A DNA stretch of 64,000 nucleotides from Bradymonadia bacterium (GCA_046290225.1 JBKAGE010000078.1:384001-448000), one strand, 5' to 3'. Numbered from the stretch's first letter, positions 1-64,000 are shown. Notes: a model not told the origin generated them from the sequence alone. Numbers and translations are program-made.

Positions 1-170
1 GGCTGAACACAGACACCCACCAGACAGGCGAGACCAGAGCTGCACGTACCGTTTGGTCCACACGATTGACCGATGGAGGTGTAATCGATGGCGGGCGTGC
101 CGCCCTGGTCGATTTGTGCACATCCCCAGCCCGTCATCATCAGCGTCAGCGCCCAGAGCCCGACTCGCAT
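1..170 (-). CDS. Cys-rich lipoprotein, N-terminal part (truncated by window edge)
   Basis: Manual translation MRVGLWALTLMMTGWGC-AQIDQGG...SCGPNGTCSSGLACLVGVCVQ; signal peptide with lipobox-like Cys; GGAGG RBS upstream; not in ORF track. Confidence 0.7.
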   Translation of the reverse strand, partial: MRVGLWALTLMMTGWGCAQIDQGGTPAIDYTSIGQSCGPNGTCSSGLACLVGVCVQ

Positions 171-357
171 GTTCATCCTCCACCAGTCCGATCAACTCAG
201 ACTGACGCAAGGGCCGGGCCAACCTACCTTCACCACTGTTCTCGAGGACTTTCGCCACCGGCCCCCTGTATGGAGCCCCAAAAACGTGCTGCCCAGGTCA
301 CTGAACACAGCTCAGTGTGTCCATCCGGTCTCACTGGACCTCTGATGCCGCTTTGAG

Positions 358-385
358 TTGAAACCCCCGATACAGCCACTAAGCT
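358..385 (+). promoter_or_regulatory. possible sigma70-type promoter of the flotillin operon
   Basis: TTGAAA-16nt-TAAGCT, ~30 nt before ATG 416; GGGAG RBS at 401-405. Confidence 0.35.
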
Positions 386-415
386 GCCAGACTCGCATCG
401 GGGAGTAGTGCTTAT

Positions 416-1207
416 ATGGCGAGTCTTTCGGACGTCCTTCTGACGTGGCCTACGGTCATGTACACCATCGCGATGGCCCTGATCCTGCTCTACTGGCTCA
501 CGGTCATCCTGGGCGCCCTGGACATCGACGTGCTCGACTTCGACGTCGATCTCGACGGCGGCGTCGATGGCGCGCTGGACGGCGCCCTCGATGGTGCTGT
601 GGATGGTGCCGTCGATGGTGCCGTGGACGCAGCCCTCGATGGTGCAGCAGAGGGCGCAGCGGAAGGGGTCGCAGAAGGCGCAACCGAGGGCGCAGCAGAA
701 GGCGCCGGTGAAAGCAGCGGTGGTCTGCTCTCGGGTCTTTTCGGGTTGCTCGGCGCCTTGAAGCTTCGGGTGGTGCCCGTCACCGTGGCCTTGAGCTTCA
801 TCATCCTCATCGCCTGGAGCGCCACGTTCTTCCTGATGGCCAACTTCGGCGCCGAGATCAGCGGGGTCATGCCCGGCTGGTTGCTCGGTGGCCTCGTGCT
901 GCTTGGGGCCTTCGTCGTGGGCTTGCTCGGCGCCTCGGTGGCGGTGCAACCTCTGGGGCGCTTCTTCCACACCGAGCCTGCAGCTCGACGCAACGCCGTC
1001 ATCGGTCACTTTTGTGAAATCTCCACGGGCCGGGTCGACCACCGATTCGGTCAGGCGCTGTTCCATGACGGCGCCGCCGGCCTCGTGCTGCAGGTGCGTT
1101 GTGATCGGGACAACGGCCTCAAACGAGGAGATCAGGCCCTCATCGTCGACTTCGACGATCATCGGGAGGCCTTCCTCGTCGAAATGATCGACAGATCACG
1201 CTCTTGA
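416..1207 (+). CDS. YqiJ/DUF1449 (NfeD-like) membrane protein with C-terminal OB-fold
   Basis: Several TM segments, acidic D-x repeat loop, VPVTVALS motif, C-terminal G..C.I.TGRVD..FGQA...DG.AGL.L.VRC; directly upstream of a flotillin gene. Confidence 0.85.
   Translation: MASLSDVLLTWPTVMYTIAMALILLYWLTVILGALDIDVLDFDVDLDGGVDGALDGALDGAVDGAVDGAVDAALDGAAEGAAEGVAEGATEGAAEGAGESSGGLLSGLFGLLGALKLRVVPVTVALSFIILIAWSATFFLMANFGAEISGVMPGWLLGGLVLLGAFVVGLLGASVAVQPLGRFFHTEPAARRNAVIGHFCEISTGRVDHRFGQALFHDGAAGLVLQVRCDRDNGLKRGDQALIVDFDDHREAFLVEMIDRSRS
554..709 (+). repeat. 12-bp coding tandem repeat, 13 x (D/E)G(A)x tetrapeptide
   Basis: DGGV DGAL DGAL DGAV DGAV DGAV DAAL DGAA EGAA EGVA EGAT EGAA EGAG. Confidence 0.9.
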
Positions 1208-1259
1208 AACTCAACCTCGTCTGTTCTGCTGACCACTTGCCAAGGAGTTCGCGCCTGTC

Positions 1260-3503
1260 ATGAACTTGCAGTTCCTCCTCATCGCCGTCGGCGTCTTCAT
1301 CGTCATCGTCATCGGGATCCTGGTCATGATCACGCGGTTCTACCGCAAGGTCGATCAGGGTCAGGCCCTCATCGTGAACAAGCTCAAGGCCGAGCCGGAG
1401 GTCACCTTCACCGGCGGGGTGGTGCTGCCCATCGTGCACCGCGCAGAGACCATGGACATCTCGGTGAAAGCCATCGAGATCGCCCGCCGTGGCGCGGAAG
1501 GGCTCATCTGTCGGGACAACATCCGGGCCGACATCAAGGTGAACTTCTTCGTACGGGTGAACAAGACCACCGAAGACGTGCTCAAGGTGGCCCAGAACAT
1601 CGGCTGCGTCCGGGCCAGCGATCGCGCCACCCTGGAAGAGCTGTTCGTGGCGAAGTTCTCCGAAGCCCTGAAGACCGTCGGTAAGCGGCTCGAGTTCGAG
1701 GAGCTCTACACCAAGCGCGAAGAGTTCAAGGACCAGATCGTCGAGGTCATCGGCCGCGATCTCAACGGCTATGTGCTCGACGACGCCGCCATCGACTACC
1801 TCGAGATGACCCCCCTCGACCAGATGGACGCCAACAACATCCTCGACGCCCAGGGCATCCGGAAGATCACCGAGATCACCAGCCAGCAGAACGTGCGCAC
1901 CAACGATCTCAAGCAGACCGAGCGCATGGAGATCGGGCGCCAGAACCTGGCCTCCGACGAAGCCCTGTTCCGCTTCGAGCAGCAGCGCGCCGACGCTGAG
2001 GCCAAAAAGAACAAAGAGGTGGCCATCACCCAGGCCCGTGAGCAGAACGAGGCCCTCCGGGTGCAGCAGGAAGAAGGTAAGAAGACCGCCATCGCTCGGA
2101 ACAAGGCCGAGGAAGAAGTGGCCATCAGCGCCGAGGCCAAGGCCCGCTCCGTCGCCGTAGCGGCGAAGGCGCGGGAGCGCGAGATCGGCGTCGAAGAGGT
2201 GCGCATCAAGAAGGCCTCTGATCTCGAGGAGATCGGCCGCGAGCGCGAGGTGGAGCTGCGACGCATCTCCAAAGAAAAGGATCTCGAGGTCGAGCGGAAG
2301 GACATCGCCGACGTGGTGCGCCAGCGCATCGCCGTGGACAAGACCGTCGCCGAGGAAGAAGAGCGCATCAAAGATCTGCGGGCGCAGGCGGAAGCCGAGC
2401 GTGAGAAGCAGGTGAAGATGGTGAAGGCCGAGGCCGACGCCCAGGAGGCCCTCGTCAAGGAGATCAAGGCCGCCGAGGCCAACGAGGCCGTGGCCAAGTT
2501 CAAGGCCCGGGAGCGCCTCATCAGCGCCGACGCCGAGGTAGAAGCCGCTGACAAGGCCGCCCGCGCCAAGACGCGCCTCGCCGAGGGTGTGCAGGCCGAG
2601 CAGGCCGCCCACGGCCTCGCCGAGGTCCGGGTGCAGGAGGCGCAGGCCGCCGCCATCGAGAAGCAGGGTCTCGCCGAGGCCCGGGTCACCAAGGAGAAGA
2701 TGAACGCCGAGGCCGAGGGTCAGGAGTCCCAGGGCATGGCCCGCCTGAAGGTGCGCCAGGCCGAGGTCGAGGTCACCGAGCAGGAAGGCATGCTCAAGGC
2801 CAAGCTGGTGAGAGAGCAGCGCGAGGCCGAGGCCAACGCCATCGAGCAACAGGGCGTCGCCGAAGCGAAGGTCAAGGAAGCCCACGCCGCGGCCATCGAG
2901 AAGCAGGGCACCGCAGAGGCCGCCGCCATCCGCGAGAAGCTCGCCGCCGAGGCCGCCGGCCTCGCGGAGAAGGCCGAGGCCATGAAGGCCCTCGACGGTG
3001 CCGGTCGGGAGCACGAGGAGTTCCGCATCAAGCTGGAGCAGGAGCGCGAGATCGCCATGGCCAAGATCCAGGCTCGGGTCCAGGTGAGCGAGGCTCAGGC
3101 CCGCGTCATGGCCAACGCCTTCGATCAGGCGAAGATCAACATCGTCGGCGGCGACGGTCAGTTCTTCGACCGGTTCCTCAAGGCTGTGAGCCTCGGCCAC
3201 GCCGTCGACGGCTTCATGGACGCGAGCACCACGGCGCAGACCGCCCTGGGCGAGTACCAGGACGGCAGCCGTAGCTTGCCCAACGATCTCACCGAGATCC
3301 TGAGCCGCCCCGCCATCGGCCCCGAAGGCATCAAGGACCTCTCCCTCGTGGCCTTGATCAAGAAGCTGATGGACGGCGCTGGCCCCGATGACATGGTGAA
3401 GCTGCGGGCCCTGCTGGCCCAGGTGCAGCGCCAGGGCATCGGCGGCCTCTCTCTGCTGCCTGCGGGCACGCACACCAAGGGCACTCCTGACGCCGAGGGC
3501 TGA
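1260..3503 (+). CDS. Flotillin/SPFH (band 7) family protein, YqiK-like
   Basis: N-terminal TM, SPFH domain (GLICRDNIRADIKVNFFVRVN), long AEA-rich coiled coil; AAGGAG RBS. Confidence 0.92.
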   Translation: MNLQFLLIAVGVFIVIVIGILVMITRFYRKVDQGQALIVNKLKAEPEVTFTGGVVLPIVHRAETMDISVKAIEIARRGAEGLICRDNIRADIKVNFFVRVNKTTEDVLKVAQNIGCVRASDRATLEELFVAKFSEALKTVGKRLEFEELYTKREEFKDQIVEVIGRDLNGYVLDDAAIDYLEMTPLDQMDANNILDAQGIRKITEITSQQNVRTNDLKQTERMEIGRQNLASDEALFRFEQQRADAEAKKNKEVAITQAREQNEALRVQQEEGKKTAIARNKAEEEVAISAEAKARSVAVAAKAREREIGVEEVRIKKASDLEEIGREREVELRRISKEKDLEVERKDIADVVRQRIAVDKTVAEEEERIKDLRAQAEAEREKQVKMVKAEADAQEALVKEIKAAEANEAVAKFKARERLISADAEVEAADKAARAKTRLAEGVQAEQAAHGLAEVRVQEAQAAAIEKQGLAEARVTKEKMNAEAEGQESQGMARLKVRQAEVEVTEQEGMLKAKLVREQREAEANAIEQQGVAEAKVKEAHAAAIEKQGTAEAAAIREKLAAEAAGLAEKAEAMKALDGAGREHEEFRIKLEQEREIAMAKIQARVQVSEAQARVMANAFDQAKINIVGGDGQFFDRFLKAVSLGHAVDGFMDASTTAQTALGEYQDGSRSLPNDLTEILSRPAIGPEGIKDLSLVALIKKLMDGAGPDDMVKLRALLAQVQRQGIGGLSLLPAGTHTKGTPDAEG

Positions 3504-6500
3504 TGAGCACCGACACCGAAGTCCAGTCTGATGTCGGAGAAGAAGGCGGCGCTCAGCTCGCCGGGGGCAACTACGACCTGATCCACCGGCGCCTGCTCAA
3601 CCAGGCCGGTGAGCTCAAGGCCCTGGTGGCCGCCCTCGACGAGCGCCGCAAGGCCACCTTCGGCAGCACCGATCTCACCGTGGTGGGCAACGAGCGCGTG
3701 CGGACCGAGCACAACTGCGTGCCTCGGGACATCGCCAACGTCGGCGGCCGCCTGTTGTTCGGCTACAACGTCTTCATGGGACTCAAGCAGGGCACCGCCG
3801 TGGATGACGTGCTGGGCCTGCACCAGTTCAGCGAGGCAGACGGCGGGGGGTTCGACTTCTCCGCCCTCCCCGGCGACGACGCCGACCGGGCCTACCTGCA
3901 GGACCCGCAGTTCCACAAAGACTTCGACGACCTCTACAAGTACTACCGGGACACACGTCTCGCCGCCTTGAGGGTGACGGAGAGTCAGCTGCTCGCCGTG
4001 TTCCAGGTGAGCGAGCGGGTCGACGATCTCAAGGTCTTCCGGTGGCGCATCGAGTCTTCAGGTCAGCTCAGCTACGTCGATAACCGCGGTGATCGGGACT
4101 ACACGTTCCCCCCGAGCCACGACTTCGAGTGGAAGCTCACCGGCCGCGAGCACCACGTCTATGGTGATCACCCTCACGTGAACATCGAAGATGTGGTCTT
4201 CGTGGAGACGGTGGGTGGTGATCTCACCATCAAGATCGAGGACAACACCGAGGACGGCGAGGGCATCTACAGCGAGCCCGTCGACGACGGGAACCAGACC
4301 CTCGACGATGCCGAGATCCATTACGCCCGGGTGGGCCACCTGGTACTGCTCAAGATCCTCCCTTACCGAGAGCTGGCGTATCGCTATCTGGTCTTCAACA
4401 CCCGCACCCACGACGTGCAGCGCATCGACGGCATCGGCGAGGCCTGTGTCCAGTTGCCGGAAGATCACGGCATCATGTTCCCGGGCGGGTACTACCTGAA
4501 TACCGGGGAGCACAAGGTCTTCGAGGGTGAGACCGAGGGCCTCGAGTTCAAGCGCATCATCAAGAGCCCCAACGGCGAAGACGTCATGTACGTCTTCTTC
4601 CGGCGCACCGACGGCCACTATCAGCTGCTGCCGTACAACCTCATCGACAAAGCAGTGCAGAGCCCCATCGAGTGCCACGGCTACAGCCTCTTCGACGACG
4701 GCCGCATGGTGGTGTTCCGTGCTCTGAGCGACGAGCCCACCCGTGTGCACCCCATGCAGGTGTGGCAGACCCCGTTCATGTCGCTTGAGTTCGCCGCCAG
4801 CGCCCCCACGGACAGCCGCTACCCGCAGCTCTCCAAGATCGGGAACGCCGATTTGGTGCGGGGGATCAGCGAGCTGTACTCCATTGAACGACTCGCGGAG
4901 CACCCGCAGCCCAACCGGGCCATCTTCGAAGATCTCATCGCCGCCATCAGCCGCATCGGCGACGCCCACTTCTGGCTCGGCTCGAGCAGCCAGAAAGAAG
5001 GCGCACAGAGCGAGGAAATCGGGGCGATCCCTGAAGCCCTCGATCAGATGCGCCGCACCGCCGATCTCATCGTCGACGAGTACGAGAAGGTGGTCCTGCT
5101 CAAGGATCGGGCGCGGGCGGCCCTCGCCGAGGCCGAGCAGGCCCACAGCGATCTCGTGGCGGGGCTGCGACCTGAAGACTTCCGTCGGGTGGACGACTTC
5201 ATGCAGTCCCTCACCGACTTGCGTACGCGCCGTGGGCAGCTCATCAGCGTCAAAGAGGTGCGTTACATCGACCTCGAGCGCATCGACGCTTTGGAGCAGG
5301 CCACCATCGAGGCCTACGACAAGGTGGGTCGGGCGTGCGTCCGGTTCCTGTTGCGAGATGAAGCCCTCGCCCCCCTCACCGCAGAGATCGATCGTCTGCT
5401 CGCCAGCCTCGAAGGGGTCAAGAAGGTCAAAGAGGTGGCCCCCCTCGTAGAGAAGGCCGACAGCATCAGCGAAGGCCTCGACGTGCTCACCGAAGTCATC
5501 GGCGGCCTCGAGGTGGAGGACGCCACTGAGCGCACCGGCATCTTGGAGTCGATCTCCGAGGTCTTCAGCCATCTGAACCGCGCCCGGGCCACCCTCAAGA
5601 ACAAGCGGAAGAGCCTGCTCACCGCCGAGGGGCAGGCGGAGTTCGCCGCCCAGTTCAAGCTCTTCGGCCAGAGCGCTCAGTCGGCCCTGGGGCTGTGCGA
5701 CACCCCTGAGAAATGTGACGACCAGCTCGGACGCTTGATGGTGCAGCTCGAAGAGCTCGAGGCCCGCTTCAGCGAGTTCGACGAATACCTCGGCGATCTC
5801 GCGAGCAAGCGCGAAGAGGTCTACGAGGCCTTCGCCGCCCACAAGCAGACCCTGCTCGAAGAGCGCCAGCGCCGGGCAGGCAACCTCGTCAAGGCTGGAG
5901 AGCGCATCCTCTCCGGCGTGGCCCGACGGGCCGCCACCATGAAGGGCGACGACGAGCTCAACGCGTGGTTCGCCGCCGACGCCATGGTGATGAAGCTGCG
6001 CACCCTCGTGGAGCAGCTGCGAGATCTCGGTGACGGCGTCAAGGCCGACGAGCTGGAGAGCCGGCTCATCGCCGCCAAGCAAGAGGCCTTGCGAGGTCTA
6101 CGCGATCGCCAGGATCTCTTCGAAGAAGGCGAGAACGTCATCAAGCTCGGGCGTCATCGCTTCAGCGTGAACACCCGCCCCATGGAGCTGACGCTGGTGC
6201 CCCGTGAAGACCGCATGGCGTTTCACCTCACCGGCACCGACTTCTACAGCATCGTCGACGACGAGGTCTTCGAGGCCACCGCCCCCTTCTGGAGCCAGAG
6301 CCTCGTCTCCGAGAGCAAGGCGGTCTATCGCGGGGAATACCTCGCCGCGAGCATCCTCTTCGCCGCAGAGGCCCCAGGCGGCACGTTCTCCCTCGCCGAT
6401 CTGCACGCCGATCTCCGAGGCACAGACGGCGGTCCGGATCATGGCCCTGTGGCCCAGGGCGCGGGTCATCCAGACCCCGGCCTGCTGGCGCGGGTCCGCT

Positions 6501-8986
6501 CCGTGGCGGAGTCGCGGTACGACGAGGGCTACGAGCGTGGCCTGCACGACGCCGACGCAACCCTCATCCTCGAGAAGCTGCTCAACCTGCACGAGGGCGC
6601 CGGCCTGCTGCGCTTCGGGGCGCATATCCGTGCCTTGGGCCAGCTCTTCTGGAGCCACGGCGTCGCCACCGCCTCCGGCGACTTCGAGAAGCTGATGCAG
6701 CAGTGGCATCGCCGGGCGGTGAGCCTCGGGCGCCTGCGGGCCGCCTTCGGCCGGGCCCCTGCCCTCGGGGATCTCGCAGCTGATCTGACTGAGGCCCTGC
6801 AGGTTTTCGTCGACGAGCACGGCCTCGGCGATCATTGGAGCGAGGCCGACCTGCTCCGGGGGGGTCGCTATCTGGTAGAGGAGCTGGCCAAGCCGAAGTT
6901 GAGCTTCACCGTGAGCCAGGAAGCCCGTCACGTGGGCGACGCGCTCTGGAAGGCCCTCGAGGATCATCGAGATCCCGTGCGCACGGGCGGCGCCCTCAGC
7001 GGTCGGGCTGCCTTGGAGGCCGATCTCCGGGCCTTCGATCAGCTCTCCGACGGGCAGTCGCTGATCCATCGATTCGAGGTGCTCGTGGCCTGGATCGAGG
7101 CCTTCGTGGGCGCCAAGGGCGATGAGGGAGAGCGGCACCTGATCACCGAGGTGGCGGCGCTGCTCACCGACGAGCGACTCCCGCGCAAGGCCACCGCCGC
7201 CCTCACCGAGACCACAGTCGAAGGCCTGCTCGGGCAGCACCGCCGAATCGAAGACGGCAAGATGGTGCTGCGGATCGACGAGTTCCTCGGGCGCCTCACC
7301 GACTTCGTGGAGCATCAGGTGCCGGGCTATCGCGGCTACCGCCAGGCCCGAACCACGCTGCTCGAGACCACCCGTAGCCAGCTTCGCCTCGACGAGTACA
7401 CCCCCAAGGTGATGAGCGCCTTCGTGCGCAACCGCCTCATCGACGAGGTCTATCTGCACATGGTCGGCGACAACCTCGCCAAGCAGATGGGCAGCGTCGG
7501 CGAGGGCAAGCGCACCGACCAGATGGGCCTGCTGCTGCTCGTCTCCCCACCCGGGTACGGCAAGACCACCCTCATGGAGTACGTGGCCAACCGCCTGGGC
7601 CTCGTCTTCGTGAAGGTGAACGGCCCCGCCCTGGGCCATGGCGTCATCTCCCTCGACCCTTCGGAGGCCCCCAACGCCACCGCCCGACAAGAGGTGGACA
7701 AGATCAACTTCGCCCTCGAGATGGGCAACAACGTGATGCTCTATCTCGACGACATCCAGCACACCCACCCGGAGCTGCTGCAGAAGTTCATCAGCCTCTG
7801 CGATGCCCAGCGGCGCATCGAGGGCGTCTGGAAGGGGCGCACCCGGACCTATGACCTGCGGGGCAAGAAGTTCTGCGTGGTCATGGCCGGGAACCCCTAC
7901 ACCGAGTCGGGTGATCGCTTTCAGATCCCCGACATGCTGGCCAACCGCGCCGACACCTACAACCTCGGTGACATCCTCGAAGGTCGGGACGAGGTCTTCG
8001 CGCTGAGCTACGTGGAGAACAGCCTCACCAGCAACCCCACCCTGGCGCCTCTGGCCACCCGAGATCGCGAAGACATCCACCGGTTCATCAAGAAGGCTCA
8101 GGGCGCCGAGATCGCCGACACCGACTTCAGCCACGCCTACTCAGCGGTGGAGATCAACGAGATCACCGAGGTGCTCAAGCGGCTGTTCCAGGTCCGCGAT
8201 GTCTTGCTGGCGGTGAACTTGATGTACATCGAGTCCGCTGCTCAGGAAGACGCCTACCGCACTGAGCCGCCCTTCAAGCTGCAAGGCAGCTACCGCAACA
8301 TGAACAAGGTGGCGGAGAAGGTGGTGGCGGCGATGAACGCCGCAGAGCTCGAGGCCCTCATCGACGATCACTACGCCGGTGAAAGCCAGACCCTCACCGC
8401 CGGCGCCGAGGCCAATCTGCTCAAGCTCGCGGAGCTACGAAACCGCATGAGCCCCGAGCAGTCTCAGCGCTGGGCCACGATCAAGTCCGACTTCAGCCGC
8501 AACACCCGTATGGGCGGCGACGAGACAGATCCGGCGACCCGCATCGCGGGCCTGCTCGCCGATGTGGGGCAAAGCCTCGAGCGCATCGGCCACGCGGTGT
8601 CCACCGTGGGCCAGCCTCAGTCGGGCGTAGTGGCGGAGCTTCAGGGCATGAAGGCCCTTTTGCTCGCCGCAATGGAAGAAGCGAAGTCGTCCCCGATGCC
8701 CACGAGTGGCCCCAGCCCGGATCAGGGCGCCCTGGCAACAGCCCTGGCAGGTCTGCAGAGCGCTGTGGAGCAGGCCACCCGCCCCGTGGTGGATCTGCGC
8801 ATCGAGAACGCGCCGCCGCCAGGCGTCGAAGAGCTGCTGGGTCAGCACGTGGCCATCGTCGAGCGCACGCTGGTGCCGCTCGTACAGACGGCGACGCAGT
8901 ACATGCACGATGGTGGCTCATTGGTCGAAGAGCTGCGAACGCTGCTCGATCACCTTCGAGCGGCCACTTCGGGAGGTGCTTCATGA
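3503..8986 (+). CDS. Large AAA+ ATPase (DUF3686 / so-called 'DNA repair ATPase' family), 1827 aa
   Basis: Beta-rich N-terminus, long coiled coil, C-terminal AAA+ domain with Walker A SPPGYGKTT, Walker B MLYLDD, sensor-1 VMAGN, Arg-finger LANR; TGATG overlap with flotillin stop. Confidence 0.88.
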   Translation: MSTDTEVQSDVGEEGGAQLAGGNYDLIHRRLLNQAGELKALVAALDERRKATFGSTDLTVVGNERVRTEHNCVPRDIANVGGRLLFGYNVFMGLKQGTAVDDVLGLHQFSEADGGGFDFSALPGDDADRAYLQDPQFHKDFDDLYKYYRDTRLAALRVTESQLLAVFQVSERVDDLKVFRWRIESSGQLSYVDNRGDRDYTFPPSHDFEWKLTGREHHVYGDHPHVNIEDVVFVETVGGDLTIKIEDNTEDGEGIYSEPVDDGNQTLDDAEIHYARVGHLVLLKILPYRELAYRYLVFNTRTHDVQRIDGIGEACVQLPEDHGIMFPGGYYLNTGEHKVFEGETEGLEFKRIIKSPNGEDVMYVFFRRTDGHYQLLPYNLIDKAVQSPIECHGYSLFDDGRMVVFRALSDEPTRVHPMQVWQTPFMSLEFAASAPTDSRYPQLSKIGNADLVRGISELYSIERLAEHPQPNRAIFEDLIAAISRIGDAHFWLGSSSQKEGAQSEEIGAIPEALDQMRRTADLIVDEYEKVVLLKDRARAALAEAEQAHSDLVAGLRPEDFRRVDDFMQSLTDLRTRRGQLISVKEVRYIDLERIDALEQATIEAYDKVGRACVRFLLRDEALAPLTAEIDRLLASLEGVKKVKEVAPLVEKADSISEGLDVLTEVIGGLEVEDATERTGILESISEVFSHLNRARATLKNKRKSLLTAEGQAEFAAQFKLFGQSAQSALGLCDTPEKCDDQLGRLMVQLEELEARFSEFDEYLGDLASKREEVYEAFAAHKQTLLEERQRRAGNLVKAGERILSGVARRAATMKGDDELNAWFAADAMVMKLRTLVEQLRDLGDGVKADELESRLIAAKQEALRGLRDRQDLFEEGENVIKLGRHRFSVNTRPMELTLVPREDRMAFHLTGTDFYSIVDDEVFEATAPFWSQSLVSESKAVYRGEYLAASILFAAEAPGGTFSLADLHADLRGTDGGPDHGPVAQGAGHPDPGLLARVRSVAESRYDEGYERGLHDADATLILEKLLNLHEGAGLLRFGAHIRALGQLFWSHGVATASGDFEKLMQQWHRRAVSLGRLRAAFGRAPALGDLAADLTEALQVFVDEHGLGDHWSEADLLRGGRYLVEELAKPKLSFTVSQEARHVGDALWKALEDHRDPVRTGGALSGRAALEADLRAFDQLSDGQSLIHRFEVLVAWIEAFVGAKGDEGERHLITEVAALLTDERLPRKATAALTETTVEGLLGQHRRIEDGKMVLRIDEFLGRLTDFVEHQVPGYRGYRQARTTLLETTRSQLRLDEYTPKVMSAFVRNRLIDEVYLHMVGDNLAKQMGSVGEGKRTDQMGLLLLVSPPGYGKTTLMEYVANRLGLVFVKVNGPALGHGVISLDPSEAPNATARQEVDKINFALEMGNNVMLYLDDIQHTHPELLQKFISLCDAQRRIEGVWKGRTRTYDLRGKKFCVVMAGNPYTESGDRFQIPDMLANRADTYNLGDILEGRDEVFALSYVENSLTSNPTLAPLATRDREDIHRFIKKAQGAEIADTDFSHAYSAVEINEITEVLKRLFQVRDVLLAVNLMYIESAAQEDAYRTEPPFKLQGSYRNMNKVAEKVVAAMNAAELEALIDDHYAGESQTLTAGAEANLLKLAELRNRMSPEQSQRWATIKSDFSRNTRMGGDETDPATRIAGLLADVGQSLERIGHAVSTVGQPQSGVVAELQGMKALLLAAMEEAKSSPMPTSGPSPDQGALATALAGLQSAVEQATRPVVDLRIENAPPPGVEELLGQHVAIVERTLVPLVQTATQYMHDGGSLVEELRTLLDHLRAATSGGAS

Positions 8987-9225
8987 TCGTCCGCGTGCCG
9001 TGGGATTCACTGCCCACCGAGACGCTCAATCGCCTGGTGGAAGAGTTCGTCACCCGCGATGGTACAGACTACGGGGAGCACGAGGTCGATACGGAGACCA
9101 AGGTGGTCCAAGTGCTGGGCCAGCTGCGCAAAGGCGATGTCGTGATCACCTTCGACAGCGATTTGGGCACCGCCAACATCGTGCTGAAGAAAGACGCCCC
9201 ACCGGCCCCAGAGGTCAGCGGCTGA
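8983..9225 (+). CDS. yheU: YheU (UPF0270) family protein
   Basis: VPWDSLPTETLNRLVEEFVTRDGTDYG signature; ATGA overlap with ATPase stop; GGAGGT RBS. Confidence 0.85.
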   Translation: MIVRVPWDSLPTETLNRLVEEFVTRDGTDYGEHEVDTETKVVQVLGQLRKGDVVITFDSDLGTANIVLKKDAPPAPEVSG

Positions 9226-9982
9226 GGCGTTTCACCACCTGCTCGGCCACCCCCATGGCCGAGGCAGGGTTCTGGCCCGTGATCAGTCGATCGCTCACCG
9301 CCACGTTGGCCTTGAAGTTCTCCACCCCGATGAACTCCGCCCCACGCTCGCGCATCTTGCTCTCGAGCAGAAACGGCACCACCTCGGTGAGCTCCACCGC
9401 GGTCTCCTCGGCGTTGGTGAAGGCGGCGACCCTCTTGCCCTTCACGAGGTACTCGCCATCGGAGAGCTTCACGTTCACCAATGCCACCGGCCCATGGCAG
9501 ACCGCGGCCACCACCCCACCCTTCTCGTAGATGTCGGCGGTGAGCCTCTGGAGTATGGGGTCGTCGGGCAGATCCCACATCGTGCCGTGGCCGCCGGCGA
9601 AGAAGATGGCGTCGTAGTCCGAAGCCTTCACCTCCGAGGCCTTTACGGTATTCAGCGTGCGGCCCACCTTCTTGGGATCGTCGAGGAAGTCCACGTTGAT
9701 GGCATCTTCTCGGTTCACCCCGTCCATGGGCGCCTTGCCGCCCTTGGGCGAGACAAAGGTCATCTCGAAGCCCGCTTTGGAGAAGACATGAAACGGATGA
9801 CTGACCTCGGACAAGAAGAACCCGGTCTCTTTGCCGGTCTTGCCGAGCTCACCGTGGCTGGTGAGCACCATGAGGATGTGAGGTGGTTTGTTGCTCTTGG
9901 TGTGCTCCTTGGCCTCCGCAAGGCCAGAGAAGGCAGCGACGAGGCACAAAGCAATGAAGACCCTACGACTGGCTGACGACAC
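9215..9982 (-). CDS. DJ-1/PfpI (Hsp31-like) type 1 glutamine amidotransferase-domain protein with predicted signal peptide
   Basis: TSH..LG.TG..TGF..SE, GGHGTMWD, AVCHGP, LITGQNPAS motifs. Confidence 0.9.
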   Translation of the reverse strand: MSSASRRVFIALCLVAAFSGLAEAKEHTKSNKPPHILMVLTSHGELGKTGKETGFFLSEVSHPFHVFSKAGFEMTFVSPKGGKAPMDGVNREDAINVDFLDDPKKVGRTLNTVKASEVKASDYDAIFFAGGHGTMWDLPDDPILQRLTADIYEKGGVVAAVCHGPVALVNVKLSDGEYLVKGKRVAAFTNAEETAVELTEVVPFLLESKMRERGAEFIGVENFKANVAVSDRLITGQNPASAMGVAEQVVKRLSR

Positions 9983-10085
9983 TGACGAACTCTCGTGAAG
10001 TGAATGTGCGCCGGATCAGATGCCAGATCGACGCGATGCGTTCCATCGCCTCGGGCTCCCGCTCACCGACCTGCTGGGCACCCGC

Positions 10086-10565
10086 TCACATCTCGCCGGG
10101 CTCCCAGTGGGTCACCTCGAAGGTGGTGCTGCCCAGCTCCACTCCATCTTCGTCGAAGACCTTCACCTCCCAGTTGCCCATCTGGCTCACGCGCTTCATC
10201 GTGCTGCGGGACCAGGTGCGCCAGCGGCTGCTCTTGCCCACGTTCAGATCGACAGCCCACTTCCGCTTGCCGTCCTTGTACCAGACCATCCTCACCTGCT
10301 GGGCAGGCCCCGTGCGGTTGTTGAAGACAGCGTAGGCATGCACCGTGGGCTCATCAGGCAGCCGGAAGGCGGTGTTCTCGCCCTTCAACCGGCGCTTCTC
10401 TACGCCGGTGCCCATCTTCAGCGTGACGAGCTTGATGGCGCCCGCCTCGGCGGGGCCAGCGACGCCTCCATCTTCGATGTCGTGGGGGTCTTCTCCTGCC
10501 TGAGCGATGCCAGCGGTGCCGAGGATGAGGGCGAGGAGCAGGGTGAAGCGGGTGATGAGCGACAT
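10086..10565 (-). CDS. Secreted DUF2914-like domain protein
   Basis: AGGAGG RBS before ATG 10565; signal peptide; V.L.VG.S.RWRTWS...G.W.V.V.D..G..LG...FEV motif. Confidence 0.75.
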   Translation of the reverse strand: MSLITRFTLLLALILGTAGIAQAGEDPHDIEDGGVAGPAEAGAIKLVTLKMGTGVEKRRLKGENTAFRLPDEPTVHAYAVFNNRTGPAQQVRMVWYKDGKRKWAVDLNVGKSSRWRTWSRSTMKRVSQMGNWEVKVFDEDGVELGSTTFEVTHWEPGEM

Positions 10566-10612
10566 GAAGGCCTCCTTGAATCTTGATGCGTTTCGTAGAC
10601 GCAAGGAGGTAC

Positions 10613-10629
10613 TGCCAAGGGCGTGCCAA
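10613..10629 (-). promoter_or_regulatory. sigma54 (-24/-12) promoter of the DUF2914 gene
   Basis: Minus strand TTGGCACGCCCTTGGCA = GG-N10-GC, ~50 nt upstream of the start codon. Confidence 0.6.
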
Positions 10630-10701
10630 CCATTTTCGAGCGTTTCATCTGCGCCCGAGAGGCTCTTCGGCATCGAAAGCTCGCTTTAGAGTCAATAAAA
10701 G

Positions 10702-11796
10702 CTACTTTGAGTAGACTTCATTGACTTTCCACATCTCCCGTTCGAACTCCTGGCAGGGTGCCGATGATGCCTCGTAGGGCACCCGAATCCAGAGCAAGCG
10801 CCACTTTGGCAGATCTGCCTTGGGATCAGGCTCGAAGCCGTTGGCTTCGGCGATCAGCTTCACCGTCGTCCCGAACGATCGGGCCAGAGAACGCTGAGTC
10901 TCTCCACCCTCGGTGACGTACTGAAACAGCTGGTACCCCTTTGCCGCCTCGTACCGGTCGGCGTTCTCCATGGCTCTTGGAGACAGATAGCGAATGTGCA
11001 GGTGGGTCCGGTGGCCCGGCGCGTGAACGAAGAGTGCGTCCTTGTGCCGGCGGCCCTTGGGATACGCGAAGATGCCTTCGAGCTCTGACTCTGGGATCTG
11101 CAGTTCGTCACGGGCATAGCGATAAATGCGGCCCTGTTGGCGGTAGTCCAGAATGCCCACCTCGATGGGGCCATTCCGGATCAGCGCGTTGATGAGGGCC
11201 CAGGTCTTCTCGGGATCCATCGGCCCCCGCAAACCTTCGCCAGCAGGCTCGAAGTACAACAAGATGTCCACGTCCCGACCGGTCTGGTGGGATCGGTGGG
11301 GCTTGATGCGGCGGCCGCGATATTTGGAGATCTCCGTCACCACGAGATCAGGGCCCTCAGGGTAGAGCGCCATCATCTCGTCAGCGGCCTTGCGCACCGC
11401 CTGAACTGTCTCCCGAGTGCCCCACGCAGCCCGGGTGCGCAGGTAGATGCCCGACCGTTCGGTCAGCCACACCGGGTTGGACTGATAGCCATGATTCGGA
11501 TCACCTACAGAACGGCTGGGCCAGAAGAGCGGGCCCAGGGTGTTGTCCGCGGCGCGACTGAGGGCGTGCAGCTCACCACGAAACACCTCGACCGCTTGCT
11601 CGACGCCCGTCACGACCGAGAGCTGGACGTCACCACCCCCAGGAGGCGCCTCAAGGGCTTTCTGCTGTTGTTGGTAGTCCGGGTGGGTGCGCCAGTCTAC
11701 CCACTGGCCTTTACGGCCAGTAGCGTCTCCGAGGGCCCACTGCGCCCACAGGGCACCGCAAACCAGCACGGTGGCGCCCAGGGCGACGTGCTTCAC
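10702..11796 (-). CDS. Penicillin-insensitive murein endopeptidase (MepA-like) with C-terminal LysM-like domain
   Basis: AWGT.ETV, PHRSHQTGRDVD, GH.THLHIR motifs; C-terminal GET..SLARSFGTTV..IAEAN. Confidence 0.8.
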   Translation of the reverse strand: MKHVALGATVLVCGALWAQWALGDATGRKGQWVDWRTHPDYQQQQKALEAPPGGGDVQLSVVTGVEQAVEVFRGELHALSRAADNTLGPLFWPSRSVGDPNHGYQSNPVWLTERSGIYLRTRAAWGTRETVQAVRKAADEMMALYPEGPDLVVTEISKYRGRRIKPHRSHQTGRDVDILLYFEPAGEGLRGPMDPEKTWALINALIRNGPIEVGILDYRQQGRIYRYARDELQIPESELEGIFAYPKGRRHKDALFVHAPGHRTHLHIRYLSPRAMENADRYEAAKGYQLFQYVTEGGETQRSLARSFGTTVKLIAEANGFEPDPKADLPKWRLLWIRVPYEASSAPCQEFEREMWKVNEVYSK

Positions 11797-12605
11797 AGCC
11801 CGAACCCCATCTGCTCCACCTTGCCCAACGTGCGGCGCACATGCTCTCGCGCCTCGTCGGGCAGATCAGGTCGACCGAGCATCCAACGCAGGTACTCGTG
11901 CTCAGCGTCGACGAGACGAGTACCCACGTGCTTGCCCAGGCCGAGCCTGAGCGTGCCGTCCTTGCGATCTTCGTAGAGGTAACGACCGAAACGCTCCATC
12001 TCGGCGTCCAGGTCACGCTGAATCTGTGCCTGTCGGGCAAAGGCCTCGTCGACATCGTCAGGCAAAATGCCCGCAGCCAGCATGCCCATGAGCAGCAGCC
12101 CCGTGGCGTAGGAGTCGGCGTCGGCGCTGTGGGCGCGATCTTCCGGCAGCTTGATGCCATAGAGTTCGCACACAGTGCCCAGCTTCAAGGTGCGCTCTCC
12201 ACGGTGATCCCACCGGGCCCACAGGAACGGATCGAGAATCGGAGGCAGTCGCCACTCGATGCCGTGGCGATCATTCTCGGCATGGATGATGGCGGCATCG
12301 AAGAAGATGGCGTTGTAACCGCACAACACCGGCTTTACCTCGTCGAGATGAGCCTTGAGACGGCCAGCCACCTCGGGCCACTTTGGGGCGTTGGCTACAT
12401 CTTCGGCCCGAATACCGTGCACGGTGATGGCCCCTGCGGAGATGTACTGGCCAGGGTTCACTGGGGTCCGCTGCAAGGGCCCCCAAGGTTGGCCCCGAAA
12501 CACATAAGCGCCTCCGAGCTCGATGATGCGGTCGAACTCCACCTTGGGGCCGGTGGTCTCGGTGTCGATGGCCAGGATCAACGAATCTGACAAACGCATG
12601 CACAA
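11793..12605 (-). CDS. DEDDh 3'-5' exonuclease (DnaQ/ExoX-like) with DUF3820-like C-terminal domain
   Basis: ExoI IDTETTG, ExoII GYNAIFFD, ExoIII AHSADAD; tail LGKHVG...YLRWML. Confidence 0.88.
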   Translation of the reverse strand: MCMRLSDSLILAIDTETTGPKVEFDRIIELGGAYVFRGQPWGPLQRTPVNPGQYISAGAITVHGIRAEDVANAPKWPEVAGRLKAHLDEVKPVLCGYNAIFFDAAIIHAENDRHGIEWRLPPILDPFLWARWDHRGERTLKLGTVCELYGIKLPEDRAHSADADSYATGLLLMGMLAAGILPDDVDEAFARQAQIQRDLDAEMERFGRYLYEDRKDGTLRLGLGKHVGTRLVDAEHEYLRWMLGRPDLPDEAREHVRRTLGKVEQMGFGL

Positions 12606-12677
12606 CCCTTCGCCGGGGAAACTGCGGGTCGGAGAGCATACGGAGAAGCGCTCACTGTGTGAAGAGGCTCACGCCTC

Positions 12678-14807
12678 TCAGGGGCAGGCATCACCCCCAG
12701 CGATGGTGAACCTGATCAGATAGCCAGTGCTCCCCTGCCAGCTCGTCTGCCCGCCGACGACGAAGCCACCATCGCACCCAGGCCTGAAGGCTGCGTCATA
12801 GAGGTAGGTGTTGCTGTCAGCGTTGTACGGCGGATCTTCCCAGCCAGGGACTGAGACGTCGATCATCTCGCACACCAGGGCATCACACCGATACAGGTCG
12901 TGGCGATACTCGATCACGGTGCCCCGCAGAGGGTTCACGCCACTGCGGCCGAGAATCAAGGCCCGACGCCCGTTGGGCTGGAAGGCGACGCCGTAGATGC
13001 CCTGACGGGAGAACCGGGGGGCATCACCGTACGCATTGAGCTGCCCACCCTCGAATCGGTAGACCGCGCGGCCCGACCAGCTGACCACCAGGGCGTAGTC
13101 TCCACCAGGCCAGCGGGCCACTCGAGACGTGTTCCCGAGGTTGTTGTTTCCAGGGTTCACCCGCCACTCTCCCACCCCACCGATGACGGCATAGAACAGG
13201 GTCTCGGCGCCGTTCTCCCCACAGGCCACGAAGACGCCGGTGCCACCAAACTCGTCGGGGGCGAAGGCGATGTCGTCACACCCGGTGCCTGAGAACTGCG
13301 CGGGGGCCTGCCCCACGAACTCACCGAGGCCTTCTGGGCCGCCGAAGGGATCGAAAGACCACAAGAAGGCGGTCCGCGCGCCTGAGTTCCCACCTCGGCC
13401 CAAGATGACGGGGTGCGCCCAGTTGTCGTCTGCCCAGGGGGGCATCTCCACTGCTTCGAAGGTGATCCCAGGCAGGCGGCCCACTTCGCTCACCGCAGGC
13501 AGGCCTGCTTGCCAGAGCAGATGATCGAACCAGAACACCACCCCGGCGGGGGCGTCGTCGACGGCCCCGACGATGAGCGCCCCTCGGCCGTCTCGGGTGA
13601 AGTTCACGTCTCTCAGACGCAGCCCACCACCAAGGGCCACAGGGGTGGCCTGGCCCGTCGCCCAATCCACGACGAAGAGCCGATCGTTCCGCTCAAGCGT
13701 GATGGCGTATTCACCCTGCGGGTGGAACGCGATCTGGTGCAGCTCGTCGAGGCCACCCACCGGCAGGCGATCGTAGACATAAGCGCCTGGGGGAGGCGTG
13801 GGCTGCTCCACGAAGGCGTCCGGTACGCTGAAGTCGGGCACCCCCTCGTCAGGGATCTCGGCGTCGGGGATTTCGAAGTCCGGGATCTCCATGTCGGGGA
13901 TCTCCATGTCGGGGATCTCTACATCAGGTACTTCTGCATCTGGTACCTCTGCATCTGGAACCTCCATGTCGGGGATCTCCGCATCGGGCACCGCGATGTC
14001 CGGGATGTCTGCATCCGGTACCAAAACATCAGGCAGCTCAGCATCCGGGATCTCCATGTCAGGGATCTCTACATCCGGGATCTGGGCATCAGGGATTGCC
14101 GCATCGGGCACCTCGGCATCCGGTACCTCACGATCGGGCACCTCGGCATCTGGAATCTCCATGTCGGGGATCTCAGCGTCGGGGCCAGTGGAGGAGGCAT
14201 CAGGCACCAACATGTCGATCATCGACGCGTCGGGCACCTGTACATCTAGCAACTCTGCGTCGGGTACATCGGCGTCAGGAGACGAAGCATCGGGTGCCTG
14301 CATGTCCGGTACGGGTCGAGCGTCAGGCACGCCTTCGTCGAGCAGCTCAGCGTCCTCGACAGCGGCATCGAGGACCTGATTCGGCCGCTCTGGCTGGCAC
14401 AACCCATCGAGACATGCCTCTCCGAGCAGGCAGTCGTCGGCCCCGTCACATGACCGACCGCCCAGAGGCACACAGATGCGCAATTGTGGATCACAGGCCT
14501 GGTCTTGTGGGCAGTCCCGATTGCGGCTGCAGGCGATCGACGCGTCACTCTGACACTCACCCACTCCGCAGTCGCGATCCGGATCGAGAGCAGGGGCTAC
14601 AGTGCAGGTGCCCTCGACGCAGGTGGCGCCCCGTGGACAGTCCGTACTGGTGGTACAGCTCCCACACCCACCGTCGCTGCACCGCGGGCCCGCTGTTCCG
14701 CCACCTCCGTCACCGTCAGCGCACCCTCCGAGGAGCATCACCAGCGCACACAGAGCGGCCCTGGCCCAGGCCATGCCTCTCACAATCGATGCCAATGATG
14801 CGTTCAC
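12678..14807 (-). CDS. Cys-rich lipoprotein with Pro-Asp repeat stalk and C-terminal beta-propeller-like domain
   Basis: Lipobox LLGGC; C-x4-C-x5-C-x4-C repeats; PDxEx repeats; propeller-like blades (IAFHPQG, VNFTRDG, IAFAPD, VARWPGG, VAFQPNG, AAFRPG); start is GTG 14807 or ATG 14774. Confidence 0.8.
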   Translation of the reverse strand: MNASLASIVRGMAWARAALCALVMLLGGCADGDGGGGTAGPRCSDGGCGSCTTSTDCPRGATCVEGTCTVAPALDPDRDCGVGECQSDASIACSRNRDCPQDQACDPQLRICVPLGGRSCDGADDCLLGEACLDGLCQPERPNQVLDAAVEDAELLDEGVPDARPVPDMQAPDASSPDADVPDAELLDVQVPDASMIDMLVPDASSTGPDAEIPDMEIPDAEVPDREVPDAEVPDAAIPDAQIPDVEIPDMEIPDAELPDVLVPDADIPDIAVPDAEIPDMEVPDAEVPDAEVPDVEIPDMEIPDMEIPDFEIPDAEIPDEGVPDFSVPDAFVEQPTPPPGAYVYDRLPVGGLDELHQIAFHPQGEYAITLERNDRLFVVDWATGQATPVALGGGLRLRDVNFTRDGRGALIVGAVDDAPAGVVFWFDHLLWQAGLPAVSEVGRLPGITFEAVEMPPWADDNWAHPVILGRGGNSGARTAFLWSFDPFGGPEGLGEFVGQAPAQFSGTGCDDIAFAPDEFGGTGVFVACGENGAETLFYAVIGGVGEWRVNPGNNNLGNTSRVARWPGGDYALVVSWSGRAVYRFEGGQLNAYGDAPRFSRQGIYGVAFQPNGRRALILGRSGVNPLRGTVIEYRHDLYRCDALVCEMIDVSVPGWEDPPYNADSNTYLYDAAFRPGCDGGFVVGGQTSWQGSTGYLIRFTIAGGDACP
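13809..14183 (-). repeat. 15-bp coding tandem repeat, 25 x PD(A/M/V)E(I/V)-type pentapeptide
   Basis: PDAEI PDMEI PDAEV PDREV ... PDFSV PDAFV, with more degenerate copies to ~14370. Confidence 0.92.
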
Positions 14808-15029
14808 AGATCTCTCCCAGGCACATCTTCTTCGGGGGCAGCCCATCGCGTCGCCCCTTCGTTCCACCGCACAACCCCGAGGGTCAGCAGTCGGCAACAT
14901 ATCAAGCCCACCACGTCGCAGGCGAGCCCCAGCCTGCCCACGGTACGGCGAAGCCAACTGCCTGCTCTTGCCTGCCCTCGATTGCTGGCGCAGGATAGGC
15001 CTCCTCACTCGCCATGTGGAGCGACTTGC

Positions 15030-16649
15030 GTGCGGCCTCTCTCTCGTCTAGCAGCCCTTGCCCCTCTCTCTGCCCTCTCGCTGGGCGTCGGACTCACTCT
15101 GGGTTTGAGCACCCTCACGAGTACAGGCTGTGGAGGTGGCCCATCGGTCCGCTCGGCCACGACAGAGACTGCAGCAGAGGCCCTGGAGTGGTTCAGGACG
15201 CTGGACGCGCGGTATGAAGCCTTCCGCCAGCCCATCGCCGCCTTCCGCTGGCGCCAGCTCGGTGGACCTGACGAGGGCGCGGCGCCGAACTTCGCCGAAG
15301 CGAAGAAGGCAGAGGCGAACTTCCTCAATGACGCCGAGCTTGATCTGCGCCTCGCCGCTCTGGAGAAACACAAGGCCCCAGCCATCGCCGCGCTCGCCCG
15401 GGCGTGGCGCCAGCTCAGGCAACGCTATGGTGTGCTCGACGCCCCCAGCGTGCGGGCCTTGCAAACCCGCCTGGATCACGCCCTCGCTGGTCCCCCTGGC
15501 AGCGTCTCTGCTGATCGGGGCGAGCGATGGTTGAGCGCCGGCGCTGACGCCAAAGGCCGCACCGACGCCCTGAGGGCCATCGCCAAGCGCACCGCAGCGG
15601 CTCTACCGTTACTCATCGAGCGGGCGCGGCGGCTCGACACCATCGCCCGAAATCGCGGCACCCGCGACTACCCCGATCTCGCCACAGGCCTGCCTCTCAA
15701 GGGGGCGCTCTCTGGCATCGAGCAGCAGTGCAGCCTCAACCTCGGTCAGACGCAAGCAGCCTGGCGCGCCCTGATGACCCGCGGCGCGGCCAAGCTGGGG
15801 CGCCAACCCCACGAGGGGGACTTTCAGTCGCTGACGGAGTCCTGGCTCGGCGAGACCAGCTCGTGGATGACCCAGCAAGCCGTTCACGAGGCCCTCGGCA
15901 ATACACTCACCACTTGGGGGTTGATGCGAGGGCCGTTGCCCTCGGCGGTGGAAGCACAGGGACAAGGGCCCGAGGGTGCTCGAGTCGTGGCAGTGGCCGC
16001 TCCCAACGACGTGCGCATCATCGGGCGCTTTCCTGATGGCTACCTCGGCGCCCGGGCGTGGGCTCGGGGCATGGCCCGGGTGGTGTACGCCCGGACCATC
16101 GACCAGCAACACCAGCCCTATCGGCAACTGCCCCACAGCGAGGCCCTCGTCGAGGGCTTCTCCAACCTCGTGGCCAGCCTGCTGAGAGATCCCCAGTGGC
16201 TTCGGCAGGCTTTTCCCACGGTGGATCCCGGCCTGATTCAGGGGCACCTCGATGCGGTGGCAGCATACGAAGCCTGGTCGCTGCGCCAGACGTGCCTGCT
16301 CGCCCGTCTGGAGCTCGAAGCCCACACTGATCGCGATCTCGTGACCCGACACCGGCAGATCTTCGATGAGAGCTTCGGTCAGCTGCCCATGGCACCGCCA
16401 GCCTGGCTCTCTCCTGCCCTCATGCGGCAGCCCCTCGCGGCTTGGTCTCAGGTCGTCGGGCGCCATGTGGGCGACGTGCTGCTCAGCCGCGTGGGCGATC
16501 GCCCCATGGCAGACGCCGACGTCGGCCGGTGGTTGCGACTCGGGTTGCTGTCCAAGGGCAACCGGCTCACCCTCACTCAGGTCCTCGATCCCAAGGTCAG
16601 CCCCACACTTCAGCAATGGCTGACCATCCAGAGTACGACTGGCAGCTGA
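15030..16649 (+). CDS. Lipoprotein resembling gluzincin (M3/M2-type) peptidases but lacking HExxH
   Basis: GGAG RBS before GTG 15030; lipobox-like STGC; P.DVRI...G......RGMAR...EALVEGFSNL..SLLRDPQWL aligns by eye with the gluzincin core. Confidence 0.55.
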   Translation: MRPLSRLAALAPLSALSLGVGLTLGLSTLTSTGCGGGPSVRSATTETAAEALEWFRTLDARYEAFRQPIAAFRWRQLGGPDEGAAPNFAEAKKAEANFLNDAELDLRLAALEKHKAPAIAALARAWRQLRQRYGVLDAPSVRALQTRLDHALAGPPGSVSADRGERWLSAGADAKGRTDALRAIAKRTAAALPLLIERARRLDTIARNRGTRDYPDLATGLPLKGALSGIEQQCSLNLGQTQAAWRALMTRGAAKLGRQPHEGDFQSLTESWLGETSSWMTQQAVHEALGNTLTTWGLMRGPLPSAVEAQGQGPEGARVVAVAAPNDVRIIGRFPDGYLGARAWARGMARVVYARTIDQQHQPYRQLPHSEALVEGFSNLVASLLRDPQWLRQAFPTVDPGLIQGHLDAVAAYEAWSLRQTCLLARLELEAHTDRDLVTRHRQIFDESFGQLPMAPPAWLSPALMRQPLAAWSQVVGRHVGDVLLSRVGDRPMADADVGRWLRLGLLSKGNRLTLTQVLDPKVSPTLQQWLTIQSTTGS

Positions 16650-16750
16650 GCCCACAGCGCCCTCGTCATGGGCCACCCCATTTCGAACTTCTTGATTCCC
16701 CAGAGCCTGCGGCTTACCCATGGGCCGAGAAACCACACGAAAAGGAGTCG

Positions 16751-18604
16751 ATGATGACGACCCAGACTACAACTACGACCGACGCCGACGCCCTCTACGC
16801 CATCCGCCACAGCCTGAGCCACATCATGGCCCAGGCGGTGCTGCAGATTCGGCCAGGGTCTACCCTGGGCTTCGGGCCACCGATTGATGACGGGTTCTAT
16901 TACGACTTCATCTTGTCGTCTCCGATCACCGAGGAAGACTTCCCGGAGATCGAGAAGAAGATGAAGCACATCATCAAGCAGAACCAGGCCTTCGAGCGCG
17001 AGGAGCTGCCTGCTGAAGAGGCTCTGGCCCGCATCAACGAGATGAACGAGCCCTACAAGATGGAGTACGCCCAGGAGCTGCTCGAGAAGAAGGGCCTCGA
17101 CGGCCTCACGTTCTACCGCAACGGGCCTTTCCTCGACATGTGTGACGGCCCCCACGTGGAGAAGACCCGAGAGCTCGCCAAGGCTGGGTACAAGCTGCGC
17201 TCGGTGGCCGGTGCCTACTGGCGGGGCGACTCGAAGAACGTGATGATGACCCGCATCTACGCCTGGGCCTTCGCCGATCGCGAGACCCTCAACACCCACG
17301 TGAAAGCGTACAAAGAAGCCCAGGCGCGAGATCACAAGAAGCTGGGCAAGAGCCTCGACATCTTCGTCATCGACGACGAGATCGGGAAGGGCCTGCCCCT
17401 GTGGCTGCCCAACGGCACCGTGATCCGCGATCAGCTCGAGGCCCTCGCTCGGGAGCTGGAGTTCAAGGCGGGCTACCAGCGGGTGGTGACCCCCCACCTG
17501 ACCAAGGCCAGCCTGTACTACAAGACCGGCCACCTGCCCTACTACACCGACTCCATGTACCCCATGATGGAGCTCAAGGAGACGGTGGAGACTGACGACG
17601 GCGGCACGGAGCAAGTGGTGAAGGAGCAATACATGCTCCGGCCCATGAACTGCCCGCACCACCACCGCGTGTACGCGTCTCGCAAGCGCAGCTACCGCGA
17701 TCTGCCCGTTCGCCTGGCAGAGTACGGCACCGTGTACCGCTTCGAGGACTCCGGGGCGCTCTCCGGCATGCTCCGGGTACGTGGGATGAGCATGAACGAC
17801 GCCCACATCTACTGCACCGCCGATCAGATCCATCAGGAGTTCCTCGGGGTGATGGAGATGCACCGCGAGGCCTACAGCATCCTCGGGCTGAGCGACTATC
17901 ACATGCGCTTCTCCACCTGGGATCCGGAGGATCCCAAGGGCAAGCAGAAGTTCATCGACGATCCGGAGGGCTGGGCCATGGCTCAGCGTCTGGTCCAGGA
18001 GGCCATGGACGCCTCGGGTCTCCCCTACGTCGAGGGCAAGGGCGAGGCGGCCTTCTACGGCCCCAAGGTGGACTTCCAGTTCCGCACGGTGACCGGCCGT
18101 GAGGAGACGGCGAGCACCAACCAGCTCGACTTCGGCGTCGCCGGTCGCCTGGGCCTCACCTACACCGACTCCGACGGCACCGAGAAGACCCCCTACATCA
18201 TCCACCGGGCCCCTCTGGGCACCCACGAGCGCTTTGTGGCCTTCTTGATCGAGCACTACGGGGGCGCCTTCCCCACCTGGCTATCTCCGGTCCAGGTGCA
18301 GATCGTCCCCGTGGCGGAGACCTTCGTCGAGTACGGCGAGAAGCTCGTGAGCGAGCTCCGCGGAGAGATGGTCCGGGCAGAGATCGACGCGGGCAACGAC
18401 ACCTTGAACAAGAAGGTGCGCAACGCGGTCACCCGCAAGATCCCGAACGTTCTGGTGGTGGGCGAGCGGGAGATGCTCGAGCAGTCGGTCACCCTGCGCC
18501 GCTACGGCAGCCGCGAGCAGGTCACCATGCCCTTCGCGGAGTTCAAGGCCCGGCTCCTGACCACCATCAAACGACGCACTCAGACCTTCGTCGACGAGGC
18601 CTGA
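16751..18604 (+). CDS. thrS: Threonine--tRNA ligase (lacks the N1/TGS domain)
   Basis: RHSLSHIMAQAV, DMCDGPHV, RDHKKLG, PMNCPHH, AAFYGPKVD, IIHRAPLG; AAGGAG RBS before ATG 16751. Confidence 0.97.
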   Translation: MMTTQTTTTTDADALYAIRHSLSHIMAQAVLQIRPGSTLGFGPPIDDGFYYDFILSSPITEEDFPEIEKKMKHIIKQNQAFEREELPAEEALARINEMNEPYKMEYAQELLEKKGLDGLTFYRNGPFLDMCDGPHVEKTRELAKAGYKLRSVAGAYWRGDSKNVMMTRIYAWAFADRETLNTHVKAYKEAQARDHKKLGKSLDIFVIDDEIGKGLPLWLPNGTVIRDQLEALARELEFKAGYQRVVTPHLTKASLYYKTGHLPYYTDSMYPMMELKETVETDDGGTEQVVKEQYMLRPMNCPHHHRVYASRKRSYRDLPVRLAEYGTVYRFEDSGALSGMLRVRGMSMNDAHIYCTADQIHQEFLGVMEMHREAYSILGLSDYHMRFSTWDPEDPKGKQKFIDDPEGWAMAQRLVQEAMDASGLPYVEGKGEAAFYGPKVDFQFRTVTGREETASTNQLDFGVAGRLGLTYTDSDGTEKTPYIIHRAPLGTHERFVAFLIEHYGGAFPTWLSPVQVQIVPVAETFVEYGEKLVSELRGEMVRAEIDAGNDTLNKKVRNAVTRKIPNVLVVGEREMLEQSVTLRRYGSREQVTMPFAEFKARLLTTIKRRTQTFVDEA

Positions 18605-18610
18605 GGCCAC

Positions 18611-18629
18611 GCGCCCTCTTCGGGGGCGC
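18611..18629 (+). terminator. GC-rich hairpin after thrS
   Basis: GCGCCCTC-TTC-GGGGGCGC just after the stop; weak U-tract. Confidence 0.4.
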
Positions 18630-18667
18630 TCTCAACCCTTCGAGCCAGGTTGGCGGGAGGCGGGCGC

Positions 18668-19420
18668 ATGCTCTGGCGCATCATCAAGTGGTTCTTCATC
18701 CTCGTAGGGATCCTCGCCCTGCTGACCGTGGGCTTCGTGTACTGGCAGCTGCGCACCCTCAAGGAGGCGATGCGACAGGACCAGCCCCTGGCCATCGCCG
18801 CCGTCGAGGCCCCGCCAGATGCACGGCAGGCCCTCGTACAGAAGGCCATGGAAGAGGCCGCGTCGTCAGAGCACGTGATCAAGCTCTCCGGTGAGCACCT
18901 CACCTGGATCCTCTCCGCGGTGATCCGTCGGCCCGAGGTGCGTCAGGCCATCGAGCAGAACGGCGCTCAGATCTCCAGTCAGGTGCAGGACTTGCCCGTA
19001 GGCGACTTCGAGCACTTCCGCATCGAGAACTTCGATCTCGACCGCCTGAAGGTGAAGGTGAGCATCGAGGGTGACGTGCTCACCCTCGCGGGCACCATGC
19101 CCTACCGAAACGACGACAGTCACCTGAACCTCAGCATGTCCGCAGCAGGATCATGGCAGGCGGGGGCGGGGCAACTCGACCCCCGCACCCTCGTCATCGG
19201 CGATGAAGATCTCCTCGACGGCATGCTCACGGGGGGCACGCTCCGCACGGCCATCGAAGAGGCCGCAGAGCAGGGCTTTGCGTCCATCCCGCCTCATCAG
19301 GCGGCGGCGAGCCCCGTGGAGCGCGTGGAAGTCAAAGATGGCTTGCTGCAGCTCACCATGAAGCCCGGCACGACGCAGAAGGTGGGATTGGTGATGAGCC
19401 GCCTGCTCGGCGGGATGTAA
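18668..19420 (+). CDS. Hypothetical membrane-anchored protein
   Basis: GGGAGG RBS; N-terminal TM helix; high-GC3 codon usage. Confidence 0.75.
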   Translation: MLWRIIKWFFILVGILALLTVGFVYWQLRTLKEAMRQDQPLAIAAVEAPPDARQALVQKAMEEAASSEHVIKLSGEHLTWILSAVIRRPEVRQAIEQNGAQISSQVQDLPVGDFEHFRIENFDLDRLKVKVSIEGDVLTLAGTMPYRNDDSHLNLSMSAAGSWQAGAGQLDPRTLVIGDEDLLDGMLTGGTLRTAIEEAAEQGFASIPPHQAAASPVERVEVKDGLLQLTMKPGTTQKVGLVMSRLLGGM

Positions 19421-19432
19421 GCCGAGAGCGTC

Positions 19433-20050
19433 TCAGCTCACGGACCAGCCTCGGGCGGCGAAGGGCCCCTCGACGAGGGCCTGCCAAATCTGACGCTGCA
19501 CCTCTTCGATGCTCTGTGATCCGTCAATGACCAGCCGGTAGGGTCGCTCGATGGCCCGAAAGATGGCCCCACAGCGGGTGAGATCAGCCTCTTGCTCGAA
19601 CAGGTTGGCCACGTCGCCCCTGCCCTTCACTCTGCCCAACCCCACCTTGGCGCCGATGTCGATGAGCACGAGCAGATCAGGTGCCGGCGCGAAGGCTTCG
19701 TTCTGGGCGAGGATGTCGTCTACATCGAGGCCACGGATGCCCTGATAGGCCGCCGTCGAGAAGTAGTATCGATCGAGGATCACCACCTCACCCGCAGCGA
19801 GAGCGGGGTTGATGAGGCCGTCGACGTGCTCTCGCCGGTCGAGGATGAAGGTCTCGAGCTCTTCCTCGGCGCTCAGGCGACCTGTAGAGGCCGACTCTCT
19901 TAGACGACGACCATGGGGCCCGTTGGTGGGCTCCTTCGAGAGCCTCACCGTCAGGCCTGCGGCCTCACAGGCGCTCTGGAGCAGCCCGGCCTGGGTGGTC
20001 TTGCCCCCGCCATCGATGCCTTCGAAGACGACGAGCACGCCCGGCGTCAC
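19433..20050 (-). CDS. tmk: Thymidylate (dTMP) kinase
   Basis: FEGIDGGGKTTQ, KEPT, LDRYYFST.AYQG. Confidence 0.95.
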   Translation of the reverse strand: MTPGVLVVFEGIDGGGKTTQAGLLQSACEAAGLTVRLSKEPTNGPHGRRLRESASTGRLSAEEELETFILDRREHVDGLINPALAAGEVVILDRYYFSTAAYQGIRGLDVDDILAQNEAFAPAPDLLVLIDIGAKVGLGRVKGRGDVANLFEQEADLTRCGAIFRAIERPYRLVIDGSQSIEEVQRQIWQALVEGPFAARGWSVS

Positions 20051-20934
20051 GACTTCACCCGTGCGAGGGGCTGGCCCATGCGGATGGGGCTGCCGTCGGG
20101 GCGCGGCTCGAGCACCAGATCGGGGTTCTCGAAGAGCACCACCGCCGTGGAGCCGAGGTGGAACACACCGAGCTCGGCGCCGCGGACCACCTCGGGGCTC
20201 GGGGTGTACGTCCGTACGGTGCCCTCGATGCTGGGGCGGTTGCTTTGGATCTCGTCATCGTAGGCCATGGACATATGACCCACTGAGGTGGCCCCCACCA
20301 TCACTGTGGCCACGAGACCGATGGGGCTCTCCACATAGGTGATCACCCGCTCGTTGATGCAGAACAGGTTGGGGATGTTCTCCACCGCGGGCCGGTTCAC
20401 GGGCCACAGCCGGCCAGGGATGTGGTTCGACTTCACGATGCGCCCCTCAACGGGGTGATGCACGCGGTGGTAGTCCCTGGGGCTCAGGTACACGGTGGCC
20501 CAGTGACCCTGACGGAACCGACGCCCCAATTCCACGTCGCCGAGCATCTCGGCAGCGGAGTAAGTGAACCCCTTCGCCTGAATCAGGTTGCCCTGGTTCA
20601 TCTTGCCACCATTGGCGAAGACCCCGTCTGCGGGCGACACCGCGCATTGGGGGGCCTGGTGGATCGGCCGGGCGCCGGGGCGCAGACGACGCGTGAAGAA
20701 TTCGCCGATGGACCGGTAGTGGTCGATGGGGTGCTCAGCCTCGTCGATGTTGATGTCGTAGGCTCTGGCGAAGGCCTTCACCGAGGCCTGGCCCAGGGGG
20801 CCAGGCAGGCGACTGTGGGCCAGCTGGCCTACTGTGCGGCTCAGGGCGTTCTTGGGCACGAGACCCAAGGCCCCCAGGTACAGCCGATCGTTCACGTTGG
20901 GCTCCTGAAGTGGGCCCCCGCGCTCGGGGGCCAT
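20047..20934 (-). CDS. psd: Phosphatidylserine decarboxylase proenzyme
   Basis: FFTR.L..GARP, VSPADG, YLSPRDYHRVH, NERV, LGST self-cleavage motif. Confidence 0.95.
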   Translation of the reverse strand: MAPERGGPLQEPNVNDRLYLGALGLVPKNALSRTVGQLAHSRLPGPLGQASVKAFARAYDINIDEAEHPIDHYRSIGEFFTRRLRPGARPIHQAPQCAVSPADGVFANGGKMNQGNLIQAKGFTYSAAEMLGDVELGRRFRQGHWATVYLSPRDYHRVHHPVEGRIVKSNHIPGRLWPVNRPAVENIPNLFCINERVITYVESPIGLVATVMVGATSVGHMSMAYDDEIQSNRPSIEGTVRTYTPSPEVVRGAELGVFHLGSTAVVLFENPDLVLEPRPDGSPIRMGQPLARVKS

Positions 20935-20967
20935 TGACCTTTACACACTGCGTTTCCGCAGTGCGCT

Positions 20968-23900
20968 TCACAGGCGGGCGAGGGCCGCCTTGCTCTCTTC
21001 ATGGGCGGGATCGAACCCGAGGGCCCGGTTGTACATGTCCCGAGCCTTCCGGGCATCACCCATTTGCTCACGGATCACACCGAGGTTGTAGAAGACGTCG
21101 ACCTTCTCTGCGGGGGTCTTCATCTTCATCTGGTGCAGCAACATCGTCTGGAAGATCTTGAGGGCTCGGGGCCACTCGGCACGATCGACGTAGATGTGGC
21201 CCAGGCGAGAGAGGTTGGGCAGATAGGTGGCGTCGTACTCGAAGCAGGCGGTGTAAGCCTCGAGGGCTGCCTCCTGATCACCGCGGGCCTCGTAGATGCG
21301 CCCGAGGTGGAAGTTGTACTTGAAGAGGGCCTTGAAGCGCCGACGAGACTTCAGATCATCGATGATGCCCCGAATCACGGGCTCGGCATCATCGCCTCGA
21401 TCGGCGTCGAGGTAGGCCTCGATGAGCTGATCAGCCACCTGTAAATCGTTCGACTGGAGCCCATACGCCGCCTCGAGGTGACCGAGGGCAGCGCCATGAT
21501 CACCGGTGCCCTTGCACAGTGCACCGAGGGTGAGCAGAGCGGGTACCCGCGCTTCGCCTTCGAGGGCTGCGAGCTTGAGCGTGTTGAGCTCGATGAGCGC
21601 TGCGGTGTCATCCGAGCCGTCTTCGTGGGCGCCGGTGGCCAGCTGAATCAGGCGATCGATGGCCACGACGTCGCTGGCCTCGTCCACGGCCTTCTGCAAG
21701 GCAGCCTTGCCACCTTCGACATCGTCGAGCTGGTCGAGGCGCAGCAAGCCCAGGCGCCGCCAGGACTCCGCACGATCAGGACCCTCTGGTGCATGCTCGA
21801 TGGCCTTCTCCAGGACCTCGGCGCAGGCGGCCCACTCCCCGGAGGTCTCGTGGAGCGAGGCGAGTCGGTTGAGGGCGCCGGGGTGGTGATCGTCCACGGC
21901 GAGCACAGCGTTGAGGTGCTCCACCGCTCGACCCATGTCGTGCAGGTGCAGCTCGCAGACTTCGGCCATCTCAAGGTGCAGCTTCAGCACTCGATCCTGA
22001 TCGCCCTGGTCGCGAATGGCGTCCAGGTGCTCGTTGAGGGTGTCCACCAGATCGTACCAGCGGTCTGACTGCCGATAGAGCCCGGTGAGCTTCTCGAAGG
22101 CACCCTGGTGATCCGAGCGCTGGGCGAGGGCCTGCCGGTAGTACTCCATGGCGTCGTCGCGTCGCTGGAGCCGCTCTTCGGCGTTGTCACCCATGGCCAT
22201 GAGCACGTCGAAGCGCTTGGACTCGTCCTCTGCTGCGGTCATCTCCTTGACGTAGACATCTTGCAGGCGATCCCACGAAGCCAGCTGCGTGTAGAGCTGG
22301 GTGAGGGCGGCGAGGGACTCAGCGTCTCCGGCGTCGTGATCGAGGGCCCGCTCGAAGGCGTCTGCGGCGCGCTCGATGTCGTCGAGGGCGTCGCGGCACA
22401 AGACCCCGATCCTGCGGTGCAGGCCGATGAGCTCCTCAGAGTCCATCGTGACGTCGACTCGACGCTCGAGGATGCCCACGAGATCGCTGTGGCGACCGTG
22501 GCCCTCGAAGAGGCCCTCCAGGGCGCCGAGGGCGTCGGCGTCGGCGTCGTCGATGTCGAGGATCTCTTCATAGGCGCTCACGGCGCCGTCGAGATCTTCC
22601 AAGGCCTCAGCACACAGGGCGCCGAGCTTGAGCAGACGGGCCTTCTTCTCGTCGAGGTCGAAGAGGCTCGCAGCCCGTACCCGGTGCACCTCTGCCAGGG
22701 CCGACCAGCTCTCGGCTTCGGTGTAGAGGGCCTCGAGGGCGGTGAGGGCGTCGTCGTTCTCCCCATCGTAGTCGAGGGCCACCTGGTAGTGGCGTACGGC
22801 CTCGCCGAGATCGCCGATCTCGTCGCGACACCACTGCGCCATCCGAATTTGATCTTCGAGGCGCAGGTCGACGTCGTTGATGGCGTCCTGAGCGTGCTCG
22901 ATGGCTTCGATCATCGACGACCACGCCTTCAGCTCGGCGCCGAGGCGCAGGAACTCGCCGCGGACATCCTCGTCTTCAGGATCTTCCACGAAGGCGAGCC
23001 GCTGAGCCTGGAAGGCCCCCTCGGTGTCGGTGAGGTTGCCCTCGCGGATCTGCGCGATCTGCCCCCAGAGGGTGGCGCGATCTCGCGCATCATCGGCGAG
23101 CTCCACCCGCATCTCGGTGAGGATGGCCACCTTCTCCCACAGCTCGGCTTCGCGATAGATCGGGTCGAGGACCTCGGCGACGGCCTCGCGATGCTCGAGG
23201 TTCACCGCGAGACGCTCCATGGCCTCAAGGGCGTACCGATGGTCTGCCTGATCCCACAGCACCTGACGGTAGAGCGTCAGAGCGCCGGCGAGATCGCCCT
23301 CCACAGCCTCGAGCAGGTAGCCGAGGCGGAAGCGCAGCTCCACCATCTCGCCCTCTTCGGCGAGTTCGATACGGGACCGCAGGATCTCGATGAGGGCGGG
23401 CCAGTCCTGCTGGCCGAGGTACAAGGCGTCGAGGGCCTTGAGGGCCTCTGCGTCGTACGGATCAGCCCGGAGCACCGCGCGCCAGGCATCGATGGCCTGA
23501 ATCGGCTCGGAGAGCTCCTGCTCGTAAATGAGCGCCAGTTTGCGGCTCAGAGCCTGGGAGACTGTGGCGTCGAGCACAGCGGCCGCCTGGCCGGCGTACA
23601 ACTCTGCCACGCGATCGAAGGCCTGCAGCTCGGCCCCGAGGGTGTCGAGAGCCTGCACCACCTCTGCCTCGGTGGGATCTTCCTGGAACGCGAGGCCGAA
23701 GAAGTCGAAGGCACCCTGAGCATCACCGAGGTGATCTCGGTGGATGCGGGCGAGACGGCAGAACAACGTGAGGCGCTCGGCCCGCTCCTGAGTCTCTTCG
23801 AGCTGAAGCTCGAGGATACGGGCGAGGGCTTCATGGGCCTCGACGGCGCTGTAGTGCCGCTCGAGCACGCGGCTGGCCTGCAGCCGATGATCGTAGTCAT

Positions 23901-26900
23901 CCAGAAGGCCCTCAAGGGCCTCCACGGCCTGAGGCGTGGTCTCGGCATCGTCGGGGCGCCGATCGAGCAGCTCTCCATACATCTCGATGGCCTGAGCGAT
24001 CTGCCCGAGGTGCGCTCTGAGCACCTCGCCGATGGCCAGGTCGAGCACGTCGAGGGCCGTACTCTCGGGATCGCTCTCGACACAGTGAGCCCGCTCGCCT
24101 TCGAGCAGATCGATGAGCTCGCCCCAGCGGGTCTCCGCGCGGTAGAGCCGCTTGAGAGACTCGATGGCCCGCTCGTCCCGAGGGGCCGCCTCTCTCACGG
24201 AGCGCCAGGTGAAGATGGCCTCGTCGACATCTTCGAGGCGGACCTCGCACAGATCGGCGATCCGGTACTGCAGCTGCCGGCGGCCCTCGTCGTCGAGAGG
24301 CGCCACTTCGAGCTTCTCTCGGAGCGCGTTGGTGAGCTGGTCCCAGTCTTCGATGTGGGTGTAGAGCGCCGCGAGGGCGTCGAGGGCCTGCACGTGCTCG
24401 GGATCTTCGTCGAGGACCCGGCGCCATGTGTCGATGGCCTCACTGGGGCGATCCAACTCCGCAGTGTGGAGATGCGCCATACGCTCCAGCAAGGCGATCT
24501 TGGCGGGGGTCTCGCTGACGATCTCGGCCTTGCGTCCGAGGATCTCAACGAGGCCCTCGTGGTCGTGATGTCGCGTGTAGATGCCCTCAAGGGCATCGAG
24601 GGCACTCATCCGGCTGTCGTCGATGAGCAGCACACGTCGGTAGCACTCCACCGCAGGCTCGTCAGCACCGAGGCGCGTCTCGTACACCCCGGCCACCTTG
24701 TGGAGGATCTCCGCAGCAGCTTCGAGATCACCGAAGGACTCGATGCCACCCAGGTAGGCCTCCACGAGGGGCTGCCAGGCCTCGATCTCACCGGCAATCC
24801 GGTCCAGAGGGGCTTGCAGGTCGGGGTTGCCGTAGTCCTCGGCGAATGCACGACGCCAGGCATCGAAGGCGGCAACTTTGTCGGCGAGCCGCTCTTCCTG
24901 AGCCTTGGCCATGCGGCTGAGGATCTCCACCCGGCCCCAAGGCTCGCTCACGAAGCGCAGCTGCACCTCGAGCACGATGATCCAATCCTGCCAGCGATCC
25001 TGATCGGCATAGATGGGCTCAAGCAGACGCGCCACGTGGTCCTGCAAGGGCATCGGCGGATCATCGGAGAGGGTCTCGAGCATCTGCTCGAGGGACTCCA
25101 AGGCCACAGCATGCTGTGGATCATCTTCCACGATGACCGTATGCCAGGCCTCGATGGCCCCGGCCTGATCGCCGAGACGCAGGTTGAGCACGTCGCCCAG
25201 GCGGGTGCGCAACCCGGCCCGGGTCGCGGCCTCATCAGCATGATCGATCTGAGCGCTGATCAGCTCTGCCTGCTCAGCCCAGCGGGCCTCACGGGTGAGC
25301 AGCCGCTCCACGTCGTCGAAAGCGGGCACGTTGCCCGGCTCGATCTCCCTCACCCGACGGAGCGCGCCGAGGGCCCGGTCCACATCGCCGAGGGTCTCGT
25401 CGAGCAGGCCCGCAGCCTTGAAGAGCAAGCTCTTCTGATCTTCGACGGCCTCCTCCGCTTCGGCGCGGTTGAGGTAGAGGGCCACGAGATCCTCGAAGGC
25501 CTCGGTGCGGGTGTAGAGCGCCACCAGAAGCTCGATGGCCTTCTGATGACCAGGCTCGATCTCCAGGACTGCCCGGTAGCAATCACGGGCGGCTTCGTCG
25601 AGGCCGCGGATCTGCTCCTCGATGTGACCGAGCTCGAGGTAGAGCACCACCTTCAACGCCGGATCGGCGATCTCTCCGATGACATCGTGATAGGCGTTGA
25701 CGAGCCGATCGAGGGTGAGCGCCGCCTGGGCGAGGCGGGTGGCCTCTGCACGGTTGGCTTCCAGCGCAGGGGCCAGGGGGAAGGCACGAATGCACGCGCC
25801 GAAGGCCGCGGCGTCGTCACCGAGGCGGCCGCTGTGGATCTCGGCGATCTCCCGGAGAAGGGTCACCCGGGCCTCAGTCTCCACCTCAGGATCTCGCTGA
25901 CGGGCCTCGAGCACCAGAACCAGGGCTGCGAACTGCTCGTCCCGGCGATAGTGGGGCTCGAGGATCAAGCCTGCACTCAATGTGCTGATGCCCGCCTGTG
26001 CAGCGCGGTCTTCTTCGCCGAAGAGTGCCTCGAGGGCGCCGCGGGCGGCCTCGTGGGCCGACATCCGATCGAGGATGCCCTTGTAGATGCCCAGGGCCTT
26101 CTCACCTTCACCGAGGTGACGCTCCCATGCCTCGCCGAGCTTGAACTCCAAGTCGGCACGAGCGGGATCTTCAGTGACGTCACCGAGGCGGGCTTCGTAC
26201 AACTGCGTCAGCTCGGGCCAGCGCTCCGAGAGTGAGAGCAGGCGCTCGAGCTCGGTGAAGGCCCCCACGTCATGACGATCGTCGGCGAGCACGCTGCGCC
26301 ATGTATCGATGGCCTCGGGGAGATCGCCGAGGCGAGTCTCCCAGATGCCTGCCCGGCGAGCACGCAAGCTCCGACGGCTCTCGGCCTCTGCGGTGCGCTC
26401 CGCCTTCTCGGCGAGGATCTGCACCAGGGCCACGTCGTCACCCACCTGGTCGTAGAGGACCTCGAGGGCGTCGAGGGCCCGAGGCTCACCTTCAACGAGG
26501 GCGAGCACCTGACGGTACTCTTCGATGGCCCTGTTCACGTCGTCGAGATGCGTATGGGCGATCTCGGCGATCTTGAGGTGCACCGTCACCGCCTCGGTCT
26601 CGTCGGTCATGGAGATCTCGCTGAGCAGGTCAGCGAGCTCACCATAGCTGTCCGTGGTCCCGGCGAGCCGCTCCAGGCCCTCGCGGATGTCGGCACGACC
26701 ACCGCTCGACGTATAGGCCTCGCTCAGCGTCTCGAAGGCCGAGACCGGCTGCTCAAGGGCCTCTTCTTCGAGGATGGCGATCTGCAAGAGCGTGGGGATC
26801 TGCTCTTCTTCAGGCCGATCGGCGAGGGTGAGACGCAGCGTGTCGCGGAGAGCGAGGTGATGCCCTGCAGCGGTGTAGATGGGCTCCAGGCTCCTGCAGG

Positions 26901-29900
26901 CCGCCAATCGCACCTCGGGGGCTTCGAGCAGGGACTCGAGGCCATCGCGGGCACCGCCGTGGTCCGGCGTACGGGCCACGATGTGGTTGAAGCACGCCAG
27001 TGCTTCTTCGGGCTGCCCCAAAGGACCCCAAAGCAGACGACCCATGCGCAGCTCGAAGGCGTTGCGGCCATCGTCGCCTTCGGCGAGGCCAAGCTCCCGC
27101 GTCAGAATCTCCAGGAGCGCCTCATGACGCTCCAGCTCCGAGAACAGGCGATCCAGCTCGCCGAGGGCTCGGGTGTCTTCGGCATCGAGTTCGAGGATGT
27201 CGCGATACACCGAGACGGCGTCGTCACGCTCCTCAAGGGGCTGCTCCAAAAGGGCCGCCGCCTTGAACAAGAGCGCCTTGCGATCTTCGACGGCCTCTGC
27301 CCGAGCACCATGGTCGAGCAGAACCTCCACGAGGGCCCGGTGATCTTCTACTGCGGTGAAGAGCCGCTCCAGCGCCACGTGGGCATCCAGCCCCTCAGGG
27401 CGGAGCGCGCGGATCTGGCTCCATGCCTTGATGGCCTGTCGTGGGGCCTCGAGCTCACTCTCGTACACCTGAGCGAGGCGCACGAGCAGAGCCACCCGGG
27501 GATCCTCTTCAGCCTCGAGCACCACCCGGCGCTCCAGGATCTCGGCGAGGGCGTCGGCGTCGCCGACCTTGAAGTACAGCGCGTCGAGTCGAGCCAGGGC
27601 TTCGGTGTCTTCAGGGAAGAGATCGAGCAGCCGCACGAGGGCGGCGATGGCCTCATTGGCCTCGTCGAGGCGGCGATCGTAGAGCACGGAGATGAGGGCC
27701 AGCATGCTGCGCTGCACCTCGGCCTCGATGTCACAGCCCTCTACGTCGAGGGGACCGCGGAGCACCTGCACCAGAGCAGGCCAGCCCTCAGTCATGGCGG
27801 CGAGCCGCTGAAGCTCGGCGAGCACCTGGGGGTTGCCGTAGTCGTCCTCGAAGGCCTCGGAGTAAACCACGAGCGCGCCGGGCTGATCGTGGAGCCGGTG
27901 CTCCTTCAGCTCGGCGATGCGGCTGCGCAGGGCCACGCGATCGGCAGGCGTCTCGGCGTCGCTCAGGCGCACCTCGGCGAGGTGAATGCACAACGCCCAG
28001 GCTTCTCGCTGTGTATAGATGGGCGAGAGCAAATCACAGACGTGGGCTCGCAGCTGAGGCCCATCAGCGTGCTCGGTGTCACCCTGCAGGTGCGCCAGCA
28101 TGTGCTCCACGGCCTCCAGCGAAGGCCGGTGCTCAGTGTCGAGGGTGAAGACCTCGCCGTAGCAGACCAGTGCACCTTCGAGATCACCGAGCTGATGCTC
28201 GAGGACCTGAGCGAGCTGGTACAGCAGCTCCACCCGGGCCTGCGTCTCTTCGGCGGCGTCGGTGATCTCCAAACGCCGGCGGAGCAGCCCCGCGAGATCG
28301 GCGTGACGGCCGGTGTTGCGGAAGATGCGCTCCAAGGCGTTGAGCGCCCGGCCCTGACGGGGATCGATGTCGAGGATCCGCCGCAGGGCCACCACGGCGG
28401 CCTCGGGATCTTCGAGGACCTCTTCCCAGAGATCAGCCACCCGGAAGAGAACAGGGATCTGAGCCTCGCCTTCGAGGCAGGCCACCTTGCGCTCGCACAC
28501 CCCGACGAGGCCACGCCAGTCTTCGAGTCGAGTGTTCAGGCGGTCGAGGATCTCAAGGACCTCGAGGGTGTCTCCCTCAGCCCCGGCGAGGGTCTCGAGG
28601 GTGAGCCGGGCCCCCTGAACATCGGAGAGGCGCTCTTCCTGCAGTAGGGCCACTCGACGGCTGTAGGCCGGGGCCTGCTCGCCGCTGAGCGTCACCTGAT
28701 CGCCGGCCACGGCGAAGGTCTGGTACACCTCCACCAGCTGAGCCCAGAGGCGATGAGCGGCAGCGATGGCCTCCAGCTCTCCCCGAACCTCTTCGTCAGA
28801 CGGATCAAAGTTGAGCAGACGCGCGTAGGCCTCGAAGGCCCCGTCGTGATCCGCCAGGGCATCGCGGCGCAGCGCCGCCAGCTCAGCGAGGCGCGCCCGT
28901 CGCTTCTCCTCGAAGGAGCCCTCACCCTCAGCGTCGACGAGCAGGCTCAATACCCGATGCAGCCCGAAGGCATCTCCGGCAGCCCGTAGATGAGGCTCGA
29001 GTACCTCGGCCGCATCGGCGGAGAGGGGGCCGTTGAGGTGAGCAGCGAGGGCCTCGATGGCCCCAGCGTGGGTGCCTTCGATGGCCAGGACCTCGCCATA
29101 TCGACCAATGGCGTGATCACCGTGCCCGGTCTCCTCGCAGAGCCCACCGAGCCGCATGAGCAGCTCAGCCCGACGTGGGGCAGCCTCGGTGAGGGCCAGC
29201 TCCTGCTCGAGGTAACCCACCAGGGCTTCTTGCTCACCTGCCACAGCCGAAAGGCGCTGCAGGCCTTGAATCGCGTCGAGGTGAGAGGGCTCCAGGGCCA
29301 GGATGCCCGTGTAGGCCGCCTGAGCTGCAGCGGCATCTTCTCGCACGTTCTCGTGCAGGCCGCCGATGGCGGTGAGAATCTCCACCTGCGCGGTGGCATC
29401 GCCCTCAGCAGCGTCGAGCTGCGCGGTGTAGATGCCCAGCAGCTCTTCGGATGCGCCGAGGCCCTGGTACAGGCCAGCCAGAGCCCCGAGGACCTCGGGG
29501 CTGTCGCCGGAAAGCTCTCGTACACGCTCGTAGTGCGCCACAGCCTGGGCCGGCTCGTTGAGCGGGCCTGCGTTCATGTGGGCCAGGGCGCGGTGCATCT
29601 CCACCTCGACCTCTGGGGTCTGCACCGAGCGGACCAGCACGCCGAGCAAGTCGGTGAGCGGGCCCCACTGCTCACCGGCCTCGGCGATGCGGATCGCCTC
29701 CGACAGACACGCGGCATCTTCGGGCTGGCGCTGGAGCGCATTGGCCCGCCACATGTAGGCCGCCGGGAGATCTTCGCGCTTGTGCTCGTGGATCTCTGCG
29801 AGGGTCTGCATCAGCGTTTGAGGATCACCGTGCTCGTGATCGAGCTGCACCTCGAGGGTGTCCACCAGCTCGTCCCATTGGGCGGTCTGCTCGTAGTGCG

Positions 29901-32472
29901 GGCTCAGCGTGATGGCGGCCTCGAGATCATCGGCCTGGACCTCGAAGACACGGGCCCAGGTGCCCAGGGCCGCGCCCTCGTCACCGAGCTCCACCTTCTG
30001 TACCCGGGCCATGCGCTTGAGCAGATCGACCTTGAGAGGCTGCTCGTCGGCAGCGCGCACCTGCTCATCGAGCAACCGCACAAAGCCCGTCAGCTCGCCA
30101 CGCTCGGCGAAGAGCCCCTCGAGCGAACGCCAGTCCTGGGCCTGTAGATACACACCACGGAGGAAGGCCTCTGCCTGACGGTCTTGCACGTTGAGGCGGA
30201 GCACCGCCCGCCACGCCTCGGTGGCGCGAGCTTCGTCACCGAGCTGGTCGGCGCAGATCGGCGCCAGCTTCTTCAGCCAGAGGAGGCGATCTTCGTCGCT
30301 CTCGGTGAGGCCGATGCGCTCCGTGAGCAGATCAGCCAGGGGGCCCCACTGAAGGGTCTTGCGATACAGGATCTCGAGGGCCTCCCACGCCTCGCCGTGA
30401 TCAGGCTGGGCTGCGAGGACCTGCCGCCAGAGATCGATGGCCTCGCCCTCGCGCTTGAGGCGCTCCGTGGCCAGGGTGGCCATCTGCTGCAGGCGAGCCA
30501 CCCGGGCGTCGCCTTCGAGAAGCTCGAGCTGGAGGCCATAGGCCTCGTACACCTTGGGCCACATCTTGCGGCGGGTGTAGAGCTCGATGAGGCTCGAGAT
30601 CGCCTCCTCGTCTCGGGGCTTCACCGCCAGCAGGGCTTCGAGATACACGATGGCCTGCTGCGGGTTGGAGAACTGATCGAGCCAGAGCTGAGCGATGCGT
30701 CGGAGCAGCGCCACCTGAGCGTCGGTCTCCCCCACCTCGGCAGCGAGATCGGCCCGACGGCTCAACACACCGATGAGGTCGTTCCAGCGGCGCTTCTTCT
30801 CGAAGGTAGACTCGAGGGCGTCGAGGGCCTCGGTGTTCCCCGGCTGGAGCAGCAGGATCTGGTTGTAGGTGTTCACCACCATCACCTCGAGGTGGAGGCG
30901 ATCGCGGTAGATGGTGATCATCTGGCTCAAGATGCCCACCCGCCCCTCGACATCGTCTTCGGGGAGCAGGTTGTAGTCTTCCTTGAGCGACTCGAGCAGG
31001 GCGTTCCACTTGCGAGTGCGCTCGAACAGACGGCGCAGGGCGTCGCGGGCTTCCCCATTGTCGGGATCGAGCTTGCGGATGCCCTTCCAGACATCGATGG
31101 CCTTGTCGGGGCTGTTGAGGGCGTTCTCGGCCACGTCGGCCATCTGACGACCGATCTCGAGCTTCTTCGCCAGCGACTCCGCCGCCGACTGGCGCGCACC
31201 GAGGGTGGCCAGCAGGCGTTTGTGATCACCAGCCTCTGAGTAGAACTGTGTGTAGAAGTCGAGCATCAGCCCGTTGCGGGGATCGTTGAGCTTGATGCGC
31301 TTGAAGTACCCCTCAGCGGCCTTGAGATCGCCCACCTTGCGCCACAAAATCATGGCGATCTGGACCAGCATGGCCCCTTCGTCGTGACCCCGGCCCCGGC
31401 TGCGGAGCGCGGCCTCGTACACCGCCACCAGCTCGTGCCACGACTCTTTCTCGCTGTAGTAGTCGACGCAGAAGTTGAAGGCGTCCTGGTGCGCCGGATC
31501 CACCTTCAACAACGCCCGGGACCATTGCGCCGCCCGGGGCAGATCTTGGAGCGCCTCTCGGGAGATCGTCACCATGCGCTGCAGCAGAGCGAGTCGATCG
31601 GCCTTGCGGGTGGTCTTGGCGAGCTGCTCTTCGAGGAACTTGAGCAGATCCTCGTACCGACCATTCTCTTCGAAGTAGTGCTCGAGCAGGATTCGAGCCT
31701 GATCGTTGCGGGGTTGACGCTCCAACACCCCGCGGAGCAACCCCTCGATGCGCTCGTCTTCCGGGTACTCTCGAAGCAGGACCTCCACCGCCTCGAGGAT
31801 CATCGCCGACTTGCGGCGGGTGTCCCGGATGCCCTCGACCTGCTCCAGCAGCGCCTGCACCTTCGCCTGCCCCTCGGAGCGGGCGTGATCGATCAGCTCG
31901 GCGAACTCACCGGCTCGGGGATGCTCCGGGGCGAGCTTGAAGGCCTGCCGGACGCAGAGCACTGCGTCATCGGTGGCACCGAGGCTCAGACAGATCTCGG
32001 CCATCTCGAAGTAGAGGCTTGCCTGGGCGTCGCTGTCTCCAGTGGCCTCCACCTGGATGGAGTAGAGCCTGAGCACCATCTCCCAGTTCTCTTGCATCTG
32101 GTAGATGGCCCGGGCGGCAGCGAGTGCCCCCACCTGATTGGGATCGAGCTTGAAGGCCCGCTGATACCTCAGCATGGCCTGCTCGAGCTCACCGAGCTTC
32201 AGCTCCAGCACCTGACCGACCAGGAAAGCCAGCGAGGCCCCCTGTACCGGATCGTCCACCAGACCCCCCTGATGTTCGAGGGTCTCTGCACACCTTTGCC
32301 AGAGCCCCAGAGCCTCGTCTTCGTCGAGGTGCTCTGCTTGGAGCGCATAGGCCTCGACCAACGTCTCGTAGGCGCCCTCTTGGATCAGAGAGGCCTCGAG
32401 GGTGTTGAAGGCGTCGATGTTCTGGGGGTCGTCTGCCAGCTGCTTCTGGAAGGTCTCGATGATGTCCTGCAT
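20968..32472 (-). CDS. Giant tetratricopeptide-repeat protein, 3834 aa (AgmK-like)
   Basis: Continuous TPR-like helical repeats (A...W..VL...P.....AL..LE.LY....W..L); size and style match myxobacterial AgmK-type proteins; no signal peptide. Confidence 0.85.
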   Translation of the reverse strand: MQDIIETFQKQLADDPQNIDAFNTLEASLIQEGAYETLVEAYALQAEHLDEDEALGLWQRCAETLEHQGGLVDDPVQGASLAFLVGQVLELKLGELEQAMLRYQRAFKLDPNQVGALAAARAIYQMQENWEMVLRLYSIQVEATGDSDAQASLYFEMAEICLSLGATDDAVLCVRQAFKLAPEHPRAGEFAELIDHARSEGQAKVQALLEQVEGIRDTRRKSAMILEAVEVLLREYPEDERIEGLLRGVLERQPRNDQARILLEHYFEENGRYEDLLKFLEEQLAKTTRKADRLALLQRMVTISREALQDLPRAAQWSRALLKVDPAHQDAFNFCVDYYSEKESWHELVAVYEAALRSRGRGHDEGAMLVQIAMILWRKVGDLKAAEGYFKRIKLNDPRNGLMLDFYTQFYSEAGDHKRLLATLGARQSAAESLAKKLEIGRQMADVAENALNSPDKAIDVWKGIRKLDPDNGEARDALRRLFERTRKWNALLESLKEDYNLLPEDDVEGRVGILSQMITIYRDRLHLEVMVVNTYNQILLLQPGNTEALDALESTFEKKRRWNDLIGVLSRRADLAAEVGETDAQVALLRRIAQLWLDQFSNPQQAIVYLEALLAVKPRDEEAISSLIELYTRRKMWPKVYEAYGLQLELLEGDARVARLQQMATLATERLKREGEAIDLWRQVLAAQPDHGEAWEALEILYRKTLQWGPLADLLTERIGLTESDEDRLLWLKKLAPICADQLGDEARATEAWRAVLRLNVQDRQAEAFLRGVYLQAQDWRSLEGLFAERGELTGFVRLLDEQVRAADEQPLKVDLLKRMARVQKVELGDEGAALGTWARVFEVQADDLEAAITLSPHYEQTAQWDELVDTLEVQLDHEHGDPQTLMQTLAEIHEHKREDLPAAYMWRANALQRQPEDAACLSEAIRIAEAGEQWGPLTDLLGVLVRSVQTPEVEVEMHRALAHMNAGPLNEPAQAVAHYERVRELSGDSPEVLGALAGLYQGLGASEELLGIYTAQLDAAEGDATAQVEILTAIGGLHENVREDAAAAQAAYTGILALEPSHLDAIQGLQRLSAVAGEQEALVGYLEQELALTEAAPRRAELLMRLGGLCEETGHGDHAIGRYGEVLAIEGTHAGAIEALAAHLNGPLSADAAEVLEPHLRAAGDAFGLHRVLSLLVDAEGEGSFEEKRRARLAELAALRRDALADHDGAFEAYARLLNFDPSDEEVRGELEAIAAAHRLWAQLVEVYQTFAVAGDQVTLSGEQAPAYSRRVALLQEERLSDVQGARLTLETLAGAEGDTLEVLEILDRLNTRLEDWRGLVGVCERKVACLEGEAQIPVLFRVADLWEEVLEDPEAAVVALRRILDIDPRQGRALNALERIFRNTGRHADLAGLLRRRLEITDAAEETQARVELLYQLAQVLEHQLGDLEGALVCYGEVFTLDTEHRPSLEAVEHMLAHLQGDTEHADGPQLRAHVCDLLSPIYTQREAWALCIHLAEVRLSDAETPADRVALRSRIAELKEHRLHDQPGALVVYSEAFEDDYGNPQVLAELQRLAAMTEGWPALVQVLRGPLDVEGCDIEAEVQRSMLALISVLYDRRLDEANEAIAALVRLLDLFPEDTEALARLDALYFKVGDADALAEILERRVVLEAEEDPRVALLVRLAQVYESELEAPRQAIKAWSQIRALRPEGLDAHVALERLFTAVEDHRALVEVLLDHGARAEAVEDRKALLFKAAALLEQPLEERDDAVSVYRDILELDAEDTRALGELDRLFSELERHEALLEILTRELGLAEGDDGRNAFELRMGRLLWGPLGQPEEALACFNHIVARTPDHGGARDGLESLLEAPEVRLAACRSLEPIYTAAGHHLALRDTLRLTLADRPEEEQIPTLLQIAILEEEALEQPVSAFETLSEAYTSSGGRADIREGLERLAGTTDSYGELADLLSEISMTDETEAVTVHLKIAEIAHTHLDDVNRAIEEYRQVLALVEGEPRALDALEVLYDQVGDDVALVQILAEKAERTAEAESRRSLRARRAGIWETRLGDLPEAIDTWRSVLADDRHDVGAFTELERLLSLSERWPELTQLYEARLGDVTEDPARADLEFKLGEAWERHLGEGEKALGIYKGILDRMSAHEAARGALEALFGEEDRAAQAGISTLSAGLILEPHYRRDEQFAALVLVLEARQRDPEVETEARVTLLREIAEIHSGRLGDDAAAFGACIRAFPLAPALEANRAEATRLAQAALTLDRLVNAYHDVIGEIADPALKVVLYLELGHIEEQIRGLDEAARDCYRAVLEIEPGHQKAIELLVALYTRTEAFEDLVALYLNRAEAEEAVEDQKSLLFKAAGLLDETLGDVDRALGALRRVREIEPGNVPAFDDVERLLTREARWAEQAELISAQIDHADEAATRAGLRTRLGDVLNLRLGDQAGAIEAWHTVIVEDDPQHAVALESLEQMLETLSDDPPMPLQDHVARLLEPIYADQDRWQDWIIVLEVQLRFVSEPWGRVEILSRMAKAQEERLADKVAAFDAWRRAFAEDYGNPDLQAPLDRIAGEIEAWQPLVEAYLGGIESFGDLEAAAEILHKVAGVYETRLGADEPAVECYRRVLLIDDSRMSALDALEGIYTRHHDHEGLVEILGRKAEIVSETPAKIALLERMAHLHTAELDRPSEAIDTWRRVLDEDPEHVQALDALAALYTHIEDWDQLTNALREKLEVAPLDDEGRRQLQYRIADLCEVRLEDVDEAIFTWRSVREAAPRDERAIESLKRLYRAETRWGELIDLLEGERAHCVESDPESTALDVLDLAIGEVLRAHLGQIAQAIEMYGELLDRRPDDAETTPQAVEALEGLLDDYDHRLQASRVLERHYSAVEAHEALARILELQLEETQERAERLTLFCRLARIHRDHLGDAQGAFDFFGLAFQEDPTEAEVVQALDTLGAELQAFDRVAELYAGQAAAVLDATVSQALSRKLALIYEQELSEPIQAIDAWRAVLRADPYDAEALKALDALYLGQQDWPALIEILRSRIELAEEGEMVELRFRLGYLLEAVEGDLAGALTLYRQVLWDQADHRYALEAMERLAVNLEHREAVAEVLDPIYREAELWEKVAILTEMRVELADDARDRATLWGQIAQIREGNLTDTEGAFQAQRLAFVEDPEDEDVRGEFLRLGAELKAWSSMIEAIEHAQDAINDVDLRLEDQIRMAQWCRDEIGDLGEAVRHYQVALDYDGENDDALTALEALYTEAESWSALAEVHRVRAASLFDLDEKKARLLKLGALCAEALEDLDGAVSAYEEILDIDDADADALGALEGLFEGHGRHSDLVGILERRVDVTMDSEELIGLHRRIGVLCRDALDDIERAADAFERALDHDAGDAESLAALTQLYTQLASWDRLQDVYVKEMTAAEDESKRFDVLMAMGDNAEERLQRRDDAMEYYRQALAQRSDHQGAFEKLTGLYRQSDRWYDLVDTLNEHLDAIRDQGDQDRVLKLHLEMAEVCELHLHDMGRAVEHLNAVLAVDDHHPGALNRLASLHETSGEWAACAEVLEKAIEHAPEGPDRAESWRRLGLLRLDQLDDVEGGKAALQKAVDEASDVVAIDRLIQLATGAHEDGSDDTAALIELNTLKLAALEGEARVPALLTLGALCKGTGDHGAALGHLEAAYGLQSNDLQVADQLIEAYLDADRGDDAEPVIRGIIDDLKSRRRFKALFKYNFHLGRIYEARGDQEAALEAYTACFEYDATYLPNLSRLGHIYVDRAEWPRALKIFQTMLLHQMKMKTPAEKVDVFYNLGVIREQMGDARKARDMYNRALGFDPAHEESKAALARL

Positions 32473-32678
32473 CCCGGGGAGGCTCCGGTCTCACCCCGTC
32501 TGGGGTGTGCCTGAACGAACGGTTGAGTCGACTCAGGGGTCGTGCGAGCGCCCACCACCCCCACCAAGGCACCTGAAACCCTGGGGGAAGACACGGTGGT
32601 GAAGTCCGGGCATGGTACAAGTCGCCCTGGCGGATCACAACCGGTTCTCCAGGGAACAGACACAAGAAATAATTAAAG

Positions 32679-33488
32679 ATGAAGAAGGTAAACCAACCCC
32701 CTACATCTACCTTTCTTGTAGGTCCTGGGGTGGCCCTCGGCGAGGGCATTTTCGAGACGATGAGGGCGGTCGACGGCACCATTCGACACTGGTCTTCGCA
32801 TCGTGAACGGCTTCTTCGAAGTCATCGGGCGCTGTCCGGAGGACTCTGGCGCCCTGATCTGGACACGCTGCCTCTCCTGAGATGGGTGACCGAACACCTC
32901 GAAACACGACAGTTGATGCATGGGGAGGCCCGCGTGCGTCTGGCCCTGCACGCAGGGCCAGCGGAAGGTGCTGGCGAGGTGATCGTTGATGCCAGGGCCA
33001 TGGCCCCATCGATCCAGCGCAGGCGCACCGGAATCAACCCGTGGATCGTGCCCTGGCGACCCCCGATCACAGCGGCGTGGAAAACAACCAGCTACCTGCC
33101 CTACCTTTGGGCCGCTCGGCTCGCCGACGCTCAAGCCCGAGAGGCTGGTGTCGCCGAACCTGTGGAGCCACTGCTCGTCGACGCCCACACCGCAGAGGTC
33201 TTGGAGGGGGCCACATGGAACATCTTCGTCGTGGAGGGCCGCACCCTGCGTACGCCGCCTCTGGACGGCCGGATTCTCCCCGGCACTTCACGTCATCAAC
33301 TCATCGAGCGCGCCCGCGCCCGCGGGTGGACGGTGGTCGAAGCCGCCGTCACCACGGAGATGCTCAGCAACAGCGATGGGGTACTGGCCACCAACGCTCT
33401 GCTGCCGGTGGCACCTCTGGCATGTCTGAACGGCCACACCCCCCTCGCCCACCCCACCACCGCACTCGCGGAGTTGGGCCTATGGTGA
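32679..33488 (+). CDS. Class IV PLP-dependent aminotransferase / 4-amino-4-deoxychorismate lyase-like
   Basis: GEGIFETMR, H.ERL, WKTTSY (PLP lysine), EGATWNIF, TPPL...ILPGTSR, TNAL. Confidence 0.85.
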   Translation: MKKVNQPPTSTFLVGPGVALGEGIFETMRAVDGTIRHWSSHRERLLRSHRALSGGLWRPDLDTLPLLRWVTEHLETRQLMHGEARVRLALHAGPAEGAGEVIVDARAMAPSIQRRRTGINPWIVPWRPPITAAWKTTSYLPYLWAARLADAQAREAGVAEPVEPLLVDAHTAEVLEGATWNIFVVEGRTLRTPPLDGRILPGTSRHQLIERARARGWTVVEAAVTTEMLSNSDGVLATNALLPVAPLACLNGHTPLAHPTTALAELGLW

Positions 33489-34102
33489 AGATGGTCCTGT
33501 GGGGCTTCATTTGCCTCGGGCTCATGGGATGTGGTGAGGGTGCTCGGGAGGTGGTCCCCTCTCAGTGCGATCCATACGCAAACACTGGCTGCAGCGAGGA
33601 CGCAATCTGCCGAATCGTCGGCGACGGCCAGACGCTGTGCCTTGCTCAGGAAGCCCAGCCCGAGGCGCCGTGCAGTCCTGGCAGCTGTGCCGCGGGGGAG
33701 GCCTGCGTAGAGATCGAGGGTTTGCTGGGCTGCAAGGCCATCTGCAGCCCTGAGGGCGACTGTGAAGACGGCGCCAGCTGCGCCTACCGTGTGGGCGATT
33801 CGCCTTGGCGGCTGTGCATCCCGCCTTGTGATCCTCTGGAAGGCTGCGGCCCCTCGGCCACCTGCGCCCCAACCCCCATCCTGCCCTACCCCCAATGCGT
33901 CGCCGACGGCACTCTCGACGAGGACGATCCATGCGGAGGCGCGGAGCGGTGCGGTCACGGACTCGTCTGTATCCAACAGGACGGCGCAGCGCGGTGTCTG
34001 CCGCTGTGTACCCCGGACGATGCGGTGCCGTGCCCGGAGGCTCAGAGCTGCCTTGGGGAGATCCCCGGCTTCACCACCATCGGGTTCTGCCCTGGGGGCT
34101 GA
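33482..34102 (+). CDS. Cys-rich lipoprotein
   Basis: MVKMVLWGFICLGLMG-C lipobox; CDP....C, C...C.P repeats; overlaps upstream stop. Confidence 0.8.
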   Translation: MVKMVLWGFICLGLMGCGEGAREVVPSQCDPYANTGCSEDAICRIVGDGQTLCLAQEAQPEAPCSPGSCAAGEACVEIEGLLGCKAICSPEGDCEDGASCAYRVGDSPWRLCIPPCDPLEGCGPSATCAPTPILPYPQCVADGTLDEDDPCGGAERCGHGLVCIQQDGAARCLPLCTPDDAVPCPEAQSCLGEIPGFTTIGFCPGG

Positions 34103-34110
34103 TTCGACGC

Positions 34111-35283
34111 TCACATCTGCGTGAGCATCGCCTCCAGCTCCTTGCGCCAGACCGGCTCCTGCGCTTCGAGGACGTGCAGCTCGATCTCGAGCATCTCCAG
34201 GGCCGGGTGGGTCTCCATGCACAGCTCGTCGTGCTCGTCGGGGGTGGCCCCGAAGCCCATGTAACCCGCCAGGGCGTCTGCGAGTGAGATGGCCGACACC
34301 AGCCGTACGTGGTTGAACGACTTCTGAGGCTGATGATGAAACATCGACACCTCGCTGAACGACTCGTCGAAGCCCCACTTCGACAGGAGCGTCGAACCAA
34401 ACTGTCCGTGCAAGCCCGAGATCGTCTTGTCGATCTCTTCCAGTGAAAACTGCCCGCCCATGGGGTGCTCTCGGGCCATGTCGTCGAACATCTGCACCAG
34501 CAACGCTCTGCCGATGTCGTGCAACATGCCATGGAGAAAATAGGTCGGGCCGTGGGCCTCGTCGAGCTCGCCGGCGATGTGTTCGGCGATGAGCGCCGTC
34601 GCCAGGCCGTGGTGCCACAGATCGAGCAGCTCGCCCTGAATGTCGGGTGCGCCGAAGCTGAACAGGCGCTGATTGCAGATCGCCAGCAGATACTTGCTCA
34701 GCTCTCGATAACCGATGCGGACCACAGCCTCGTGCAGATGCTTCGGCGGTCGCCCGCCCCGCGTGTAGAACGAGCTGCTGGCGATGGCCATGATCCGGGT
34801 CGACAGCATCGGATCCGTACGCACCAGATCGATGATGCGGTCGACATCGTGCTCAGGATCGGAGAGCAGCTGATTCAGCGTGATCGTCGTCTGGGGGATG
34901 CTCGGCAGCCGCAGCTCCGAGTTCCGATATCGATCCACCACAGCCTGAATGGGTGATCGCACACCCCGATTGGTGGCGCGACGCAGATCTGCGAGGGCTG
35001 CGGGCTCTGCTTCGGAGTTCTCCTCGATGAGGGCCGCATCGGGCCCTGCGCTGGGGCCAAAGTCGAGCTCGAGGGTGCGGTCCACCCCTTCTTTGAGACC
35101 TGCGAGGTAGATCGACGCAAAGAGTTTGCGCATGGCCTCACGGCCGCCACCGGTGAAGGCGCTCATCAGCCGTTTGGCGAGCTGATCGTCCACCGCTCGA
35201 CTCAAGAGCGTGTCGATGGCCTGCCCCTCGGGGACCACCACCCCTACCCCTCTGTACTGCAGCCGGCCCACCGCCATCTCCAT
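34111..35283 (-). CDS. HDOD domain-containing protein
   Basis: LPSIP, DP.LS.RIM.IASS, EAVVRIG, LWHH, GMLHDIGR, H...G..LL.KWGF, FHH.P. Confidence 0.9.
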   Translation of the reverse strand: MEMAVGRLQYRGVGVVVPEGQAIDTLLSRAVDDQLAKRLMSAFTGGGREAMRKLFASIYLAGLKEGVDRTLELDFGPSAGPDAALIEENSEAEPAALADLRRATNRGVRSPIQAVVDRYRNSELRLPSIPQTTITLNQLLSDPEHDVDRIIDLVRTDPMLSTRIMAIASSSFYTRGGRPPKHLHEAVVRIGYRELSKYLLAICNQRLFSFGAPDIQGELLDLWHHGLATALIAEHIAGELDEAHGPTYFLHGMLHDIGRALLVQMFDDMAREHPMGGQFSLEEIDKTISGLHGQFGSTLLSKWGFDESFSEVSMFHHQPQKSFNHVRLVSAISLADALAGYMGFGATPDEHDELCMETHPALEMLEIELHVLEAQEPVWRKELEAMLTQM

Positions 35284-35528
35284 CGGGTTCGGGCTCGCTC
35301 CTTAGAGCGGGCATCGCCATCACCAAACACTCTTTGATCATCGGCAGATCGGCGGTGTCACTGCCCGCGACACGCCCTCTGGGGACCCAGGGTCGGCCCA
35401 GACCCAGCTGGGTCATGGCCCTTTATCTGGCGCGAGTCTAATCTTTTCAGCGGGTTCTGCTCCGATACGGTCAATGACCAGGGTCATCCTCAACCCACCC
35501 CATCGACGGGGCAATGGGCTTTTACGTA

Positions 35529-35544
35529 TGGCACATCTTCTGCA
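35529..35544 (+). promoter_or_regulatory. sigma54 (-24/-12) promoter
   Basis: TGGCAC-ATCTT-CTGCA (GG-N10-GC); predicted TSS ~35555, just upstream of the riboswitch. Confidence 0.7.
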
Positions 35545-35583
35545 TCCTCTACTTGGCGCATCGTCGAGGTCATGTCGGCCTCG

Positions 35584-35666
35584 GCTCTACGAAATGGCAA
35601 ACCGCCGGCAACGGTGGGACGCAAAGCCAGGGGTCCCATAGGGATAGCCCAGCCATCGAACGGAGC
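35584..35666 (+). ncRNA. Cyclic di-GMP-I (GEMM-I) riboswitch aptamer
   Basis: GGCAAACC-GCCG-GCAA-CGGT-GGGACGCAAAGCCA-GGG-GTCCC ATA GGGAT-AG-CCC-AGCCATCGAA matches the GEMM-I consensus with GNRA tetraloop; lies in the 5' UTR of 35673. Confidence 0.88.
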
Positions 35667-35672
35667 ATTCCC

Positions 35673-36035
35673 ATGCGTCGTGCAGTCAAGAAGGCCGCGA
35701 TCTCCCTCATTTCCACCTTTGCTCTGGTCTGCCTCGGCGGCCAGGCGCTGGCGGCGGACACTGAGACCGTCGAGGATATGCTGGAGGCCGGTGGCCAGGT
35801 GGATTTCAACTTTGAGGTCGATCCCATGTTGGTCCCTCCGACCATCTCGCCCTCTCAGGTGATGACCGTGACCACCACCCGTGAGGGCGACACGGTCAAG
35901 GGTGTGGTGTTGCTGGTAGACGGGCGCAACGTGCCCTTCACCATGACCCACTCCCGGCCTCTCATCCAGGACCAGGCCCCCCGGCACATCGCCGATGGCG
36001 GAGTCCTCGGGGCCGAGGCCATCGCCCAGAACTGA
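35673..36035 (+). CDS. Small secreted hypothetical protein (120 aa)
   Basis: GGAG RBS; Sec signal MRRAVKKAAISLISTFALVCLGGQALA. Confidence 0.75.
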   Translation: MRRAVKKAAISLISTFALVCLGGQALAADTETVEDMLEAGGQVDFNFEVDPMLVPPTISPSQVMTVTTTREGDTVKGVVLLVDGRNVPFTMTHSRPLIQDQAPRHIADGGVLGAEAIAQN

Positions 36036-36131
36036 GCCTCTGTGGGCTCGGGAGCTTGAAAACCATTTTCCACGGCGCCTCCTTTGGGCTAAGACCGCTT
36101 CCCGGTCCCACACCCAGCAGGAGGCAATGTC

Positions 36132-38558
36132 GTGGCCCAATCCAAGTCTCCCGGCCCTCAGGTGCTCCCGCTCGAACAACTGCGGTGGCGGTGTGATCCC
36201 GCCGTTTTTCAGCGCTACCGCAAGGTGAGGGCCAACCGCCCTCACATCATCGGCCAGCCCCGTGCCGTGGAGGCGATCCTCCTGGGCATGGAGATGGAGA
36301 GCCCCGGGTTCAACGTCTTCGTCTGCGGCCCCAGCGGCACGGGGAAGATGTCCACAGTGCGGGCACTCCTCGGCGAGGGCCCCGATCGTCGTCGCCCACT
36401 GCACGATTACGTGTACGTTCACCGCTTCGAGGATGCTGATCGCCCCCGTCTCATTCGGATGAAGGCCGGCGACGGTGCTCGCTTCAAGCGTCAGGTCGAG
36501 GCCTTTGTCGAGGGCCTGCCTGATCTGCTGCCCAAGATCCTCGACTCCGAGGGCGTATTCGGCCGTCGACAGCGCCTCGTGGAGGCCTTTGAGGCGGAGG
36601 AGAACGTCCTCGTATCCGACCTTGAGGTGCAGTGCGAGGAGTCGGGCCTGCAGCTGGCCCAGATTCAGATCGGCGAGGTGGCTCAGCTCGACATCTACGC
36701 GATCCACAAGAAGAAGCCCATCGACATCGAGGAGCTCAACGAGCTCGTGGCCCAGGGCAAGGCCAAGGTACCCCACCTCGAAGAGCTCAACGCACGCCAC
36801 GCCGAGCTCAAAGATGCTCTACGCACTCTGTTGGGCATCCTGCGCAAGCGGGCCCGCAAGCTGCACGACGAGGTACACGCCCTGGAGTCGAAGGCCGTCG
36901 CCGAGGCGCTGGCCCAGACCCTCAAGGAGCTTGAAGAGGACTTCCCCTTCCCCGAAGTCTCCGCCTGGATTGCCGAGGTCCGTGGTGCCATCACCGACGA
37001 TCTCGACGTCTTCAAGGCCGTCGAAGAAGAAGAGGCGCACCCTGAAGCCATCGCCGAGCTGCTGCACCGGCTCAAGGTGAACGTGGTCCTCGACAACCAC
37101 AATCAGAGTGGCACCCCGGTCGTCTTCGAGAACTTCCCCACCTTCACCAACCTGCTGGGCACGATCGAGCGTCCCACGGACGACACCCGGGCCACGGTGG
37201 ACTTCAACCACGTGAAGGGGGGCTCGCTGTTGCGGGCCAACGGTGGCTTCTTGATCCTCAACGCCAACGACGCCGTGGGCGAGGCAGGGGTCTGGCGGGC
37301 GCTGAGCCGCGTGCTCAAGACCCGAGAGCTGCAAATCATGCCCCCGGAGCAGTTCCTGGGCCACGGCAGCATCACCGCCCTGAAGCCCGAGTCGATCAAA
37401 GTCGACGTAAAGGTCATCGCCGTGGGCGATGGCGATCTGTACCGGGCGCTGTACGCCGCCAGCGAGGAGTTCCGTCGCATCTTCAAGATCAAGGCGGACT
37501 TCGACGACGTGATGCCCTGCACAGATCGCGGCCTGGAGCTGTATGCCGATCACTGCTGGCGCGTCACCTCAGAAGAAGGCCTGGTGACCCTCAGCGATCC
37601 TGCTCTGGCCCGTCTGGCCGAGTACGGGGTCCGCCTCGCAGAGCATCAGGGCGAGATCTCCACGCGGTTCAGCGACATCACCGATCTGCTCCGTGAGGCG
37701 AGTCACTACGCCCAGATCGATGAGGACTCAGAGATCTCCGTAGCCCACGTCGAGCGCGCCCTCGAAGCTCGGCGCCATCGCCACGCCCTGCCTCAGGAGC
37801 GCCTGAGCGCCCTCATCGAACGGGGCGTCATCGCCCTCGACGTCACGGGCTCCAGGGTGGGCACCATCAACGGCCTTACCGTGCTCGACCTCGCCGATCA
37901 CTGCTTTGGTCAGCCCTCTCGCATCACCGCGCGGTGCTTCCCAGGACACCGTGGGGTGATCTCCTTGGAGCGCGAGGTGGAGATGTCGGGGCAGATTCAC
38001 GACAAGGGCGTGTTCATCCTCTCGAGCTGGCTCCGGGCCCGATACGCCCCCGACGAGAACGTGGCCCTCTCCGCCACGCTGACCTTCGAGCAGCTCTATG
38101 ACGGCGTCGAGGGCGACAGCGCCTCCCTCGCTGAAGCCCTGGCCCTGTTGTCGGCCCTCACCCGCAGGCCCCTCAGGCAAGACGTCGCGGTCACCGGAGC
38201 GCTGGATCCTCGGGGCGGCATCCGCCCCGTGGGTGGCATCAACGAGAAGATCGAGGGTTTCTTCGACGTGTGTGACCACTTCGGACTCACCGGAGAGCAG
38301 GGTGTGGTCATCCCCCAGAGCAATATTGATCAGCTCATGCTCAAGCCCGAGGTGGTGCACGCCGTGTCAGAAGGGCAGTTCCACATCTGGGCCGCTGATC
38401 ACATCGACGAAGTGCTCGCCCTCACCCTCAACGAGCCGAACATCGGCGCCGAGGATGGCGAGGGCCGATTCCCCGCAGCGTCGTTCAACGCCGCAGTGGG
38501 CGCAGCGCTCTTGAGGATGACCGAGAAAGCAGGCCCCAAGCCCCCAGGAGCTTCATGA
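36132..38558 (+). CDS. Lon-family (S16) ATP-dependent protease, LonC/AAA_32 type
   Basis: IGQPRA, GPSGTGK, GSLLRANGGFL, IHDKG, EGDSAS catalytic Ser, GGINEKIEGFF catalytic Lys; no LonA N-domain. Confidence 0.92.
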   Translation: MAQSKSPGPQVLPLEQLRWRCDPAVFQRYRKVRANRPHIIGQPRAVEAILLGMEMESPGFNVFVCGPSGTGKMSTVRALLGEGPDRRRPLHDYVYVHRFEDADRPRLIRMKAGDGARFKRQVEAFVEGLPDLLPKILDSEGVFGRRQRLVEAFEAEENVLVSDLEVQCEESGLQLAQIQIGEVAQLDIYAIHKKKPIDIEELNELVAQGKAKVPHLEELNARHAELKDALRTLLGILRKRARKLHDEVHALESKAVAEALAQTLKELEEDFPFPEVSAWIAEVRGAITDDLDVFKAVEEEEAHPEAIAELLHRLKVNVVLDNHNQSGTPVVFENFPTFTNLLGTIERPTDDTRATVDFNHVKGGSLLRANGGFLILNANDAVGEAGVWRALSRVLKTRELQIMPPEQFLGHGSITALKPESIKVDVKVIAVGDGDLYRALYAASEEFRRIFKIKADFDDVMPCTDRGLELYADHCWRVTSEEGLVTLSDPALARLAEYGVRLAEHQGEISTRFSDITDLLREASHYAQIDEDSEISVAHVERALEARRHRHALPQERLSALIERGVIALDVTGSRVGTINGLTVLDLADHCFGQPSRITARCFPGHRGVISLEREVEMSGQIHDKGVFILSSWLRARYAPDENVALSATLTFEQLYDGVEGDSASLAEALALLSALTRRPLRQDVAVTGALDPRGGIRPVGGINEKIEGFFDVCDHFGLTGEQGVVIPQSNIDQLMLKPEVVHAVSEGQFHIWAADHIDEVLALTLNEPNIGAEDGEGRFPAASFNAAVGAALLRMTEKAGPKPPGAS

Positions 38559-39037
38559 GCCGCATCGACGCCGAGTACACCCTCGCCCACGCCGCCACTG
38601 ATCTCGAAGATCTGATCATCAGCGGTGCCTGGCTCGAACCCCTCACGGCCCGGGTGGGGCAACTCTCTGTCGATGCCTCTGAGCCCATCGATCGCGGCGA
38701 TATGGTGGAGCGCACCTATCGCCTCGTACCCTCGAGCACCCCCTTCCCTGGCTTCGACGGCGCCTGGACGCTGGAGACCATCTACACCCGCCCGGCCCAC
38801 CGCCTCGAGTACGTGGTCATCCCCCAGGATGCACGGCTGGCCCCCTGGGCCATCAACAAGGGTCAGGTGAGCGTTCACCCCGCGGGGGAAGGCCACACTC
38901 GTCTGGTCTTCGAAGGCATCTCTCGATGCCGACTGCCGGTGATCAAGCGTTGGGTGGATCGATGGGCCGCAGGGCGAACCGAGAAGCTCTTCAATGTATG
39001 GGTGGAGATTCTCACCCGGCAGCTTCAGGAGACCTGA
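38555..39037 (+). CDS. Hypothetical protein, possibly START/SRPBCC (DUF2505-like) fold
   Basis: ATGA coupling to lon; G.V.V.P.GEG.TR..FEG....LP.I...VD and C-terminal helix. Confidence 0.6.
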   Translation: MSRIDAEYTLAHAATDLEDLIISGAWLEPLTARVGQLSVDASEPIDRGDMVERTYRLVPSSTPFPGFDGAWTLETIYTRPAHRLEYVVIPQDARLAPWAINKGQVSVHPAGEGHTRLVFEGISRCRLPVIKRWVDRWAAGRTEKLFNVWVEILTRQLQET

Positions 39038-39112
39038 GCGGCCCAGGTGAGATAAGGGCCCCGTGAGAGGAGAGCCTGCCGTGGCGCAGGCTGTCTGGTA
39101 GGAGAGCTCCGG

Positions 39113-40357
39113 TCAGGCGCTCTTCTTGGCCTCGACGAGCTCGGGGCGCTCGCCGTTGAGCACCACGCCCTCGTGGATCACGCACTCACGGACGCCTTCG
39201 AGATCAGGCAGCTCGTACATGATGTCGAGCATGATCTCTTCCATGATGGATCTCAGACCACGGGCCCCGCTCTTGCGCTTCACGGCGGAGCGGACCATGG
39301 CCCGCATGGCCTCGGGGGTGAACCGCAGGCTGACGTTCTCCATCTCGAAGAGCCGCTTGTACTGGCGCACGAGGGAGTTCTTGGGTTTCCACAAGATCTC
39401 GTAGAGGGCGTCTTCATCGAGCAGCTCGAAGGAAACCTGCACCGGCAAGCGGCCGATGAACTCGGGGATCAACCCGAACTTGTGCAGATCTTCGGGGCAC
39501 ATGTGATGAATCAGCTTGTTGTAGTCCTGCTCTTTGTTCTTGGACTTCACCTCGGCGCCGAAGCCGATGGACGACGACGACATACGCTGCTCGATCACCC
39601 GGTCGATGCCGTCGAAGGCGCCGCAGAGGATGAACAGGATGTTGGTGGTGTCGATCTGGATGATCTCTTTCTGAGGGCGGGTACGGGCACCATCGGGGTA
39701 GATGGTGACCTTGTCGCTCTCGATCATCTTGAGCAGGGCCTGCTGCACGCCCTCGCCACCGACATCGCGGGTGCTTGAGGGCATGTCGCCTCGTCGGGCG
39801 ATCTTGTCGATCTCGTCGACGACGATGATGCCCCGGGAGGCACGCTCCACGTCGCGATCTGCAGCGATCCAGAGCGACTTGATGATGCTCTCGACATCTT
39901 CACCGACATAACCGGCCTCGGTGAGGCAGGTGGCGTCGGCGACGACGAAGGGCACGTCGAGCAGTCGAGCGAGAGCTTGGGCGATGGCGGTCTTGCCACA
40001 CCCTGTGGGGCCCACCATCAAGATGTTCCCCTTGAACAGCTCAACTTCGCTGTCATCGGGCGCATCGATGCGCTTGTAGTGGTTGTACACGGCCACCGAC
40101 AGCGCCTTCTTGGCGATCTGCTGGCCCACGATGTGCTCGTCGAGATAGGCCTTGATGTCTTTGGGGCGCAGATCGCGCCGATCAGGGGCATCGTTGACCT
40201 CGCCCTGGCCGTCCTGGGCGAGTATCTCGTTGCACAGCGCCACACACTCGTCACAGATGTGCACCTGTGGCCCAGTGATGAGCTTGCGGACTTCGATGGC
40301 CTCTTTGCCGCAGAAGGAGCAGCGGAGGTGGAACGTTCGGTTGGGCATTCTGCTCAC
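39113..40357 (-). CDS. clpX: ATP-dependent Clp protease ATP-binding subunit ClpX
   Basis: CSFCGK...ICDEC zinc finger, [36 protein letters not shown] loop, GARGLR. Confidence 0.96.
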
Positions 40358-40401
40358 CCATTCAGTCTGATGGCCAAGGTATCACCGCGAAAAACCAGGT
40401 G

Positions 40402-41634
40402 TCAACTCGGCGACTGGGAGGTTTTGGGCCCCGATCTCGGAGGCCCGCTGCCTACCAAATCGGTCAACCGGGCCCCTTTGCTTGAAGGGTCTCTTCGGGG
40501 CATCTCCGAAGGGGGGCCTTCAGCGGCCGGGCGTACGGCGCCGAGGGTGTCACACCGCGGACAAATGAAGAACGGCTCGTCGGTGGTGTAGCCACAGCGG
40601 CCACACATCGGTTGACCCACCTGACCCAGCTCGTTGGGCAGGTGAACCAGCACCTCTCGAAGCTCGTGTTTCCAGTCCGAAGGCTCTCCGTGCTCGAGGA
40701 GCCACTCGTCGTACCGACGACGCACCTGCCACGCCCGAGGACGCTCGTCGAGGTGCGAGCGTAACAACCCCAGCGCACGCTCTACGGCGCCGGCGTCGAA
40801 GGCTGCCTGGGCTTCTTCGAGGACCTCCATCTCCGTGGAGGCTACTTCGACTGATGCCTCGGGGGGGAAAAGGGTCTCATCAAAACTCGACAGCCACGGC
40901 GCGAGGCGCACGGCTCGAGCGGAGGCCATGTCCTTGTCGGGCTCGCTGCTGTGAATCACCGCCCCGGCCACTGCCGGGAGCAGGCTCTCCGACGAGAGTG
41001 ACTCTGCCCGCTTGAGGGCCCGCTTCGCCCCCTTGCCCTGCCCCATCTGTGCGTACTCGAGGGCACAACCCGAAAGCAGCGCTGCCCAGACGTGGGGCGC
41101 CCGTCGTTTTCTCGGGACCTGGTCTTCATATCGTGCGAGGGCCTCCTCCCACCGCCCGGCCCGTACGAGGGCGGCGACGGCGAGGCCTGTGGGCAGCTCG
41201 GGCGTACGTCGGGCCCAGCTGGCGGCCTCAGCCACCTGCCCTGCGTCGAGGGCGAGGCGCACCTTCAAGGGGATGAGCCACCGTGCTCCTCGAGTCCGCC
41301 GGAGCAGATCGTCGATGATCTGCTTGGCGAGGGCCGCTTCGCCCTGAGCGTTGAGCACAGCCATCAGCCCCACGAGGGCATCTCGTCGGCCGGGGCCGCC
41401 CGCCTTCACCGCCTGCTCCAACACACGCCGGGCTCCCGCGAGATCACCGGAGAGCGCGTGATGCAAGGCGGCGCCGCTCCCCGGACCTGCCGGAGCAGCA
41501 GCGCGACGGGGCCGTCGCCGTCTGCGGATGATCCAGAGCAGCACGAGCAGCAACAGCGCGGCGAACCCGATGCCGATCCACTGGCCGTACTGCTTCACCC
41601 AGAGATTGAGGGTTTCGAGAAACGTGTCGAGCAC
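40402..41634 (-). CDS. LapB (YciM)-like protein: N-terminal TM, TPR-like helices, C-terminal rubredoxin-type knuckle
   Basis: TM helix plus Arg cluster; CGRCG.....FFICPRC; downstream of rpsA. Confidence 0.6.
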   Translation of the reverse strand: MLDTFLETLNLWVKQYGQWIGIGFAALLLLVLLWIIRRRRRPRRAAAPAGPGSGAALHHALSGDLAGARRVLEQAVKAGGPGRRDALVGLMAVLNAQGEAALAKQIIDDLLRRTRGARWLIPLKVRLALDAGQVAEAASWARRTPELPTGLAVAALVRAGRWEEALARYEDQVPRKRRAPHVWAALLSGCALEYAQMGQGKGAKRALKRAESLSSESLLPAVAGAVIHSSEPDKDMASARAVRLAPWLSSFDETLFPPEASVEVASTEMEVLEEAQAAFDAGAVERALGLLRSHLDERPRAWQVRRRYDEWLLEHGEPSDWKHELREVLVHLPNELGQVGQPMCGRCGYTTDEPFFICPRCDTLGAVRPAAEGPPSEMPRRDPSSKGARLTDLVGSGPPRSGPKTSQSPS

Positions 41635-41739
41635 GGTGCCTCTGACGAGTTGCGACTACGCCTATGGTCTATCACGACCCAGGGCAGAGCGTGAGAAACC
41701 ACCGCAGGTTGTCATGCCCGCAGGAAGAAATCCGGGCAT

Positions 41740-41771
41740 AAAAAAACCCGGTGCCGTCGCCAGCACCGGGT
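41740..41771 (-). terminator. Rho-independent terminator of rpsA
   Basis: Minus strand ACCCGGTGC-TGGCGACG-GCACCGGGT followed by a T-run. Confidence 0.85.
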
Positions 41772-41829
41772 CTCTTCAAGGTTGGGCGCCGAGGTTCACT
41801 CGACGCTCAACCCTCTGGAAGGGTGAAGA

Positions 41830-43608
<1,779 letters not shown>

Positions 43609-43680
43609 ATCTTTCTGTATCTCCTCCGGGCAGAATTACCCGAAGGTCCGTCGGCGGGGTACCGGCGGAAGCGGGGCGGC

Positions 43681-43709
43681 ACACTACGGATTTGTCGAGG
43701 AGATGTAAA
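43681..43709 (-). promoter_or_regulatory. sigma70 promoter of rpsA
   Basis: Minus strand TTTACA-17nt-TAGTGT. Confidence 0.65.
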
Positions 43710-43761
43710 GACTTTTGCCCGCCCTGGCGAGCGGCGGCCGAAGGGGCCCGGTGAGACGGCT

Positions 43762-45171
43762 TCAGTGAGCGCCGCGGCGGAACACCATGACCTTGATCGT
43801 TTCGAGGATGATCTGGATGTCGTACAGGATGCCCATGTTCTTGATGTAGGCCAGGTCGTACTGCAGCTTCTGCAAGCTGTCGTCGGCAGTCTCGGCGTAC
43901 CGGAACTTCACCTGAGCGAGGCCAGTGACCCCGGGCTTCACGAACAGGCGCTGCCGGAAGAACGGGATCTCCCGCTGCAGCTTCACCACGAAGTAGGGTC
44001 GCTCGGGCCGAGGCCCCACGAGGCTCATGTCCCCCTTGAGCACGTTCCACAGCTGGGGCAGCTCGTCGAGGCGGGTCTTGCGGATGAAGTTGCCGAAGCG
44101 GGTGACGCGGGGGTCCACCTTCGAAGCCAGCTGAGGCCCGGTCTTCTCGCTGTCGGTGCGCATCGAGCGGAACTTGTAGATGGTGAACACCTTGCCGAAC
44201 TCCCCCACCCGCTCCTGGGCGTAGATGGCGGGGCCCGGGCTCGTGATCTTCACCAGCAGCGCGGTGATGGCCATGGGGATGCCGGCGACGATGAGGCCGA
44301 AGAGGCTGGCGGAGATGTCGAGCAGGCGCTTGGACACCTTGCGCAGATCGCTGCGGCGGAACCCGTCGCTGAAGATCATCCACGAGGGCTTGAGATCGGT
44401 CAGGTAGATTTTCTCGGCGAACCGCTCATAGAGGGCCACGCCTTCGACGATCTCCACCCCCTGGAACTTGAGGTCGAGCAGATCGCTTACCGGCAGGTTG
44501 CCGCGACGATCGTTCATGGCCACCACCACCATGTCGGCCTGGCTGCTGCGGCAGATCTCCTTGAGCTGATCGCTGGTGCCCACGACGTCGGGCTCCACGG
44601 CCTCGATCTCTCCGGAGACCTCCGGAGGCTGGGTGTCGCCCTCGCGGCGGCGTCGGTCGTCCTTCTGGCCACGGAGCAGCCCCACCAGCCGGTAGCCGAG
44701 GGGCTCGCGCTCTTTGATCATGGTGCTCAGCTCCGCAGCGAGAGAGCCAGTGCCCATGATGAGGACCCGGGTGCGGGCCTGAGCGCCGATGTAGCGGCTC
44801 AAGATCGTCCGCCAGATCACGAAGATGATCGCCGAGAGCCCGAGGGCGGCGGCGAAGACCCGACGATCGCCGAGCTCGGTGAAGATGATGTAGGCCAGGC
44901 CACCGATCAACACGGCGAGCACCAGGGCGGCGATGAGCCGGCTCAAGAGCGCCCGCGGTGGGATGACCGAGCGGAAGTCGTATAAGTCGCTGTAGAAGAG
45001 GCTGGCCTGGAAGATCATGGCGAGCAGTACCCCCTTCATGGGGGCCAGGTACCAGCTGATCTCGAGGTTGGCGTCGAGGAGCGTCCACATCCAGGTGGAC
45101 ACGAGGAACATGGCGAAGAACAACAAGGTCTCCACCAGTGCCACGAGCAAGGAGAAACGACGACTCATCAA
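43762..45171 (-). CDS. Polyisoprenyl-phosphate hexose-1-phosphate transferase (WcaJ/WbaP/EpsZ-like priming glycosyltransferase)
   Basis: Four N-terminal TMs, Rossmann [48 protein letters not shown]. Confidence 0.93.
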
Positions 45172-45321
45172 TTCATCCGGGTGATTGTGGAGTCAAACAC
45201 GGGATGTGCCTTCAGTGGCCCGTCGAGCGGTAATCTGGTCGATGCTCCGCTCAAGCGGTGAAGGTCTCCGTGGGGCTGGACAGGCGCCATACGGCGAGGG
45301 GTTGAGGTCCGAGACCGCAGG

Positions 45322-46827
45322 TCAGGTGATGCCCTTCGGGGTCGGTCTTCGATTGTTTTCCGTCCTGATCTGCTTGCGCTGCTTGCGCTTGTCTTTGATC
45401 TGCATCGGCTCGTAGGAGGCGATGCTGACCAGCACCGGCAAGTCGGTCACACGCTTGAGTTCATACTCGTTGTATACGGTCTGATCGAAGTACACCATAA
45501 TCAAGGCCACGAGAATGCCCGCGAGCAGCGACACGATCCCGCCGAGGGCCAGGAGCACTTTGCGCCCCAATCCCACAGGGGAGATGGGCAAGTTCGCGGG
45601 ATCCTGAATCTCGAAGCGGTTCCCCCGCTCGGCGAGCTCCATCTGGTAGAGGGTCTTGGCCTCGGAGAGCTGTTTGTCGGCGGTGGTCATCTGCTTGATG
45701 AACCGCGCGCGCTCACGCTCCATCTCGTCGAGACGGGCCTGGACCTCGGGCACTCTGGGATTCAGCGCCTCGGCCTCTTTCACCTTGCGCTCGAGGTCAC
45801 TTCGCTTTCTCTTGGCGCGCTTGAGCTCACCCTTGGTGCTCGCGATCTCAGATCTCAGATTGGAGACCCGTGGATCATAGCCCCTCTTCTTCGGCTTTGC
45901 GTTGGGGCTGGTCGACCCGCCGAGGATCTCGATCTTCTGCTTGACCACTTTGACCTTGCTGCGCGCGGCCACAACATCGGGGTGAGCTGATGTGTACTGC
46001 TTCTCGAGCTGCCTCAAGTTGGCCCGGGCCTCGGCCAACTCGATCCTCGCAGCTTCGAGCCTCGGGTTCCGTGTGGGACCGCTCGCCTGGATCGGATCTG
46101 CGAGGATGGCGTTCAGCTCGGAGTAGAGGGTGGACAGCCTGATCTCGGAAGCCTCGATGCTCCCGCTGGTGATCTCGAGTTGCTGCAGCAGAGGCCCCAG
46201 GGGGTTGTCGATCTCGGATTGCTGGAGAGTCTTCCAATTGTCCTTCTTATAGGCGGTGATCTTCTCGTCGATCATCTGCAGCGAGCGATCGTACTCGTTC
46301 ACCATCTGCTGTGCCCGCTCCATGTTGACCCGGCGCTCTTTGAGCTCCTCGGTCTGGTTCTGCTCGATGATGAGCTTCGACAGGAAGTCGGTGACGAGCT
46401 GGGCCGTGAGCGGGTTCTTATGACTGAAGGAGACCTGGAACGAGTCTTTGCCGCGCTGGTTGACCCCGATCTTGGAGCGCATCTCGTTCACGATCCACTC
46501 CATCGGTTTGTTCTCCGACCGCTCCTTCTTGTAGAGGTCGTGCTCACCGATGATGCGCTCGAGGGTGGTGCGGCTCTTGAGCACAGGCACCAGGTTGTGC
46601 AGCGACGTCTGGATCTTCTTGCCGACGCCGGTGTTCATGTCTTTGAGCTTGGGCGCCTGGACCAGGATCAGCGCCTGCGACGTGAACTTCGGGGGCTTAC
46701 GCCAGACCACCACGCCGATGATGGTGGTGAGGGTGAAGAAGATGCCGAAGATGAGCCACTTCCGCATCATTACGCGGCGAGCGATCTGAACATAGTCGGC
46801 GATGGACTTGGGCTTGAAGAAGGCCAT
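45322..46827 (-). CDS. Polysaccharide co-polymerase (Wzz/GumC/EpsV-like), no fused tyrosine kinase
   Basis: Two TMs flanking a coiled coil; YT.AHPDV; IQDPANLP..P; ends LPVL.SI. Confidence 0.88.
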   Translation of the reverse strand: MAFFKPKSIADYVQIARRVMMRKWLIFGIFFTLTTIIGVVVWRKPPKFTSQALILVQAPKLKDMNTGVGKKIQTSLHNLVPVLKSRTTLERIIGEHDLYKKERSENKPMEWIVNEMRSKIGVNQRGKDSFQVSFSHKNPLTAQLVTDFLSKLIIEQNQTEELKERRVNMERAQQMVNEYDRSLQMIDEKITAYKKDNWKTLQQSEIDNPLGPLLQQLEITSGSIEASEIRLSTLYSELNAILADPIQASGPTRNPRLEAARIELAEARANLRQLEKQYTSAHPDVVAARSKVKVVKQKIEILGGSTSPNAKPKKRGYDPRVSNLRSEIASTKGELKRAKRKRSDLERKVKEAEALNPRVPEVQARLDEMERERARFIKQMTTADKQLSEAKTLYQMELAERGNRFEIQDPANLPISPVGLGRKVLLALGGIVSLLAGILVALIMVYFDQTVYNEYELKRVTDLPVLVSIASYEPMQIKDKRKQRKQIRTENNRRPTPKGIT

Positions 46828-46838
46828 ATTTCACCTGC

Positions 46839-48374
46839 TCACTGTGGGGCGCCGGGGCGAAGACCGGGGTAGTTGATCGTCAGGCCGAGCAAGAATCGAT
46901 GGCTGACCTGCTGGTCTTGACGATCGATGCCACTGAAACGGTGATTGTAATTGTAAGCAAGCGACAAAACCATGCGGTTGCTCAATTGATACAGATAATT
47001 CACAGCCCCCTGAAAGTTGTCACTCGTCAGGGCTGTGTCTCCGCGTTCCAGGGCTTCCTCCGGGGTTTCACCGGGCAACGCCACTACGAGGAGCGGCTGC
47101 TGCCTGATGTAGCCAACTGTAGCACGAAAGTTCGACTGGTCGATGAACTGGCCCAGGATGCTCACGGTGCCGCCGATGTTGTCGAACACCGCACCCAGCT
47201 CACTGCGCTGAATGGCCCGGAAACCCGCAAACTCATATCGCCACTGTTGCCAGGTGTAGATCAGCAGGCCCCGAGCGAGCACCCCGATCTGCTGCTGATC
47301 TGGATCGTCTACGGGGTAGAGCAGGTTCATCCCGAGCTCGGCCCCCACGGACCACAGCGGGGTCAGGTTGTAGGCGATGCCCCCTGATCCCAGAACGCTC
47401 TGGGTGGCTGTCTGGGCCCCAGCATCAACACCTTCCCGGGTGCTCACGGGCTGGAACCAGGTCCGGTTCCCTTGCAGGGTGAGGTTGAGTCGGGTGAGCG
47501 CAGCCGGGGTGTGCTCCCAGTTGATGCCCACGTTGAGCGCCTGGGAGTCGAAGAAGTTCAAGTTGAACTCTCGAATCAAGTCGCGGTCGATGAACAGCTG
47601 ACTGTCGAAGCCCGCCTGGGCAAGAATCCGCGTCGTCGGGGAGTAGGTGTACGCCACCCCGGCGAACTCCGTATGTCGGATATATCTTACAATGCTGATG
47701 AGGCGCGCGCCGGTGGCCCCTTGAGCGTTGATGCCCTGCTGATCCTCGGGGTTGGTCACCTCTGGCGTCTGCACGCCCCCCTGGTTCGGGTCGACTGCAT
47801 CTCCGGGGAGCTGCCCGCCACCGACCTGGGTGGGATCGAGGGCGGCGGTGCCGAGATCCTGTTCGGCCCGGAAGACCCCCCAGAACAAGTTGCCGCCAAC
47901 GTTGATCCGCCACCGGGGCGTGGGGGTGATCAGCGTCTGGATCAACACCGCTTGGAGCAGATCCTCAGGCTGTAAGATGAGATCCCCGGCCACCTGACCA
48001 CCGACGGTGTAGGCGGCGAGGGTGTCGGTCTTGGGGGTGAGATATCGGATCCCTGTGGCGCCGAGGATGCTGTAACCAGCGAGCGTACGGGTGTTCTCCG
48101 TGCGCTGAGTGGTGATGTCCTGCTGCTCGCCGTCTTCACCCCCCGTAAGCTCATCGAGCTGGCGGGTGTTGGTGGCCTCCAGGGTGCTGAAGACCGAGCC
48201 CGAGGCGAAGAACGTCCACGGTTGAGTCCGCCCGCCCAACACGCCACCGGCGCCGCCACCCCCCTGACCACCACCACCGATGCCAGCGCCACCACCGCCC
48301 TGCTGCTGAGCTGAGGCGCTGGCGCTGAAGGCGAGCACGGCGATCCCTGCCGCCCATGTTCTGAATCGAACCAT
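46839..48374 (-). CDS. Outer-membrane beta-barrel protein (EpsX/WzpB-like)
   Basis: Signal peptide, many amphipathic beta strands, C-terminal HRFLLGLTINY; lies between the OPX and PCP genes. Confidence 0.7.
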   Translation of the reverse strand: MVRFRTWAAGIAVLAFSASASAQQQGGGGAGIGGGGQGGGGAGGVLGGRTQPWTFFASGSVFSTLEATNTRQLDELTGGEDGEQQDITTQRTENTRTLAGYSILGATGIRYLTPKTDTLAAYTVGGQVAGDLILQPEDLLQAVLIQTLITPTPRWRINVGGNLFWGVFRAEQDLGTAALDPTQVGGGQLPGDAVDPNQGGVQTPEVTNPEDQQGINAQGATGARLISIVRYIRHTEFAGVAYTYSPTTRILAQAGFDSQLFIDRDLIREFNLNFFDSQALNVGINWEHTPAALTRLNLTLQGNRTWFQPVSTREGVDAGAQTATQSVLGSGGIAYNLTPLWSVGAELGMNLLYPVDDPDQQQIGVLARGLLIYTWQQWRYEFAGFRAIQRSELGAVFDNIGGTVSILGQFIDQSNFRATVGYIRQQPLLVVALPGETPEEALERGDTALTSDNFQGAVNYLYQLSNRMVLSLAYNYNHRFSGIDRQDQQVSHRFLLGLTINYPGLRPGAPQ

Positions 48375-48409
48375 CTCGAGCCTCCCGAGCTGCGTATCTC
48401 AGAGAAGTC

Positions 48410-48994
48410 TCAGGGCACGACGATGGTGTCGCCGGTCTGCAGGTAGATGTTGTCCTTGAGGCGGGTGCCGTTGATCACCGCGTCGTAATCGAAGAGCAGC
48501 CGCTTCTGCCCGTCGGGGAACCGACGGATGATGATGGTCTTGTGAGGGCTGGCGAACTCATTGAAGCCGCCGGCCATCGACAACCCCTGGAGCACGGTGA
48601 CGAGCCGGTTGGAGGTGTACCGGTTGGCGCCCCGCACGTTGCCCACGACATAGAACTCGTAGCTCTGCAGCTCGACGAGGGTCACGGTGACGATGGGGGT
48701 CTTGATGAAGGCGGCGAGCTTGCGCACGACCTGATCTTTGACCTCGGTGGGGGTCAGCCCCACCACCCGAATGTCGTCGATGAGGGGCAAAGTGATGAAA
48801 CCGTCGGGCCGCACCACCACGCGCTCAGCGCTGAAGCTGGGGTTGTCCCGAACGCTCACCTCGAGGATGTCGGCCACACCGAGACGGTACTCGGGGGCTG
48901 CGGTGGGGCTGGTGGCGAACTCACCCTTGGGCCCCCCGCCACAGGCGGTGAGCAGGGCAAGACAGATCATCAGCGGTGTCATCAGGCTGCGCAT
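48410..48994 (-). CDS. Short OPX polysaccharide export lipoprotein (EpsY-like; Poly_export + SLBB)
   Basis: Lipobox LTAC; YRLG..D.L.V, VRPDGFITLPLI; ends L..GDTIVVP without the Wza C-terminal helix. Confidence 0.9.
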   Translation of the reverse strand: MRSLMTPLMICLALLTACGGGPKGEFATSPTAAPEYRLGVADILEVSVRDNPSFSAERVVVRPDGFITLPLIDDIRVVGLTPTEVKDQVVRKLAAFIKTPIVTVTLVELQSYEFYVVGNVRGANRYTSNRLVTVLQGLSMAGGFNEFASPHKTIIIRRFPDGQKRLLFDYDAVINGTRLKDNIYLQTGDTIVVP

Positions 48995-49120
48995 GGTTCC
49001 CCTCTTCGCTCTTCGCCACTTCACGGACAGTGTGGTTGCCACACCGTGCTGTATACAAAGCCCTTCGGCGGGAGTCCAACTCACCTTGCGAGGGTGGGTC
49101 CAGGCTCGTAACCTCCGCTC

Positions 49121-50023
49121 ATGCACACGCGACCTCTTTATCTGGCCCTTGCTCGTTTGCCCCTCGCAGTGGGTGCTCTGTCTCTGTTGACCCACTGCGG
49201 CAGCCCGCCAACACGGGTCGCCGAGGTGAAGGTGATTCGCCCTCAGGGGTGGCCTCAAGCGGCCCGGGCCTCAGTAGAAGAAGCCATAGAAGAGGCCAGA
49301 GAGGTCACCCAAAAACATGGAGGCATGGGCGACATTGTGAACGCCCGCACGCGCTTGCGTGGGGCGATGAAGACTCAGGTGAGGCGCTATGGCCAGGCCC
49401 CTGCAGAGCTCCTCACGGCCTCTGCAGAAGCGCTCTCGGGGCTTGAGGCCGCCGAGATCGCCATGATGCGGCAGTCGATACAGCTTCAGGATGAGCTGTC
49501 AGCAGCGGCCACTCAAAAGGCAGAGGCAGAAGAGGAAGCGGCTGCTCAAAATGAGACCGCGCCCCCCGCCCCTTCGGAGTCAGACCTGAAGACGGTGTTC
49601 CTCCGCTGGCCAGTCGAGAAGATGAAGATCACCAGCCTGTACGGCCCACGAAAGAGCCCTCATCTACTTGAGAACAAAAAGCGCGTGTTCCACGACGGCA
49701 CTGACTTCAGGGCGGCAGAGGGCACCCCCATCATGGCCTGCGCCGGAGGGGTGATCACCCACGCGAAGCGAAAAGGCGGCTACGGCCTGATGATCTCGGT
49801 GGACCACGGGCTCGAGGTCTCCACCCACTACGCCCACCTCTCGGAGATGAAGGTGGTGGTGGGGCAAAAGGTGCAGGCGGGTGAGGTGATCGGTCTCGCC
49901 GGCCAGACGGGAAAAACCACAGGCCCTCATCTTCATTTGATGGTCACGGTGAAGGGCCGAAAGCGGGATCCGATGTCTGCCCTGGGCCGAACCCTCGCAC
50001 AAATCACGGCCCCAAACCGCTGA
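49121..50023 (+). CDS. M23 family metallopeptidase, probable lipoprotein
   Basis: WPV...ITS.YG.R, HDGTD, GYG, T.YAHL, G.TG.TTGPHLH. Confidence 0.9.
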   Translation: MHTRPLYLALARLPLAVGALSLLTHCGSPPTRVAEVKVIRPQGWPQAARASVEEAIEEAREVTQKHGGMGDIVNARTRLRGAMKTQVRRYGQAPAELLTASAEALSGLEAAEIAMMRQSIQLQDELSAAATQKAEAEEEAAAQNETAPPAPSESDLKTVFLRWPVEKMKITSLYGPRKSPHLLENKKRVFHDGTDFRAAEGTPIMACAGGVITHAKRKGGYGLMISVDHGLEVSTHYAHLSEMKVVVGQKVQAGEVIGLAGQTGKTTGPHLHLMVTVKGRKRDPMSALGRTLAQITAPNR

Positions 50024-50080
50024 CTTCACTCAAAGAAATCAGGCCACTGCATTTTTTTTGAGGTTGATCGACATTTTTTC

Positions 50081-50109
50081 TTGCCCATCGGGGAAGCCGT
50101 CCGTATATT
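50081..50109 (+). promoter_or_regulatory. sigma70 promoter of tRNA-Gly
   Basis: TTGCCC-17nt-TATATT preceded by T-rich UP-like tracts. Confidence 0.65.
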
Positions 50110-50178
50110 CCCGCTCACCTTCGGCGCTGAGCCGGCCCCAAAACGGGCAGCCAAACAAGGTCAAAGGAAATCCACTGA

Positions 50179-50253
<75 letters not shown>

Positions 50254-50255
50254 AG

Positions 50256-50288
50256 AAAAGCCCCTGGTTTTCCAGGGGCTTTTTTTAT
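50256..50288 (+). terminator. Rho-independent terminator after the tRNA
   Basis: AAAAGCCCCTGG-TTTT-CCAGGGGCTTTTTTT. Confidence 0.9.
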
Positions 50289-50578
50289 TCCGTGCTCTGA
50301 ATTTCCATTCCTATCCAATCAGCCTCTCCCCTGCGTGCTCCATACCTCACGCTTTCAACCCTCCCGACTCAAATTGAGCCCGGCCCACAATGAGCCAGAT
50401 CTGGCAGATGATGATGTGCAGCTGCACAGACTTCAGAGTTGCCGACGTGTTTGGTGTGTATCCTGGCGAGACAGTGTCTCAGACATCTGTTAAAGACGTT
50501 CGATACACTGCATATTTCAGATGTGCCCCATATTGAGAGGGTACGTCGGCAAGAGGCCCTCAAGAGATGGCGGGCCTC

Positions 50579-51205
50579 TTACTGAGGCGACACCGGCACG
50601 ATCTCCACCACCTCACCTGTGCTCTTGTGCAGCCACAGCGCGACGTCCTTCAGATGCCGGGCGTGTGTTCTCGGTGTAACTGGCTTGGCCCCCTTTGGGG
50701 TCACTCCGTTGGACATCACGCTGCTGGCGTCAGCAACTGGCGATGTGGGGTGTTGAGCGCCAAAGGCGTACTCATCATAAGCCCCCAACATGTGTCCCAC
50801 CTCATGGGCGATGACCCACGCTGGATCCTCGATGTTCCAGTTGAGTTTGTCAGCGTGGCCTCGTCCCGGGCGAACCAGAACGATGTGTTGAGGATGTGTG
50901 GCGTGGAAATCCAGATCCACCTCGATGGGCACCCTTCTATCACCGAAGGCAGCCTCGAACTTGCCGGTCCACAGCGCCTCGACCTCCTTCTCCCATACAG
51001 CTCTGCGCGCCCTCAGCTCTTTGGCTGTGACCCCAGCAGAGACCAGCTTGATCCCGAGACGAATCGAGATCCGCTCGGGGTACACGCTGAGCGTATATTT
51101 CACCGTCCACCCGAAGCCCCCGGTCTTCACCCGGTGGCTGACATCTACCGTGTGTGTGGGGCCCAGCACAAAGAGGCCACATAATAAAAAATTAGAAAAT
51201 TTCAC
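50579..51205 (-). CDS. Secreted zinc metallopeptidase (HExxHxxGxxD, metzincin-like)
   Basis: IAHEVGHMLGAYDEY with SVMS Met-turn; N-terminal hydrophobic signal; lower GC than flanks. Confidence 0.75.
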   Translation of the reverse strand: MKFSNFLLCGLFVLGPTHTVDVSHRVKTGGFGWTVKYTLSVYPERISIRLGIKLVSAGVTAKELRARRAVWEKEVEALWTGKFEAAFGDRRVPIEVDLDFHATHPQHIVLVRPGRGHADKLNWNIEDPAWVIAHEVGHMLGAYDEYAFGAQHPTSPVADASSVMSNGVTPKGAKPVTPRTHARHLKDVALWLHKSTGEVVEIVPVSPQ

Positions 51206-51353
51206 GGCAACGAAGAGTCAGAAGGCAGATGTCCTGTGATGTACGGCGTGTGAATTCTATCAAAGGGGGTGTGTTTTTTAGGGGCTTCACAGATCCAGGG
51301 TTTCCTTTTCACTTGATGTGCCCCATGATGCCACGTGTAAGCACTTGAGGGGA

Positions 51354-51547
51354 GTGCGCCTGCTCAACACCACAGGGATTGTACCTGTGGAGCAGGTTGC
51401 TGGCGTGACTGGACGTGTCCAGACATGCTGAACATTCAAGGCCCGAGTAGGGCGCACGCCTTGGGCGGTTCGACTTCGATGAGGGATTGAAGTCGAACTG
51501 GCCGAGGGTCGATTTTTCGAGCAATTCCGTCGAGTTGCTCGAAGATC
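51354..51547 (+). other. Multi-hairpin 5' leader of the giant gene (candidate structured RNA)
   Basis: Four or more adjacent stem-loops with G-U pairs on the + strand. Confidence 0.5.
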
Positions 51548-51585
51548 TCCCCGCAGGAACAGATTATGTGGAGGTAACGGTCGTG

Positions 51586-54500
51586 ATGCGTATCCGTCAT
51601 GCGGTCGTAGTTTGTCTTCTCTGGACAGTCGGGCTCTTCGTGGCCCCCGCTGCGGCGCAGGTCGCCGAGCACTCAGGGACCATCACCGCGCAGACGACAT
51701 GGTCCGCTGAGGTGACCCACCTCATCACAGGTGATGTAACGGTCAACGCCGACGTCATCTTGAACATCGATCCAGGCACGGTGATCAAGTTCCGCAGCGG
51801 AACCCGACTCACCGTCAATGGGGCGATGATCGCGCGCGGTGTAGAAGGCGGTGAGATCTACTTCACCTCCTACCGCGACGATGAGATTGGCGGTGACACC
51901 AACGGTGACGGCCCCTCGTATGGCCGCCCGGGTGACTGGGAGTACATCCGCTTCTCCAGCACCGTCGCCGCTGACGTCACCAAGCTTGAGCACGTCCACG
52001 TGCGGTATGCGGGTCAGGGCAACTTCACCGGCATCTACCTGGAGTCGGCGCCCATCACCTTCCGCGACGGCTCGATCACCGACAGCAGCGCCCACGGTCT
52101 CTACCTGACCAGCGCCAATGCCCTCATCGAGCGCAACGTCTTCGCCCGGAACGGCTTGGACGGCATCTGGATGCAGCACAGCTACCCAACCATCCACGAC
52201 AACACGATCAGCGAGAACAACGACGGCGTGAGCGTCCAGTACTCAGCCCCCGACCTCGTGGGCAACACGATCGTGAACAACCGTGGCTGGGGCATCAACT
52301 ACCGCTCCAGCGCCACCTCCACGGTGCTCTCGGGCAACACCATCACTGGCAACCTCCGCCCCGCCCGTATCCCCGCGAGCGCCCTACCCAACCTGGAGGA
52401 CGGGAACACATTCGTGCCCAACCAGATCCCAGCGCTCTGGATCTACGCAGGTACACGGAACAGTGACATCCGACTGCCAGTGCTGCGGGATGGGGACTCC
52501 GTCCTGAGGACTTACTACGTCCACAATGGCCGGCTCCGCATCACCGACGGCCACACCTTCACCGTCGACCCTGGCGTGGTGATGAAGTTCGGCAACGACA
52601 GTGGTCTCCAAATCGAGGGGACCATGAACGCCATCGGCACCGCCGACGAGGAGATCGTCTTCACCTCGGTCTACGATGACAGCTACGGCGGCGACCTCGG
52701 TGCCAATGGGGGCCGCCATCCCGCCAGGCGCGACTGGTACGGGCTCCTGTTCTCGAGTGCTGAGGAAGTCAACCTCGAGCACACCCGGGTGCTCCACGCC
52801 GGTGACAACCAGGGTGCCATTCAGCTGAACAGCACCACGTTGAACATGACGCACTCGGAGATCGCCTTCTCCTACGCCCAGGGCCTCTACTTCTACGGCA
52901 ATGGCAACACGCTCACCTTCGACAACGTCGACATCTATGGTTGCCGTGGCGACGGCATGTACTTCCAGAGCAACGGCACGTTCAACGGCACCAACATGCG
53001 CGTCTTCGCCAACGGTGACGACGGCATTCACACGGATCACAGCGCCGCCATCACCATCACAGGCGCCATCTTCGGCAACCGTGGCCATGGGGTGAGGGGC
53101 AGTGGCAGCGCTGTTCTGACGGCTCAGGACGTGTGGTGGGGTGCCGCCGATGGGCCGAGCGGTGATGGTCCGGGCTCCGGTGACTCCATCGTCAACCAGG
53201 TGGATGCTTCCAACCCCCGTGGCGTGGGCGACCGCTACAGCTACCTCGACGCGGGCCCCAACAACACCACTGGTGGCGACCTGGCGACGCCCAACGTCGT
53301 GCAGGGTCTGCCCTCGGTAGAGTTCGGCACCTCCCGCGACTACGACCTTCTCTATGATCTCGATCAGGTGATCGTGGACTTCGGGGCGGTGAACACCGCC
53401 CGGGCCCTGGAGGCCATCCTCGTCTATCACAACAACGATTCGACGGCGAACGTCGGCGGCAATGTGCAGCAGCTCCTGGACGGCAACGGCGATCTGCTCC
53501 ATGGCCCCATCGAGCTGGGGAGCAGCCTCCCCCACGCCATCAAGGTGCCCATCCCGGCCACCGCCTACGACAACGAGCCGCTCCGCCTGCAGGTGGACAA
53601 GGTCTTCGGCCAGCGTGCTGTACTCGCAGAGGTCTACCTGCTCGAGCGCGATGGCGGAGCTGATGTGCCCACCTCCTCCATCACCTCTCCCGCCAACGGC
53701 GATCGCCTCGCTGGCTCCACCATCGAGGTGAAGGGCCAGTCCAACGCCGCCAGCGGCGTCACCCAGATCGAGGTGGGCGTGGACGGCGGCGATGGCTTCA
53801 CCTGGCACCCGGTGGCCTCGGTCGATGGCAACAACTGGATCTTCCGCTGGTCCACCCCCGTAGACGGCACCTACACCCTCACCGCCCGTGCCCTGAGCAG
53901 CAGCGGCAACTGGGAGGTGGCTGGGGCCGGCATTCAGGTCATCGTCGACAACACCGCCCCTGATGCCGCCACCGAGGTCTACGCCTACGACACGCCGGTG
54001 GACGCCGGTGGTCGCATCGAGGTGCGTTGGACCGACTCTGCCTCCAGCGACGTCGCGCTCTACCGCGTGGAGCGCAAGGCTGCGGATGAGATCTTCTACA
54101 CTGAGCTCGGCACCACCGTTCAGCCTCAGTGGAGCGACGCCACGGCGGTGAACAATGTGTTCTACACCTACCGGATCGTCACCGAGGATCTGACGGGCAA
54201 CCGCACCACCTCCGAGGAGAGCGCTCCTGCCCAGGCCATTCTCAACGGTGGCGCAGACGCCACTCCCCCAGAGAACGTCACCAACCTGAGCGCTTTCGCC
54301 GGCGACGGGTTCGTCCAGCTTAACTGGACCCGCAGTGTGGACTCTGCCAACGATCTGGCAGACCAGCTCATCCAGGCGTCTGTGGACGGCGGGGCCAGCT
54401 GGGGGGTCGTGGCGCCCAACTACAACGACGCTGGTGCAGTCACCGTCAACAAGCTGACCAAGGCCTATTTCTTCGATGGCCTGGCCAATGGGACCACCTA

Positions 54501-57500
54501 CCGCTTCCGCGTACTCACCCGAGACAGCTCCAACAACGTCTCCGCTGGTGTAGCGACGGATGATCTTACGCCCGATGCCAACCTGTTCAACCAGGTGAGC
54601 GGCACCATCTCCAGCGACACGGTGTGGAGCGCTGGTGTGTTCTATGTCTCCAGCGACCTCACCATCAACGACGGCGCCACCCTGTACATCGAGCCTGGCG
54701 TCGTGGTGAAGCTCAAGAGCAGTGTCCGGATTCTGGTGCGCGGTGGCTTCCAGGCCATCGGTACCGCCCAGGCTCCGATCACCATCACCGCCTACGCCGA
54801 CGACTCGGTGGGTGGCGACACCAACAAGGATGGCCCCTCTCAGGGCACGCCTGGCGCCTGGGAGCGCATCCAGTTCGACTACGCCGATGATTCGGTCCTC
54901 CGGCACGTGAACATCCGCTACGCCGGTCAGGGGAACATCAGCTCCATCTACGCCCACCGCTCCAACTACGAGCTCACTGACGTCACCATCACCGACAGCA
55001 GCTCCCACGGCATCTATAACGACTCGGCCTCCCCCACGATCCGCCGCACGGTCATCACCGACTGCAACAACGAGGGCATCTACCTCAACGGGACCAACGG
55101 CAGTGCCCCGGTGATCACCGATACCCGAGTGGAGCGCTGCAGCCACGGCTTGCGCTTCTCCAGCGCTGGCCCGGTCCTGGAGAACAACACCCTCCGCGAC
55201 AACGTGGGCTATGGCATCTACTTCAACAACACCACCAGTGGTCCGGTCATCCGTGGGAACACCATCGACGGCAACCGCACCGGCGTACGGCTCCCGTTCG
55301 CCATGGTGCCGAGCGTCGAAGACGGCAACGTCATCGGGCCCAACGATCGCGATGTGCTCGAGATCGTCGGCAACAGCCGCAGCACTTCCTTGGAGCTGGG
55401 CACCGACCACGTCTACTACGTCGTCTCCGGTGACGCATCGGTGGCCAGCGGCGCGGCCCTCACGCTGCAGCCCGGTGTGATCTGGAAGAGCCAGGGCAGG
55501 CTGCGGATCTACGGTGGCCTGTACGCCGTAGGCACCGCCGAGTCGCCCATCATCATGACTTCGTACCGCGACGACGAGTTCGGCGGCGACACCAACAATA
55601 ACGGGCTGTCTTCCGGCGCCCCCGCCGACTGGCGCGAGCTGCGCATCGAGTCCACCGCCCTGGTCTTCCTGACCCGGCTCGAGCACGTCCACACGCGCTA
55701 CGGTCGCGGCCTGGTCATCGACACCCAGCGCGACATCGTGGTTCGGAACAGCAAGTTCAACCATCACAGTGGCAATGGGTTGAACAGCAACAACGCCTCA
55801 CCGACCATCATCGACAGTGAGTTCAACCACAACACCAGCCTCGGCATGTACTTCGGGCATGGTGGCAGCCCCACCCTGATCGGCAACACCGTGTCGAACA
55901 ACGGCACCGACGGCATTCAGTCGTACGCGCCTTTCGCCGCCTTCGATGACAACACAGTCACCGACAACAGCACCTGGGGCGTGCGGTTCCTGCACAACGT
56001 GCATACGGCCAAGCCCACGGGCAACGTCATCACCGGCAACCGCCACTCGATGTACATCTCGGCCCGCTCGCTGCCCAACCCCGAGGACAACAACGTCTTC
56101 GCCCCGAACGAGGTCAACGGGTTGTGGATATACGGCGACGTGGTCAGCCGGGATCTGAACCTCTCGGTGCAGCAGGCGGAGGTCAATGGTCCGGCCCTGA
56201 CCACCTACGTGATCAATGGCAGCCTCAACATCAACAACGGGTACACCCTGGACATCGGCCCGGGCACCATCTTCAAGTTCAGCAGCACCAGCGGGCGCCT
56301 CTACATCTACAGCGATGCCACGCTCAATGTTGCTGGCACCGCCGAGCAGCCGGTGTACTTCACCTCCGACGAGGACGACATCGGCGGGGATATCAACCGC
56401 GACGGTGACAGCAATGTTGGCCAACCCGGCCAGTGGGATCACATCTACATTCAGGGCACGGCCAACATCGATCATGCCCACATCCGGTACACGAACGATG
56501 GCAGCAGCGCGCTGTACTTCAGCGGGGCCACCGCCCTCGTCCGCAACAGTATCATCAGCGACTCGCGGTACGACGGCATCCAGGCGCACAGCTCCAACCT
56601 GACCCTGGAGAACACCTCGGTCTACGGCAACCTGCGCCGCGGCATCTACCTGAGCAACTCCGAGACCACCATCACCGGTGGTGAGATCATCGCCAACACC
56701 TCCCACGGCATCGAGTCCGTGAACCACGTGTCCACCAACGTCAGCGGGACCTCCATCTTCGCCAACCAGGGCGTGGGCTTCACCAGCAACCGCGCCTCCA
56801 CCGCGCGTAACGTGTGGTGGGGCGCCGCCGACGGCCCTTCTGGTGAGGGCTCGGGCGCCGGCGACGACGTGAGCGCCAACGTAGACTTCGCCGACCATCT
56901 TCAAGATGGCCGACGCTTCCTCTACATCGACGCAGGGCCCACCGTCAGCACCGATGGTGATCTGGTGAACGCTCCGGTGGTGGCTCAGGGCACCCCGACG
57001 ACGGACTGGGGCAACTCCCCCTCTACGCGCTCGCTCTACGATGCTGATGAGGTCCGGTTGGAGTTCGACGAGATCGCCGGTGGGTCCTCCTTGGAGGTCA
57101 TCGCCCGGTACCTCAACGCCGACAGCGCCAGCGCCGTGGGCGGCAACCGCCAGACCATGCAGCTCGGCGACGGCACTCAGGTCCACGGGGCCACGGCCGT
57201 GGGCGCCAGCTACGCCCAGACGCGTCGGGCCTTCCTGCCCAGCGTCGCGGGCCCGCTGACCCTCAAGGTCGTCCGCGAGAGTGGCTACCGCACCGCCTTC
57301 TCCGAGATGTGGCTCATGGAGAGCGCCGGGAGCGCCGACAGCGATGCCCCCATCTCCCAGATCACCTCGCCGGCCCCTGGGCAGTCCCTCAGCGGCAGCG
57401 TGTTCATCATCACCGGTGTCGTCGCCGACACCAGCGCACTCCACGCCGTAGAGATCGGAGTGGACTCGGGTGGCGGCCCCAGCTGGCGTCCCGTGACCCA

Positions 57501-60500
57501 ATGGGCGCCTGACGGCAGCTTCAACTACCGCTGGTCCCTCCCTGAGGACGGCAACTACACCCTCTACGCCCGCGCCACGGACGCCGCTGGCAACGTCGAG
57601 GTGCCCGCGGCGGGCGTTCTGGTGACCATCGACCGTCATCCCCCGGAGCCGGTGGAGTCGGTGGGCGCCACCGTCACCGTGGATGGCCAGGACACCCACA
57701 TCACCGTGGGCTGGAGCCTGTCACCTGATGATGGTGCTGGCGACGACGACGTGGCCGAGTACATCATCGAGCGTCGCATCGAGGGCCTGGTCGACTTCGA
57801 CCCTGTAGGCACGACAGCGGGTGGCGCCGATCGCTTAGTGGACACCACCGTCGTGGCCGGAGTGCCCTACGAGTACCGCGTCATCACTGTGGACGATGCC
57901 GGCAACCAGACCCCTTCCAACGCAGTGAGCTCCGGGGTGGCCACCACCGACGGAGTGGATGCCACCATCCCCGCAGACGCCACCGATCTCGTGGCCACCG
58001 CCGGCAATGCGTCGGTGAGCCTGAGCTGGACCGCCAGCGTGGACGAGGATCTGGACATCTTCCTGCAGCAGGTCTCCGTCTCTGCCGACGGCGGCATCAC
58101 CTGGGGCGCCAACGCGCCGCTCTTCAATGACGGGCAGGCGTTCACCTTCAGCAACCGACTGACCAACTACCTCGTGGGCGGCCTCACCAACGGGAGCCCC
58201 TACCACTTCCGTCTGCAAATGGTGGATGCCGCGGGCAACACCTCTCCTGGCATTCAAGCGGGCCCGACCACGCCGACTGAGGACGCCTTCATTCGGATCT
58301 CGAGCCACATCTCCACTGACGCCCGCTGGGCCGCTGGCGTCTTCGTCGTCGCCGGTGACATCCAGGTGCGCTCCGGGGCCACCCTCACCATCGACCGTGG
58401 GGTCATCGTCAAGTTCGAGCCCGGCAGCAGCCTGCGTGTGCAGAGCGGCAGCCGTCTCATCGCCAACGGTGTTGCCGGTGACGAGATCGTCTTCACCTCG
58501 GTGCGAGACGACTCTGTGGGCGGCGACACCAATGGTGATGGTGACAGCAGCGCGCCGGCGGCCAACGACTGGGAGAACGTGATGTTCTCCGACGCCGCCG
58601 ACGGCAACCGCATGAGCCACTTCGTGCTGCGGTACGCCGGCAGTCGGGGCATTGGCGGCCTCTACTCTGAGCGCAGCAGCGTCGCGATCACCGACTGCTC
58701 CATCAGCAGCACCAGCTCCTACGGCATCTACTTCTACCAGGGCGGCGCCTCAGAGATCTCCCGCTGCGACATCTCCAACACCACGCATTCCGGGATCTAC
58801 GCCTTCCAGGCCACGATGGACATGGAAGACAACGAGATCTTCGAGACCAACCACGGCATCGAGGTCTACTCCGGCACCACCGAGATCATCGGTAACACCC
58901 TTCGGGACAACCGCGGCCACGGCGTCTTCTTCCACACCGTGGGGGCCACCTCCGTCCTGGAGGACAACGTCATCACCCGGAACGTCACCCCAGTCCGAGT
59001 GCCCTTCTCGGCGATGCCCGGTCTCGGTTCTGGCAACGTGATGACCGACAACAGCCGCGCGGTCATCGAGGTCTACGGCGCCACGCGCAACGACTCGCTG
59101 GAGGTCACGCCCTCCCACGTGATCCATCAGTACAGCGGCAACTCCACACTGAGCGCCGGCGTGGTGCTCCGCGTGCAGCCCGGTGTGGTGTGGAAGTTCA
59201 CGGGTGGCCGCCTCGACATTTATGGCGCCCTCTACGCGGTGGGCACCGCTGAGGAGCCGATCTACTTCACCTCATACCGCGATGACGCCGTGGGCGGTGA
59301 CACCAACAACAACGGCACCACCACCGGTGTGGCCGGCGACTGGGACCGACTGTACGTCCGCAGCCAGAGCTTGAGCTTCCTCACGCGGCTGGAGCACGTG
59401 CACGTCCGTTATGGCGATGGTCTCTTGATCGAGAACTCCCCCATCAACGTGGTGGACAGCCGCATCGACCACAGCGCCCAGCAGTGCGTTTACGTCGACC
59501 GGAACGCCCCGGTCATCACCAACACCTACATGGGCGACTGTCGCCACGACGTCATCTACGCCCAGAGCGCCAGCCCTGTCCTCATCGGCAACACCATGGA
59601 GCGGGGTACCAACGGCCTCAACGCCACGTGGTCGACGGCCACCCTCGAGAACAACATCTTCCGGGACAACCGGGACTGGGGTGTCTGGTTCAACCAGAAC
59701 ACCACGATGCCTGTCATGACGGGCAACACGGTCACCGGCAACCTGCGCAGCGTCCACATTCCGATCTCTGGTGTGCCCAACACCGAAGACGGCAACACCT
59801 TCGTGCCCAACGAGATTGACGGCCTCTTCATTCGCGGGGGTACCCGCAGCACGCCGCTGCGCCTCTCGGTGCAGACCGTCGGCGATCGCAGCATGAACAG
59901 CTACTACTTCGAGAACGTGACCATGAACGCCCCCATGGTCATTGATCCCGGGGTGGTGCTGAAGTTCCCCGACGGCCATCGGCTGACCATGCAGGACACG
60001 CTCACCGCAGTGGGTACCGCCGCTGAGCCGATCTACTTCACGTCCTACCGCGATGACGCCATCGGCGGCGACATGAACAACGATGGCACCTCCACCCCGT
60101 ACGCCGGCGCGTGGCGGAACGTCTGGCTCAACAACAGCGACGGCCACGTCATCGACCACGCCGAGTTCCGGTTCTGCGGTAGCAGCACTGCCTGCCTCGA
60201 TGTGGACAACGCCACGCTGACCCTGAGCAACTCCACCATCATGTCCTCCCGCTACCAGGGCATCGATGCCTGGCGCTCCAGCACGACGATGACCAACGTG
60301 GACGTCCTCGGGCACCGGGGTCACGGCATCTACCTGCACGACTCCGGCACCCACGACATCAGCAACAGCCGCATCTTCGGCAACATCGGCGATGGCATTC
60401 AGAGCCACAACACGGTGGTGGTCACCGCCCGGAACGTGGAGTTCTTCGCCAACGGCGGCAATCATATCCGGCACAACGGCAACCAGCCGATGGACGCCCA

Positions 60501-63500
60501 GCAGTGCTGGTGGGGTGATCCGGTGGGCCCTGCTGACCGGGTCAGCGGCAACGTCGACACCACCAACTTCCTGAACGACGGCACCGAGTACAGCTGGCTG
60601 GACGCCGGCCCGAACGAGACCCTCTCCTACGGCATCAACACCCCTGTGTACGAGGGCTTGACCTCTACGGTCTGGGGCACCGGTGTGGACGAGGATGTGC
60701 TGTACGATGCTGAGGACCAGCAGCTCACCGTCTCTTACAACGGCATGGACGAGAACAAGTCCTTCCGAGCGCTGGTGGGCTACTACAACGGTGACGCCCG
60801 AACCACGGTTCAGACCCTCACCGACTTCGCCGGCCAGGTCATCCACGGCCCCATGCCTCTGCCCACTGGGCGGGCCACCCGCTTCCAGTACGGTCTGCCC
60901 CGTGCCGCTGGTGGCCAGCTTCAGCTGCTCTTCACCGCGACGCAGGGTGAGCGCGCCCTGCTGTCGAGCATTCTGCTCTTCGCCGACAACAGCGTGGACA
61001 CCACCGCCCCCACGGTGACCATCGCCCGACCCGAAGCCAGCGACATCCTGTCCGCCGACACCCACAGCATCGGCGGCGTCGTCTCCGACGACGACACTGT
61101 CGTCAGCGTCGAGGTGGGCATCGAAAAGGACGGGGCGCTGACCTGGCACCGCGCAGACAACTTCAGCAACGGCCACTGGCAGTTCCGCTGGAACCCCTCT
61201 GAGGGTGTCTACACGCTCCGGGCCCGCGCTCTGGATCAGACAGGCAACCTCGGGGTGGCCAGCCCGGTCACCGTCACCGTGGACACCACTCCGCCCCTCG
61301 CCCCCACCAACCTCCGGGTCAACCAGGTGGCTGGCGCCTTGCGGGCCACCTGGTCGCGCTCCTTCGAGGACGCCAGCGGCCAGAACGGAGTCGTGCGCTA
61401 CGACATTCTGCGGAGCACGCGCCTGGACGACGAGTACGTGGCCATTGGTCAGGTGCCCGCCGGCGTGGCCCAGTACGACGATCTCAACGTGCAGAACGGT
61501 GAGCTCTGGCACTACCGGGTCCGTGCCGTGGACGCTGCGGGCAACACCGCCACCAGCAGCCCCTACGGCCCGGTTGAGGTGAACCAGAGCTTCGATGACA
61601 CCCCGCCGGAGGAGGCCTCGAACCTCACGGCTCAGGCCAGCCACCTCGACGGCGTCACCTCTGCCTTCCTGCGGTGGAGTGGCAGCCCAGACAGCGACGG
61701 CGATCTGATCGGGTATCGGATCTCGGTCTCCGCCGACAACGGCACCACCTGGGGCTCCTTGGCCCCGGCCTTCAACAACAACGCCTACACGACCGTGGGC
61801 ACGGCCATCCGCAGCCACCAGATCCCAGGTCTCTCCGTGGGCAGCACCTACACCTTCCGGATTCAGGCGGTGGACGCCTCCCAGAACGTGAGCGCGGGAA
61901 TCACCACGGACCTCACCGTCAACGGCGGCGAGTTCATCGAGCTGAGCGGCAACATTCAGGGCACCACCACCCTCGGCGCCGGTGTCTACGTCTTCAACTC
62001 AGTCACCGTGCCTCAGGGTGCACAGCTGCTCTTCGGCCCCGGCGCGATCATCAAGATGCGCTCCAACACACGCCTCAACGTGCAGGGCCTGATGCGGGCC
62101 GTGGGCTCCGAGCAGCAGCCCGTCGTCTTCACCGCCTTCGATGATGACTCCATCGGCGGCGACACCAACGGCGATGGCTTCTCGGAGAGCGCCCCTGGTT
62201 ACTGGCGCGGCATCTACTTCTACAACACCGCCGATCATCTGCGCTCTCTGATGCAGTTCGCCGAGATCCGGTTCGGTGGCCGCTCGGGTCAGGCCTCGTT
62301 GAGCGTCGAAGCCTCCATGGAGATCACGGACACCCGGATCCTCGACGGCGACGCCTACGGCATCTACGTACACAACTCCACCCCCACCTTCCGACGGGTG
62401 GAGGTGCGCAATCACCGGCTCGACGGGGTCTACCTGACCTCCGCCAACGCCCACCTTGAAGACTGCGTGGTGGCGGAGAATGACAACCACGGTGTCTTCA
62501 CGCAGTTCAGCCACCCCGGCTTCGAGGGCTGCGAGATCACCGACAACGCCAAGTACGGCATCTACTATGCCTATGCTGGCTACTCAGTTGCGACGTTCAA
62601 CAACAACACCATCACGGGCAACCACACCAGCGTCCGTATCCCGGTGAACGGCCTCACTGGTGAGAACAACGTCCTCACCCCGAACACCCGCGCGGTGGTC
62701 GAGATCTCCGGTCAGACGGTGAGCTCGGATCTGCGCCTCAGCGTGCTCGCCGACGACACCCCCGATCGGATGAACACCTACTACCTGATCTCCGACATGA
62801 CCATGGCCGGCGGCACCCGGATCGAGTTCGACCCCGGCGTGGTGATGAAGTTCGGCGCCAACGCCCGACTCACCGTACGTGGCGAGATCGCCGCTCGAGG
62901 CACCCTGGCGCAGAAGGTGGTCTTCACCTCATACAAGGACGAGCAGCACGGCTACGATCTCACCAGCGACTCCACGCTGCCGGTGAGCGGCGAGTGGGAT
63001 GGTGTGTACCTCAACCGCGATGGCTTCGCCCCGCCCTCGCGGCTGGAGCACACCATCATCCGCTACGCCGACTACAACTTGTATGTTCAGAACGGGTTCC
63101 AGGTCCTCTCCACGGACTGCGAGCTCACCAACGCCCAGCACGATGGTCTCTACGCCTACATCGCCGATGTCGAGCTCATCGGCTGCCGCATCTGGGGCAA
63201 CTCCGGTGACGGCGCCGAGATCAACCACCCGAACACGTACGTGGCCATCACCTTCAGCCACATCTCGTCCAACGGCGAGGACGGCGTGGAGATCCACAAC
63301 AGCGGCCGGGCCGATCTGCAGAACAACCGCTTCTTCCAGAACGGCTCCCGGGCGCTGAACAACCGCACCGGCAACGTCATCGACGCTGGCCAGAGCTGGT
63401 GGGGTGACAACGACGGCAGCGGCCCCTACCACGCCGACGACAACCCCAACGGCATTGGCGACGGGGTGAGCGACAACGTCACGTTCTTGCCCTTCGTGGT

Positions 63501-64000
63501 CGATCCGCCCTTCGAGTACGGGTACCGCAACTTCTCGGCGAGCGCCCCGAGCACCGCCGGTGGCCTGCCGGCCCCCACCGTCACCTTCGGCACCATCGGT
63601 GAGGAGTCCGACGCCTGGGATGCACAGGCCCGCCCCCCGTACACCATGGCCTTCGACAACGAGCTGGTGCAGGTGTCCTTCACCGGTCTCGATCCGAACC
63701 GGCGCTACAAGGCCCGCGTGACCTACTACAACGGCGACGCCACCAACACCAACCAGAGCCTCGCCGATGGTGAGGGCCGGCCGATCCACCCGAGCTACAT
63801 CATGCCTCGGGCCCGACCGGTGCAGTACGAGTTCCCCATCGCCCAGGCCTACACCAGCAGCGGCGAGATGCAGCTCAACGTGGTGAACGAGAACCCCAAC
63901 AACTCCATCCGCGGGGCCATCTCCCAGGTGTGGATGATCGAGGATCTCGCCGAGGTGTCTCCGCCCCGCTTCGAGCTGGTGTCGTTCAACGACGTGGACG
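51586..64000 (+). CDS. Giant secreted modular protein (>4138 aa, runs off window): repeated right-handed beta-helix + beta-sandwich + Ig-like + FN3 modules
   Basis: GGAGGT RBS; signal MRIRHAVVVCLLWTVGLFVAPAAA-Q; frame 1 reads open at every point checked to 64000, and the ORF track lists no closed ORF in this frame; 10 FTSxxDD..GGD.N.DG motifs, 4 WWG..GP motifs, FN3 Y.YRV...D..GN motifs. Confidence 0.9.
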   Translation, partial: MRIRHAVVVCLLWTVGLFVAPAAAQVAEHSGTITAQTTWSAEVTHLITGDVTVNADVILNIDPGTVIKFRSGTRLTVNGAMIARGVEGGEIYFTSYRDDEIGGDTNGDGPSYGRPGDWEYIRFSSTVAADVTKLEHVHVRYAGQGNFTGIYLESAPITFRDGSITDSSAHGLYLTSANALIERNVFARNGLDGIWMQHSYPTIHDNTISENNDGVSVQYSAPDLVGNTIVNNRGWGINYRSSATSTVLSGNTITGNLRPARIPASALPNLEDGNTFVPNQIPALWIYAGTRNSDIRLPVLRDGDSVLRTYYVHNGRLRITDGHTFTVDPGVVMKFGNDSGLQIEGTMNAIGTADEEIVFTSVYDDSYGGDLGANGGRHPARRDWYGLLFSSAEEVNLEHTRVLHAGDNQGAIQLNSTTLNMTHSEIAFSYAQGLYFYGNGNTLTFDNVDIYGCRGDGMYFQSNGTFNGTNMRVFANGDDGIHTDHSAAITITGAIFGNRGHGVRGSGSAVLTAQDVWWGAADGPSGDGPGSGDSIVNQVDASNPRGVGDRYSYLDAGPNNTTGGDLATPNVVQGLPSVEFGTSRDYDLLYDLDQVIVDFGAVNTARALEAILVYHNNDSTANVGGNVQQLLDGNGDLLHGPIELGSSLPHAIKVPIPATAYDNEPLRLQVDKVFGQRAVLAEVYLLERDGGADVPTSSITSPANGDRLAGSTIEVKGQSNAASGVTQIEVGVDGGDGFTWHPVASVDGNNWIFRWSTPVDGTYTLTARALSSSGNWEVAGAGIQVIVDNTAPDAATEVYAYDTPVDAGGRIEVRWTDSASSDVALYRVERKAADEIFYTELGTTVQPQWSDATAVNNVFYTYRIVTEDLTGNRTTSEESAPAQAILNGGADATPPENVTNLSAFAGDGFVQLNWTRSVDSANDLADQLIQASVDGGASWGVVAPNYNDAGAVTVNKLTKAYFFDGLANGTTYRFRVLTRDSSNNVSAGVATDDLTPDANLFNQVSGTISSDTVWSAGVFYVSSDLTINDGATLYIEPGVVVKLKSSVRILVRGGFQAIGTAQAPITITAYADDSVGGDTNKDGPSQGTPGAWERIQFDYADDSVLRHVNIRYAGQGNISSIYAHRSNYELTDVTITDSSSHGIYNDSASPTIRRTVITDCNNEGIYLNGTNGSAPVITDTRVERCSHGLRFSSAGPVLENNTLRDNVGYGIYFNNTTSGPVIRGNTIDGNRTGVRLPFAMVPSVEDGNVIGPNDRDVLEIVGNSRSTSLELGTDHVYYVVSGDASVASGAALTLQPGVIWKSQGRLRIYGGLYAVGTAESPIIMTSYRDDEFGGDTNNNGLSSGAPADWRELRIESTALVFLTRLEHVHTRYGRGLVIDTQRDIVVRNSKFNHHSGNGLNSNNASPTIIDSEFNHNTSLGMYFGHGGSPTLIGNTVSNNGTDGIQSYAPFAAFDDNTVTDNSTWGVRFLHNVHTAKPTGNVITGNRHSMYISARSLPNPEDNNVFAPNEVNGLWIYGDVVSRDLNLSVQQAEVNGPALTTYVINGSLNINNGYTLDIGPGTIFKFSSTSGRLYIYSDATLNVAGTAEQPVYFTSDEDDIGGDINRDGDSNVGQPGQWDHIYIQGTANIDHAHIRYTNDGSSALYFSGATALVRNSIISDSRYDGIQAHSSNLTLENTSVYGNLRRGIYLSNSETTITGGEIIANTSHGIESVNHVSTNVSGTSIFANQGVGFTSNRASTARNVWWGAADGPSGEGSGAGDDVSANVDFADHLQDGRRFLYIDAGPTVSTDGDLVNAPVVAQGTPTTDWGNSPSTRSLYDADEVRLEFDEIAGGSSLEVIARYLNADSASAVGGNRQTMQLGDGTQVHGATAVGASYAQTRRAFLPSVAGPLTLKVVRESGYRTAFSEMWLMESAGSADSDAPISQITSPAPGQSLSGSVFIITGVVADTSALHAVEIGVDSGGGPSWRPVTQWAPDGSFNYRWSLPEDGNYTLYARATDAAGNVEVPAAGVLVTIDRHPPEPVESVGATVTVDGQDTHITVGWSLSPDDGAGDDDVAEYIIERRIEGLVDFDPVGTTAGGADRLVDTTVVAGVPYEYRVITVDDAGNQTPSNAVSSGVATTDGVDATIPADATDLVATAGNASVSLSWTASVDEDLDIFLQQVSVSADGGITWGANAPLFNDGQAFTFSNRLTNYLVGGLTNGSPYHFRLQMVDAAGNTSPGIQAGPTTPTEDAFIRISSHISTDARWAAGVFVVAGDIQVRSGATLTIDRGVIVKFEPGSSLRVQSGSRLIANGVAGDEIVFTSVRDDSVGGDTNGDGDSSAPAANDWENVMFSDAADGNRMSHFVLRYAGSRGIGGLYSERSSVAITDCSISSTSSYGIYFYQGGASEISRCDISNTTHSGIYAFQATMDMEDNEIFETNHGIEVYSGTTEIIGNTLRDNRGHGVFFHTVGATSVLEDNVITRNVTPVRVPFSAMPGLGSGNVMTDNSRAVIEVYGATRNDSLEVTPSHVIHQYSGNSTLSAGVVLRVQPGVVWKFTGGRLDIYGALYAVGTAEEPIYFTSYRDDAVGGDTNNNGTTTGVAGDWDRLYVRSQSLSFLTRLEHVHVRYGDGLLIENSPINVVDSRIDHSAQQCVYVDRNAPVITNTYMGDCRHDVIYAQSASPVLIGNTMERGTNGLNATWSTATLENNIFRDNRDWGVWFNQNTTMPVMTGNTVTGNLRSVHIPISGVPNTEDGNTFVPNEIDGLFIRGGTRSTPLRLSVQTVGDRSMNSYYFENVTMNAPMVIDPGVVLKFPDGHRLTMQDTLTAVGTAAEPIYFTSYRDDAIGGDMNNDGTSTPYAGAWRNVWLNNSDGHVIDHAEFRFCGSSTACLDVDNATLTLSNSTIMSSRYQGIDAWRSSTTMTNVDVLGHRGHGIYLHDSGTHDISNSRIFGNIGDGIQSHNTVVVTARNVEFFANGGNHIRHNGNQPMDAQQCWWGDPVGPADRVSGNVDTTNFLNDGTEYSWLDAGPNETLSYGINTPVYEGLTSTVWGTGVDEDVLYDAEDQQLTVSYNGMDENKSFRALVGYYNGDARTTVQTLTDFAGQVIHGPMPLPTGRATRFQYGLPRAAGGQLQLLFTATQGERALLSSILLFADNSVDTTAPTVTIARPEASDILSADTHSIGGVVSDDDTVVSVEVGIEKDGALTWHRADNFSNGHWQFRWNPSEGVYTLRARALDQTGNLGVASPVTVTVDTTPPLAPTNLRVNQVAGALRATWSRSFEDASGQNGVVRYDILRSTRLDDEYVAIGQVPAGVAQYDDLNVQNGELWHYRVRAVDAAGNTATSSPYGPVEVNQSFDDTPPEEASNLTAQASHLDGVTSAFLRWSGSPDSDGDLIGYRISVSADNGTTWGSLAPAFNNNAYTTVGTAIRSHQIPGLSVGSTYTFRIQAVDASQNVSAGITTDLTVNGGEFIELSGNIQGTTTLGAGVYVFNSVTVPQGAQLLFGPGAIIKMRSNTRLNVQGLMRAVGSEQQPVVFTAFDDDSIGGDTNGDGFSESAPGYWRGIYFYNTADHLRSLMQFAEIRFGGRSGQASLSVEASMEITDTRILDGDAYGIYVHNSTPTFRRVEVRNHRLDGVYLTSANAHLEDCVVAENDNHGVFTQFSHPGFEGCEITDNAKYGIYYAYAGYSVATFNNNTITGNHTSVRIPVNGLTGENNVLTPNTRAVVEISGQTVSSDLRLSVLADDTPDRMNTYYLISDMTMAGGTRIEFDPGVVMKFGANARLTVRGEIAARGTLAQKVVFTSYKDEQHGYDLTSDSTLPVSGEWDGVYLNRDGFAPPSRLEHTIIRYADYNLYVQNGFQVLSTDCELTNAQHDGLYAYIADVELIGCRIWGNSGDGAEINHPNTYVAITFSHISSNGEDGVEIHNSGRADLQNNRFFQNGSRALNNRTGNVIDAGQSWWGDNDGSGPYHADDNPNGIGDGVSDNVTFLPFVVDPPFEYGYRNFSASAPSTAGGLPAPTVTFGTIGEESDAWDAQARPPYTMAFDNELVQVSFTGLDPNRRYKARVTYYNGDATNTNQSLADGEGRPIHPSYIMPRARPVQYEFPIAQAYTSSGEMQLNVVNENPNNSIRGAISQVWMIEDLAEVSPPRFELVSFNDVD

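What the first reader, a model, noticed from the sequence alone, without database searches (positions are those of the whole stretch)
416..9225. NfeD-like + flotillin + giant AAA+ ATPase (+YheU) operon: candidate uncharacterised membrane-cage/ATPase machine
Seen: four co-oriented genes. Flotillin and ATPase overlap at TGATG (3501-3505), and ATPase and yheU overlap at ATGA. The 1827-aa ATPase has a beta-rich N-terminus, a long coiled coil and one C-terminal AAA+ domain, and no nuclease or DNA-binding motif that I can recognise. Known: YqiJ/YqiK-type NfeD-flotillin pairs form membrane microdomains, SPFH proteins build cages that can enclose AAA+ enzymes (HflK/C with FtsH), and similar operons elsewhere often include PspA. 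Inference: the 'DNA repair ATPase' label is probably wrong, and this is a flotillin-cage-associated motor for membrane remodelling, envelope stress or phage defence. There is no pspA directly upstream here; that position holds a divergent lipoprotein gene.
Basis: partly seen in the sequence, partly recalled or inferred. Interest (0 to 1): 0.78.

Follow-up and report, generated by a model that had tools for sequence, protein, structure and literature searches.

The report
Flotillin scaffold with giant partner ATPase
A gene for a membrane-scaffold protein (flotillin) and a gene for a 1,827-residue ATPase travel together in every genome checked that has the ATPase; the unit was catalogued in 2024 but no test of the ATPase was found, and it likely opens or dismantles the scaffold instead of repairing DNA as its database name says.

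Summary
The four ORFs and both overlaps are real, but only three genes form the unit. yheU lies next to the ATPase in 0 of 42 other genomes that carry it. The YqiJ/NfeD + flotillin + propeller/helical-rod/AAA+ unit was described computationally by Ravi et al. 2024, including forms without pspA. It is orthologous to P. aeruginosa bacCDE (28/50/47% identity; published primers map onto the locus). This scan also noted it twice on other DNA. New here: (1) The ATPase and one long-walled flotillin subtype match almost one to one: all 41 ATPase genomes among 653 searched carry it, and 29 generic flotillins have no ATPase. (2) pspA is adjacent in only 4 of 42, and this genome's PspA has its own classical AAA partner. 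(3) The modelled AAA domain is closest to MoxR remodellers (CbbQ/NorQ), and the 'coiled coil' models as a spectrin-like rod. (4) The inferred flotillin wall is about twice that of human flotillin. Best reading (0.55): a cytoplasmic hexameric motor that remodels its flotillin cage during envelope stress. Binding and activity are untested, and no complex prediction was available.

The parts
416..1207 (+). YqiJ/short-NfeD-like membrane protein, 263 aa: N-terminal hydrophobic segment, low-complexity Asp/Gly/Ala linker, three further hydrophobic segments, small C-terminal domain; orthologue of P. aeruginosa BacC
   Evidence: ORF; hydropathy; 12/24-nt tandem repeats 533-705; YqiJ_N in 6 of 42 family members; 28% identity to the gene before bacD in L127
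1260..3503 (+). Long-walled flotillin (SPFH) protein, 747 aa: one N-terminal membrane segment, SPFH domain (about aa 30-172), about 375-aa helical wall (about aa 208-583, inferred), 42-aa cap segment, C-terminal tail; orthologue of BacD/PaFlo3
   Evidence: Band_7 E 5.8e-12; FloT model E 5.8e-5; family profile hits human flotillin-2 at E 0.003; segment lengths; 50% identity to BacD in L127
3503..8986 (+). DUF3686 giant AAA+ ATPase, 1827 aa, no membrane segment; orthologue of BacE (PA14_16190)
   Evidence: 47% identity over 1786 aa to the L127 protein
3671..4774 (+). ATPase aa 57-424: all-beta domain modelled as a distorted WD40-like propeller (predicted)
   Evidence: AlphaFold2 mean pLDDT 88.7; best VIA Z 10.9, rmsd 6.1, 211 aligned, against the DCAF1 WD40 domain
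5003..6121 (+). ATPase aa 501-873: rod of helical bundles, spectrin-repeat-like (predicted); length nearly fixed across homologues
   Evidence: best VIA Z 11.6, rmsd 8.3, 265 aligned, against beta2-spectrin repeats (under the Z 13 caution for helical folds); rod 367-378 aa in 44 homologues
6122..7372 (+). ATPase aa 874-1290: middle alpha/beta domain, no family assigned
   Evidence: modelled at high confidence; no Pfam hit; Atlas best score 0.78, a lead only
7373..8446 (+). ATPase aa about 1291-1648: single AAA+ module of MoxR/dynein type; Walker A K1354, Walker B D1416/D1417, sensor-1 N1464, R1482 (arginine-finger position) and R1598 (sensor-2 position)
   Evidence: all five residues invariant in 64 of 64 aligned sequences (the role names are from general AAA+ knowledge); VIA ranks 1-10 CbbQ/NorQ, Z 15.1-17.3
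8983..9225 (+). yheU (UPF0270), 80 aa: overlaps the ATPase stop here but is a local neighbour, not part of the conserved unit
   Evidence: present in 11 of 42 ATPase genomes, adjacent in 0 of 42

Best explanation
The three genes form a conserved unit in which the ATPase is likely the dedicated motor of a flotillin cage on the cytoplasmic face of the membrane. Shown: gene order, the near one-to-one pairing of the ATPase with this flotillin subtype, intact ATPase motifs, orthology to bacCDE. Predicted: propeller + spectrin-like rod + MoxR-type AAA module. Inferred: (1) The flotillin builds a tall basket, with the YqiJ/NfeD protein helping assembly as proposed for other SPFH-NfeD pairs. (2) The ATPase forms a hexameric ring whose propeller-tipped arms grip the cage. 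(3) ATP hydrolysis threads a flotillin tail, or a membrane protein held in the cage, through the ring to open, empty or dismantle the cage during envelope stress. PspA is an optional add-on in some lineages and probably not the core substrate.
For: Pairing: ATPase in 27 of 151, 9 of 301 and 5 of 201 genomes. The close flotillin subtype (46-72% identity) is in all 41 of them: 40 by search, G125 as a contig-end half gene. The 29 generic flotillins (24-31%) in the 301-genome sample have no ATPase. The two genes are adjacent in 35 of 38 non-seed genomes; in the 3 split cases both are kept. Same compartment: basic residues follow the flotillin's single membrane segment and the ATPase has none (positive-inside rule, inference). 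AAA class: the ten best structural matches are CbbQ/NorQ, then dynein and Rea1, all protein remodellers. No VWA adaptor motif in 0 of 48 loci (simple pattern), so the long N-terminus plausibly does the targeting. Wall indels keep helical register (mean cos 0.83 at period 3.64; 0 of 20,000 random draws), as expected for a continuous barrel wall. In P. aeruginosa the operon is co-transcribed (PMC10948618), its PspA member rises on osmotic shock (PMC2587700), and PA3728-PA3732 rise on phage JG024 infection (bioRxiv 2024.09.13.612609).
Against: No binding, oligomer or ATPase activity is shown for any member. The genes are split in 3 of 38 genomes, and G101 has a flotillin piece without an ATPase hit (2.4-kb contig, in-frame TAG). 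Wall length (313-437 aa) does not covary with ATPase segment lengths (rho 0.07-0.19, n = 44), so a simple ruler-like fit inside the cage is unsupported. The bacD (paFlo3) deletion gave only about 20% less biofilm; the paper reports SPFH mutants largely unaffected in growth, motility, oxidative stress and virulence (PMC13086221). A pa3728 insertion mutant served as a normally growing control (bioRxiv 2025.04.01.646390). Foldseek ranks RuvB and MCM second to tenth at near-equal E-values. Walker B reads DD instead of DE, and Walker A starts with Ser. Related genomes are not independent samples.
Confidence: 0.55

Rival explanations
1. The ATPase is a bacterial Vps4 equivalent that disassembles PspA (ESCRT-III) polymers, with the flotillin as a docking scaffold; where pspA is not adjacent it works on a PspA encoded elsewhere, as Ravi et al. 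suggest.
For: CesT/DUF2170-pspA precede the unit in P. aeruginosa-type loci and in Hymenobacter. PspA is present in 40 of 42 ATPase genomes, and in 26 of 27 versus 81 of 124 ATPase-less genomes of this phylum. PMC11237479.
Against: pspA is adjacent in only 4 of 42 genomes and in 0 of 26 of this phylum. None was found in G105 or G154. This genome's single PspA sits in a TerB-like/PspA/classical-AAA operon, repeated in 4 family genomes of 10 loci checked. Within the own family PspA is in 6 of 6 ATPase-less genomes, so co-presence is uninformative there. The AAA domain is MoxR-like, not Vps4-like.
Confidence: 0.15
2. The genes are co-regulated members of one stress response, but the ATPase acts as a MoxR-type chaperone on some other complex and never touches the flotillin.
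For: The genes are split in 3 of 38 genomes. There is no length covariation. The closest solved relatives act on third-party enzymes through an adaptor (titles).
Against: No third gene is conserved beside the unit: the 64 nearest flanking ORFs scanned are heterogeneous. No VWA motif. The pairing is specific to one flotillin subtype.
Confidence: 0.13
3. The unit is an anti-phage system: the cage senses or blocks infection at the membrane and the ATPase triggers or resets it.
For: Patchy distribution. 13 records in the plasmid collection, including pQBR103; some are chromosome-sized. The operon is induced by phage JG024. A PLD-domain gene follows in P. aeruginosa-type loci.
Against: PADLOC gives only weak P-loop hits for the ATPase and none for the other three proteins. 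17 of 125 flanking ORFs hit PADLOC at 1e-10, mostly through generic domains (kinase, ABC, methyltransferase, sigma-54 activator, OmpA, helicase), with no recurring system (no background set was run). The three-gene form has no recognisable effector. Phage induction is also typical of Psp responses.
Confidence: 0.12
4. The ATPase works in DNA repair, as the Pfam/RefSeq label says.
For: The label itself. RuvB and MCM are high in the Foldseek list. Some basic residues around the pre-sensor-1 hairpin are conserved. Single flanking UvrA-type, exonuclease and helicase genes occur.
Against: No nuclease or DNA-binding family passes cut-off. All five segments counted are net acidic. MCM and RuvB are absent from the top 50 by VIA Z. 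Its constant partners are membrane proteins. No paper tying DUF3686 to DNA repair was found.
Confidence: 0.05

Closest known systems
Band-7/flotillin + YqiJ/YuaF + 'beta-propeller + coiled-coil + AAA-ATPase' operon of Ravi et al. 2024 (PMC11237479; term passages and two supplement rows read)
   Same: Same three genes in the same order. The paper names abbreviated operons without CesT/Tir-PspA as widespread.
   Different: Computational only. The passages read do not give the AAA clade, the one-to-one pairing with one flotillin subtype, or the long wall. The paper proposes cooperation with a PspA elsewhere, which is weakly supported in this lineage.
Pseudomonas aeruginosa bacABCDEF (PMC10948618, PMC2587700, PMC13086221; term passages, plus supplement rows of the first)
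   Same: BacC, BacD and BacE are 28, 50 and 47% identical to the window's three proteins. All four published bacD/E/F junction primers match locus L127, and the bacD-bacE amplicon is 557 bp as published.
   Different: The window lacks bacA (DUF2170), bacB (PspA) and bacF (PLD). No sigma-54 site on the + strand upstream of 416. The bacE-bacF primers span 176 bp in L127 against 501 in the paper's table (unexplained).
HflK/C cage with FtsH; human flotillin-1/2 cage (PMC11260169, passages read)
   Same: An SPFH protein paired with an AAA+ enzyme. The family profile aligns to the flotillin-2 wall.
   Different: The ATPase is soluble, has no protease domain and is MoxR-type. The inferred wall is about 370 aa, against 186 in flotillin and 44-189 in the SPFH proteins listed in that paper.
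MoxR AAA+ remodellers CbbQ and NorQ (PDB 6l1q, 9qh4 and related); dynein AAA1; Rea1
   Same: Best structural matches of the AAA module: CbbQ Z 17.3, rmsd 3.8, 253 aligned; dynein Z 14.8; Rea1 Z 13.8.
   Different: About 15% identity. CbbQ and NorQ are about 260-aa proteins, NorQ solved with a VWA adaptor. This protein has about 1,290 extra N-terminal residues, and no VWA gene was found beside it.

Membership tests
Ravi 2024 flotillin/YqiJ/propeller-AAA operon (abbreviated form) | TM + Band-7 + long helical flotillin gene | tested here: met
Ravi 2024 flotillin/YqiJ/propeller-AAA operon (abbreviated form) | YqiJ/YuaF-type membrane protein upstream | tested here: met
   No hit for the window protein alone; YqiJ_N in 6 of 42 aligned homologues; homologues annotated DUF1449 and called short NfeD in PMC13086221
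Ravi 2024 flotillin/YqiJ/propeller-AAA operon (abbreviated form) | [quoted passage not shown] | tested here: met
   (propeller match is moderate, Z 10.9, rmsd 6.1)
Full P. aeruginosa bac / CesT-PspA operon | DUF2170/CesT and pspA upstream, PLD gene downstream | tested here: not met
   Upstream is a divergent lipoprotein-like gene, downstream yheU and a convergent PfpI gene; the only PspA is on contig C20
BacC/BacD/BacE protein families | Full-length similarity and same gene order as the primer-verified locus | tested here: met
MoxR/dynein-type AAA+ proteins | AAA module closest in structure to MoxR members, with hairpin before sensor 1 and long helix before sensor 2 | tested here: met
   AAA_5 in 48 of 48 members; VIA ranks 1-10; secondary structure. 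Based on a predicted model.
MoxR/dynein-type AAA+ proteins | VWA-domain adaptor gene nearby (typical of MoxR proper; recalled) | tested here: not met
   0 of 48 loci with the simple motif; no VWA family among 64 flanking ORFs
MoxR/dynein-type AAA+ proteins | Hexamer formation and ATP hydrolysis | not testable with these tools
   Motifs invariant in 64 of 64; no assay
SPFH cage enclosing an AAA+ enzyme (HflK/C-FtsH type) | Membrane-anchored AAA protease | tested here: not met
   No hydrophobic segment, no peptidase family
SPFH cage enclosing an AAA+ enzyme (HflK/C-FtsH type) | Physical complex of cage and ATPase | not tested
Catalogued anti-phage systems (PADLOC 2.0) | Components match a system's models | tested here: not met
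   Only weak P-loop hits, E 0.001-0.002, for the ATPase; none for the other three proteins
DNA-repair or helicase AAA+ motors (RuvB, MCM) | Family-level match and a DNA-binding or nuclease module | tested here: inconclusive
   RuvB models hit only the P-loop, 20.7 bits against cut-off 282; high in Foldseek, not in VIA top 50; no DNA-binding family passed

The most novel reading that the evidence does not exclude
BacE-family ATPases are dedicated ATP-driven opening and disassembly motors for an SPFH cage, the role Vps4 plays for ESCRT-III. They would act on a cage whose wall is about twice as long as human flotillin's, using propeller-tipped spectrin-like arms on a MoxR/dynein-type ring, and would need no PspA. 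I found no such motor in the papers searched.
Probability: 0.3. Interest if true: 0.8.

Novelty: new member of a known kind. Interest (0 to 1): 0.4.

Why it matters
How SPFH/flotillin cages are opened or recycled is unsettled, and a recent review states that a Vps4-like ATPase appears absent from bacterial ESCRT-III systems (PMC7619361, passage read). This unit offers a minimal, PspA-free, three-gene version in which the question can be tested with one Walker mutant. It would also correct a 'DNA repair ATPase' label carried by many database entries. The gene cluster itself is not new, so the value lies in the untested mechanism.

Tried and rejected
yheU as a fourth member: rejected (0 of 42; no tblastn hit beside the ATPase in the 40 loci or the 26 phylum loci). 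A single long coiled coil: replaced by a helical-bundle rod. Length matching between cage wall and ATPase segments: none. A conserved fourth partner, VWA adaptor or defence-island context: not found (one search scanned 64 of the 125 flanking ORFs, many cut to 480 aa). Sigma-70 promoter: 0 found in 1-10200. Sigma-54 site: none on the + strand before 416. Solved relatives by sequence: only P-loop matches for the ATPase, none for the single flotillin or the NfeD profile. Phage collection: no match for the AAA module at 1e-10. Atlas: own family only; nothing above 0.78 for the middle domain. RNA runs: no RNA holder listed, which is no evidence. Complex prediction of the flotillin C-terminus with the ATPase N-terminus: tool not available, no result. 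The flotillin was not folded, as both jobs went to the ATPase, so wall boundaries rest on alignments. Distance-matrix correlation of flotillin and ATPase (rho 0.71-0.76) was not used as evidence because shared ancestry explains it. The 40 loci are mostly Psychrobacter and were not used for the main counts (flotillin upstream in 37 of 40; 2 of the 3 misses are at contig ends). Literature search was swamped by an unrelated enzyme name.


Full report
Observation. The ATPase carries DUF3686 (aa 37-490), DUF7902 (620-704) and one AAA module. The 747-aa protein shows its SPFH domain only when its N-terminal 210 aa are scanned alone (Band_7, E 5.8e-12). The 263-aa protein is assigned through its homologues (YqiJ_N in 6 of 42). 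The genome has one DUF3686 gene and one PspA, on another contig.

What belongs to the unit. PF12458 was found in 27 of 151 genomes of the own phylum, 9 of 301 in the phylum of Brumicola and 5 of 201 in the phylum of Actinoplanes. Each count includes a seed genome chosen for having the gene. The flotillin N-terminus as query separates a close subtype (46-72% identity) from generic flotillins (24-31%). The close subtype occurs in the same 9 and the same 5 genomes and in 26 of the 27 own-phylum genomes. The 27th, G125, has the gene's C-terminal half at a contig end. One genome, G101, has a close-type piece with an in-frame TAG on a 2.4-kb contig and no ATPase hit. The 29 generic flotillins of the 301-genome sample have no ATPase. 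Of 38 non-seed genomes, 35 have the flotillin upstream on the same strand within about 2 kb; G060, G080 and G478 keep both genes apart. The YqiJ-like gene precedes the flotillin in 21 of 23 own-phylum loci with enough flank. yheU is in 11 of 42 ATPase genomes and adjacent in none. These genomes are related, so the counts are not independent events.

PspA. It is adjacent in 4 of 42 ATPase genomes, none of them among the 26 of this phylum, and present somewhere in 40 of 42. In this phylum 26 of 27 ATPase genomes and 81 of 124 others have PspA. This genome's PspA lies between a TerB-like gene and a 594-aa classical AAA gene. The same three-gene order recurs in 4 family genomes, and PspA + AAA in one more, of 10 PspA loci checked. 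So the local PspA already has an ATPase neighbour, and the flotillin-ATPase pair looks like the stable core.

ATPase anatomy (predicted). AlphaFold2 on aa 1-880 (69 sequences, pLDDT 88.7) gives an N-terminal helix, an all-beta domain (57-424) and a run of helices to 873. The beta domain matches WD40 propellers moderately (Z 10.9, rmsd 6.1, 211 aligned). The helical part matches spectrin repeats best (Z 11.6, rmsd 8.3, 265 aligned), which for helical folds shows only a common arrangement. Aa 860-1720 (48 sequences, pLDDT 89.1) give a middle domain without a family and one AAA module. Foldseek puts CbbQ first, with RuvB and MCM close behind. VIA re-alignment puts CbbQ/NorQ at ranks 1-10 (Z 15.1-17.3), then dynein (14.8) and Rea1 (13.8), with MCM and RuvB outside the top 50. 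K1354, D1416, D1417, N1464, R1482 and R1598 are invariant in 64 of 64 diverse sequences, so the site is probably active although Walker B reads DD. The protein has no hydrophobic segment and is net acidic in each of five segments.

Flotillin anatomy (inferred from alignments; not folded). One membrane segment is followed by basic residues, so the rest is probably cytoplasmic, with the ATPase. The family profile aligns its later helical part to the wall of human flotillin-2 (E 0.003). The stretch between SPFH domain and cap is 313-437 aa in 47 homologues, median 368, and the cap segment is 42 aa in all 47. Length changes fall almost wholly in aa 470-552 and keep helical register (17 distinct differences, mean cos 0.83 at period 3.64, 0 of 20,000 random draws; no signal at the heptad period 3.5). 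The human flotillin wall is 186 aa in a 22-nm-high cage (PMC11260169, passages), so this cage would be about twice as tall. Wall length does not covary with ATPase segment lengths.

What is known. Ravi et al. 2024 (PMC11237479; term passages and supplement rows) describe this operon with CesT/Tir-PspA and state that abbreviated forms with only flotillin, YqiJ/YuaF and sometimes the ATPase are more widespread. I tested the link to P. aeruginosa bacABCDEF directly. The four junction primers in the supplement of PMC10948618 all match locus L127. Its genes are DUF2170, PspA, YqiJ-like, flotillin, DUF3686 ATPase and PLD, with 28, 50 and 47% identity to the window's proteins. The bacD-bacE amplicon is 557 bp as published; the bacE-bacF pair spans 176 bp against 501 published. 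Experimental data concern mostly the upstream genes: co-transcription and accumulation in a bacA mutant, osmotic induction of BacB (PMC2587700), induction of PA3728-PA3732 by phage JG024 (one passage). A bacD deletion lowers biofilm by about 20% and little else was seen (PMC13086221, passages). A pa3728 insertion mutant grew normally as a control. PA3728 is listed in a review table of genes recurring across cystic-fibrosis isolate studies (PMC8190622, one row). Searches for DUF3686 (0 papers), flotillin + 'DNA repair ATPase' (0) and the listings (40 of 88 listed in the last) showed no biochemical or structural study of the ATPase. Subscription papers are mostly not searched, the bioRxiv supplements are closed, and the web tables of Ravi et al. 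were not seen. No paper was read whole. Two earlier notes of this scan reached the same assignment on other genomes; they are not independent support.

Mechanism. MoxR-type rings remodel partner proteins (general knowledge; titles), usually through a VWA adaptor, and none was found here. The simplest reading is that the 1,290-aa N-terminus supplies the targeting and that the target is the one protein that always travels with it. I therefore commit to a cage-remodelling motor acting in envelope stress (0.55). Rivals: PspA disassembler (0.15), co-regulated but non-binding chaperone (0.13), phage defence (0.12) and DNA repair (0.05). Every step from gene pairing to physical action is inferred, and the complex prediction could not be run.

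Verdict. A real, conserved three-gene unit and a new member of a kind already catalogued, with yheU as a bystander. Interest 0.4: the cluster is known, but its mechanism is open and cheap to test.

Noticed in passing
G000:C20:4734-8331 (L134), - strand: The genome's only PspA lies between a duplicated TerB-like gene and a 594-aa classical AAA ATPase; the same order occurs in four family genomes. It resembles the PspA + two-domain AAA association mentioned by Ravi et al., but the TerB-like partner did not appear in the paper's main text.
   Followed up: partly
G000:C82:124306-124923, - strand: A second, generic flotillin-like gene (31% identity over the SPFH region) elsewhere in this genome.
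   Followed up: no
window 9215-9982, - strand: A PfpI/DJ-1-family gene with a signal-peptide-like N-terminus converges on yheU and overlaps its end by 11 bases.
   Followed up: no
window 533-705: 12/24-nt tandem repeats encode the Asp/Gly/Ala linker of the YqiJ-like protein; homologues keep an acidic stretch of variable length there.
   Followed up: partly
window 1-176, - strand, continuing to G000:C78:382530: Divergent 548-aa lipoprotein-like gene with a Pro/Asp/Glu-rich linker and no Pfam hit.
   Followed up: partly
window 12678-15008, - strand: Large ORF with a Cys-rich N-terminal part and about 22 copies of a 15-nt repeat (13852-14184).
   Followed up: no
L129:53-11187 (plasmid pQBR103): The unit follows DUF2491, DUF350, DUF1190 and glutathionylspermidine-synthase genes, joining two operon classes that Ravi et al. 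list separately.
   Followed up: no
L111:5615-6862 and L112:5609-6862, - strand: A rhomboid protease gene lies between the ATPase and the PLD gene in two bac-type loci.
   Followed up: no
L116:5934-7834: Two near-identical ORFs of about 310 aa are inserted between flotillin and ATPase.
   Followed up: no
G025:C14:17210-18888 (L077): A partial second copy of the flotillin N-terminus lies directly upstream of the full gene.
   Followed up: no
G161:C43:208579-209916 (L099): The ATPase match has one in-frame TGA near its start.
   Followed up: no
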